Source of the DNA: Candidatus Hydrogenedentota bacterium | GTDB taxonomy: Bacteria; Hydrogenedentota; Hydrogenedentia; Hydrogenedentales; SLHB01 | Reading direction: 5' to 3' | NCBI GenBank assembly: GCA_045863295.1 | Contig: BTWA01000029.1 | Span: 48,835 to 82,266, forward strand | DNA length: 33,432 bases | Shown: in pieces, positions 1 through 33,432 of the stretch | Numbering within the stretch: the stretch's first letter is position 1 | Layout: every line of letters starts with the position of its first letter | Program-made: the position numbers and the translations under genes | The notes under the pieces: generated by a model | Databases searched by the model: none | Told to the model about the DNA's origin: nothing | What the model saw: only the letters and a program-made list of their open reading frames with translations

Positions 1-97
1 TGGGACTCCAGCCAGCCGCGCATCGTCGCGAGGGGCTCCAGCCAGCCGCGCATCGTCGCGAGGGACTCCAGCCAGCCGCGCATCGACGCGAGGGGCT
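1..97 (+). repeat. 30-bp in-frame tandem repeat, 3.2 copies visible (likely continues upstream)
   Basis: WGGGRCTCCAGCCAGCCGCGCATCGWCGCG at 1-30, 31-60 and 61-90, plus a partial copy at 91-97. Confidence 0.95.
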
Positions 98-585
98 ATG
101 TACAACTGTCGATCAAAGGCGCAGTCACTGGCAAGGCTGAATCGACCTGCGCGGTATTGATCGAGGGCAAGGGCGCGAAAATTACGGGCGGCAAAAAAAC
201 GCGCGTGAAAATCACAACACCTAGTGAGTGGTGTCTGTATTACGGCGTCAAGGTCAAAAACGGCATGGCGCTGCTATACAAGGCGCTCGACGACAATTTT
301 ATGTCGCCACACGGCATGAGTTACGCGCCAGGGACAACACCCGTTGCTCCCGATTGGGACGGTGGGAAACGTGAATGTGGCCTGGGCCTCCATTTCTCTC
401 CACGCCCTGCAATGGCCCGCGAGTTTAACGACGCCGCAACCAAGTATTGCGGCTGCTGGGTAAAGCTCACAGACATGGCAATCCATCCGAATGGCGACAG
501 CCCGCAAAAGTGCAAGGCGCGTGCAGTCGCGAAGTCTTGTTTCGAGGTTGACGAAGACGGCGAACCCATGGAGAACAAGTCATGA
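1..585 (+). CDS. 5'-truncated phage protein with 10-aa repeats (xxSSQPRIxA) and a C-terminal 'YKA...CGxGLHF' domain
   Basis: Frame 1 is open from base 1 (WDSSQPRIVARGSSQPRIVARDSSQPRIDARGYVQL...) into the 157..585 ORF. The stop overlaps the next ATG (ATGA 582-585). Confidence 0.8.
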   Translation, partial: WDSSQPRIVARGSSQPRIVARDSSQPRIDARGYVQLSIKGAVTGKAESTCAVLIEGKGAKITGGKKTRVKITTPSEWCLYYGVKVKNGMALLYKALDDNFMSPHGMSYAPGTTPVAPDWDGGKRECGLGLHFSPRPAMAREFNDAATKYCGCWVKLTDMAIHPNGDSPQKCKARAVAKSCFEVDEDGEPMENKS

Positions 586-1529
586 CCAGCGGATGTCTGC
601 AAGTAGCCCAGAACGGAATGCGCGATTGCCAGAGCTTGACCCAGGAAGACTGGCAAGCCCTGCACCGCGAGCGCAACATCATCACTGCAAGCGAAGTCGG
701 GACCATCCTCGGGGTCAACCCGTACAAGTCCCCCTACACACTGTGGGCGGAAAAAACCGGGCGCGTCGAACGGTCCGAGGGCTCGCTGCATACACGCATC
801 GGCAAGGCTCTCGAACACCTGATCGCCGATGAGTATCAGGCTCAGACCATGCGGCCGATCTACGACCCAGGCGATTACGCGGTGTGGCAACACCCCGATC
901 TGGAATGGCTTTTCTGTACCCCGGATCGGTTCGCAATCCAAGCTGACACGCCGGACAGCTACGTCGCCAGAGTGGTCGAATTGAAGTGGGGCGGCGACTA
1001 CACGCGCAAGGCGTGGGACACGGACAACGAAGCGGCGCCACTCGCCTATCAGGTCCAGAACCAAATCCAAATGGCGTGCGTCGGTCTCGACCTGGGCAGC
1101 GTTGCCGGCATCATTGGCGGCACGTTCATCAACACCGACACCCGGTTAAACGCGGCGTTTCTCAAAGCGGCCTTGCGACGGATTGACGAATTCCGCCAGA
1201 TGGTGTTGCGAGACGAAGCCCCGCCAGTCGATGACTCTGAAAACACCTACCGGACCCTGAAAGCCCTACACCCCAAGGATAACGGCAACACGGTCATCCT
1301 CAACACGGAAGATTCGTCTGCGGTTCATCGCTTGAAGTTGGTGAAAGATCATATTTCTTCGCTGGAAAAAGAAGAGCTGGGGTTGAAAAACCTTGTTCTG
1401 GCTGGCATCGGCGACAACACGTTTGCTCAAACCTGCGACGGCGCGTTGAAGCTCAGCTACAAATGGTTCGAGCGAAAGGGGTACGAGGTGAAGCCCACCG
1501 AAGGGCGCACCCTGCGGTTTTGCAAGTAA
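582..1529 (+). CDS. YqaJ-like viral recombinase / lambda-exonuclease family
   Basis: W...R...ITASEVGTILGVNPYKSPYTLWAEKTG, G...E, TPD...VELK and Y..Q.Q.QM motifs. Directly upstream of an annealase. Confidence 0.9.
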   Translation: MTSGCLQVAQNGMRDCQSLTQEDWQALHRERNIITASEVGTILGVNPYKSPYTLWAEKTGRVERSEGSLHTRIGKALEHLIADEYQAQTMRPIYDPGDYAVWQHPDLEWLFCTPDRFAIQADTPDSYVARVVELKWGGDYTRKAWDTDNEAAPLAYQVQNQIQMACVGLDLGSVAGIIGGTFINTDTRLNAAFLKAALRRIDEFRQMVLRDEAPPVDDSENTYRTLKALHPKDNGNTVILNTEDSSAVHRLKLVKDHISSLEKEELGLKNLVLAGIGDNTFAQTCDGALKLSYKWFERKGYEVKPTEGRTLRFCK

Positions 1530-1542
1530 ACCCAATGGCGAG

Positions 1543-1585
1543 CCCTGGTGTGGCCCCGTGCCAGGGAGTCGAGAGTGAACGGGGC
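1543..1585 (+). ncRNA. Pseudoknot-type RNA motif, copy 1
   Basis: P1 CCCTGGT(1543-49)/GCCAGGG(1560-66); loop GTGGCCCCGT; GCCCCGT pairs with ACGGGGC(1579-85). Confidence 0.65.
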
Positions 1586-1625
1586 TGTCTGAAGCAATCA
1601 ACCGAAAGGAAAAGGAGTCAATAGT

Positions 1626-2489
1626 ATGAGTGCTGCAATGCAAGAGACCCAAGCGCCGGCGAATCTGCCGGTAACGACGAATGGCGCGAAGGAACGCAAT
1701 CTCCCCAAGGTCATCGGAGAAAACGGCCTCGTATTCGCCGACATGGAGCAAATGTGGATTTTCGCCACGCGCGTTAAGGCGTCGAACCTGTGCCCGAAAG
1801 ACTGCAAGACAGTTGAGGACGTTTTTGTCAGGCTTCAAATGGGCTTTGAAATCGGCCTTCGCGCGATGCAGTCCCTGAACAACATCGCGACGATCAACGG
1901 GCGGCCTACGTTGTGGGGCGACCTGTCGCTCGCGCTGTGCAAGGCCCGTAAAGAGGCGTTCGAGTACGCGACTGTCGATTACGAGAACGACCCTGGCGAC
2001 GTGTCGAACCTGAAGGATTACACGGACAATTTCGCGGTTGTCGTGCGCGTGAAGCGCAAGGGCGAAGCGGAGCACGTCGAACGCTTCAGCGTGGCCGACG
2101 CCAAGCTCGCGGGTATCTGGGGCGCGAATGTTTGGGCGAAGTATCCGCGCCGCATGATCCGGCATCGCGCCATGACCTACGCGCTTCGCAGTGTCTTCCC
2201 GGACATTCTGGGCGGCATCTATTCCGAGGATGAAGCCCGCGAAATGGTTGAAGTTCAAAATCTTGCAGATCAGACGCCGCCGAAAAACCTCACCGATCTG
2301 ACCAAGACGCTTGGATACGCGCAAGCGCAACAGGCCAAGGAGCCTGTTGAGGCGGAACCCGTTGTAGACCCGGACACCGGCGAGATTCTGAATTCCGATG
2401 ATTCCGTCTATGTGGACCGCACCGCGGAATTCGAGACCGCGCCGGATGAAACGCCCCAAGCATCACCGGAACAAACCGGCATCTGGTGA
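1626..2489 (+). CDS. RecT/Red-beta-like single-strand annealing protein
   Basis: QSLNNIATINGRPTLWGD and W.KYPRRM...RA...ALR..FPD.LGG.Y..DE motifs, acidic C-terminal tail, SD AAGGAG, paired with the YqaJ exonuclease. Confidence 0.85.
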   Translation: MSAAMQETQAPANLPVTTNGAKERNLPKVIGENGLVFADMEQMWIFATRVKASNLCPKDCKTVEDVFVRLQMGFEIGLRAMQSLNNIATINGRPTLWGDLSLALCKARKEAFEYATVDYENDPGDVSNLKDYTDNFAVVVRVKRKGEAEHVERFSVADAKLAGIWGANVWAKYPRRMIRHRAMTYALRSVFPDILGGIYSEDEAREMVEVQNLADQTPPKNLTDLTKTLGYAQAQQAKEPVEAEPVVDPDTGEILNSDDSVYVDRTAEFETAPDETPQASPEQTGIW

Positions 2490-2501
2490 TGATCGACGAA
2501 C

Positions 2502-2547
2502 GGGTGCATGGCCGAATCCCTCGCGCCGCAGCCCAGGCCATGCACCC
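2502..2547 (+). other. Intergenic perfect 12-bp hairpin with 22-nt loop, no U-tract
   Basis: GGGTGCATGGCC(2502-13)/GGCCATGCACCC(2536-47). Confidence 0.7.
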
Positions 2548-2579
2548 ACCCCAAAAAACCTAACGGAAAGAGAGGCAAC

Positions 2580-3206
2580 ATGAAAGTGAAAGAAGAATGG
2601 TGGCAAAAAGGGTCCGCCATCGTATCGAACTTGCCGACAGGCCACGACGACAAAGGCAATCTGGAGTATTTTGGCGGGCATTGCGTTTGCGAATCCGTTC
2701 CGGCGCGTGTCGCGCCGTTGCTGGTCAATGCGCGGCGGTTGTGGTTTGCGTTGGCAGAAATCGTGCTCAGCGAGCCACATGGGCGATTTGCTGAAGCCTA
2801 TCAGGTGCTTTGCGATGCAGACCCGAATCTGTCGCTGCGTAAGGAATTCGGATCGGCAATCGATCCCGTTCAACAAGACGCCGAGCAACAGACCGCCGTA
2901 TCCGATCCCGTCGAACCCATTTGCTCTATTCGTGAATCCGAAATCGACATCGGCGACTACGTCTATGTATTCAAAGAGTCGGGAGGCCCTGTGTGTTGCA
3001 AGTCGGTCGAATGGGTCCGATACAAAGTACTCAAGAAGCGTGTCGAGTACGTTGATGGGAGTGCCGGAAAGTACGAGTTTCTTCTTGATAACAATTACGG
3101 CAATCATTGGCGCGGCCTTGAAGGCGTTTACACGCCTGCCATGGCCAAGCGTCTTGTTGCCCAGTGGGCGGACGAATTCTTCACGTCCGAAGCGGAGGGC
3201 AAATAG
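2580..3206 (+). CDS. Hypothetical protein
   Basis: ATG at 2580 follows GAGAGG. The longer 2508 start lies inside the hairpin. Confidence 0.65.
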   Translation: MKVKEEWWQKGSAIVSNLPTGHDDKGNLEYFGGHCVCESVPARVAPLLVNARRLWFALAEIVLSEPHGRFAEAYQVLCDADPNLSLRKEFGSAIDPVQQDAEQQTAVSDPVEPICSIRESEIDIGDYVYVFKESGGPVCCKSVEWVRYKVLKKRVEYVDGSAGKYEFLLDNNYGNHWRGLEGVYTPAMAKRLVAQWADEFFTSEAEGK

Positions 3207-3208
3207 CC

Positions 3209-5158
3209 ATGTTCCTTCGCAAAGTCCGCATCCAAAATTTCTGCGGAGTGGAGCACCTTGAAGTTTCGTTCCGCTCGCAATCCTCCATCGTGATGGGGTT
3301 CAACCGTCAGGGCAAAACAACCCTGATGAACGCCATTCGCTATGCCTTTTTCGGGGAGTGCTACGACGAGGAAGGCGTCAAGCAAAAGCAAGACGATCTG
3401 ATCGGGCGATGGGACAAAACCGCGCTTATCTACATTGAGTTTGAACGATCCGGGGAACCATACCGCTACACGGTGAGCCTGGGCAATGGTGGTGCTCAAT
3501 GTGATTTACATGGCCGAAACAACTCGCACAAGTCTTTCACCCCTACAAACGCCAGCCGGTTCTTCTCGGACCTGTTTGAATTCGACATGGCCCATGCCCG
3601 GATCGCCGCGTTCTCGAATGAAATCGTGAAAGGCGACATTACGGAATTCGTTTCCCGGTTTGTGAGCATTGTCACACCGGAGGAAGTCAAGCAGTTTGCG
3701 GGGCCGAACTGGGCCAAATTGAACGACTGGTGCAAAGAGAATGCCGTAACTATTACCGATGTCGCGCACATCGGGGCGAAGGCCCGTGAGTTTCGTACCG
3801 TGTCGAATCGTGAGGCCGGCAAAGCCAAGGCGCGACTGGAAGAAATCGGCACCTGCATTGCGCCTACGTCGAAGGACGGCACGCGCATTTTGACGGCGGA
3901 TGATCGCCCGGCCATTGAGACGGCGGTCAAGAATCTGGAAGCGCAACTGGAAGAATTGAACCGGGAGTTTGGCGCAGCCACGGCCGTCAAGATCGATACG
4001 AAGAAGGTCACTGCTGCAAAGGCCGCGCTGGCCGGGGCCGAATCCGAGCGCGATTCGGTGAAGAAAGTCCTTGACGAATACGACGAGGGCATTACCTCTG
4101 TCGAGTCCGAAATCAAGGTCATGACCAGTAACCAAAGCCGCGCACATGGTGAAATGTCCGGCTGGCAAGCCAAGCGCGACGTGATCGAATCGGAAATCGA
4201 CCGCATGAAGGGGCTTTCCCATTGCCCCACATGTACAGCCGAATGGACGCTTGATCGGCTTGAGGCCGCAACCAAAACCCTGCGAATCGAGGCCGACAAG
4301 GCCGCGCAGGAAATCGCGGGCTACCAGTCTACCTTGGCGGACATCGGCAAGGAGCTCGCCAAGAAACACAAGCGCCTAGACCAACTTCGCACGCTCCGGG
4401 CCGACCACGAGCCAAAGTACAAAGCGCTTGTGGACAAGGTCTCCGAATTGAAGGCCCAGGCGCGTTTGATGGGTATTCCGGTAGGTGGCGCCGATCCCGT
4501 CCTGGCGCAAGCCGTCACGCGCAAGCCGGATGAAATCGAAGCGCTGATCGAGCAGACCAAGGCCACGGTCCAAGAGGGCCGGGACAAACTCGCGGCGCTG
4601 TCGGCCTACCTCGACTACCAGCGGGTCATTACGGAAGTGGACCGTCACACGGCGGACTCTAAGTTTCTGGATTGGCTGGTGAAGTCCTTCGATAACGGTG
4701 AATTTCAGTCCAAGCAATCCGGCAGCGGCCTCGATGATGTCGTGAAACGATGCAACTCGATCCTGTCTGTCTTTGACCTTGAACTGAAAGTGGCATCCTC
4801 GAACAAGAAAAGCGTTATCCACTTCCTGGACCGTCTTCAGGACAATCCGCCGTGGTTGCCCATCACGAAGGCGAGCCGGTCCGCTCGCATGAAGATTCAA
4901 TTCGCATTGTCGCTCGGCTTTGACGCGGGCTGGCTGCGCTTGATGGATGACTCGGAATCCATCGAGGCGAAGTACAAGCAATCCCTCCTGGACCTCATGA
5001 AATCGCTCTGTGGCAAACAGGGCAGCACCATCGTTTCCGGTGTGGTCACAAACGGACTCGTGCCCGATTTGGAAAAACTCAATAAGGCATTTAATCCGGT
5101 AGGGGTCTACTGGGTTCAGGCAGTGAATTCGGAGTCGGCACAGGCGGCGGTCGCCTGA
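3209..5158 (+). CDS. Rad50/SbcC-like SMC-type AAA ATPase with coiled coil and zinc hook
   Basis: MFLRKVRIQNF start, Walker A GFNRQGKTT, central CPTC hook within the coiled coil, Walker B LRLMDDSE, SD GGAGG. Confidence 0.85.
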   Translation: MFLRKVRIQNFCGVEHLEVSFRSQSSIVMGFNRQGKTTLMNAIRYAFFGECYDEEGVKQKQDDLIGRWDKTALIYIEFERSGEPYRYTVSLGNGGAQCDLHGRNNSHKSFTPTNASRFFSDLFEFDMAHARIAAFSNEIVKGDITEFVSRFVSIVTPEEVKQFAGPNWAKLNDWCKENAVTITDVAHIGAKAREFRTVSNREAGKAKARLEEIGTCIAPTSKDGTRILTADDRPAIETAVKNLEAQLEELNREFGAATAVKIDTKKVTAAKAALAGAESERDSVKKVLDEYDEGITSVESEIKVMTSNQSRAHGEMSGWQAKRDVIESEIDRMKGLSHCPTCTAEWTLDRLEAATKTLRIEADKAAQEIAGYQSTLADIGKELAKKHKRLDQLRTLRADHEPKYKALVDKVSELKAQARLMGIPVGGADPVLAQAVTRKPDEIEALIEQTKATVQEGRDKLAALSAYLDYQRVITEVDRHTADSKFLDWLVKSFDNGEFQSKQSGSGLDDVVKRCNSILSVFDLELKVASSNKKSVIHFLDRLQDNPPWLPITKASRSARMKIQFALSLGFDAGWLRLMDDSESIEAKYKQSLLDLMKSLCGKQGSTIVSGVVTNGLVPDLEKLNKAFNPVGVYWVQAVNSESAQAAVA

Positions 5159-5197
5159 GCAAAACATTAGCGGTTATCACCAACGGAGAGTGGTCAA

Positions 5198-6058
5198 ATG
5201 GATGAATTGACGGTCCCGTCCTTCCTGAAGGACGCAATCGAGCACCTGATCGAAGACACGCGCAAGCACGCGGTAGTCAACAAGAATGTTGAGGTCATCG
5301 ATCTGCACAAGGTGGCAAGTGGAGTTGAGCGGATTATCCGGGTTCCCGGTGAACCGTCGAAACGCGAGTTCTTCGCGAACGATTGCCGAGGGCGGAATCA
5401 CACGTTCACGACATTGGAAGGGTTTTGCGACTTCTTGAACGGTCCGCACTGCGTCGATAACCATGACGGCGAAGGTGTTGGCGTGGTCTTTGTCCAGCGC
5501 GAAGACGCCAAGCTCGCCCATGCCGATCTGGATTACCTGGGCAACGGCAAGCCGGAAAGCGCCGTCCTGTCGCTGCAACGCTCCACCGAATACAAGGCGC
5601 TGGAAAAACTCGCCACGGGCATTGGGCAAGCCTCCCTGTGGCGGTTGCTGTTCACCGACCTTGAAGGTTGCATCGAGCCGGACAATCTCATCACCTACAT
5701 TCTGGACATGGATGTGAAGCTGGAAGACGGCAAGCAAGTCAAAATCTCGCCGCTCGGGCCATCCGCTGTTCGCAGTTCATCCGCTGTCTCCATCAAGTAT
5801 CCGAATTCCGAGGGCGGCATGGAAACCCGTGAAATGCCCGTCGAATGGAAATGGTCTGGCCGCATCTGGGAGGGGTTCGATTACTCGTGCGAAGTCGATC
5901 TGCGCATGGAGTTATCGGCATCCCGCGAAGGCGACGTGATCTTCAAGTTCCACCCGAAACGGCTTGCCGAGCATAACAACAACGCTCGTCTGGCGTTGGT
6001 CGCGGCCCTGCGCCAGCGCGTTACCGGCCCGTTCAACGTATACGAAGGGCTGTACTAG
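5198..6058 (+). CDS. Phage hypothetical protein, possibly DUF2303/YfdQ-like
   Basis: SD GGAG. Size, 'HTFTTLEGFCDFL' and C-terminal 'VYEG' resemble that family. Adjacent to a small partner gene. Confidence 0.55.
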   Translation: MDELTVPSFLKDAIEHLIEDTRKHAVVNKNVEVIDLHKVASGVERIIRVPGEPSKREFFANDCRGRNHTFTTLEGFCDFLNGPHCVDNHDGEGVGVVFVQREDAKLAHADLDYLGNGKPESAVLSLQRSTEYKALEKLATGIGQASLWRLLFTDLEGCIEPDNLITYILDMDVKLEDGKQVKISPLGPSAVRSSSAVSIKYPNSEGGMETREMPVEWKWSGRIWEGFDYSCEVDLRMELSASREGDVIFKFHPKRLAEHNNNARLALVAALRQRVTGPFNVYEGLY

Positions 6059-6079
6059 GCATTCTTCCGAACAGGACGA

Positions 6080-6117
6080 ATGGGCCGTGGCCCCGAGGCA
6101 CGTAAAAGTATCGGGGC
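6080..6117 (+). ncRNA. Pseudoknot-type RNA motif, copy 2
   Basis: P1 ATGGGCC(6080-86)/GGCACGT(6097-6103, one mismatch); loop GTGGCCCCGA; GCCCCGA pairs with TCGGGGC(6111-17). Confidence 0.6.
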
Positions 6118-6150
6118 GAACGGAAAAACCAATAACGGAGACCAGAAGCA

Positions 6151-6591
6151 ATGAATACAGGCTTAACGATGGAGTGCATTGAGGGTCTTCAAGAAGCCAT
6201 CGATGCAAACCTTGAGCGAGTCGCGCAGGACGCGGTTGGCCAGCGTTCTTGGCTGGAAAAGCCTCGCGTTGTAGAGGTCAAGATTCTCGTTTTGCCAAGC
6301 GAGCGAATCATCCAGGGCGAAATCGTGAAACAAGTTGGCGTCACGTTTTCGGTGGGATCGAAAATCCCAGGCGACAGCAGCGGCGGACAAATCGGCCTCG
6401 TTATGCCGGGGGGCCAGATCGTCTTGCGGCCCTCGCGCATCAAGGGCGATCCGAATCAGTTGGATGTCGAGGAATACGAGCAAGCCGTACAGGCCGTGGC
6501 GGACGTTCAGACCGAATCCATTGCGGAGCCCGACGAGGGTTCGCCGGGGAACGTTTCGCGATTCGGAAAAGCGAAAACCGGCCAGGCGTAG
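6151..6591 (+). CDS. Phage hypothetical protein (small partner of 5198..6058)
   Basis: SD GGAG. The 'KPRVVEVKILVLP...VGSKIP...PNQLD' pattern is typical of a widespread small prophage protein. Confidence 0.7.
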   Translation: MNTGLTMECIEGLQEAIDANLERVAQDAVGQRSWLEKPRVVEVKILVLPSERIIQGEIVKQVGVTFSVGSKIPGDSSGGQIGLVMPGGQIVLRPSRIKGDPNQLDVEEYEQAVQAVADVQTESIAEPDEGSPGNVSRFGKAKTGQA

Positions 6592-6623
6592 CGTGGGCCG
6601 TGGGCACTCCTTAAAGAGCAAGG

Positions 6624-6665
6624 CCACGTTGTGGCCCCGTGGCGTGGGGAAGGAATTGACGGGGC
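6624..6665 (+). ncRNA. Pseudoknot-type RNA motif, copy 3
   Basis: P1 CCACGTT(6624-30)/GGCGTGG(6641-47); loop GTGGCCCCGT; pairs with ACGGGGC(6659-65). Confidence 0.65.
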
Positions 6666-6693
6666 AAATCTAAAAGAAAAGGTGGCTTGAAAA

Positions 6694-7104
6694 ATGCTTC
6701 ATTCAATCACATGCAAGCAATGCAATGGAGTTGGCTCGTTTCCACCCTTCACGAGACAGGTGTGTAGTTTTTGCAGTGGCAAGCGCGGCTTCGACGTGTT
6801 GTCGCTACGGCGAAAAGAATTAGAGCTATTTGTTCATTGCAGGCGAGTGATCGAAATCGCTGTGTGTTCTGAGGATGGGCTTGATGAGTACGACAGAGAC
6901 ATTACCCTGAATTGGATCGCGTATCTCGAATTGTCATGCCCTTTTGCCATGTCAACTCTATGGTTTGACGTTAAGAAAGCGATCGAGTTGGCGATTCCAG
7001 AAAATGACAATGAGCCGGAAGGTGAAGAATACCTAAAACTTGCCAAGTCAATAGACGCCTATCTGGTCGACTGCGCATGTGCGGGATGGAAAGGACCGTT
7101 TTAA
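6694..7104 (+). CDS. Hypothetical protein with N-terminal CxxCxGxG zinc finger
   Basis: CKQCNGVG...CSFCSGKR. The TAATG overlap couples it to the next gene. Confidence 0.7.
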   Translation: MLHSITCKQCNGVGSFPPFTRQVCSFCSGKRGFDVLSLRRKELELFVHCRRVIEIAVCSEDGLDEYDRDITLNWIAYLELSCPFAMSTLWFDVKKAIELAIPENDNEPEGEEYLKLAKSIDAYLVDCACAGWKGPF

Positions 7105-7643
7105 TGGCCGGCGCGAACGACTACGGAACCCCGCTGGACATCTTCCAGGCGTGCGAGCGCCGATGGGGCAAGTTCTCCCTGGACGTCTGTGCGCACCGAC
7201 TCAACGCCAAATGCAAAGCGTGGTACGGCGAACCCGGCCACCCGCTTGCAGAAGGTTGCACGGCCCTGGACGGGCTTGCGCAGCCTTGGTATTCGCGCAA
7301 CTGGCTCAACCCGCCGTATTCAGCGAAAGGCCCGAACGGCAAAATGATCGGGGTTGCAGAGGGCTGGATCAGGAAGGCAATTCAAGAAGCGAAGAATTGG
7401 CATACGACGGTCGCTCTGGTCAAAAACGATCCGTCCACCGAATGGTTCAAGCTCGGATCAGATTGCGCCGCTGAAGTGTGGTTCCCGCGCGGATCGCGAA
7501 TCCGATTTTTCGAAACGATTCAACTGGACGACGGAAGTTGGGATCAGCAGCCGTCAAAAACCCCGCCATTTACGACCTGCATCATGGTGTTTCGCCGACT
7601 GCATCCAGGCGAACGTCAGCATGTGGGTTGGTGGGATGTTTGA
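7104..7643 (+). CDS. Phage DNA N6-adenine methyltransferase (phage Dam family)
   Basis: DYGTP..IF, F.LDVCA...NAKC, DGL.Q.W, WLNPPYS catalytic motif, ST.WF and RI.F. Confidence 0.9.
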   Translation: MAGANDYGTPLDIFQACERRWGKFSLDVCAHRLNAKCKAWYGEPGHPLAEGCTALDGLAQPWYSRNWLNPPYSAKGPNGKMIGVAEGWIRKAIQEAKNWHTTVALVKNDPSTEWFKLGSDCAAEVWFPRGSRIRFFETIQLDDGSWDQQPSKTPPFTTCIMVFRRLHPGERQHVGWWDV

Positions 7644-7655
7644 AAGAGGCAACCC

Positions 7656-8252
7656 ATGATGACACAGCCAACACTTATACCAGACATGGATCGCGGCGCG
7701 ATTCTATCGCCCTGCGGGGTCTACCGCTACGCGCTCTGGCGCATTTGGGATAAGACCCTCCCGAAGGTCACATGGATCATGCTGAACCCGTCCACTGCGG
7801 ACGCAGAGCACGACGATCCGACCATTCGGAAGTGCATCGGGTTCAGCAAGCAATTCGGCTATGGCGGGTTCACGGTGCTGAATCTGTTTAGTCGGCGAGC
7901 AACCGATCCCGATGATCTCGTTAAATGGACCCGTGTCAGCGACGATCCCGAAGATGACGCTATTCCGCCACCGTGCCCATTGGGTTCAGATTGGGCGGTA
8001 TATTTCAATGGTCTCAATTCGGTAAGGGAAGACGTCATTTGCGCGTGGGGCACATGGATCGAGGCGTTTGCCTACCGCTACAAGACTCGTCAATCACCGC
8101 CGTTTTGTAACCGAGATAAGCATGTTCTGGCATTGATCCCTAACTGCAAAAAGTATTGTCTCGGCATAACGAAGGGCGGTTTTCCAAGGCATCCGCTCTA
8201 TGTTGCATACAAGAAGCCGCTCGTGCCGTTCAAACCGGAGATGGTGGCGTGA
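7656..8252 (+). CDS. DUF1643 family protein
   Basis: S.CG.YRY.L.R.W, IMLNPSTAD...DDPTIRKC, NLF..RAT.P, AWG and PRHPLY motifs. Confidence 0.9.
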   Translation: MMTQPTLIPDMDRGAILSPCGVYRYALWRIWDKTLPKVTWIMLNPSTADAEHDDPTIRKCIGFSKQFGYGGFTVLNLFSRRATDPDDLVKWTRVSDDPEDDAIPPPCPLGSDWAVYFNGLNSVREDVICAWGTWIEAFAYRYKTRQSPPFCNRDKHVLALIPNCKKYCLGITKGGFPRHPLYVAYKKPLVPFKPEMVA

Positions 8253-9013
8253 ACGCGCACGAGATCGTAAAGTTGCTCGCACTAAAGCACAACAAAGATG
8301 TGTTTGTCCCCGAGTGCAAGGACGGACCTACGCATTACGCAAACCACTTGCGTATGGACGCATGGGCAATGAAGCGGTCATGGGCTAATCCGAAATTGAC
8401 GGGCTACGAGATCAAGGTGTCGCGCGCGGACTTTTTGAAGGACGACAAGTGGCCCGGCTACTTGTGTAATTGCAACGAATTCTATTTTGTTGCCCCGCCA
8501 AAGATCATAGACCCGCTTGAACTACCAAAAGAGGCCGGTTTACTGGTAGTCACATCGACAGGCAACGGGTTTACGACCAAGAAGCGTGCACCTTTTCGTC
8601 AAATTGAGTCGCCAAACATGATCTACGAATATGTGTTGATGTGCCGCGCCAAAATATCTCGCGTCTACGAATCCGACGAGCAGACAATCGACTACTGGCG
8701 CAATTGGCTTGCGGAGAAAAAAGAGTCGAGGCAAATTGGCTACAAGGTTTCGAAGCGCATACGTGAATATGTACATGAGGTTGAGGCGGAAAATGAGCGA
8801 TTGAAGCGAGACGCCGAGCGGGTCGAGGAAACAAGACAGATGTTGGTGCAATTAGGGATACGCCCCGATGACTACCGAAACATAAAAGAGCGCAGGGCGA
8901 AAGAATTGGCTGCGGGTATCCCCGAAGATTTTGTCGAGGATGTCAGTACGGCCATACGCAAACTCCAGTCGATAATCTCGACGGTCGATAAAATCCAGAA
9001 GGCGGCGACATGA
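8249..9013 (+). CDS. MmcB-like PD-(D/E)XK nuclease with C-terminal coiled coil
   Basis: GTG start overlaps the previous stop (GTGA). RMDAW...GYEIKVSRADFLKDDKW..Y...CNEFYFVAP and ELP..AGL motifs. Confidence 0.8.
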   Translation: MNAHEIVKLLALKHNKDVFVPECKDGPTHYANHLRMDAWAMKRSWANPKLTGYEIKVSRADFLKDDKWPGYLCNCNEFYFVAPPKIIDPLELPKEAGLLVVTSTGNGFTTKKRAPFRQIESPNMIYEYVLMCRAKISRVYESDEQTIDYWRNWLAEKKESRQIGYKVSKRIREYVHEVEAENERLKRDAERVEETRQMLVQLGIRPDDYRNIKERRAKELAAGIPEDFVEDVSTAIRKLQSIISTVDKIQKAAT

Positions 9014-9330
9014 ACGCTCAACTCGAATTACCGCTGGCGCTTCCTGCGTTGCCCGTCAAGGCGACCGTGGAAGAACGCGCCGCACGATTCGACGCGGAAC
9101 ACCCGGAGGTCATGGAAGCCATTGCGGAGGCCGCACGGCGGCAAATCGGCATCGGCGCCAAGCGCCTTTCCATGCTGCACCTGTATGCAGAGGCGCGGGC
9201 CGCGCTGAAAATCCACATGAACAATTCGTTCATGCCCTGGTACACGCGGCGGTTTATTGAGGAATACCCCGGCTTTCGCGGGTACTTCGAGCTCAGGAAG
9301 ACGAACGAAGAAAGGAACGGCAAGTCATGA
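9010..9330 (+). CDS. Conserved phage hypothetical protein
   Basis: ATGA overlaps on both sides. 'F...HPEV...NNSF.PWY.R......P.....FELR' pattern. Confidence 0.7.
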   Translation: MNAQLELPLALPALPVKATVEERAARFDAEHPEVMEAIAEAARRQIGIGAKRLSMLHLYAEARAALKIHMNNSFMPWYTRRFIEEYPGFRGYFELRKTNEERNGKS

Positions 9331-9551
9331 CAACTGCGGAAGCCTGTATGGCCCTGTTGATCGTTGTGCTCGTGCTCGTTCAAGCGATCGTGCACTACCG
9401 CTTCGTTTGGCTTCGTGCCCAATACGATGCCATGGCAAAGGAATACAAGGCGTTTCTGGAGCAATCCATCGCGGAAAGGCGGCGGGAGTTGCATCGGAAA
9501 GCCATCGTGCGGCATCTGGCCGAAAGAGCGAAGGGAGGGATTGAGAATTGA
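9327..9551 (+). CDS. Small membrane-anchored hypothetical protein
   Basis: Hydrophobic MALLIVVLVLVQAIV followed by a charged helix; coupled start. Confidence 0.65.
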   Translation: MTTAEACMALLIVVLVLVQAIVHYRFVWLRAQYDAMAKEYKAFLEQSIAERRRELHRKAIVRHLAERAKGGIEN

Positions 9552-9664
9552 GCCAAATCGTCATCATAGACATCGGGTCACAAATAGGGACCTGTGTTTT
9601 GTATCTGTGCTTCACCGCAATACTTTGCGCGTGAATCGTTGCCTACGCGTTAAGAAAGGATTGA
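9548..9664 (+). pseudogene. Small hydrophobic ORF interrupted by TGA at 9632-9634
   Basis: GGAGG plus TTG at 9548 gives LSQIVIIDIGSQIGTCVLYLCFTAILCA*IVAYALRKD*, which fills the gap before 9668. Confidence 0.4.
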
Positions 9665-9667
9665 GTC

Positions 9668-10060
9668 ATGGGAGAACTCTATGCTTGCCCGTTTTGCCGC
9701 AGCGAAGTATTGACTTGTCTCAAAGCAGTTAATGGCGGCTGCTACGTCGGATGTGTTCATTGCGGCGCACGCACTAAGATATTTGGCGCAATAGAAGACG
9801 CCAAGGCCGCATGGAATCGGTGCGGGTCACACATAAATCGTATCGCCTGTAGCGTTGGCCACATGGAAGAAAGAGACAGCCTCTCCCGCGCCGAATACAA
9901 CCTGTTGCACGCCGCCGTCTGTGCGCGGGATTTCCTGCACGCAATCATCCATAGGAGTGAACAGGTCGCGGAATCGGCAGACGAAGTATATGAGCGTTTG
10001 CGCAAGGCCATCGAGGCTGTTGCGCCGAATGAGTCACTCGATAAGGAATCGCGTCCATGA
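9668..10060 (+). CDS. Lar-family (restriction alleviation) zinc-ribbon domain protein
   Basis: L..CPFC...YVGC..CGA......A..AWNR motif; SD AAGGA. Confidence 0.75.
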   Translation: MGELYACPFCRSEVLTCLKAVNGGCYVGCVHCGARTKIFGAIEDAKAAWNRCGSHINRIACSVGHMEERDSLSRAEYNLLHAAVCARDFLHAIIHRSEQVAESADEVYERLRKAIEAVAPNESLDKESRP

Positions 10061-10488
10061 GCGACCCAAAATGCCCGGTGTGTAACGGGAGTGGGAAAAA
10101 GCCTTTTCCCTTATGCCCGCAATGCGATCAACCGGTCAAGAGGGTTTCAAGGTCTCCGAATAGTTATATGACCGAAGAGCAATTTGACGCTGTAAAGGCA
10201 GGGGATTGGTTTTGTGATAATTGCTCAGGTGATCGCGGCCAAACAGGTTATGCCTATTTCTGGCAATCTGAAATTGATTTTACTTGCGACTGCGAATGGA
10301 AGCCAAAGATGGGCGAGCGCGTAATCTACTTTGACGCTGTCTGTGGTTTTGATGCGTCTGTGTTGGTGCAAGAACATCATTCCAAAGCCAACCATACTGC
10401 CGTTTTTTCGCTTTCTGAGCAAGGGATTAAGGCCGCATTGTCTGAAGTAGAGAAGGTGTTACGGGCGCAACTTGAACGGTGGGCCTAG
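10057..10488 (+). CDS. Cys-rich zinc-binding hypothetical protein
   Basis: CPVCNGSG, CPQC, CDNC and CDC; ATGA overlap. Confidence 0.7.
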   Translation: MSDPKCPVCNGSGKKPFPLCPQCDQPVKRVSRSPNSYMTEEQFDAVKAGDWFCDNCSGDRGQTGYAYFWQSEIDFTCDCEWKPKMGERVIYFDAVCGFDASVLVQEHHSKANHTAVFSLSEQGIKAALSEVEKVLRAQLERWA

Positions 10489-10491
10489 ACC

Positions 10492-10770
10492 ATGAACGAC
10501 CCGAACAACAGCCGCCAGTTTCAAGACGGCGACTACGTTATGCACCAACACGGTTTTGGTGATTTAGGTGTACTTGCAGTTGTGCAGGGCTACGAGGAAA
10601 GGGAACTTATCGGGGGATGGAAACTGAAATTTTACCATCTACAGATTGTAGACGGTGGAAAGGTAAAGGCATTTAAGCAGGAGGTTGTGTCCGTTGATGA
10701 GTATATACGGAGCCACCAGCAATGGCTGGACACTCTCAAGGCAAAAGTAGCTGAGAGGGGTTGCCAATGA
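10492..10770 (+). CDS. Hypothetical protein
   Basis: Tightly packed ORF in the same direction as its neighbours. Confidence 0.6.
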   Translation: MNDPNNSRQFQDGDYVMHQHGFGDLGVLAVVQGYEERELIGGWKLKFYHLQIVDGGKVKAFKQEVVSVDEYIRSHQQWLDTLKAKVAERGCQ

Positions 10771-10973
10771 TTCTGGCATCTATCATCGCAATTGCCGCCT
10801 TCGTCTTCGTTTTCTGGTGGGGGTTTAACACCGGCCACAAGTACGGCTACTCGCAAGGGTACAAAGTCGGCTGCATTAACTCCATCCACATAGAGCGGCA
10901 TCTCAACAAAATGGATGAAGCAATCCAGAAGGTTACGGCCATCGAGGAAAAACTGAAACTGAAGCAACAGTAA
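10767..10973 (+). CDS. Small single-pass membrane protein
   Basis: MILASIIAIAAFVFVFWWG followed by G-x-x-x-G-Y repeats; ATGA overlap. Confidence 0.65.
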   Translation: MILASIIAIAAFVFVFWWGFNTGHKYGYSQGYKVGCINSIHIERHLNKMDEAIQKVTAIEEKLKLKQQ

Positions 10974-10983
10974 GGGATGTGTC

Positions 10984-11511
10984 TTGGACCCGCACACCTA
11001 CATCATGCGCAAAGGAAAGTACGCTGGCCGCCAGTTGGTAGCGGTACCCTCGCACTATCTGAGACGCATTGTTCAGCAAAAAGTAGGGGAGTGGAAGATC
11101 GCCGAAATCGAACTGAGGCGGCGCGGCACCGACGTGCCTACGGTCGATGTCACAGCCCATGCGATTGACCGTGCGTCATTCCGGCTGTTGGACCATTGGA
11201 GAGGCACCCGCGTGGAAAACGAGGGCCTTTACACCTGGCTTGCGCGTCTCTGCGATGCGGCCCTGCGCTCACGAAAGCTCGCTGTAATCTCGGGCGACGA
11301 CACGGAAATCCGCTTTTGCGGGATCAAGTTCATTTTTGCCGGCCGGACAAAAAAGAAACCGGTATTGAAGACGCTGACGCCTCTTGACGACGGGATACTG
11401 ACCAAGAGGCAAGCCATTGAAGGGATTTCGCTCGCCCTCGGGCGTGCACGGAAAAAGGGAAGGGACCATGGGAAATTATCCGGGGAAGAGAGCCACGAAA
11501 CGGGCACTTGA
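10984..11511 (+). CDS. Hypothetical protein with DUF3820-like N-terminus
   Basis: M..GKY.G..L..VP..YL motif, then a VT.HAIDR segment. Confidence 0.6.
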   Translation: MDPHTYIMRKGKYAGRQLVAVPSHYLRRIVQQKVGEWKIAEIELRRRGTDVPTVDVTAHAIDRASFRLLDHWRGTRVENEGLYTWLARLCDAALRSRKLAVISGDDTEIRFCGIKFIFAGRTKKKPVLKTLTPLDDGILTKRQAIEGISLALGRARKKGRDHGKLSGEESHETGT

Positions 11512-11529
11512 TCAAGGGGGTGCCCCCAA

Positions 11530-12462
11530 GTGAAACGCGGTACTTTCAACCATCCCAAGACGGGCCATTTGGCGCGTCTTCTGGGAGTCTGTCGCGCGGC
11601 CGCCGGAGGCTACCTCGAAGCGATGTGGCACTGGACCGCGGAGTTCACTCCGGCCGGCGATATTGGCCGGTACAGGGACAGCGAAATCGCGGAAGGCGCC
11701 TTCTGGCCACCTGACCAGGCGAGCGAAATTATTGCGGCGATGATCGAATCCAGATGGCTGGACGCGTGCGAAACACATCGGATCATCGTGCACGACTGGC
11801 CTGAACACTGTGAAGACACAGTGCATTCGAGGCTTACGCGGTCAGGACAAACTTTTGCAAACGGCGAACAACCCAAGAAAACGAAGCTTTCACAACGTGA
11901 ACGGCATCAAGTAGATAGGTGTCGGCGAAAAACGGCGGCCGTCGTGCGCACGACGGCGGAAAACGGCGAAAAAAAGCCGCCCGCCGTAGCCGTAGCCGTA
12001 GCCGTAGCCGGGCCATTGCCCCCGCCAATGCCGGAGCCTTTGCCGGAGCCGGAAGCCGACGCGCGCGCGAACGCCGCAAACGTGTCCGCCTTCCCGGCAC
12101 CCGGCCGTTCACACAATCGAGTCGAGAATTCACCGGACGGTGCCATCGGCAACGCGGTTTCTGCCGTCGTGGGTCAGGTCTCCGAGTCGGACGCGAAAGC
12201 GTTTCGGGTCCCTGGGGATGACCTGCTGGCCCGATGCCTTGCGCTGGAACAGCGGGTCGGAAACAGCGAACGCACCTTGTGGCAGAGGCGACTTCTCGAA
12301 ATCCGCAAAGCCCGGATGGCGAACCAATTCGAGCGCTTGCTCGAAGAGGCAGAGAACCGGCTCGCAAACGAACGCATCGTGCACAGCAAGGGCTACACCG
12401 ACAGACTGAAATCGCCAGCGGCATGGCTCAATGCCGAAAGCAGGAAATTGCTCAATGCGTGA
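11530..12462 (+). CDS. Putative phage replication initiator / replisome organiser
   Basis: HPK...LAR.LG...G.LE..WHW...HDW.EH N-terminal domain, low-complexity AV/PE linker, C-terminal helical domain (KSPAAWL); upstream of RusA. Confidence 0.6.
   Translation: MKRGTFNHPKTGHLARLLGVCRAAAGGYLEAMWHWTAEFTPAGDIGRYRDSEIAEGAFWPPDQASEIIAAMIESRWLDACETHRIIVHDWPEHCEDTVHSRLTRSGQTFANGEQPKKTKLSQRERHQVDRCRRKTAAVVRTTAENGEKKPPAVAVAVAVAGPLPPPMPEPLPEPEADARANAANVSAFPAPGRSHNRVENSPDGAIGNAVSAVVGQVSESDAKAFRVPGDDLLARCLALEQRVGNSERTLWQRRLLEIRKARMANQFERLLEEAENRLANERIVHSKGYTDRLKSPAAWLNAESRKLLNA
11938..11957. repeat. Perfect 20-bp palindrome inside the putative initiator gene
   Basis: GCCGTCGTGCGCACGACGGC equals its own reverse complement. 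Confidence 0.9.
11983..12009 (+). repeat. Hexamer microsatellite (GCCGTA)x4.5 encoding AVAVAVAVA
   Basis: Direct reading of the sequence. Confidence 0.9.
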
Positions 12463-12613
12463 CGAAATCCAAAACGGGCATGTGCTCCGCTTCGACATCC
12501 CAGGCAAGCCGCGAACGTGGTCAAATCCAAGGGCTACACAGACGCATTGGAAAACCCCGCTGCGTGGCTGTGGAGCGAAAGCAAAAAATTGTGCGAGGAA
12601 ACGTCATGACTGA
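12455..12613 (+). pseudogene. Short ORF resembling a RusA N-terminus (remnant)
   Basis: MRDEIQNGHVLRFDIPGKPRTWSNPRAT resembles the RusA 'F.IPG.P....RPR' start; overlaps both neighbours. Confidence 0.4.
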
Positions 12614-13202
12614 CCCAATCTTGCAATTCACCGTCGCGGGTGAACCGCAATCGCTGAAGCGCCATCGAACGCGGATCGTCAAGCCCAAGGCGGGCGGTGA
12701 GGCGTTCGCGCAACAGTATGACCCGTCGGAAAACGAAAAAGCCAAAGGAGGGGTACGGGACCAGGCCTATTTTGCGATGAAGCAAGCGGGACACACTCGG
12801 CCGCTCGAAGGCCCGTTGCGCGTTCGTCTCGACTTCGCGTTTGATTGGCCACAATCTAAGCGTGTGAAATCGTTGGCGCGAATCTCGCCCGGTTCGCTGA
12901 TGGCAAAACTGTTCCACACGACGAAACCCGACGCGGACAATCTGTGCAAGCTCGTGTTCGATGCGTGCAACCGAGTGGTCTGGCGTGACGATACGCAGAT
13001 TGTTGACGTTCGGATTTGCAAGTACTACACCGCGTCATTCCCGTGTTGTCGGGTCCAGGTGTGGGAATGTGATATCGCCCATGCGCCTCTGTACAGGGCG
13101 CTTGAAACTCAAATGCGCTTCGGCGCGGCAAGGACAGCGTACGAGGGGTTCGACGATGGCACGGAGTTGACCCAGGATCCAGAGTTGGCCGAGGCCCAGT
13201 AA
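12606..13202 (+). CDS. rusA: RusA family Holliday junction resolvase
   Basis: LQFTVAGEP, EGPLRV.L.F and H.TKPDADNLCKLVFDACN.VVW.DD.QIV motifs; ATG 12606 after GAGG. Confidence 0.92.
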   Translation: MTDPILQFTVAGEPQSLKRHRTRIVKPKAGGEAFAQQYDPSENEKAKGGVRDQAYFAMKQAGHTRPLEGPLRVRLDFAFDWPQSKRVKSLARISPGSLMAKLFHTTKPDADNLCKLVFDACNRVVWRDDTQIVDVRICKYYTASFPCCRVQVWECDIAHAPLYRALETQMRFGAARTAYEGFDDGTELTQDPELAEAQ

Positions 13203-13220
13203 ACCGCAGCGTAAAACAAT

Positions 13221-13252
13221 GCGCCCGGGCTGGCATTGGCTGGCCCGAGTGT
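13221..13252 (+). other. Intergenic GC-rich hairpin without U-tract
   Basis: GCGCCCGGGCTGGC-ATTG-GCTGGCCCGAGTGT, with G-U pairs and one mismatch. Confidence 0.5.
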
Positions 13253-13265
13253 TGCGAGAATCGAC

Positions 13266-13988
13266 ATGCAGAACATTTTGAGCTTTGATATCGAGATATC
13301 GAACGTCTTCGAATTAAAGCCAGGCGAAGAACTTGAGAAATATGCGCCGTTTCAGATTTCTGTCGCGGCGGCTGTTGGGGATTGGGTTAGCCCAAGATCG
13401 CTCTGGTATTCGGTGGATGGCAATGGGGAATTAGGCCCGTCGCTCAACAAAACCGATGCAGCACTGATGCTTGATTGTCTTGAGTTGGCGCTTAACCAGG
13501 GCATCATGCTGTGCGCCTGGAATGGCCTCGGTTTCGATATGCGTTGGATCGGCCACAACGCGGAAGACTTGGATCGCGCTGCCAAACTTGCGCTGCGAAT
13601 CTATGACCCGATGTTTCAGTTTTTCAACCAGACCGGTTACATGGTCGGGCTTGCCGCTGTCGCGGAGGGGTTTGGTATCCAGCAAAAGAAGCTGATGCAC
13701 GGATCGGAAGCGCCGAAAGCATGGCGCGACGGCCATTACAAGCAGGTCATGGATTACGTGATCGGCGATTGTGAGTTGACCAATGAGGTCGTCAGGCGAA
13801 TCCAAGCCGAGGGCGGTGTCAGGTGGATTACAAAGAAAGGACTCCCGAAGTTTGAGCCGATACGCAGACTGAAAACGGTGCGTGAGGTAATGGCAGATCC
13901 CGCACCCGATCAGTCGTGGCAGAGCAACCCAATTCCGAAAGAGCGGTTTTACGCATGGGCGCTGCCATACATTGCGGTTGGGGTATAA
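13266..13988 (+). CDS. RNase H-fold DEDD 3'-5' exonuclease (YprB/DnaQ-like)
   Basis: ExoI SFDIE, ExoII AWNGLGFD and ExoIII Y...D motifs. Confidence 0.8.
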   Translation: MQNILSFDIEISNVFELKPGEELEKYAPFQISVAAAVGDWVSPRSLWYSVDGNGELGPSLNKTDAALMLDCLELALNQGIMLCAWNGLGFDMRWIGHNAEDLDRAAKLALRIYDPMFQFFNQTGYMVGLAAVAEGFGIQQKKLMHGSEAPKAWRDGHYKQVMDYVIGDCELTNEVVRRIQAEGGVRWITKKGLPKFEPIRRLKTVREVMADPAPDQSWQSNPIPKERFYAWALPYIAVGV

Positions 13989-13994
13989 ACAATA

Positions 13995-14726
13995 ATGGGC
14001 ATCAACTCCGGCATATCGTTCTGTCACCACACATGGAACCCATGGCAGGGCTGCACGAAGATCAGCCCAGGCTGCAAGAACTGCTACATGTACCGGGACA
14101 AGGTGCGGTATGGCCAGGACCCGACGGTTGTCAAGCGATCTGCCGATGCAACGTTCTACATGCCGATCCGTACCAAGAAGTGGAAGCCATTGGATCGCAT
14201 CTTCGTGTGTTCGTGGTCGGACTTTTTCCACATCGACGCAGACCAGTGGCGAGTCGAAGCGTGGGACATGATGCGCTTGCGAAAAGACGTGAATTTTATT
14301 CTCATAACAAAGCGACCCGAGAATATTACGCAACGTCTTCCGTTCGACTGGAGCGACGGGTACGACCACGTTTGGTTGTTGACCACGACCGAGAATCAGA
14401 CCGAATACGACGCGCGTGTAGCCGAGCTGATGCGTGTGCCGGCCAAAGTGCGAGGGATCATCGCGGAGCCGTTACTTGGGCCGGTCAGAATACACACCGA
14501 TCACCTGGACCGACTGCAATGGGTTATTGCTGGGTGCGAGTCGGGCGGGGAAGGGGTGCGACGTCATGCAAAGCTCGATTGGTTCAGGGCTTTGCGCGAC
14601 CAGGCCGCACAGGCCCGTATCCCGTTTTTCCTGAAACAAATCGAGATAGGGAGCGAGGTGCAGGAGTTGGCCCCGCTGGACGGCCGGGTTTATGCAGAGT
14701 ATCCGGTGAAAGTGGCAGACGAATGA
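13995..14726 (+). CDS. DUF5131 (phage Gp37/Gp68) family protein
   Basis: TWNPWQGCTKISPGCKNCY, FVCSWSDFFH, TKRPE, EPLLG, WVI.G.ESG and PFFLKQ motifs. Confidence 0.92.
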   Translation: MGINSGISFCHHTWNPWQGCTKISPGCKNCYMYRDKVRYGQDPTVVKRSADATFYMPIRTKKWKPLDRIFVCSWSDFFHIDADQWRVEAWDMMRLRKDVNFILITKRPENITQRLPFDWSDGYDHVWLLTTTENQTEYDARVAELMRVPAKVRGIIAEPLLGPVRIHTDHLDRLQWVIAGCESGGEGVRRHAKLDWFRALRDQAAQARIPFFLKQIEIGSEVQELAPLDGRVYAEYPVKVADE

Positions 14727-14764
14727 ATGTCAAAACATGCCCAAAACACCTCACACCCCAAAAA

Positions 14765-15107
14765 CGCAACCCTATTACAATCAGGAACTTACAACAGTGA
14801 AACGAAATGAAACACGAAACGTAAGCCATTACAATGCAAGGGGTTGCGTTGTCAGCAATGAACAGAAACCCGCGTCAACCCCGAGCCAAAACACGCGAAT
14901 ATATTGGACTTTTGATCGCGTTTTAGCGTGTGCTGAAAACGTAAGTGTTTGCGTCAAAACGGCTTACGACTGTACATTTTTGAACAAATGGCCTGGGTCC
15001 TTCCCGGGGGTACCCCCTCGGGGTCTGCGACGTGCATCGTGGTTTTTTCTTGCGAATTGATTATCAATAATGTGGTTTGGTAACGTGTTTCATGCCAAGG
15101 TGTTACG
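14765..15107. promoter_or_regulatory. Four 29-bp imperfect palindromes (consensus CGTAAS-N3-TT-N7-AA-N3-STTACG) flanking the predicted cos
   Basis: Copies at 14765-14793, 14820-14848, 14940-14968 and 15079-15107. Copy 1 is the most degenerate and contains an exact IHF consensus AATCAGGAACTTA. Confidence 0.7.
14995..15033 (+). other. Predicted lambda-like cos site (cosQ plus cosN)
   Basis: GGGTCCT (14995-15001) equals lambda cosQ. GGTCTGCGACGT (15022-33) matches lambda GGGCGGCGACCT at 9/12 positions. Lies just upstream of Nu1/gpA-like genes. Confidence 0.7.
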
Positions 15108-15114
15108 GTAACAG

Positions 15115-15744
15115 ATGGCAAAAGCCGCCGAAAATAGCGACATTTTCGTGCTCAATCAGGACCGATTGTCGGCCCTGTTTGGTGTCACATCGCCAGCCGT
15201 CAAGAAGTGGCGGGACCAGTACGGGTGCCCGGTTCGTGCTGATGGGTTGTTCGATCTCCGCGTAGTCCTCCCGTGGTACGCCGCATGGCGTGACATGCGC
15301 GAAAAGGAAATGGCAGACGACACGGATCCGGAACTACGCCGCAAGCGTGCAGCCGAGGCCGACATCGCCGAATGGCGCCGCGACAAGTTGCGCCTTGAAC
15401 TCATGGACAAACATAGGACCATGGAGGTATTCACGGCTGTCGCTGCGCGGATCCGCCAGGCGGGCGAAATCCTTTTACGCGACTATGGGGACCGCGCCGC
15501 GTTGGTCGTGGATGAGGCGATTGACGACGCGGTGCAGATCGCCCGCCGAATGTTTTCCGTGGAGGCGTTGGCCGAAGCCGAAGCCAAAGCCGAAGCCGAG
15601 TCCGCGACGGATGAGTCAGAGCCGACTCCAGACAGGCCGAAGCGCAAAAGCAAGGCGAAGTCCGCGGCGAAAAAGCCAAAGGCCAAGAAGCAGTCGCCCG
15701 CGCCGGCGGGAACGCGCACGACAATTGCGGGGGCGCACCCATGA
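15115..15744 (+). CDS. Terminase small subunit (Nu1-like winged HTH)
   Basis: LNQ..LS.LFGVT..AV..W...GCP......FDL..V..WY motif, coiled coil; overlaps the TerL start. Confidence 0.85.
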   Translation: MAKAAENSDIFVLNQDRLSALFGVTSPAVKKWRDQYGCPVRADGLFDLRVVLPWYAAWRDMREKEMADDTDPELRRKRAAEADIAEWRRDKLRLELMDKHRTMEVFTAVAARIRQAGEILLRDYGDRAALVVDEAIDDAVQIARRMFSVEALAEAEAKAEAESATDESEPTPDRPKRKSKAKSAAKKPKAKKQSPAPAGTRTTIAGAHP

Positions 15745-17720
15745 GCCGCGCCGCGCTGGATATCAATACGCACATCGACGTATTTGCGGAACTTGGAGCG
15801 CAATCTAAAACTCCACGACGCCGGACCATTCGCCAGTTTGCTGAGCAAGAGATCGTGATCCCGAACGGCAAATATCAGGGCCGTCGCTTCCGGTGTGAGT
15901 ATCAGCCATACGCGGGCCTTGCGTTTGACCAGATGGATTCCGGCTTGTTCAAGACGCACGTATTTACCGGGCCGACGCAGAGCGGCAAGACAATGAGCAC
16001 GTTTTTGATCCCGCTCGTGCATTGCCTGTTTGAATTGCGCGAGACCGCCGTTGTCGGCGTTCCAAATCTGGACATGATTAGCGACAAGTGGAGTGAAGAT
16101 ATAAAGCCCGTCATTGAAGCGACGCGGTTTCGCGAATACCTACCACGCAAAGGGCGCGGGTCTCGCGGCGGCACTCCGCAACGTATTGACTTCTTGAACG
16201 GCGCGTCAATGCGATTCATGACCGGCGGCGGCGACGACAAGACGGCAGCGGCATTTACGGCGCGGAATTTGTACGTCACAGAAACCGACGGCATGGACGA
16301 GGCGGGCGAGACAAGCCGAGAGGCCGACCGTGTGAGCCAGTTGATCGGGCGAACCAGGGCGTTCGGCAACCTTGCCCGTATTTTCATGGAATGCACGGTT
16401 TCTACGCGACTAGGGCGTACATGGCGCGAGTACGAAGCAGGGACAGCCAGCACGATTGTTTTTCCGTGCGTGCATTGTGGCGAATATGTACGGCCTGAAC
16501 GCGAAGATTTTCACGGATGGGATCAGGCGGACAATGAGATCGACGCAGGTGAACGCGCTTATTTCGCGTGCCCAAAATGCGCCGGCGTAATTGACCAGGC
16601 CGCGCGCGAGCAAATGGTCAAGTTGTGCAGGCTAATACACAAAGGGCAAACGATATCCGCCGACGGCGTGATTGAAGGACCGCGACCTAAAACGCTCACG
16701 CTCGGTTTTCGTTGGAGCGCGTTCGAAAACATGTTTTTGACGCTCAAGGATTTGGCGAGCGATGCATACAAGGCGGCCACCAAGGAAGACACGGCAGACG
16801 CGGAGAACTCCGAAAAAGAACAGAAGCAATTCGTTTGGTGCGTGCCGTACGACCCGCCGAAGATCGACATATCCTCGTTGACCCTTGGCAATCTCATGAT
16901 GCGAATGCACCCCGAGGCGCGGGGTGTTGTACCCGATGCCGCGGAATTCATCGTTGGCGCGATAGACATAGGCCGCCACTACCTGCACTGGAAAATCGTG
17001 GCCGCTTGCCCGGACGGGCCGCGCATCGTCGATTATCTGATATCTGATTGCCCGTCAAATTTTCTTGGCACAGAAAAGGCCATTTTCAAGACGCTGGAAG
17101 AAATCCGCGAGTTGATGATCGCCGGGTGGCCGTGTGGCGACAGGATCGTTTATCCAGTCGTGACCCTTATAGATTCGGGCTGGATGGATGATGTTGTGTT
17201 CTCGTTTATCGAAAAGTACGGGCCGCCATTTTGGGCCTCGAAAGGGCTTGGGCAATCACTGGAAAGCCCGCAGCGGTACGTCGAGCCGAAGGCCACTGGC
17301 AACCTTGTGCAGCATGTCGGCAACCACTGGCATGTGGTCCACCTTGAGGAAAAGAACGTACTGCAGGTCCAAATGGACGCCGACCACTGGAAGCATTGGT
17401 TACAAGACGGCCTTGCTATCCCAGTTGGCCAACAGGGCGCGATCACGGTCTACTCGCAAGAAAACCCGAAGAACCACAGGCAATGGGCGGCGCACATGAC
17501 GAGCGAAAAATACTCGGAGAAATTCGATCCGGGGCGCGGCTGGATCGGCAAGTGGGAAAAGACTTCGCAGAAACGCCATAACCACTGGCTGGACTGTGGG
17601 TACATGTCCGGGGTGGCTTTGGAATTGGCACGGCTAATGTTGGCCGCGCGCGGGCGGCGTGCGCCCGTTGCGGCTGCTGGGGTGGATAGTGGCGACGATT
17701 CGTTCGTTGCAAGGAGATAA
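15741..17720 (+). CDS. Terminase large subunit, lambda gpA family
   Basis: Walker A GPTQSGKT, CVHC/CPKC zinc ribbon, nuclease GAIDIG, IDSG and NHWLDC motifs. Confidence 0.93.
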   Translation: MSRAALDINTHIDVFAELGAQSKTPRRRTIRQFAEQEIVIPNGKYQGRRFRCEYQPYAGLAFDQMDSGLFKTHVFTGPTQSGKTMSTFLIPLVHCLFELRETAVVGVPNLDMISDKWSEDIKPVIEATRFREYLPRKGRGSRGGTPQRIDFLNGASMRFMTGGGDDKTAAAFTARNLYVTETDGMDEAGETSREADRVSQLIGRTRAFGNLARIFMECTVSTRLGRTWREYEAGTASTIVFPCVHCGEYVRPEREDFHGWDQADNEIDAGERAYFACPKCAGVIDQAAREQMVKLCRLIHKGQTISADGVIEGPRPKTLTLGFRWSAFENMFLTLKDLASDAYKAATKEDTADAENSEKEQKQFVWCVPYDPPKIDISSLTLGNLMMRMHPEARGVVPDAAEFIVGAIDIGRHYLHWKIVAACPDGPRIVDYLISDCPSNFLGTEKAIFKTLEEIRELMIAGWPCGDRIVYPVVTLIDSGWMDDVVFSFIEKYGPPFWASKGLGQSLESPQRYVEPKATGNLVQHVGNHWHVVHLEEKNVLQVQMDADHWKHWLQDGLAIPVGQQGAITVYSQENPKNHRQWAAHMTSEKYSEKFDPGRGWIGKWEKTSQKRHNHWLDCGYMSGVALELARLMLAARGRRAPVAAAGVDSGDDSFVARR

Positions 17721-17757
17721 CGCCGCTGGACGGGCGGCATACGAGAGGAAACGTACA

Positions 17758-18105
17758 ATGAACCCGAAGAATCTCATGAAAAAGTACGAACAGGCGGCGG
17801 TAGAGGCGGTGGCCGTGAATGAGGCGCCGGTGCAGTCCGATCCCGCCGATTCTGTGACGGAAACGCCCGCGCCTGAGAAAACGCTGACAGTCGTGCAGTC
17901 GTCGGTTGATATTCCGATACTGAGCGAGTTACCGGCCGGATATCTGAGCGGGCACATCGACATTAACCAGATGACCCCACGGCAACGCGGCGCGATTCGC
18001 CGGATCAATGCCGCGCTCGTCGCCCAGGGCGCAACGCTTGAGAACGGGCGGTTCGTGAAGACGAACGCCGACGCGGTGAAATGGATTCTTGAGCGGGTGG
18101 CGTGA
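17758..18105 (+). CDS. Hypothetical protein (possible small DNA-binding C-terminal domain)
   Basis: SD GAGG plus ATG at 17758. Confidence 0.7.
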   Translation: MNPKNLMKKYEQAAVEAVAVNEAPVQSDPADSVTETPAPEKTLTVVQSSVDIPILSELPAGYLSGHIDINQMTPRQRGAIRRINAALVAQGATLENGRFVKTNADAVKWILERVA

Positions 18106-18174
18106 AGCGCAACAGGCCGCGCCTTTCCAAGCCAAGCCAACACAAGCGATTCTGAATTATCCGATCCCGGATCA

Positions 18175-18203
18175 TTGACAAAGCGCGATCTGTATGGTTC
18201 TAT
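18175..18203 (+). promoter_or_regulatory. Candidate sigma70-type promoter
   Basis: Exact TTGACA at 18175-80, 17-bp spacer ending TGG, weak -10 TTCTAT. Confidence 0.45.
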
Positions 18204-18209
18204 ATGTGC

Positions 18210-18383
18210 ATGTTAGACGCGCTACTGCCAAAACTTGTGATTGTCGAGAGTCAATTGAAGTCATCGGCACGGCAAGCGATGGCCGCCGCCGGTGAGGTCA
18301 GACTTATCATCGACGGCATTACGCGACAGCAGGCAGAGAACGGATTGACGCCGCCCGAAGCCGGGCACGTTTTGACGCAATAA
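18210..18383 (+). CDS. 57-aa small ORF (below ORF-track cutoff), possibly leaderless
   Basis: MLDALLPKLVIVESQLKSSARQAMAAAGEVRLIIDGITRQQAENGLTPPEAGHVLTQ*; no SD; starts 6 nt after the candidate -10. Confidence 0.5.
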   Translation: MLDALLPKLVIVESQLKSSARQAMAAAGEVRLIIDGITRQQAENGLTPPEAGHVLTQ

Positions 18384-18420
18384 TTTAATCTCAGGGTTCT
18401 ATCACTCGAAAGAGCATCTT

Positions 18421-18471
18421 GCCCCGTGTATCGAAGCCATGACGGTTTCGACGCACGGGGCTTTTGTTTTT
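18421..18471 (+). terminator. Intrinsic terminator with long stem
   Basis: GCCCCGTGTATCGAAGCC-ATGAC-GGTTTCGACGCACGGGGC followed by TTTTGTTTTT. Confidence 0.8.
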
Positions 18472-18487
18472 GTCCAGAAAGGCACAA

Positions 18488-18790
18488 TTGGCAGCCACGT
18501 ACCTCGAAAGCACCGCGACGCTCGCACAGGCGCAGACGGCTTACAAGGCCAACTGCATGTATGACCTTGAGGGCGATACTGACAAGTGCCGCATGTTCAT
18601 CAATGCGGTGCGAGTCCTGCAATTACTCCGCGCCGAAGAGTCACAGAAAGGCCCGGACCGCGTTCGAGAGGATTACCGCAAACTTGAGGGCGATCTGAAA
18701 CGCGCCACCGAGTGGCTTGCACAAAACGACCCATCCACGACAAGCACAGACGCCGTGCGATACATGAGCGTGGAGAACTTCCGCACATGA
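18488..18790 (+). CDS. Head-completion/adaptor candidate (gpW position)
   Basis: AGAAAGG plus TTG at 18488; small helical protein coupled to the portal start. Call rests on synteny. Confidence 0.55.
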   Translation: MAATYLESTATLAQAQTAYKANCMYDLEGDTDKCRMFINAVRVLQLLRAEESQKGPDRVREDYRKLEGDLKRATEWLAQNDPSTTSTDAVRYMSVENFRT

Positions 18791-20394
18791 ACCACCGCGA
18801 CCGCCAATACATGGAGAACGCTTGGCCGTCTCAGGAATTTTCTGAGGCGTACGAGCAAATCCGTGGCGATTTCGGCGCGGCCAAGAACAATCGATTTAAA
18901 CGCCGCTTGACCGGCTACTCTTCGCAGGGGTCTGGCGCGGATTACCACTACCGGAACGAGTCCGATTTCCTGCGGATCATGGAACGGGCTCGGGACATCG
19001 ACCGCAATGACCCAGTTGTGCCGCAAGGCATATCCCGTTTGATTGCGAACGTCTTCCAGGACGGGTTTAAATTAGACCCAAAGACCGGCGACGACAAGCT
19101 AGATAGCGACCTTGCGGCCCGATGGGAGTCATGGTCTACGGATCCGCTCCAGTGTCATTCCGGGGGTACGCTCGACTTCCACGAAATGGCCGCGCTGAAC
19201 GTCCGGCACATGATTGTGGACGGCGACATTTTCGCGGTACCACACGACGACGGGGCTATTGAGGCTGTCGAAGCGCACCGCTGCCGGACGCCGCGCAACA
19301 CCACGCGCAATGTCGTTCATGGTGTGTTGATGAACGAATTCAGGCGACCGCTTGAATACTGGTTTACCCGCGAAGACATCGATCCGAACCGGCAACTGGT
19401 CAAGGTGTCCGAGATAAAGTCGTTCAACGCGCTGGACTCAGACGGCAATCCGGCGGTCCTACATATCAAGAACCCGAAGCGGTTCACGCAGACGCGCGGG
19501 ATATCGGCGATGGCGCCGATTATGGACACCGCAGGCCAGTTTGACGATCTCTTTTTTGCGAAGCTCGTACAGGCCCAGGTGGCCTCGTGCATTGCGATTT
19601 TTCGCGAACGGTCATCGGATTTCGCAAGCAAGATAGCGGGGACCGCTTACGGCGCGACTTCGCAACAAACGCAATCCGACGGGTCCAGCCAAACCGTTAC
19701 CGAGTTAAAGCCCGGGCTTGAGATCGCGGGCGCACCCGGGGAGAAGCTCCAAGGCTTTTCGCCGTCGGTGCCTAACCCTGAATTTTTCACACACGCGACA
19801 CTGATCCTCACGTTCATCGCGATCAACTTTGATCTTCCAGTCGCCGTCCTGTTGCTCGACCCATCACAGACGAACTTCAGCGGGTGGCGCGGGGCAATGG
19901 ACCAAGCGCGGTTCGGATTTAGTCGCATCCAAAGGCAGGCCCGCAACAAGTACCACATCCCGGTCTACCGCTGGAAAGTGCGTCAGTGGGCCGCCGAGGA
20001 TCCCAGCATTGCACGGCGGCTGGATATGGCATTGAAGCACCGATGGATTTTGCCGTCGTGGGCCTACATCGAACCTGAGAAAGACGCGAAGGCCGACTCG
20101 CTGATGATCCGTGAGCGACTTGCCAGTCGCCGGTACGTGATTGGCCGGCGCGGGATGGACGCTGAGGACACCGACAAAGAGATTATCGAGGACAACGAGC
20201 GGTTCATCGTGCGTGCCATCGAGGCAGCAAATCGTATTACCGACGCACACCCTGACGCAGATGTCACGTGGCGCGATGTGGCATTCCTTGCGCCCGATTT
20301 GAAAACGAAGGACGCGCCGGGCCCGGTAGACGACGAACCGCAGGACAAACCCGCCACGCGCCAAACGGCGTCGGCGAACGGGAAACATAACTAA
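18787..20394 (+). CDS. Portal protein, lambda gpB family
   Basis: RARDIDRND, VDGDIF, HGV......RP..YW, QTRGIS..AP, D.SQTNFSG.R and W.YIEP.KD motifs. Confidence 0.92.
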   Translation: MNHRDRQYMENAWPSQEFSEAYEQIRGDFGAAKNNRFKRRLTGYSSQGSGADYHYRNESDFLRIMERARDIDRNDPVVPQGISRLIANVFQDGFKLDPKTGDDKLDSDLAARWESWSTDPLQCHSGGTLDFHEMAALNVRHMIVDGDIFAVPHDDGAIEAVEAHRCRTPRNTTRNVVHGVLMNEFRRPLEYWFTREDIDPNRQLVKVSEIKSFNALDSDGNPAVLHIKNPKRFTQTRGISAMAPIMDTAGQFDDLFFAKLVQAQVASCIAIFRERSSDFASKIAGTAYGATSQQTQSDGSSQTVTELKPGLEIAGAPGEKLQGFSPSVPNPEFFTHATLILTFIAINFDLPVAVLLLDPSQTNFSGWRGAMDQARFGFSRIQRQARNKYHIPVYRWKVRQWAAEDPSIARRLDMALKHRWILPSWAYIEPEKDAKADSLMIRERLASRRYVIGRRGMDAEDTDKEIIEDNERFIVRAIEAANRITDAHPDADVTWRDVAFLAPDLKTKDAPGPVDDEPQDKPATRQTASANGKHN

Positions 20395-21725
20395 TGGCAT
20401 CGGCAGAAATGACGTTGACGGTAAATATGCCGACTGATATCAGGCGGCTTGACCAGTATGCAGGCCCGTACGCGATTGAAGAATCGGCGATGCGCTCGAT
20501 CTGCGATTCGCTCAAGGCGATGAATTGGGGCGAACATTTTGCGGCCGCAGCACCCGCAGGCTCTGCTATCGGTTCGTATGAGAAATTCGGCGACGTGGCC
20601 GTAATCGATTTGGTCGGATCCATGACCAAGTACGGGTCCAGCTTCAGTGATCTGCGCCATGGCACCATCGGGGTGCAGCGTGCGGTAGCAAAGGCATCGC
20701 GCGACAAGGACGTTGCCACAATCATTTTGCGCATTGATTCACCCGGCGGATCGGTTTCTGGCACCGCCGATCTTGCAAACGAGGTTGCGCGGGCCGCGCA
20801 GAAAAAGCGGGTTATCGCGTACATCGAAGACATGGGCGCGTCCGCCGCTTATTGGGTGGCGTCACAGGCCAGCGAGATTGTTGCGAACGATACGGCCATC
20901 GTCGGAAGTATCGGCGTCTATACGTCGGTCACGGACTACAGTGTTGCGGCGGCCATGCAGGGAATCAAGGTCGAGAAGTTTGCCACAGGCAAATTCAAAG
21001 GCGCGGGCTTGCCCGGCACATCGTTGACCGAAGAACAGCGGGCAGACATTCAGGCACGGATCGAGGACATCCACGATCTATTTACCGGGGCTGTTTCACG
21101 CGGGCGTCGTATGTCCGCTGACAAGATTTCCGAAATCGCCGATGGACGTGTGTTTATCGGCGCGAAGGCCGTGGCAGTGGGGCTTGTAGACCGTATCGAC
21201 AGCCTTGAGTCACTGATCAACGGCGCAACCAAATCACCCAAAAAGCCGCAGGTTGCGGCCAATATAGGAGATCAAAACATGTCCGAGAACAAAACGGCGC
21301 AACCGGCCAGCTTTTCTGATTTGAAAGCGTGTCTGCCGGGCGCAACAAGCGATCAGATTTGCGGGTACCTTGAGCGCAATCTGACGCTCGACCAGGCACA
21401 GAGTGCGCACATGGAAGCGCAAGCCAAGGCAACCGCCGACGCAAAGGCCGCATTGGCCGCGAAGGACGCGGAGATCGCCGCGTTGAAAGAAGCCGCCGCG
21501 AAGAAGCCTGGCACGCAAGGGCTGGGCGATGATGCGTTGCGGGGCGAAGGCAAGGCCAAAAAAGACGAAGGCGGATCGGCAACCGACGAATGGAATGCCG
21601 CTGTAGCCGAGGCGGTGTCGAAGGGTAAGAGCCAAGCCGCTGCGATCCGTGCGCTCGTGCGCGACAACCCCAAATTACACCAGGCGTATCTGGCCGAAGC
21701 CAAAGCCAATTACGGTCGCCACTAA
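20394..21725 (+). CDS. S49 (SppA/gpC-like) head maturation protease with C-terminal scaffold
   Basis: ILRIDSPGGSV, GASAAYWVASQA, VGSIGV, G.FK and GRVFIG..A...GLVD motifs. Confidence 0.93.
   Translation: MASAEMTLTVNMPTDIRRLDQYAGPYAIEESAMRSICDSLKAMNWGEHFAAAAPAGSAIGSYEKFGDVAVIDLVGSMTKYGSSFSDLRHGTIGVQRAVAKASRDKDVATIILRIDSPGGSVSGTADLANEVARAAQKKRVIAYIEDMGASAAYWVASQASEIVANDTAIVGSIGVYTSVTDYSVAAAMQGIKVEKFATGKFKGAGLPGTSLTEEQRADIQARIEDIHDLFTGAVSRGRRMSADKISEIADGRVFIGAKAVAVGLVDRIDSLESLINGATKSPKKPQVAANIGDQNMSENKTAQPASFSDLKACLPGATSDQICGYLERNLTLDQAQSAHMEAQAKATADAKAALAAKDAEIAALKEAAAKKPGTQGLGDDALRGEGKAKKDEGGSATDEWNAAVAEAVSKGKSQAAAIRALVRDNPKLHQAYLAEAKANYGRH
21279..21725 (+). CDS. Nested in-frame scaffolding protein (Nu3-like), 148 aa
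   Basis: Internal SD TAGGAG 8 nt before the in-frame ATG at 21279; Ala/Lys-rich coiled coil. Confidence 0.7.
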   Translation: MSENKTAQPASFSDLKACLPGATSDQICGYLERNLTLDQAQSAHMEAQAKATADAKAALAAKDAEIAALKEAAAKKPGTQGLGDDALRGEGKAKKDEGGSATDEWNAAVAEAVSKGKSQAAAIRALVRDNPKLHQAYLAEAKANYGRH

Positions 21726-21764
21726 CCAAAACCGTGCGACATCGCACGAATTAGGAGCAATGAC

Positions 21765-22676
21765 ATGAGTCAACAGGTTGATGGCGGCACAAAGACGTTT
21801 GTCGCAAGTGCTGCCCTTGAAAAGTTTCGCCGAGTCCGCTTGGATTCGAACAATGAGCTTGCGTATGCAGGCGCATCCGATACGGACTGTATCGGTGTCA
21901 CGATTGCGAAAAACTTCGCAGCCGGTGATCAGATTGCCGTGTGGTTGCGGAACAAGGAAGGTACGGTAATTTGCACGTCTTCCGAGGCAATCGCAATCAC
22001 GGACACGCTGTACGCGGCAGCCGATGGAAAGGTCGCCACGACCGGCACGGTGCTGGTGGGTGAGCCATTAGAGGCGGTATCTGGTGCGGGCGACTATCTT
22101 GAAGTCGCGCTTGCCACGACCGCCGTGCTCGGCGCGATTGCGCGGACGGCGTTGACGCAGGACGATTTGAAGCCCTACGCAATTCCGTTGACGCTGTTTC
22201 GCGTGCATGATGCGTTGCAAACGAATCTACCTGGCACCGCGGCCACGGATGACCTCGCGGTTATCACCGGCACGATTGGATCCGATCCGCCTTCGATTCA
22301 GGGCGTTGACTTCGGTGGGACCACGACCACGGCGTATGCGCGGATTCAGTATCCGTTGCCGCCGGAGTATGTGGACGGTCAGACCGTGACGCTTCGCGTG
22401 AACGCGGGGATGTTGACGACGGTTTCTGACGGCACCTGCACGTTGGATGCAGTGGTCTACCGCAATGGCGCGGGTTCCGATATTTGCGCGACCGCGGCAC
22501 AGAGCATCAACTCGCTGACGTTTGCGGACAAGGATTTCACCATTACGCCGACCGCGTTGGTGGCCGGCGATTTGCTTGATATCCGTTTGGTTATCGCGGG
22601 TTCGGATACCGGCAATGCCGGTGTGATGATTCCGGAGATCGCGTCTGTCACGTTGCTGATGGACATCAAAGGCTAA
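21765..22676 (+). CDS. Capsid decoration/cement protein (DUF2190-like) with extra C-terminal beta-domain
   Basis: KTF.A..AL...RRV.L...IGV...G.....EAI.....Y.AADGKV pattern; gpD position; SD AGGAG. Confidence 0.7.
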   Translation: MSQQVDGGTKTFVASAALEKFRRVRLDSNNELAYAGASDTDCIGVTIAKNFAAGDQIAVWLRNKEGTVICTSSEAIAITDTLYAAADGKVATTGTVLVGEPLEAVSGAGDYLEVALATTAVLGAIARTALTQDDLKPYAIPLTLFRVHDALQTNLPGTAATDDLAVITGTIGSDPPSIQGVDFGGTTTTAYARIQYPLPPEYVDGQTVTLRVNAGMLTTVSDGTCTLDAVVYRNGAGSDICATAAQSINSLTFADKDFTITPTALVAGDLLDIRLVIAGSDTGNAGVMIPEIASVTLLMDIKG

Positions 22677-22710
22677 TCGCGCATCGCGACAGTTGAATAG
22701 AGAGTGAAAC

Positions 22711-22740
22711 GTTACCGGGCTTGCAGGCCACCGGTGATGG
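22711..22740 (+). repeat. Upstream arm of the inverted repeat bracketing the capsid gene
   Basis: GTTACCGG-GC-TTGCAGGCC-ACC-GGTGATGG is complementary to 23780-23806. Confidence 0.75.
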
Positions 22741-22813
22741 GCTGGTCTAGCGGACACCACAAAGAGCCGCAGTAGAGACGCGGTAGAGCGCGTCATGACA
22801 TGGAGAAGACCCC

Positions 22814-23779
22814 ATGTCCAGCCCAAGCACAAATGTTGATCTACGCCCGGATATTACCGGGAGCCTTGAAAAGTTTGACGTTCAAGCAAACGAAGCGGGC
22901 TATATCGCTTCCCGCGTGTTGCCTCCGAAAGATGTTGACACACAGAGCGGCACTTTTGGCGTGATCCCGATCAAGGAATTGCTGAAGCAAGCCAGCACGG
23001 AACGCGCATCGAACGGCCACTACAACAGGATCGGGTTTGAATTTACCGACGACAGTTGGGCCACGAAAGAAATCGGCCTTGAAGTGCGCGTCGATGAACG
23101 CAACAAGAACATGTACAGCCGCTACTTTGACGATCAGCTTGTGGCTGCGCGTCTCAGCCGCTCCACCGTCTTGAAGCGGTACGAAATGCTCGTGGCGGCC
23201 GCAATTTTCAACACCAATACGTGGACGCCGACCGCTGTATCCACCGAATGGAGCAACAATGCAAGCGGGGTGCCGATCACGGACGTTACGGCAGCCAAGA
23301 AGCGCGTACGCGCGGCGACCGGCATGTTGCCAAACGCGATCATCATGAACTGGATCGTGTTCGAAAACTTGCGCAACAACGCGCAGATCATTGACCGGAT
23401 CGAGTCCGGCGGCGCGGGACAGATGGCAAAGCCTGCCGATATCACCCGTGAAATGATCGCACGTTGTTTTGACTTGGAAGAGGTCATTGTCGCTGGCGGT
23501 ATGACCAACACCGCGAACGATGCGGACGTGGCCGTGCTGGCCGACATCTGGAGCAGCGAATACTGTGCTTTGGCGCGTGTCGCCCGCACGAACAACATCG
23601 AAGAGGCGTGCGTCGGGCGTACGTTCCATTGGACCGAAGACGGGTCCAGCATCGGCACGACTTTCGAGTCTTACGACGAGCCGCAGTCCCGCTCCATGAT
23701 CGTGCGCAATCGCATGGAAGTTCAGGCCAAGATTCTTTACACGGAATGCCTTGACCTGTTGAGCAACATCACAGCGTAA
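22814..23779 (+). CDS. Major capsid protein (lambda gpE-like, HK97 fold)
   Basis: 321 aa in canonical position. 'IASRVLP...V....G', 'W......PITDV.........TG..PN..IM' and 'GRTF.W' motifs; SD GGAG. Confidence 0.85.
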   Translation: MSSPSTNVDLRPDITGSLEKFDVQANEAGYIASRVLPPKDVDTQSGTFGVIPIKELLKQASTERASNGHYNRIGFEFTDDSWATKEIGLEVRVDERNKNMYSRYFDDQLVAARLSRSTVLKRYEMLVAAAIFNTNTWTPTAVSTEWSNNASGVPITDVTAAKKRVRAATGMLPNAIIMNWIVFENLRNNAQIIDRIESGGAGQMAKPADITREMIARCFDLEEVIVAGGMTNTANDADVAVLADIWSSEYCALARVARTNNIEEACVGRTFHWTEDGSSIGTTFESYDEPQSRSMIVRNRMEVQAKILYTECLDLLSNITA

Positions 23780-23806
23780 CCATCACCCGGCCTGCAAACC
23801 GGTGAC
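23780..23806 (+). repeat. Downstream arm of the inverted repeat bracketing the capsid gene
   Basis: CCATCACC-C-GGCCTGCAA-A-CCGGTGAC begins at the first base after the TAA. Confidence 0.75.
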
Positions 23807-23810
23807 TAGT

Positions 23811-23838
23811 AGCCGGGGAGGGTAAAACCTCCCCGGCT
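23811..23838 (+). terminator. Perfect 11-bp hairpin after the capsid gene (weak terminator or 3' stabiliser; no U-tract)
   Basis: AGCCGGGGAGG-GTAAAA-CCTCCCCGGCT. Confidence 0.6.
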
Positions 23839-23867
23839 TCCCAAGGAATCAAGCAGAGGATCCTGCA

Positions 23868-24239
23868 TTGTCCACTTTCGCCACACAGATGAGCGCACAG
23901 GTCATGCCGCAACTATTGGCGCAAATGGCCGAGACGATCACGTACGTGCGCACCGGCGCGTTCTCGCGTTCCATCGAGTGTGTCTTTTCTCCCAATGAAC
24001 AAGATCGCCGTGAACAATCCGACGGGCAATCGCTTGTCGAATCGGCGACCGTGTTGATTTGGAATGACGACACGAACGGCGTATCGGACCCGAACGTCAA
24101 GGCCGACACGATCACGCGCGGGTCCGATGTGTGGGCCGTGGCCGGTGTCACCAGTTACGCGGACGGCACCGCGCGCTTAGAAGTGCGCAGGGTATCGACA
24201 CTTTATACGGGGCGTGGCGGCACGCTGAAGGTGCGCTGA
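23868..24239 (+). CDS. Head-tail joining/closure protein (gpFII-like)
   Basis: About 120 aa beta-rich; ETITY...P....DTI......W.V pattern; synteny. Confidence 0.65.
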   Translation: MSTFATQMSAQVMPQLLAQMAETITYVRTGAFSRSIECVFSPNEQDRREQSDGQSLVESATVLIWNDDTNGVSDPNVKADTITRGSDVWAVAGVTSYADGTARLEVRRVSTLYTGRGGTLKVR

Positions 24240-24240
24240 T

Positions 24241-24759
24241 ATGCCAGCGCCTACGCCAGTTGGGGTTTTCAGTGGAGTCATTGATCTTGGCCGCGACATC
24301 GTGGCCGCGTCTGATACGTTCCAGGAAGCGACCGGGGCCGAAGACGCCGAAGAGGCAATGGCGTTTGTGTTCGCACACACCGACGAGGTGGCGAGCCGCG
24401 GCATTCCGTTTGCGGTTGTCTCAATTGTCCCCGCGCCGTTCTACCGACAGATCGCGGGCGGGTCAAAGCCTGAATTTATCGAAAGCGGCAAGCTGCTTTT
24501 GATTCTCGGCAATCCTGTTACCGACGGATATAGCACTACCGACGCGATGATCGAGCACTTCAATTTTGCGGGCAAGGTCATCGAAGAGATCGCGGCACTA
24601 TCCGGCACTCCAAACGGGGCGAGCGCGACGCAACATCTTGAGCTGGGCGGCGGCATCGATCTCGTCGATTACTGGCGCGTGGAAAAGGAAGAGCGAGTAA
24701 ACGCCGGTGATTATGCGTGCAGTGTGTGGCAGTTGAACTGGGGTTTTATGGGTGGCTGA
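24241..24759 (+). CDS. Putative tail terminator/neck protein
   Basis: Acidic 172 aa; synteny only. Confidence 0.5.
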   Translation: MPAPTPVGVFSGVIDLGRDIVAASDTFQEATGAEDAEEAMAFVFAHTDEVASRGIPFAVVSIVPAPFYRQIAGGSKPEFIESGKLLLILGNPVTDGYSTTDAMIEHFNFAGKVIEEIAALSGTPNGASATQHLELGGGIDLVDYWRVEKEERVNAGDYACSVWQLNWGFMGG

Positions 24760-25276
24760 CGCAATCAAAATAGTGCCAACGATCACCATACGGCGCGGGC
24801 CGCGCGGGATGGCCAAGGAATTCCGCGAGGCGCGTGAAGGCGGTATGCAGGCCATTGGTCAAATGTGGCACCGCGACATGTTGCCCGAGCACTTCACGGA
24901 CAGGGCAACGCGGCTCTACAAATACGCCGAGCGCACCGCGAAGTATAAAAAGCGCAAACAGAAAAAGTTTGGACACAAAACCCCGCTTGTATTTACCGGG
25001 CGAATGCGCGATGCGCTCATGGGGCTTGCGCAAATCCGGGCGTCATCCGAAAAAGTCCGCGTGTCCATGTCTGGCCCGCGTTGGTTGTCCGGCTTTATGT
25101 CGTTTCGCGGGCGGACCGGCACAGGCCCGGATATGAAGAAAGAGATCACGACAATCCGGCAAGACGAGGGCGAGACGCTCGCCATGGGATTGCACCGCTA
25201 CATCGTTCAACGGCTTGAAACGATGCGGCCAGAAAACAAAGTCATTTCCGGGGCCGATGGCTACCGGATCGAATAG
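24752..25276 (+). CDS. Putative tail completion/neck protein (basic, morphogenesis-type)
   Basis: Y..RK.K......PLV.TG.MR motif; synteny. Confidence 0.6.
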   Translation: MADAIKIVPTITIRRGPRGMAKEFREAREGGMQAIGQMWHRDMLPEHFTDRATRLYKYAERTAKYKKRKQKKFGHKTPLVFTGRMRDALMGLAQIRASSEKVRVSMSGPRWLSGFMSFRGRTGTGPDMKKEITTIRQDEGETLAMGLHRYIVQRLETMRPENKVISGADGYRIE

Positions 25277-25284
25277 GAGGCACC

Positions 25285-26178
25285 ATGGCAACGCGCTATG
25301 TTTTGGGCGGGATCAAGACGAACGTCGGGGAAATCGGCGGCATAACCGATGTCACGTTCGATAACGGTATACAGGCCGTGTTGAACGGGTCTGGAGGGGC
25401 TGTCGATAACACGTACGCCGCCATGCTCTATGCAGAACCTTTGCTTCGATTCACGTCTACCGACATCTTTGCGTGTCTCGGCCAGGCGGGGATCAGTGGC
25501 ACGTCATTGTCCTCGTGGATCGCCGCGTTCCAACTGGCAACCAACAAAGGCACACGGACCGGCACATGGCGCCAATTGACGGGCGCGAGCGCACTACTCG
25601 TGCCTGTATCCATTCAGGCCGCCCAGGGGCGAGAGGCCACGATTGAAATGGCGGTATACCCGATTGGCGACGCAACGAACGCGCCGGTGGGAATCAACAC
25701 GAGCGATCCAAGCGTGACCCAGGTATCGGCCAAAAAATACACGCTTGGGCCGCTTGAACTGAATACGGCGGCTATCGAAATCCAGTCGATCCGTATTGAT
25801 ATGAACTACCAGATCGAACGGCGGTCGCATTCCGGGCTTCCGTGGCCGACGCACGTCAACCTAAACATGCGTGCACCCAAAATCACATTCACGTCGATTG
25901 ACGCAGAGAAACTTGCCGCGGTATTCGGCACAAACGAAGTGGCCGAGACGATCACCGCGCTGGAAGTTTGGCTGTACAAAATGGCCGAGGGCGGCGCGGC
26001 CCGAGTGGCATTGGCAACGGAAGAGCATATCAAGTTTACGGGCACCGAAGGAATCGCGTACATGACATCCATGGGCGGATCGCGTGGCGGCGACGCGGTC
26101 TCTGAATACCAGTGCGATCTTGTCTATGACGGGTCCAATGCTGTGTTGGCGTTCGATACGACGGCGGCAATCGCGTAA
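25285..26178 (+). CDS. Putative major tail tube protein
   Basis: Strong SD AGGAGG; T/G/A-rich beta protein; precedes the chaperone and tape measure. Confidence 0.6.
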   Translation: MATRYVLGGIKTNVGEIGGITDVTFDNGIQAVLNGSGGAVDNTYAAMLYAEPLLRFTSTDIFACLGQAGISGTSLSSWIAAFQLATNKGTRTGTWRQLTGASALLVPVSIQAAQGREATIEMAVYPIGDATNAPVGINTSDPSVTQVSAKKYTLGPLELNTAAIEIQSIRIDMNYQIERRSHSGLPWPTHVNLNMRAPKITFTSIDAEKLAAVFGTNEVAETITALEVWLYKMAEGGAARVALATEEHIKFTGTEGIAYMTSMGGSRGGDAVSEYQCDLVYDGSNAVLAFDTTAAIA

Positions 26179-26918
26179 TGGGAATCCTGTACTACTTTCC
26201 AGGGCAAAAGGAATTCAACAAGGACAAGCAGTCCGAAATATACGGGCCGCTTGGACTGGCTGACGTGCTGGAAGGCACGAGTCCGAATTGCCGGATTTGC
26301 TATTCAGGTCCGGACGGCAACCAGGGCGTGGTTGTCGCGCCAACAGTACCGGGGCGCGAATCGGCAACGGTTTTGTACAAAGCCGACGCGCAAACGTGGC
26401 AGGAGTGCGCTGGGTTTTGGATCGGCTATTGGAACGAACACAAGCCCAAGGCGGCAGACCTAGCACGCAAGCAGCAGATGGACGGTTACTGGTGCACGGA
26501 CGCGCAGGGTGACCGATGGATCGCGCCTTGTATTCGCGTGATCGATGGGTCCACAAAACTGCCTGAGATTATCACGTTATCGCCAGACGGAGCGCCCGTC
26601 CGCGAAATCGCGCCCGGGTACCGCGCCGTGCATGACCGGGCCATGGAAAACATGGCCGCGCTCATGAGTGAGGAAGCGATTACGCGCGATGAACTTGAAT
26701 GGCTGCCCGATGCGGCCGACGCGATCGCGCTCAATTACCACGTCGGCAAATGGGAGTTGTCCTTGTTGCGCGTTCTCGATACGCGGTTCATTCGTGAAGT
26801 TGTCGAGGCGACGATTGATATGCCTCGTGTGCTTGCATACGCGGAAGCCCTAAAAAAAAACAGTGGCGATTTAGCCGGGACTACTTCCGAATCCAGCGAT
26901 GGGCAGCCGGGGACCTGA
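26178..26918 (+). CDS. Putative tail assembly chaperone with -1 frameshift extension to 26989
   Basis: A9C run (CTA AAA AAA AAC) at 26850-61; the -1 frame is open for 42 codons to TAA at 26987-89. Confidence 0.65.
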   Translation: MGILYYFPGQKEFNKDKQSEIYGPLGLADVLEGTSPNCRICYSGPDGNQGVVVAPTVPGRESATVLYKADAQTWQECAGFWIGYWNEHKPKAADLARKQQMDGYWCTDAQGDRWIAPCIRVIDGSTKLPEIITLSPDGAPVREIAPGYRAVHDRAMENMAALMSEEAITRDELEWLPDAADAIALNYHVGKWELSLLRVLDTRFIREVVEATIDMPRVLAYAEALKKNSGDLAGTTSESSDGQPGT

Positions 26919-26970
26919 CTGAGTATCTGCCGACAATCGGCGAACTTGTAATACGGGAAAACGAATCATT

Positions 26971-28416
26971 ATGGCCGACGTTACGCTAACCATCGACGCC
27001 AACACCGCGAAAGCCATGCGCGAGATGGCGAAGTTTGCGAACGAAATGAGCCGGATCGAGGGTGGCGTAGACAAGTTTGGCAAAAAATCCGACTGGGCAA
27101 CCAAGAAGGTCAGCGCATTTATAGGCGAACTTAAATCAATGGCCGCGGCGGCGCTCAGTGTCGGCGCATTGGTCTCGGCATTTTCCAAACTTGATGATTA
27201 CCTCTCTCGCGTTGCAGATCGTGCTGTTAAAGCACAAACCGCGCTCATGGATCTTGCGTCCATACAGGAACCGGGCAAGGCCGTAGAGGCCCGCAACACG
27301 GCCATGCAATTGGGCGCACGCATGGGCGTTGCGCCTGAAAGCGCGATGAACGTATTTCAGCTTTCGCAGTCCATGACCGGATCGATTGCGGGCGGTAAGT
27401 CGATGGCGCGGCAGGCAATGGGGTTGATGGCGCTCGGAACAGATACCGACGCAGCCATGCAAATGATGAAGCTGTCCACAGAGAAGTTTGCGAGTGGCAG
27501 GCAATTGACGCCGGAACAGGCGGCCATTCTTGCCTATACGGGCGCGAAGGAAGCACAACTCACCATCCCAGGCTTCGCGTCCGGTGCGCGTGCTATTGGA
27601 TCATTCTCAGACCAGATACAGGGCAGCGCATTTATTTCTACGCTGTCCATGTCAACCGGCATTACCGACAATCGCGAGCTTGCCACGATGGCCCGTGGCG
27701 CGACATCTGGCCTGTCCAATGAAAGCAAATTCCGAGACAGACTGATCGGGGCCGCAAAGTCCAAGGGCCTTGATTACTACCAATTGAGCGAAGAGCAAAA
27801 GCTGAGCCTTGTCGAGGGAATGCTTCCCGGCGCGACCGGGCGAACGACCATCGAAAAACTAAGCAACCTTGGGTTGCAGGATATGGAAGCGCGGCGCGGC
27901 ATGGCACCCGTGCTTGATCGCATGGGCATGTTTCGCTCGGAGATTGCGCGGCAGGAAGAAGACGTTTATTCAGGCATGACCATCGAGGACGTGCTCGCTC
28001 AGGCACGCAAAGATGATCCATCGCTTGAAAGGTCGTTTCGAGCCAATCAAGCCGCATCGCTAAATGAAGTGCTTTCTATTATGGGGCCAGACGCATTGAA
28101 GGCGAGCGAATACGAGCTTCGAAAAACACAAGTGGGCCTCGAAAGAACGGCGTCTGGTCTTGGCATACTGAATACAGACCAGGGCAAGCAGTCGCCTTGG
28201 GTGCCTAGCTTCGATGGGCCGCTGTCGCCCTACGCGACATATCCAACTGGCCCATCATTTCAAATGCCGTCAGACGCAACAATACAAGCCCGGAAAGAAG
28301 AATTGGCAGTGTCTAACAGTGATCGGCTTGCGGAAACCATAGATCGCCTCTTGGATTGGCTTGAGCAGAACAAGACAAAAGCCTACGTGCCCCCGATCAG
28401 AAATTCGAGTCCATAA
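26971..28416 (+). CDS. Tape measure protein (short, 481 aa)
   Basis: MADVTLTIDANT..A start; Ala/Gly/Met-rich helical sequence; position after the chaperone. Confidence 0.7.
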   Translation: MADVTLTIDANTAKAMREMAKFANEMSRIEGGVDKFGKKSDWATKKVSAFIGELKSMAAAALSVGALVSAFSKLDDYLSRVADRAVKAQTALMDLASIQEPGKAVEARNTAMQLGARMGVAPESAMNVFQLSQSMTGSIAGGKSMARQAMGLMALGTDTDAAMQMMKLSTEKFASGRQLTPEQAAILAYTGAKEAQLTIPGFASGARAIGSFSDQIQGSAFISTLSMSTGITDNRELATMARGATSGLSNESKFRDRLIGAAKSKGLDYYQLSEEQKLSLVEGMLPGATGRTTIEKLSNLGLQDMEARRGMAPVLDRMGMFRSEIARQEEDVYSGMTIEDVLAQARKDDPSLERSFRANQAASLNEVLSIMGPDALKASEYELRKTQVGLERTASGLGILNTDQGKQSPWVPSFDGPLSPYATYPTGPSFQMPSDATIQARKEELAVSNSDRLAETIDRLLDWLEQNKTKAYVPPIRNSSP

Positions 28417-28418
28417 CA

Positions 28419-28817
28419 ATGGCATCCATCACGAACGGCACAAGCACATTTACATTCCTCTCGCTCTCGGGCGAGTTGGTTCCGCCGCGTCTGGTTATGC
28501 AAAAGATCACGCGCCCAGGCGTTGCGGGTGTCGCGTTTCAAGCCATGCAGCACGAGGCCCCGATTACACAACACGAGACGTTCACCGGCACGACGAACGC
28601 GGCCAGCGCAGCATTGCTTGTTGCTATGTATCCGCTGTATGCCGGTCAGATTTGTTCGGTCACCGACGACCACGGCACGACGTGGCTCAACTGCATGGTG
28701 ATCGACGTGGCTGGGATCAGCCGCAAGGCCGTAGCGAACGCCGTTGGATTGACGGCAGGCGCGTACCAGGTCCGTGCGCTGTGGAGCCTGCAGCTCGTGG
28801 GGGCGAGTTATCCATGA
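28419..28817 (+). CDS. Putative distal tail/tail-tip protein
   Basis: 132 aa directly after the tape measure; RPGV.G motif; synteny. Confidence 0.5.
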   Translation: MASITNGTSTFTFLSLSGELVPPRLVMQKITRPGVAGVAFQAMQHEAPITQHETFTGTTNAASAALLVAMYPLYAGQICSVTDDHGTTWLNCMVIDVAGISRKAVANAVGLTAGAYQVRALWSLQLVGASYP

Positions 28818-29350
28818 TCGGCCAACTCACACGCATACAGATCGCGCCTACAGTTTGGATCGTATCGTTCGACGACGATCTGCCGGGCCCGTTCTATTGG
28901 TACGCGGGAGAAACGCTTGTCGAGGTCAGTAACCGTAAGTCCAGGCAATTCCAGGTCTCCCAAGGACAAACGCTTGTCGTGTCCGTTTTCGACGATCCCG
29001 GCGATCTACCGGGCGAAAACTACCCGTCCGCACTCGTGCTGGATTGGCAGTATTCGACGCGCCAAAACACGAGCACGCTTGAAGTCATCAAATACCGACT
29101 TGAGGAGTGGGTTACAGATGAATGGGTCACACGCGGGACAGTGCTCGCCGACGTGCAAGTACCGTACTACACATACGAGACGCCGCCGCTGGCCGATGGC
29201 GAAACGCATCTGTGGCGAATTGTGCCGGTTGGCGAGGGCGACATTGACGGCACACCGGCACAGATCGAAGTAGACATGGTTTGTTCGCCCGCTATTCCCG
29301 GCGCGGCGTTTGAATTTGAGGCGACGGCAATAACCCTTGTGGCGGCGTAG
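28814..29350 (+). CDS. Tail-associated protein with Ig/FN3-like character
   Basis: ATGA overlap; L.W...Y.LE...W...TPPL.DG..H.WRIVPV...G pattern. Confidence 0.6.
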   Translation: MIGQLTRIQIAPTVWIVSFDDDLPGPFYWYAGETLVEVSNRKSRQFQVSQGQTLVVSVFDDPGDLPGENYPSALVLDWQYSTRQNTSTLEVIKYRLEEWVTDEWVTRGTVLADVQVPYYTYETPPLADGETHLWRIVPVGEGDIDGTPAQIEVDMVCSPAIPGAAFEFEATAITLVAA

Positions 29351-29352
29351 AA

Positions 29353-31332
29353 ATGGCCGAACGATATACAGGAGCGGACGCAGTGCAAGCGTATCTGACG
29401 GGCGCAACCGCGACGAACGCGGGACAGCCGAGACACCGCCTATCCTTGGGCGGCTATCGGTCATCCGTGCGCGTTCCGGGCGTGTCGTTCCGTCGATTGG
29501 GCGCAATGCCTAACCTTGAGATATTGCACGCATCCGGCCTGTGCGGGCGCGGCGTCGGTTCGCTCGTAGCCATCGAGGACAACGTGCTTGCATGGTATCC
29601 GCCCGGCGCAACCGATCCCGGCGCATCGGTGAGTATCGGTGTGGGCGAAATCAAACTGCTACACGGGCCGGCGGGGCACCGCGACAAGACGCTACTTGTT
29701 CGACGTTCGTATCCCGGCGCAATCCGTGGATCTGAGTACATCCAAACGTTCTACGCCTACAACAACGTGTGGGCTGGAACGAACTTCACGGCGGATGGCA
29801 ACAAGTACTCGTCGGTCATCCTGAAAAACCTGGCATCAGGACAGGTCACGAGTTTCAAGGTGTGGATTGACCCGGAATTCTATACGGACATTCAGATCGC
29901 ATCGGAGGCGTTAACCGCAGACGCGATTCAAACGATTGCCAGCGAAACGACGGCACCGACGGGTCTGTCTTGGGTGGCGCCGACTACGCAGGGCGCGGGC
30001 CTTGATATGGGCACGCTCAACACGGGCGACGCTGTAGGGTTATGGATCGAACGCGAGGTCGATGCGGGGTACGCCGCGAGCGGACGTGAGACCGTGCGGC
30101 TTTTGTATGCCTACACCTTGGGCGGCACGGAATACACTGGCGCATTCCCTGGCCTGTTTCGTATCGGCGATTCGGCTATCGAGGGATACGTTATCTGGAT
30201 ATCCGAGAGCGGCGACCCGGATATGAGCGCGGCCCCGGATGAATTCAGCACGACCCTGGACTACGAACTGACCTATACGCCGCCAACAGACGGCACGGTT
30301 TATCTTCGGGCCGCATACCGTAACGCGCATGGGATTATAGGGGCACCGCTTGACCTTGCACAGCGCACGTATGCGAGTGGCGAGTTGCTATTGCAGCCGC
30401 CCGCTGGCCCGATGAATGCCGGATACATAGCGACCGCCGAAGGCAAGTTTTTGATCTACGCCAACTACTTGCGCGAACTCGACAACAGCCCGAACAAGGC
30501 CACCGGCTATCGTATATATGCCAGGTACGACGGCACCGATCCAGACCCCGCGACTGACAGCCCGGTAGACGAGGGTGATATCTCCGAATTCACGAACGTG
30601 CTGATCGAATACACGACCGAAGTCTCGCAACTCGAAGACACGCCCGCGCGGTTTCTCGTGACGATGAAACACGATTTGTATGAGGACGAAGTGCTCATTG
30701 AAACGGCGGAATCCGAAAACCGCACGGCAATCGGCGGCACCGCGAAATGGTGGGGGCCGTTGCGCCCGCCCGTGCTTGCGACATACGGGGCACGAGACGC
30801 GCAGCACATCGAACCGGAAGCCGGACCGGACGGCACGGTCACATGGATCGATCAACCGAACAACGTTTACTGGGAATCGTATCCCGGCCAGTTGCGGTTG
30901 TGGGCCGGCACGACACTTTGCTTTAACCTTCGCTGGTTTGACGGGGCACCCGAACTGTCTGGCTTGTTCACCACATTCGGCTACAAGAAAGTCGATGTCA
31001 GCGGTTCGATGGCCGCGACCGATGAACCCGTTGAAATTCTTTCATGGACCGGCGGCGACAAACGGATCGGCTTTGGCGTGAACGGCGACCGGCTGATGGT
31101 CGTGGACGTGACGAATCAGCGGATCGAATTCAGCGGTTTGAATAAAGTCACCGCACCCGAAACAACCCGCGCCAATGTGCCCGTGTGGCCGAAGTATGCG
31201 GCGACGTGTTTTCAGGTCTGGGACGATTCTGTGAGTGACTACAAAACAATCATGAGCCTGATGACCGATGGCTCGTTACGAACACTGGTCGGCCTGGCGA
31301 AAAAGGCCACCGAAGCGGAGTGTCTGATATGA
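29353..31332 (+). CDS. Large tail/baseplate structural protein
   Basis: 659 aa; SLGGY.SS and G.LN.GD..GLWI.R motifs; beta-rich domains. Confidence 0.65.
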   Translation: MAERYTGADAVQAYLTGATATNAGQPRHRLSLGGYRSSVRVPGVSFRRLGAMPNLEILHASGLCGRGVGSLVAIEDNVLAWYPPGATDPGASVSIGVGEIKLLHGPAGHRDKTLLVRRSYPGAIRGSEYIQTFYAYNNVWAGTNFTADGNKYSSVILKNLASGQVTSFKVWIDPEFYTDIQIASEALTADAIQTIASETTAPTGLSWVAPTTQGAGLDMGTLNTGDAVGLWIEREVDAGYAASGRETVRLLYAYTLGGTEYTGAFPGLFRIGDSAIEGYVIWISESGDPDMSAAPDEFSTTLDYELTYTPPTDGTVYLRAAYRNAHGIIGAPLDLAQRTYASGELLLQPPAGPMNAGYIATAEGKFLIYANYLRELDNSPNKATGYRIYARYDGTDPDPATDSPVDEGDISEFTNVLIEYTTEVSQLEDTPARFLVTMKHDLYEDEVLIETAESENRTAIGGTAKWWGPLRPPVLATYGARDAQHIEPEAGPDGTVTWIDQPNNVYWESYPGQLRLWAGTTLCFNLRWFDGAPELSGLFTTFGYKKVDVSGSMAATDEPVEILSWTGGDKRIGFGVNGDRLMVVDVTNQRIEFSGLNKVTAPETTRANVPVWPKYAATCFQVWDDSVSDYKTIMSLMTDGSLRTLVGLAKKATEAECLI

Positions 31333-33398
31333 AGCGTGTGATGCGTGTGTTGAAATGGATTGGCGTTGCGCTGGGCTGCGTGGTCTACGTGGCGCTGTTG
31401 AATACGAGCGAGATTGTGGCGCAGACGGATTATACGTTTTGGGCGCCGGATGATGATAAGGGGATGTATGGGGATGGGGATGGATCGAGTGGTGATTTTG
31501 CGTGGTGGTTTAACTCGGGGGATGGGGAGTTCGAGTTAATCGACGGGGATGAGAATCCGGCGATCGAGGTCACTGATAATGGAACGACGTTTGACGTCAA
31601 TATCAATGGCGAAGTGACGACGGATGGTTTTGATAGTGGGGATCCGTATGCGGATTTGGCGGTTGGTTTGGATGGTGATTCGGGGACGGCGGAGTCGGTA
31701 GTTGATGGGGATACGATTTGGATTGTGGGCGGGGGTGGTCTGGCGACGGCGGTGAGCGCTTCGGACACGATTACGGTGACGTTGCCGGATGGGGCGGTGA
31801 CGAGTGCGAAGATTTTGGATGGCACGATTGTTGTCGGTGATATTGCCGATGGGGCGGTGACGACGGCGAAGATTTTGGATGGGACGATTCTGGTTGGGGA
31901 TTTGGCTGATGGGGCGGTGACGACGGCGAAGATTGCGGATGGGACGATTGCGGGAAGTGATATTTCGAGTTCGGCCGCGTTGAGCGTGGCGAGTGTGGCG
32001 ACGAGTGGCAATGCGACGATTGGCGGCACGTTGGGCGTGACTGGGTTGTCGACGATTGCCGGACTGACTGCCTCGGGGCGCATTGCTGCGGGTGGAGCGG
32101 CGGCAGATTCGGACTGGGTGTTTCGGGGCGCGGGGTCGATGTTGGTCTATAAAGGGGCGGCCGTCGACTACACATTAACCACGACGGACATTGGCGCGTT
32201 TTCCGATTCTACTGACTCCCGATTCATTCAAGGTCAATCGACCAGCCATTATGGGCTTTTGCGTTGGGTCTACAATGCAACTCCTGCCAGCGCGTATTAC
32301 GAGCTTATTACCAATTCCAATCAGATGATCTATCTGGGCAAGGATTCGAGTGGCCACGTGACCGCGCGCGGCAATTTTATAGTGAACGGCACGAGCACGC
32401 TGACAGGCAACGTAGATTCCGTGGGGTCGGTGGCTGGATTTAAAACGTGGAAACTCGTGAACACGAATACCGGCACGGGGTCCGGCGCCTACCTGCAAAT
32501 CGGAAACGTCGACAACGCGAGCGATTCGTTGCTGCTCATTACGCGATCGACGGGTTACACCACGTCAGGGGCCGCGAAGCAGGATGGGGCGGACGTTTGG
32601 GCCGATGCCAATTTGAGCGGAGGGTTGTCGCTCGCGGCGCGTCATACGTCGGGCGATTTGCGCGGCTACGCCGGTGGCGTTGCAGACGGGGATTTAGTGT
32701 GGACGGCGCACGATAACCAGTTATGGGAGGTCGAGGGCGCGCAGCGGTGGGGCACGAACAACGTTGATGCGGTCGATTCGGTCGGCAATCTGGTGCTGGG
32801 CACAGCCGGCGCGTTCGATACTGCGGACGCGGCGGCGGGGCAGTCACTGATATTCGGCGGAGTCACAGGCGTTACGTGGGGATATCGGTTGGCGAAGGGT
32901 TCGTGGCAGGCGAATGAGTTTTTGCCTGTGACGGGGGCTGCTGCGACGGGGCCGACGGTGTTTGTGACGGGCACGCACGCGCGGCCGTATGTTGCGTATG
33001 AATTCGATCCGGACACGGACCAATCCATATTTATTCAGGTGCATGTGCCGGGAACGTATGTTGCTGGACAGAATTGGGATTGTGGATTTGATTGGGCGAC
33101 GTCGGGGACGTCCGGCAATTGTCGGTGGGATTTTAAGGTTTGGCCCACTGGTGACTCCGAGGCGACTGATAGCGCGGCGGCGGAGACGGTGAGTGTGACG
33201 GCGGCGGTGGATGCAACGTCGCTGGACCTGGATACGAAAAGCGGGGTGACGTTTACGGGGAGCAATATCGCTGCGGATGATTGGTTGACGATTCAGGTTA
33301 CGCGCGACGCGAATCATATGTCGGACGATACGTTGACGGCGAGTGCGCGGTTTGCGCAGTTTTTTGTGAGCTTCCCTGTGAAGCATGGGTACAACTAA
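31329..33398 (+). CDS. Fibre/adhesin-like protein with N-terminal signal peptide-like segment
   Basis: ATGA overlap start; MKRVMRVLK-hydrophobic-EIVA/Q; DGAVTTAKI repeats; beta-rich shaft and C-terminal globular domain. Confidence 0.75.
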   Translation: MKRVMRVLKWIGVALGCVVYVALLNTSEIVAQTDYTFWAPDDDKGMYGDGDGSSGDFAWWFNSGDGEFELIDGDENPAIEVTDNGTTFDVNINGEVTTDGFDSGDPYADLAVGLDGDSGTAESVVDGDTIWIVGGGGLATAVSASDTITVTLPDGAVTSAKILDGTIVVGDIADGAVTTAKILDGTILVGDLADGAVTTAKIADGTIAGSDISSSAALSVASVATSGNATIGGTLGVTGLSTIAGLTASGRIAAGGAAADSDWVFRGAGSMLVYKGAAVDYTLTTTDIGAFSDSTDSRFIQGQSTSHYGLLRWVYNATPASAYYELITNSNQMIYLGKDSSGHVTARGNFIVNGTSTLTGNVDSVGSVAGFKTWKLVNTNTGTGSGAYLQIGNVDNASDSLLLITRSTGYTTSGAAKQDGADVWADANLSGGLSLAARHTSGDLRGYAGGVADGDLVWTAHDNQLWEVEGAQRWGTNNVDAVDSVGNLVLGTAGAFDTADAAAGQSLIFGGVTGVTWGYRLAKGSWQANEFLPVTGAAATGPTVFVTGTHARPYVAYEFDPDTDQSIFIQVHVPGTYVAGQNWDCGFDWATSGTSGNCRWDFKVWPTGDSEATDSAAAETVSVTAAVDATSLDLDTKSGVTFTGSNIAADDWLTIQVTRDANHMSDDTLTASARFAQFFVSFPVKHGYN
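31788..31964 (+). repeat. 60-bp in-frame tandem repeat x3 (DGAVT[ST]AKI[LA]DGTIxxxD[IL]A)
   Basis: GATGGGGCGGTGACGA starts at 31788, 31848 and 31908. Confidence 0.9.
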
Positions 33399-33432
33399 TG
33401 CGCTATCCCCTGCACATACTCGCGATTGTCGC
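33398..33432 (+). CDS. Start of next gene (3'-truncated), hydrophobic N-terminus MRYPLHILAIV
   Basis: TAATG overlap with the previous stop. Confidence 0.45.
   Translation, partial: MRYPLHILAIV

Follow-up and report, generated by a model that had tools for sequence, protein, structure and literature searches.

Three intergenic spacers among the early genes of a prophage share a short element, and the locus raises the question of what this element is and whether it serves the genes that lie behind it. An earlier note on this DNA had proposed a pseudoknot RNA in three copies, each with a 7-bp P1 helix, an invariant 10-nt loop and a purine-rich linker leading to a strand complementary to the loop. 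Letters and coordinates were read again in the window, which is the whole stretch of 33,432 nucleotides that was analysed, and further examples were collected from viral and bacterial sequences.

The three copies and their surroundings

All three spacers showed, on the plus strand, the P1/loop/linker/P2b architecture, with coordinates and letters as originally described. The copies and the genes around them are the following.

582..1529 (+): RecE-like exonuclease gene (PHROG 434, E 9e-51), upstream of copy 1, its stop codon 13 nt before P1
1543..1585 (+): copy 1; P1a 1543-1549 CCCTGGT; loop 1550-1559 GTGGCCCCGT, with L1 GUG at 1550-1552; P1b 1560-1566 GCCAGGG; linker 1567-1578; P2b 1579-1585 ACGGGGC; P2 formed by 1553-1559 with 1579-1585; covariance-model score 44.4 bits
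1626..2489 (+): RecT-like annealing protein gene (PHROG 561, E 5e-27), downstream of copy 1, starting 40 nt after P2b
5198..6058 (+): gene of 286 aa with no family match, upstream of copy 2
6080..6117 (+): copy 2; P1a 6080-6086 ATGGGCC; loop 6087-6096 GTGGCCCCGA; P1b 6097-6103 GGCACGT; linker 6104-6110; P2b 6111-6117 TCGGGGC; P2 formed by 6090-6096 with 6111-6117, pair 7 in A-U orientation; covariance-model score 35.7 bits
6151..6591 (+): gene of 146 aa with no family match, between copies 2 and 3, starting 33 nt after copy 2
6624..6665 (+): copy 3; P1a 6624-6630 CCACGTT; loop 6631-6640 GTGGCCCCGT; P1b 6641-6647 GGCGTGG; linker 6648-6658; P2b 6659-6665 ACGGGGC; P2 formed by 6634-6640 with 6659-6665; covariance-model score 43.9 bits
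6694..7104 (+): gene of 136 aa with an N-terminal CxxC...CxxC and no family match, downstream of copy 3, starting 28 nt after it

The copies are situated about 4-9 kb into a rightward operon, and the distances from P2b to the start codons at 1626, 6151 and 6694 (40, 33 and 28 nt) agree with the 28-40 nt given before. The earlier account of P1 needs two small corrections: copy 2 has 6/7 pairs with a central G.A mismatch, and two of the pairs in copy 3 are U.G. The change of T to A in the loop of copy 2 is indeed compensated by a change of A to T in its tail. No sigma-70-like promoter was found at any of the three copies, and neither was a site resembling an intrinsic terminator (G+C-rich hairpin followed by a U tract).

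The window contained three occurrences of the pattern GGCCCCG-N15-35-CGGGGC, where 0.14 were expected; 0/100 shuffles reached this count. Genome-wide, GTGGCCCCG had 69 occurrences, with CGGGGC at most 51 nt downstream in only 4, of which 3 were the spacer copies. A relaxed regular expression applied to the whole genome gave 20 candidates, and at least 5/7 P1 pairs were present in four, three being again the spacers. The three spacer sites were also the sole matches of the family covariance model in the window and in the genome, and they are the only copies of the motif in these 6.3 Mb. Minimum-free-energy folds of the three copies, restricted to nested pairs, were not unusually stable (z = -0.39, -2.50, and -0.07); taken as isolated helices, P1 came to between -8.1 and -11.5 kcal/mol and P2 to roughly -12.3 kcal/mol.

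The related phage G001 keeps copy 1 upstream of recT. Its homology stops at 6604 in the window, some 20 nt short of copy 3; copy 3 and its downstream gene are both missing, and over the end of the upstream gene the identity is 93%. In this single informative comparison, the motif is linked to the downstream, not the upstream, gene.

The family and its fold

The earlier note had treated the motif as a three-copy peculiarity of one phage, and this did not hold: the family is widespread and usually single-copy within 12 kb. We gathered 97 distinct examples, in sets that likely include a few false members, from viral contigs of IMG/VR and from regions resembling prophages in MAGs of several phyla. 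With GTGGCCCCGW..WCGGGGC as the query, IMG/VR gave 120 unique matches, 33 of them with at least 6/7 P1 pairs, against 1-3 in each of six shifted-register controls. The motif was present in 3/135 genomes of the host phylum, and about 10 credible copies were found in MAGs labelled Longimicrobiales, Deltaproteobacteria, Phycisphaeraceae, Acetobacteraceae, Hydrogenedentales, Bdellovibrionales, Nitrospirales, and Verrucomicrobia. Such a sporadic distribution over hosts is expected of mobile DNA.

The family consensus consists of a variable P1 hairpin of 5-7 bp closed by U.G, a loop GU(G)-GCNCCGW, and a tail W'CGGN'GC followed by A. L1 has 3 nt and L2 has 0 nt in all members, and the linker (L3) is unconserved and 6-21 nt long, a range whose lower bound is partly set by the search patterns. 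The purine richness of the linker turned out to be local to the window, the family-wide composition being A 0.27, C 0.27, G 0.25, and T 0.20. The loop that had been called invariant is a largely conserved word, in which L1 position 3 and P2 pair 3 vary across the family. The base after P2b is A in 66/107 members, and G is scarce at positions +3 to +6; beyond P2b+1, no conservation was found 3' of P2b across the members.

All 7 P1 pairs vary on both sides among the 97 distinct sequences. The inner five were paired in 88-97 of the 97, the closing pair was U.G in 88, C-G in 8 and G.U in 1, and 92.9% of the P1 cells were paired, against 30.6-44.5% with a slid 3' partner; these figures are partly built in, since the members were chosen by P1 pairing and fixed words. 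In P2, both bases are replaced in some members at two of the seven pairs, pair 3 being C-G, A-U, U-A or G-C and pair 7 A-U or U-A. The other five are invariant, four of them (pairs 1, 2, 5, and 6) being fixed by the search words, and pair 4 showed no variation in a dedicated scan. When the canonical middle pair was excluded from the scan, matches with a good P1 had a Watson-Crick replacement in 17/18 (A-U 11, U-A 4, and G-C 2) and complementary W/W' in 18/18, whereas among the 67 other matches the counts were 25 and 34, respectively. A further sample was chosen by a gene instead of the motif, namely a class II ribonucleotide reductase of phages; 25 of its 66 loci had the motif, four of them with both P2 changes compensated. 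The P1 cells contained 111 G.U against 15 A.C combinations, which makes the fold specific for the sense strand, as the plus-strand preference noticed before had indicated.

Both helices covary and are under selection, and the loop of the first helix pairs downstream, which is the arrangement of an H-type pseudoknot. Because compensatory changes in other phages back both helices, the pseudoknot reading already put forward in the earlier note is sound, and comparative sequence makes it very probable that the motif is an H-type pseudoknot on the sense strand. Its conserved helix sequence points to specific recognition, catalysis or ligand binding, and passive structure alone would not explain it.

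Position relative to genes and possible roles

The motif sits between co-directional genes, always in the orientation of the genes. A same-strand ORF ends within 50 nt upstream in 21/38 loci. A start codon led by a Shine-Dalgarno sequence follows P2b after 12-40 nt in 27 of the 37 members having one and after 52-124 nt in the other 10; such a start was uncalled for 35/72 members, many of them with too little flank. The Shine-Dalgarno sequence lies outside the fold, 4-15 nt beyond it. Pairing of the loop with the downstream 45 nt was no better than in shuffled sequence (mean z +0.18, 97 members), so there is no sign of a switch that masks the Shine-Dalgarno sequence. The downstream genes are mutually unrelated (RecT, family A DNA polymerase, MazG, subtilase, adaptor protein, and many unknowns), and in the search for a shared partner protein within flanks of up to ±6 kb the largest protein cluster covered 4/39 loci.

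The placement just ahead of ribosome-binding sites suggests a role in the expression of the next gene. Our main reading, to which we assign a probability of about one half as a whole, is that a family of compact H-type pseudoknots, about 40-55 nt long and uncatalogued, acts as a self-contained cis leader, affecting translation initiation or mRNA fate of the gene that follows. In the polycistronic early mRNA, the variable P1 of 5-7 bp, closed by U.G, would present the 10-nt loop; the first three loop bases (GUG) would cross the groove, and the last seven (GCNCCGW) would pair with W'CGGN'GC, 6-19 nt downstream of the hairpin, giving a P2 that stacks on P1 without any base between them. The fold would fill nearly all of the spacer, to be followed by a short G-poor stretch and then the Shine-Dalgarno sequence of the next gene. 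Acting in cis as the leader module of the downstream gene, with no need of a phage-specific protein, it may set 30S recruitment at a start site lacking translational coupling with the gene before it, or it may fix the fate of the mRNA segment by processing or stability.

If the fold is confirmed, this would be a new and very small RNA family (about 45 nt), whose core is nearly identical in phages without detectable common proteins and with hosts of different phyla. A near-identical core in phages unrelated by protein suggests a universal partner (ribosome, core RNase or common ligand) or a chemistry of its own. We can go further, to a proposal that we regard as distinctly unlikely: a protein-independent, universally portable expression module that phages exchange as a cassette with the gene served, being either an internal-ribosome-entry-like element that docks on a conserved 30S platform for uncoupled genes in hosts of any phylum, or a new minimal aptamer class for a ubiquitous cellular signal. 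Whether it worked through a universal partner or through its own chemistry, the motif would offer a portable part for gene expression in the synthetic biology of non-model bacteria and a marker of phage gene cassettes in metagenomes; even as a passive spacer structure, it would be a clean uncatalogued family deserving an Rfam entry.

An element of RNA processing or stability is possible, if somewhat unlikely, as an alternative to the leader module. The pseudoknot would either block exonucleases or bring a host endonuclease to the G-poor stretch that follows immediately 3' of the fold, and the early transcript would be divided into segments with protected ends; the early genes of T7 have RNase III sites between them, where the transcript is cut in an analogous way. 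The intergenic, spacer-filling and sense-strand position of the motif, the conserved A after P2b and the G-poor positions behind it are consistent with such a function, for which a phage protein is not required. However, a barrier or a cleavage guide does not obviously need 12 near-invariant bases across the phyla of the hosts, and in the single informative comparison, that with G001, the motif goes with the gene behind it, not with the gene before it.

A riboswitch aptamer, in which a small molecule or ion would make the pseudoknot more stable and adjust translation of the following gene, as ligands do in guanidine-III, preQ1-I, and SAM-II, would be of the same size class and H-type topology. 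Conservation of L1, P2 and both ends of P2b beside a freely varying P1 fits this idea, as do the position directly ahead of ribosome-binding sites and the likeness of P2 to that of a genuine guanidine-III aptamer in the same genome. We nevertheless consider it quite improbable: the downstream genes have no common pathway, the Shine-Dalgarno sequence is outside the fold and alternative pairing with it was not detected, L3, which lines the pocket or the P1 groove in known classes, is conserved neither in sequence nor in length, and up to three copies occur per operon.

Invariant helix sequence and loop bases would also suit sequence-specific recognition by an RNA-binding protein (host S1, another r-protein or an unrecognised phage protein), which would repress or activate the downstream gene or modify RNA polymerase in a nut/put-like antitermination. 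Phages offer precedents in lambda boxB and in the pseudoknot of the T4 gene 32 leader. Such an operator is doubtful to the same degree, considering that no protein family is common to the carriers within ±6 kb, that many different genes are served, usually once per 12 kb, and that the copies lie deep in the operon and leave the promoter-proximal, nut-like positions unoccupied.

A new small self-cleaving ribozyme with the P1/P2 pseudoknot as its core seems very improbable, although the motif is small, phage-associated, intergenic and protein-free and, like pistol and twister, combines conserved unpaired bases with a pseudoknot: the Rfam ribozyme models gave no match even at E up to 10, nothing is conserved past P2b+1, which means that the further helices of pistol are absent, and 5/7 unvarying P2 pairs (four fixed by the search words, pair 4 tested) are untypical of ribozyme helices. 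Equally remote is a signal in DNA with no role in RNA, such as a single-stranded hairpin for replication or recombination or a linker promoting module exchange; the motif does lie at cassette boundaries and the G001 mosaic junction is about 20 nt from copy 3, but its orientation always follows the genes, its tolerance of G.U is strand-specific, recognition of double-stranded DNA does not require two interleaved helices kept by compensatory change, and homologous exchange would need longer common words than these of 10 and 7 nt.

Comparison with known systems

A search of Rfam 15 (4227 models, including pistol, twister, hammerhead, preQ1, SAM-II, and c4 RNA) gave no match, the spacers reaching only chance-level E values of 0.75-8.5 to unrelated families, in keeping with the view that the motif belongs to no named Rfam family. 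The motif has the topology of preQ1-I (RF00522) and SAM-II (RF00521), where base pairing joins a hairpin loop to a 3' tail beside the ribosome-binding site. Those classes, however, have conserved crossing strands and a tail or P2 overlapping the Shine-Dalgarno sequence, whereas in the motif the Shine-Dalgarno sequence is beyond the fold and L3 is unconserved.

The 5' domain of pistol (RF02679), a ribozyme described as common in phage DNA (PMC4604425), resembles the motif in that its P1 hairpin loop forms a pseudoknot of roughly 6-7 bp with a downstream strand after a linker; the motif differs by the absence of P2/P3 and of conserved linker bases, a single A being conserved 3' of the pseudoknot strand. 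The translational operator of T4/RB69 gene 32 likewise forms an H-type pseudoknot, located 5' in the leader of a phage gene, with unstructured RNA up to the start codon; PMC10690425 mentions it and states that Rfam has no model for the gp32 pseudoknot. That operator serves one gene and binds its own product, gp32; the motif serves unrelated genes, and its carriers have no partner protein in common.

The same 2023 source catalogues 10,006 viral RNA candidates (csRNAs), unnamed and uncharacterised, which share with the motif an intergenic origin in IMG/VR and include motifs that covary and lie no more than 25 nt from start codons. Its readable supplements contained neither the core word nor any of six carrier contig ids. 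The family is new relative to Rfam 15 and could correspond to an unnamed entry of PMC10690425.

The nearest catalogued look-alike is guanidine-III (ykkC-III, RF01763). Its model scored a genuine guanidine-III copy elsewhere in the same genome at 58.3 bits; it had no match at the gathering score (36 bits) on the window, and neither the three spacers nor nine other members gave one at E up to 10. Guanidine-III usually accompanies genes for guanidine detoxification or export, whereas the genes downstream of the motif are those for RecT, DNA polymerase A, MazG, subtilase, and unknown phage proteins. The consensus elements of guanidine-III are not those of the motif: L1 has 7 nt (ACGAGgg) in the riboswitch and 3 nt (GUG) in the motif, P1 is a conserved 4-bp CCGG/CCGG in one and a variable helix of 5-7 bp in the other, the P2a-P1b junction has two bases (AC) against none, the conserved L3 (..GACAAG) is replaced by a free linker, and P2 position 3 is a conserved G in guanidine-III and variable in the motif. 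Both are compact H-type pseudoknots in mRNA leaders, with a G/C-rich P2 of 7 bp built from the 3' half of the hairpin loop and a 3' tail, and the P2 of guanidine-III, GcGcCGU / ACGgCgC then a, is close to the GCNCCGW / W'CGGN'GC then A of the motif.

Gene setting of the three copies

The window (G000:C29:48835-82266) is the right-hand part of a prophage in a host genome of 6.3 Mb with 56.6% G+C, and all of its plausible genes are carried by the + strand. The letters and coordinates of the three motif copies were read back from the sequence and agreed with those of the earlier note. The features are the following:

582-1529, +, RecE-like exonuclease
1543-1585, +, motif copy 1
1626-2489, +, RecT
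6080-6117, +, motif copy 2
6151-6591, +, 146-aa protein
6624-6665, +, motif copy 3
6694-7104, +, 136-aa protein
Further window genes, +: SbcC-like protein, several unknowns, methyltransferase, RusA, terminase, portal, protease, capsid

The motif is formed by a hairpin (P1, strands P1a and P1b), the first three loop bases (L1), a second helix (P2) between the loop GCNCCGW and the tail P2b, W'CGGN'GC, and a linker (L3); W/W' is pair 7 of P2 and N/N' is pair 3. In copy 2 the proposed architecture stood and full P1 pairing did not, given a central G.A mismatch in that helix. Most genes in the motif-bearing part of the window abut or overlap, and the three spacers of about 92-102 nt located there are exactly the three with the motif. 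Several measures put the copies above chance expectation. The two-word pattern was found 3 times in the window versus 0.14 expected, and genome-wide the loop word has its partner no more than 51 nt away at four sites, three of them being the window copies. Covariance models found no copies elsewhere in the window or the genome, and a relaxed regular expression run over the genome gave no further credible one. No promoter-like or terminator-like sites were found at the three copies. It was also possible to see, just past the stop codon upstream of copy 3 (6592-6606), the segment GTGGGCCGTGGGCAC, which resembles the 5' part of copy 2 (ATGGGCCGTGGCCCC) and could be left over from an earlier copy of the motif or have arisen by chance.

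The description of this region as an early operon is fair, since the rightward gene string opens with a CII-like (Phage_CP76) regulator about 2.8 kb left of the window, opposite a leftward block. The apparent left part of the prophage lies upstream of the window in the extracted locus L544 (8660-12094; G000:C29 ~42660-46093), where five leftward ORFs without family matches face the CII-like-headed string and host-like sugar-metabolism genes are located further left. Inside the window, the otherwise tightly packed string is interrupted for about 495 nt at 10489-10983, where no ORF on the + strand reaches 100 aa; this gap just precedes a replication-initiator-like gene and could be an origin, a regulatory region or a small-gene site. 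The 136-aa protein starts with a zinc-ribbon-like CxxC...CxxC arrangement and has no Pfam or PHROG match, being a candidate nucleic-acid-binding protein. No relatives of the 146-aa protein were found in IMG/VR, and megablast of window 1-12000 against cultured phages gave no match.

The window was also compared with the sister phage G001, whose RecT is 78% identical. Copy 1 is kept there upstream of recT, copies 2 and 3 are missing, and no extra or diverged copies were found beyond the copy 1 counterpart. Along window 6492-6604 the two phages are 93% identical through the end of the upstream gene, and homology ends about 20 nt before copy 3 in a sharp mosaic junction (window 6592-6604; G001 locus L257 1501-1613), past which neither the sequence nor the following gene is related, G001 having a different gene there with a motif-free spacer. 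G001 has other sequence in place of window 5174-6492 as well. In this single comparison the motif goes with the downstream gene.

Family members and covariation

An IMG/VR scan for the loop word and its partner returned at least 100 stretches. P1 was scored by the complementarity of the two 7-nt flanks of the 10-nt loop, and 33 of the 120 unique matches listed had 6-7 P1 pairs, versus 1-3 in each of six shifted-register controls made on the same sequences. The matches split in two populations, and the positive one has the window architecture with wholly different P1 sequences. The motif represents a phage RNA family that is widespread and uncatalogued: what had been presented as a three-copy element now counts 97 distinct members. 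These were gathered in alignment A3 from IMG/VR scans, variant scans, a gene-anchored sample and prophage-like MAG stretches, leaving out four palindromic Actinobacteria matches (L364 and L416, both strands) and six doubtful metagenome matches.

In the host phylum, 3 of 135 genomes had a motif match. The pattern matches in bacterial DNA with one genome per species were mostly background in high-G+C Actinobacteria, together with about 10 credible members in MAGs that carry at least eight different lineage labels. The presence of three copies within 5 kb is unusual, because the model found no second copy within ±6 kb of 80 IMG/VR loci. One IMG/VR contig (L283 and L284) has two near-identical copies of a variant (GGCACCGU / ACGGUGC, 5-nt linker) about 1.9 kb apart, each directly before an ORF and some 50-90 nt downstream of a tRNA-like stretch. 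That of L284 gave a truncated match of 32.8 bits to the Rfam tRNA model, the T-arm-like sequence of L283 was assessed by eye, and neither locus received a tRNA gene call from ARAGORN.

In A3, 92.9% of the cells were paired, versus 30.6-44.5% when the 3' partners were slid by 1-3 columns. All seven P1 pairs vary on both sides and the inner five are essentially always paired, while the closing pair is U.G in 88 of the 97 members, C-G in 8 and G.U in 1. P1 pairing was itself the selection criterion for members, and more weight is given to the unselected tests, namely W/W', P2 pair 3 and the gene-anchored sample. The patterns accepted either A or T at W and at W', and the two bases are complementary in every P1-positive member (A-U 55, U-A 39, 3 misaligned) and in 34 of 67 P1-negative matches, about half. 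With the canonical C-G excluded at P2 pair 3, a scan yielded 85 unique matches; A-U, U-A or G-C occupied that position in 17 of the 18 with a good P1. The gene-anchored sample consisted of 66 IMG/VR loci around a class II ribonucleotide reductase, picked by the neighbour protein and not by the motif. The covariance model detected the motif in 25 of them, all close relatives (72-100% protein identity), among which P1 has been replaced several times and both variable P2 pairs are switched with compensation in four loci. In distant relatives of the reductase (50-62% identity) neither the motif nor any generic pseudoknot of such geometry was found; the best cultured relatives, from Roseobacter podophages, fall in this range (58% identity).

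The pseudoknot proposed in the earlier note is thus backed by independent covariation. Its assignment to the + strand also stands: G.U outnumbers A.C in P1 by 111 to 15, and therefore the fold belongs to the sense strand. P1 and P2 have no bases in common, L1 is always 3 nt long and a junction base is never present. Judged from the alignment, a classical H-type pseudoknot would be the simplest reading, over two competing hairpins. The isolated-helix energies in the three copies were -8.1 to -11.5 kcal/mol for P1 and about -12.3 kcal/mol for P2. Both strands were also folded with a nested MFE tool, which cannot fold pseudoknots, and the z values of copies 1-3 on the + strand were unremarkable (-0.39, -2.50 and -0.07).

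The consensus can be written as P1a-U / G U (G) / G C N C C G W / G-P1b / 6-19 nt / W' C G G N' G C / A. The loop, which had been described as invariant, varies at L1 position 3 and P2 pair 3. The former is mostly G, with U, A or C in 15 P1-positive matches of a dedicated scan (33 unique matches). No clear variants of L1 position 2 were seen among the 119 unique metagenome matches listed, where seven have at least 6/7 P1 pairs and five pass the filter, a level near background; these were kept out of A3. No variants of P2 pair 4 were found in IMG/VR, the 80 unique matches having P1 scores distributed like background; five pass the P1 filter, four of them with non-complementary W/W'. P2 pairs 1, 2, 5 and 6 were fixed in every search pattern, so that their constancy is partly built in. 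An A closes the linker in 69 of 107 candidates, and an A directly follows P2b in 66 of 107, the bases after it being poor in G; beyond those, no conservation was found within 30 nt upstream or 45 nt downstream of the motif. The purine-rich linker of the window copies does not extend to the family.

Position at gene starts and putative function

The motif is located between co-directional ORFs and in the same orientation as them. A same-strand ORF of at least 80 aa ends no more than 50 nt upstream in 21 of 38 loci. A start led by a Shine-Dalgarno (SD) sequence was callable in 37 of 72 members; for 27 of the 37, the distance from P2b to that start is 12-40 nt, most often near 20. The AT-rich marine phages have their SD 1-3 nt past the motif. 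According to BLAST the downstream proteins are mutually unrelated and include RecT, family A DNA polymerase, MazG, subtilase, an SU10-type adaptor and many unknowns. A search for a common partner protein in 39 loci with up to ±6 kb of flank found no recurring family, the biggest cluster being of 4 loci.

Taking into account the sense strand, the location at gene starts, the independence from the identity of the gene and from any phage protein held in common, and the near-identical core across phages of very different hosts, we infer a cis-acting leader pseudoknot, self-contained, that would serve the downstream gene. A cis-acting effect on expression of that gene is the leading hypothesis for the putative function, and it would most likely be exerted on the initiation of translation in genes uncoupled from their upstream neighbour. 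An effect on the processing or stability of the downstream mRNA segment is our second choice. The strong sequence constraint on P2 and L1 argues for specific recognition, possibly involving the ribosome, an RNase or a ligand, or for a tertiary fold with strict demands, and a passive hairpin would leave this constraint unexplained.

Two other explanations were rejected. A switch in which the loop masks the SD fails because the loop pairs with the 45 nt downstream no better than with shuffled sequences, the means being -7.43 versus -7.83 kcal/mol for the shuffled ones and the mean z +0.18 over the 97 members. A hidden coding constraint (GUN-GCN-CCG translated as Val-Ala-Pro, or a leader peptide) fails, as the members with an open frame over the motif number 72, 57 and 73 of 97 for the three frames and the lengths have no 3-periodicity (35, 29 and 33 members in the three residue classes).

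Comparison with known RNA families

A catalogue of 2023 contains 10,006 unnamed viral candidate RNAs from IMG/VR (PMC10690425), and the motif may already be one of its numbered entries; in the supplements searched, neither the core word nor six carrier contig ids were present. The Minerva preprint is unrelated to the motif. A keyword search of the published literature gave no description of it, and the matches listed for the core 9-10-mers were unrelated by title (eukaryotic, viral-capsid, enzymology). As the earlier note had supposed, Rfam 15 has no family for the motif, either at the gathering score or with E up to 10.

The topology is also that of the preQ1-I and SAM-II aptamers, the T4 gene 32 operator and the 5' domain of pistol, but the motif is without their defining features. 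The nearest catalogued look-alike is the guanidine-III aptamer, whose consensus was read from a genuine riboswitch of the host genome located outside the window (G000:C1:52199-52262; L799 1501-1564; RF01763, 58.3 bits with a gathering score of 36). Both are H-type pseudoknots in which a 7-bp P2, similar in sequence, is followed by an A. However, L1, P1, the junction and L3 of guanidine-III are conserved and unlike those of the motif, the variable positions differ, and no score is given to the motif by the RF01763 model. Membership in that family was rejected, and the resemblance is one of architecture.

Follow-up and report, generated by a model that had tools for sequence, protein, structure and literature searches.

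Tailed phages require capsid protein in hundreds of subunits where a few copies of the neighbouring proteins suffice, although these genes are usually transcribed as one long message, and, to our knowledge, how the capsid ratio is set has been established for only a few model phages. In bacterial precursor transcripts, the 16S and 23S rRNA are flanked by RNase III processing stems which are conserved and covarying. In phage T7, with its intercistronic RNase III hairpins, and in phage lambda, with its sib element, messages are cut at double-stranded elements located between genes, and the stems left over then stabilise or destabilise the neighbouring cistron. Pairing between the two ends of a single mRNA has been described for the B. 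subtilis hbs mRNA, in which 5'/3'-UTR pairing is reported to modulate RNase cleavage, the helix altering ribonuclease access and so mRNA stability (PMC5737220), and for the S. aureus icaR mRNA, in which the paired 5'- and 3'-UTRs constitute an RNase III substrate (PMC3868564). Our literature searches for processing of phage capsid mRNAs by flanking repeats gave nothing pertinent among the matches listed.

Here we describe a locus in which a phage major capsid protein (MCP) gene is enclosed by two complementary arms. All positions refer to the window, that is, the whole stretch of 33,432 nt of DNA that was analysed. The inverted repeat formed by the two arms is real and lineage-specific, and resides in two spacers, the only ones of appreciable length in the head module. 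This module is lambda-like and lies in a prophage-like region of a genome, probably that of a planctomycete, of 6.3 Mb with 57% G+C (Table 1). The MCP ORF matches the major head protein family phrog_1005 (E 4.8e-43), aligns to its homologues from residue 1, and terminates with a TAA codon at 23777-23779. The product of the preceding gene matches PF09956 Phage_cement_2 (E 2.6e-4, under the curated cut-off) and that of the following gene PF05354 Phage_attach (E 1.4e-3, likewise under the cut-off). Rfam covariance models yielded no match at E ≤ 1 between positions 21500 and 24500.

Table 1. Features of the capsid locus (window coordinates).
Feature	Position	Strand	Remarks
Upstream gene, 303 aa	21765..22676	+	weak cement/decoration-protein match
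Arm 1 (5' arm)	22711..22740	+	in the 137-nt spacer from the cement-like gene to MCP
Likely MCP ribosome-binding site GGAGAAG	22802..22808	+	sequence reading; within the loop, 62 nt outside the helix
MCP gene	22814..23779	+	321 codons, enclosed by both arms
Arm 2 (3' arm)	23780..23806	+	starts at the first base directly past the MCP stop codon
Local hairpin, 11 perfect pairs, 6-nt loop	23811..23838	+	inverted repeat and folds; 4 nt past arm 2
Downstream gene, 123 aa	23868..24239	+	TTG start after AGAGGA; weak head-tail attachment match

Complementary arms around the capsid gene

Arm 1 is preceded by the upstream stop codon at a distance of 34 nt and followed by the MCP start codon at a distance of 73 nt. 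Arm 2 represents an inverted copy of arm 1 at ∼25 of 30 positions, the arms being 30 and 27 nt long, respectively, with two small indels (2 nt and 1 nt) flanking the shared centre. A check of the sequence along with RNAcofold and RNAduplex reproduces the pairing that the original prediction had read from the letters: 25 pairs, one of them G-U, with an energy of -44.5 kcal/mol, arranged as stems of 8, 9 and 8 bp that are separated by internal loops of 2x1 and then 3x1. The middle stem of 9 bp is perfect, and the single G-U joins T22713 with G23804, one difference between the arms being a transition that leaves this G-U pair. The loop closed by the helix comprises 1039 nt (22741-23779) and contains the MCP ORF along with its leader and ribosome-binding site, in agreement with the ∼1.04 kb previously estimated to be looped out, and the claim that the 3' arm starts immediately after the stop codon is likewise borne out. 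Each arm can also fold locally with TGCA in the loop, as had been predicted, arm 1 into a hairpin of -12.4 kcal/mol with a UGCA tetraloop, and arm 2 into one of -7.6 kcal/mol with an 8-nt loop containing UGCA. Both arms are quasi-palindromic and follow the pattern TYACC(C)GG...TGCA...CCGGTGA.

In folds of the whole message, all 25 pairs are part of the minimum free energy structure for transcripts of 1191, 1351 and 1701 nt, and the mean pair probability of the helix ranges from 0.93 to 0.96 in these three full-length folds. When the MCP ORF is held single-stranded, the helix retains 25 of 25 pairs at a pair probability of 0.99, and with a ribosome footprint covering the first 13 nt of arm 2 the outer 12 pairs persist. 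The long-range helix is more stable than the two local hairpins taken together by ∼25 kcal/mol, and the ribosome-binding site is located outside the helix in all folds. As far as computation goes, these results support the physical premise that a long-range helix may form. An icaR-type arrangement with 3' pairing to the Shine-Dalgarno sequence was considered and rejected, the helix covering 22711-22740 and the site being located at 22802-22808.

Several other known types of element were considered as well. A blastn-short search combined with a motif scan of the 6.3 Mb detected just two copies of the arms (C29:71549 and 72621), which rules out a REP- or MITE-like repeat spread over the genome; the motif scan gave 9 other loose matches elsewhere that are unrelated to the arms. 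An intrinsic terminator at either arm is ruled out by a consensus scan of positions 20000-26000, which yielded no such site. The letters after arm 1 read GGGCTGG and those after arm 2 TAGTAG, and between the arms the + strand contains no terminator-like sites other than weak consensus hits within coding sequence. The same scan did not call the hairpin at 23811-23838, which is followed by TTCCC instead of a T run and may serve as a 3' stabiliser or weak terminator of the capsid message. Finally, an invertible segment of the Hin/Gin/Cin type appears very unlikely, there being no equal-length crossover sites with an identical core (30 versus 27 nt, with indels).

Sequencing runs provide some cover of the locus. 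Run X6, an RNA library, gave one assembled contig of 379 nt over 22678-22827, which cannot show transcription, RNA ends or strand. In this variant contig the 3' end of the upstream gene is replaced by a different end, the spacer is kept and arm 1 is unchanged. Runs X2, X3 and X4 gave short, near-identical DNA contigs within or at the end of the MCP gene.

The capsid locus in related phages

A search among 5.8 billion proteins returned 249 MCP homologues, the best being 53% identical. The original prediction had suggested looking for covarying arms near homologous capsid genes, and it was to be refuted by arms absent from related phages combined with transcript ends that do not map within them. 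On the first of these counts, no equivalent bracket around the MCP gene was found among 135 unique related loci, which constitutes weak evidence because their MCPs are only 35-52% identical. Strong pairing of the flanks is also not enriched in the set as a whole, a net cofold gain (defined below) of -15 kcal/mol or stronger being reached by 7 of 136 real flank pairs and by 17 of 544 cross-locus pairs. Closer relatives were sought along three further routes. A blastn 'distant' search of phage records with positions 21700-24300 gave no match, and a search of 60 related genomes with the MCP protein gave one remote match at 20% identity and no related prophage. A degenerate arm pattern run against viral_contigs produced 119 single chance matches, none of which adjoins a relative of the MCP, and two copies on one contig are absent among the matches listed. 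With no close relative found (best MCP identity 53%), the pairing is at present seen in the sequence of one phage alone.

A covarying hairpin that is absent from Rfam is located upstream of the MCP gene in 60 of the 135 relatives, as judged with a covariance model (R1) built from 34 relatives, these 34 training rows being counted among the 60. By eye, arm 1 was suspected to be a diverged copy of this hairpin. Both (i) are found in the same spacer, leading from a decoration-like gene to MCP, (ii) have an outer stem that is rich in GC, 8-10 bp long and similar in sequence (for example GTTACCCGG/CCGGGTGAC in L059), and (iii) have a palindromic tetraloop, which in the R1 hairpin is GGCC, or TGCA in L023. 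However, arm 1 has neither the T run nor the conserved internal loop of the R1 hairpin, and the R1 hairpin, unlike arm 1, has no partner behind MCP. With filters off, the model does not match either arm at E ≤ 10 in the 33432 nt or in the 1191-nt transcript. Since the covariance model thus gives no support, we keep the likeness as a resemblance only. The hairpin at 23811-23838 is matched weakly by model R1 (10.4 bits; E 0.3 in the window and 0.011 in the 1191 nt).

Chance, hairpin duplication and roles of the DNA

As a measure of pairing between the flanks we used the net cofold gain, that is, the energy of the paired 137-nt and 88-nt spacers minus that of their own folds. It amounts to -24.6 kcal/mol at the capsid locus, a value reached by 0 of 1000 dinucleotide shuffles (-7.6 ± 3.6, minimum -23.8) and by 2 of 1759 places with matching geometry picked at random from the host genome; allowing for ∼35 genes per window, this corresponds to a window-wide chance of ∼0.04. 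The gain is the strongest among the 35 genes of the window (runner-up -20.6) and also among the 136 MCP loci, and in a local alignment of the spacers counting Watson-Crick pairs only, the inverted orientation scores z = 3.4 versus z = 0.0 for the direct one. The strength of the excess over chance depends on the statistic chosen. With G-U pairs included, the Smith-Waterman pairing score is matched by 40 of 1000 shuffles, and RNAduplex applied to the whole spacers does no better than shuffles, 426 of 1000 reaching the real value, a measure which is uninformative because distant pairs get strung together. In a duplex scan seeded with 7-mers the arms rank about fourth among distinct pairs (10524 seeded pairs within 5 kb), the equal or better ones having -52.3, -49.2 and -48.8 kcal/mol. 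The arms escaped a blastn self-comparison that used gap penalties, since its scoring is too strict for two indels. In all, the arm pairing is probably not random, the case being short of overwhelming. That chance alone is at work, with GC-rich spacers in a genome of this composition and the best imperfect 25-bp complement picked from 33 kb, would agree with the two statistics that shuffles readily match, with the competing pairs within 5 kb, with the random genomic places and the window-wide figure derived from them, and with the conservation not found among the 135 distant relatives. We consider chance quite unlikely nonetheless: no shuffle attains the net gain when local folding is taken into account, the pair surpasses all other MCP loci and window genes, the arms lie entirely in spacers with arm 2 exactly abutting the stop codon, and both arms have a common quasi-palindromic architecture that random complements need not have.

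A shared architecture of this kind can also be read as the trace of an inverted duplication of a quasi-palindromic spacer hairpin. The phages of this group would then habitually copy hairpins between the spacers around MCP, in this case into inverted orientation behind the capsid gene, each copy acting locally, if at all, as a 5'/3' stabiliser or a pause site, and the long-range pairing would be incidental and occur rarely in vivo. Both arms are indeed quasi-palindromes able to fold locally, the 12 closest relatives commonly have hairpins on both sides of MCP, and related hairpin families occupy several spacers in some loci: in L092 and L020 the flanks of MCP give direct z values of 17.6 and 9.2, with repeat families across the locus, and in L188 a stretch of 26 nt of perfect complementarity flanking MCP belongs to a heptamer-repeat hairpin family. 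The weak local fold of arm 2 might likewise be expected from an inverted copy with G-U pairs. However, the energetic advantage of the long-range form holds even with the ORF unfolded, which makes some pairing hard to avoid if both arms share one RNA, and a neutral duplicate should decay, whereas ∼25 of 30 positions are kept here and the central 9 bp are perfect. In addition, as the arms are unmatched by the model of the pre-MCP hairpin, no source element for the duplication has been identified. We thus regard duplication as a serious competitor, if on the whole a somewhat unlikely one. A role of the DNA itself, with the arms serving as palindromic operator or activator sites or as crossover points for inverting or exchanging a capsid cassette, appears very unlikely. 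In its favour, each arm has a TGCA centre flanked by the inverted half-sites TYACC(C)GG and CCGGTGA, the next start codon follows each arm at a comparable distance (73 and 61 nt), the layout of the arms resembles Hin/Gin invertible segments, in which inverted quasi-palindromic sites lie ∼1 kb apart, and the window contains slightly more CCGGTGA copies than expected (11 versus 5.5 ± 2.4). Yet the half-sites are spaced differently (∼12 versus 8-9 nt), and this unequal spacing together with the two indels is at odds with both a rigid dimer site and a conservative site-specific crossover. Of the remaining 9 CCGGTGA copies most lie within coding sequence, these copies form no palindromic pairs, and a survey of the GGCCCCGNG motif and of the CCGGTGA half-sites in the window lends no support to a reading as DNA-binding sites. 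Inversion in particular would uncouple the capsid gene from the late transcript, the antisense ORFs at 22841-23629 and 22227-22832 have no family match, and Pfam detects no serine or tyrosine recombinase among the 41 ORFs of the window. The contigs of four runs contain no inversion joint, weak evidence given a sparse cover that includes none of arm 2 beyond 23791. The original prediction had rated DNA inversion as less likely, which, in view of the two indels and the lack of a site-specific recombinase among these ORFs, was a reasonable judgement.

A putative bracket for the capsid message and its known counterparts

Our preferred reading, which we put forward tentatively, is that the arms constitute an RNase III-type bracket or an end-pairing element for the capsid mRNA. 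The strand holding the arms would be transcribed within a late polycistronic message, and as soon as arm 2 is present on the RNA, the arms would form a helix of 25 bp interrupted by two small internal loops. This helix would seal off the entire capsid ORF together with its leader and ribosome-binding site, acting like the processing stems around rRNA in precursor transcripts. The host genome encodes an RNase III homologue (PF14622, G000:C3:284217-284588, 109.8 bits, above the cut-off), and this double-strand-specific endonuclease might cut inside the helix, releasing a discrete capsid mRNA with its 5' and 3' ends still base-paired. The strong hairpin at 23811-23838 would back up the 3' side, and the paired ends would be shielded from exonucleases, so that more capsid protein is made relative to the products of the neighbouring genes. 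What the analysis shows is the complementarity of the arms, its statistical excess, the thermodynamic dominance of the predicted helix and an RNase III gene in the host; co-transcription of the arms, formation of the helix in vivo, its cleavage and an effect on stability are inferred.

Beyond the conservation not found among the distant relatives, the weaker outcome of the cruder statistics and the window-wide figure of ∼0.04, three considerations weigh against a bracket: (i) arm 1 can fold on itself during the ∼1 kb of transcription that elapses before arm 2 exists, (ii) terminating ribosomes would melt the inner 8 bp again and again, and (iii) the same complementarity would arise from an inverted duplication of a spacer hairpin, with long-range pairing under no selection. 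Excision, stabilisation or circularisation of the capsid mRNA, or a switch between its local and long-range folds, as envisaged in the original prediction, are putative functions of the helix. The more far-reaching proposal of a working RNase III bracket, which excises a monocistronic capsid mRNA from the late polycistron, its two ends remaining paired, and yields a pseudo-circular, exonuclease-resistant message with the stoichiometry being set post-transcriptionally, we consider unlikely.

If true, a helix bracketing exactly the capsid cistron would provide a simple post-transcriptional answer to the question of how capsid protein is made in excess, with the principle of rRNA processing applied to an mRNA, and it would place a phage alongside the very few cases in bacteria of an mRNA whose own 5' and 3' ends pair. 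Should the pairing instead stem from hairpin duplication, the locus still exemplifies the spread of spacer hairpins among phages whose hosts seem to be planctomycetes. Being a single, unconserved instance, it carries modest weight.

Of the systems introduced above, the rRNA processing stems share with the arms a helix of more than 20 bp, small internal loops, an enclosed segment in the range of 1-3 kb and the presence of an RNase III gene in the host. Unlike those stems, the arms enclose a translated message, and their helix is a predicted one that was found in no relative. The elements of T7 and lambda sib are local hairpins of a few tens of nt, whereas the strands of the arm helix are 1039 nt apart. 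The pairing in icaR covers the Shine-Dalgarno region and represses translation (PMC3868564), whereas the arm helix leaves this site outside. The hbs mRNA shares with the arms a long-range helix joining leader and trailer of one mRNA; there the helix is 14 bp long and overlaps an RNase Y site, and the mRNA is a monocistronic one of the cell (PMC5737220), whereas the helix predicted here comprises 25 bp and would form within the polycistron of a phage.

Geometry and predicted stability of the arm helix

The two arms enclosing the major capsid protein (MCP) gene (Table) pair as the original prediction had it, in three segments of 8, 9 and 8 bp with one G-U pair (25 pairs, -44.5 kcal/mol); the claimed internal loops are likewise present, and the helix reads 8 bp, 2x1, 9 bp, 3x1, 8 bp. 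Arm 2 indeed starts at the first base past the MCP stop codon (TAA, 23777-23779), and the predicted loop of about 1.04 kb encloses 1039 nt with the leader, the ribosome-binding site (22802-22808) and the whole capsid ORF. The suggestion that each arm can instead form a local hairpin with TGCA in its loop also proved correct (-12.4 kcal/mol for arm 1, -7.6 kcal/mol for arm 2), since both arms have the quasi-palindromic form TYACC(C)GG...TGCA...CCGGTGA. Another local hairpin, 4 nt past arm 2, is far stronger than those of the arms, with 11 perfect pairs, and no T run was found after it.

All 25 pairs of the long-range helix recur in the minimum free energy structures of 1191-, 1351- and 1701-nt folds (mean pair probability 0.96, 0.96 and 0.93, respectively). 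Keeping the ribosome-binding site and ORF unpaired to mimic a polysome leaves the helix intact (25/25; probability 0.99), and its outer 12 pairs are kept in the fold when a terminating ribosome additionally blocks 13 nt of arm 2. Helix formation is clearly favoured in these calculations, which describe thermodynamics only and have kinetics, helicases and transcript boundaries outside their scope.

Gene layout and sequence variants

The assembly (6.3 Mb, 88 contigs) carries all recognisable genes of the window on the + strand, in the layout of a temperate phage. The host of the phage is probably a planctomycete, because the contigs bearing MCP homologues are labelled Planctomycetota, Pirellulales and similar. 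No other spacer in the head module proper (portal to tail genes) is as long as the two that flank MCP (137 and 88 nt). Elsewhere in the window, a terminator-like hairpin between terminase and portal overlaps the start of a small ORF, which may therefore be spurious. In addition, a GGCCCCG(T/A)G...CGGGGC hairpin occurs in three early-region spacers; this count is not above chance (3 reached by 37/100 shuffles), yet all three copies lie in spacers.

Features of the window and of distant MCP relatives (L-numbers denote loci of relatives)
Feature	Coordinates	Strand	Remarks
Early region			YqaJ exonuclease, RecT, Dam methylase, RusA, DUF5131
GGCCCCG(T/A)G...CGGGGC hairpin	1552-1560, 6089-6097, 6633-6641		spacers
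Large terminase gpA	15741-17720	+	lambda-type head module
Terminator-like hairpin	18421-18470	+	GCCCCGTG...CACGGGGC then TTTTGTTTTT
Small ORF	18426-18698		
Lambda-family portal	18712-20394	+	lambda-type head module
S49 head protease	20394-21725	+	lambda-type head module
303-aa gene	21765-22676	+	weak cement-protein match
Arm 1	22711-22740		
Major capsid protein (MCP)	22814-23779	+	phrog_1005, E 4.8e-43
Arm 2	23780-23806		
Hairpin past arm 2	23811-23838		
123-aa gene	23868-24239	+	weak head-tail attachment match
Pre-MCP hairpin of relatives	L038:2411-2460, L059:958-1007, L153:2222-2271, L085:2417-2466, L005:518-567	sense	alignment A2; 55 other loci
Heptamer-repeat hairpins	L092:1912-2088, 3053-3138, 4357-4461, 4959-5066		
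Heptamer-repeat hairpins	L020:477-581, 1579-1688, 2229-2366, 2722-2811, 3333-3450, 3962-4057		
Heptamer-repeat hairpins	L188:2371-2416, 3482-3581		

One sequencing run contains the entire window and is probably its source; four further runs were compared with the window as assembled contigs only. Three DNA runs contain short identical pieces inside the MCP gene, one of which ends at 23791. An RNA-library run yielded a 379-nt contig (depth 16) matching 22678-22827 with two changes; it reads A>G at 22709 and leaves arm 1 unchanged. In this contig 170 unrelated letters stand in place of the final 164 nt of the cement-like gene (22514-22678), and beyond them the contig matches the window again at 22479-22513. 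It is a mosaic variant with its junction at the gene/spacer boundary, and it bears on sequence only, not on transcription, ends or inversion.

Capsid flanks and a conserved hairpin in relatives

No DNA match to the capsid region was found among 50,697 phage records, and no related prophage in 60 related genomes; of 249 MCP homologues found, the best is 53% identical. We retrieved 184 loci whose MCP homologues are 34-52% identical, and both flanks are present in 161 of all loci gathered (135 unique). Judged by the cofold gain (energy of the two cofolded spacers minus the energies of their own folds) at 136 MCP loci, pairing between the flanks is no general feature of the family. Gain averages -6.9 for real pairs vs -6.4 for G+C-matched cross-locus pairs, and -15 or lower is reached by 7/136 real vs 17/544 cross-locus pairs. 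By alignment score, related flanks are modestly in excess (z > 2 in 16/136 inverted and 20/136 direct; p <= 0.05 in 17/135 under another scoring). In the strongest cases, L092, L020 and L188, the resemblance has another explanation: several structural-module spacers carry long hairpins of 7-nt tandem repeats, e.g., (AGTGGAG)n-loop-(CCACTNT)n, whose 3' heptamer run extends to the next start codon; the MCP flanks are alike there because both carry members of one hairpin family. These sequences show that spacer hairpins near the MCP gene are common and copied in this phage group, and they speak neither for nor against a bracket specific to the capsid gene.

Many relatives share a hairpin that lies 41-52 nt ahead of the MCP start, just past the stop of a decoration-like gene (13 nt past it in L038), with the consensus GTTSCCSGG-TGG-MGG-T[GGCC]ACC-AAA-GCCSGGSGAC and then a T run. 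Its outer stem of 10 bp and inner stem of 3 bp are separated by a conserved asymmetric internal loop (TGG-MGG / AAA), and its tetraloop is the palindrome GGCC. Across 34 sequences the 13 proposed pairs are 94.6% paired (67.0% in shuffles) with a covariation score of 0.74 (vs 0.215), neither value being equalled by any shuffle (0/500), and pairing falls to 31-52% when the partner strand is slid along. The frequent G-U pairs point to a hairpin acting as sense-strand RNA. A covariance model built from these hairpins, R1, matches the + strand just upstream of MCP in 37/100 and 23/35 unique loci, i.e., 60/135 including 34 training rows, all on the sense strand. There is no Rfam match. The hairpin resembles a terminator whose loop is conserved and stands, oddly, right before the most highly expressed gene. 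In the relatives bearing it, the next gene begins directly past the MCP stop and no partner of the hairpin was found behind MCP.

Arm 1 resembles this hairpin in lying in the same spacer and in sharing outer-stem letters with some members (L059), and the hairpin of L023 has the TGCA tetraloop of arm 1. Searched with model R1, neither the window nor the 1191-nt stretch gives a hit on either arm at E <= 10, and the suspected homology of arm 1 to the hairpin was not retained; the likeness is one of resemblance only. The best R1 match in the capsid spacers is the hairpin after arm 2 (23806-23846; a weak 10.4 bits), covering the outer stem and A-rich bulge without the inner stem-loop, and this hairpin may be a relocated, reduced copy of that of the relatives.

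Readings of the helix

How unusual the pairing appears varies with the statistic chosen. RNAduplex on whole spacers gives a value matched by 426/1000 shuffles, but chains remote pairs and has little power in such a test; a Smith-Waterman pairing score counting G-U is reached by 40/1000, and when the window is scanned for duplexes from 7-mer seeds, giving 10524 pairs no more than 5 kb apart, the arms rank about fourth among the distinct pairs. The cofold gain is physically more meaningful than plain duplex scores as it takes in competition from local folding. It amounts to -24.6 kcal/mol for the two MCP spacers, vs -7.6 +/- 3.6 in shuffles (0/1000 as strong), is reached at 2/1759 random host-genome places of the same geometry, and is the strongest both among 136 MCP loci and among 35 window genes treated alike. 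The runner-up of these genes (15115-15744; -20.6 kcal/mol) is consistent with chance when 35 genes are compared, as -20 is reached at 15/1759 random places. With a chance of about 0.001 per locus and 0.04 per window, we hold with moderate confidence that the complementarity is non-random, and consider a chance origin unlikely.

The main rival, possible though doubtful, is inverted duplication of a hairpin with incidental pairing of the arms. The arms are related inverted and not direct (z = 3.4 vs 0.0; Watson-Crick-only alignment of the spacers), and, as both are quasi-palindromic, the long-range complementarity would need no more than one spacer hairpin duplicated in inverted orientation. Judging from the folds, an inverted copy would have C-A mismatches where the local stem of arm 1 has G-U pairs, which would explain the weak local fold of arm 2. 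The whole genome holds no copies beyond these two (blastn-short and motif scan), a count that rules out a dispersed element; readings of the arms at the DNA level are improbable. The remaining probability falls to explanations other than duplication, chance, the DNA level and an RNA bracket around the capsid message.

It is this bracket that we tentatively regard as the single most likely reading. No terminator-like site was found separating the arms, and if both lay on one late transcript, a helix of 25 bp with an advantage of about 25 kcal/mol would be hard to avoid. Such a length of double-stranded RNA is generically cut by RNase III, and the host genome has a gene for this enzyme. Cleavage within the helix might then free a capsid message with paired ends, which the hairpin past arm 2 could back up.

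In two bacterial mRNAs, hbs (PMC5737220) and icaR (PMC3868564), pairing of the 5' and 3' ends is documented to affect nuclease access. In contrast to icaR, the ribosome-binding site of the capsid message stays free in the predicted folds. The layout is that of an rRNA-type processing stem, here on an mRNA, a likeness on which membership in that class cannot be claimed. The complementarity is real and neatly placed, but a single instance without conservation among the relatives compared.
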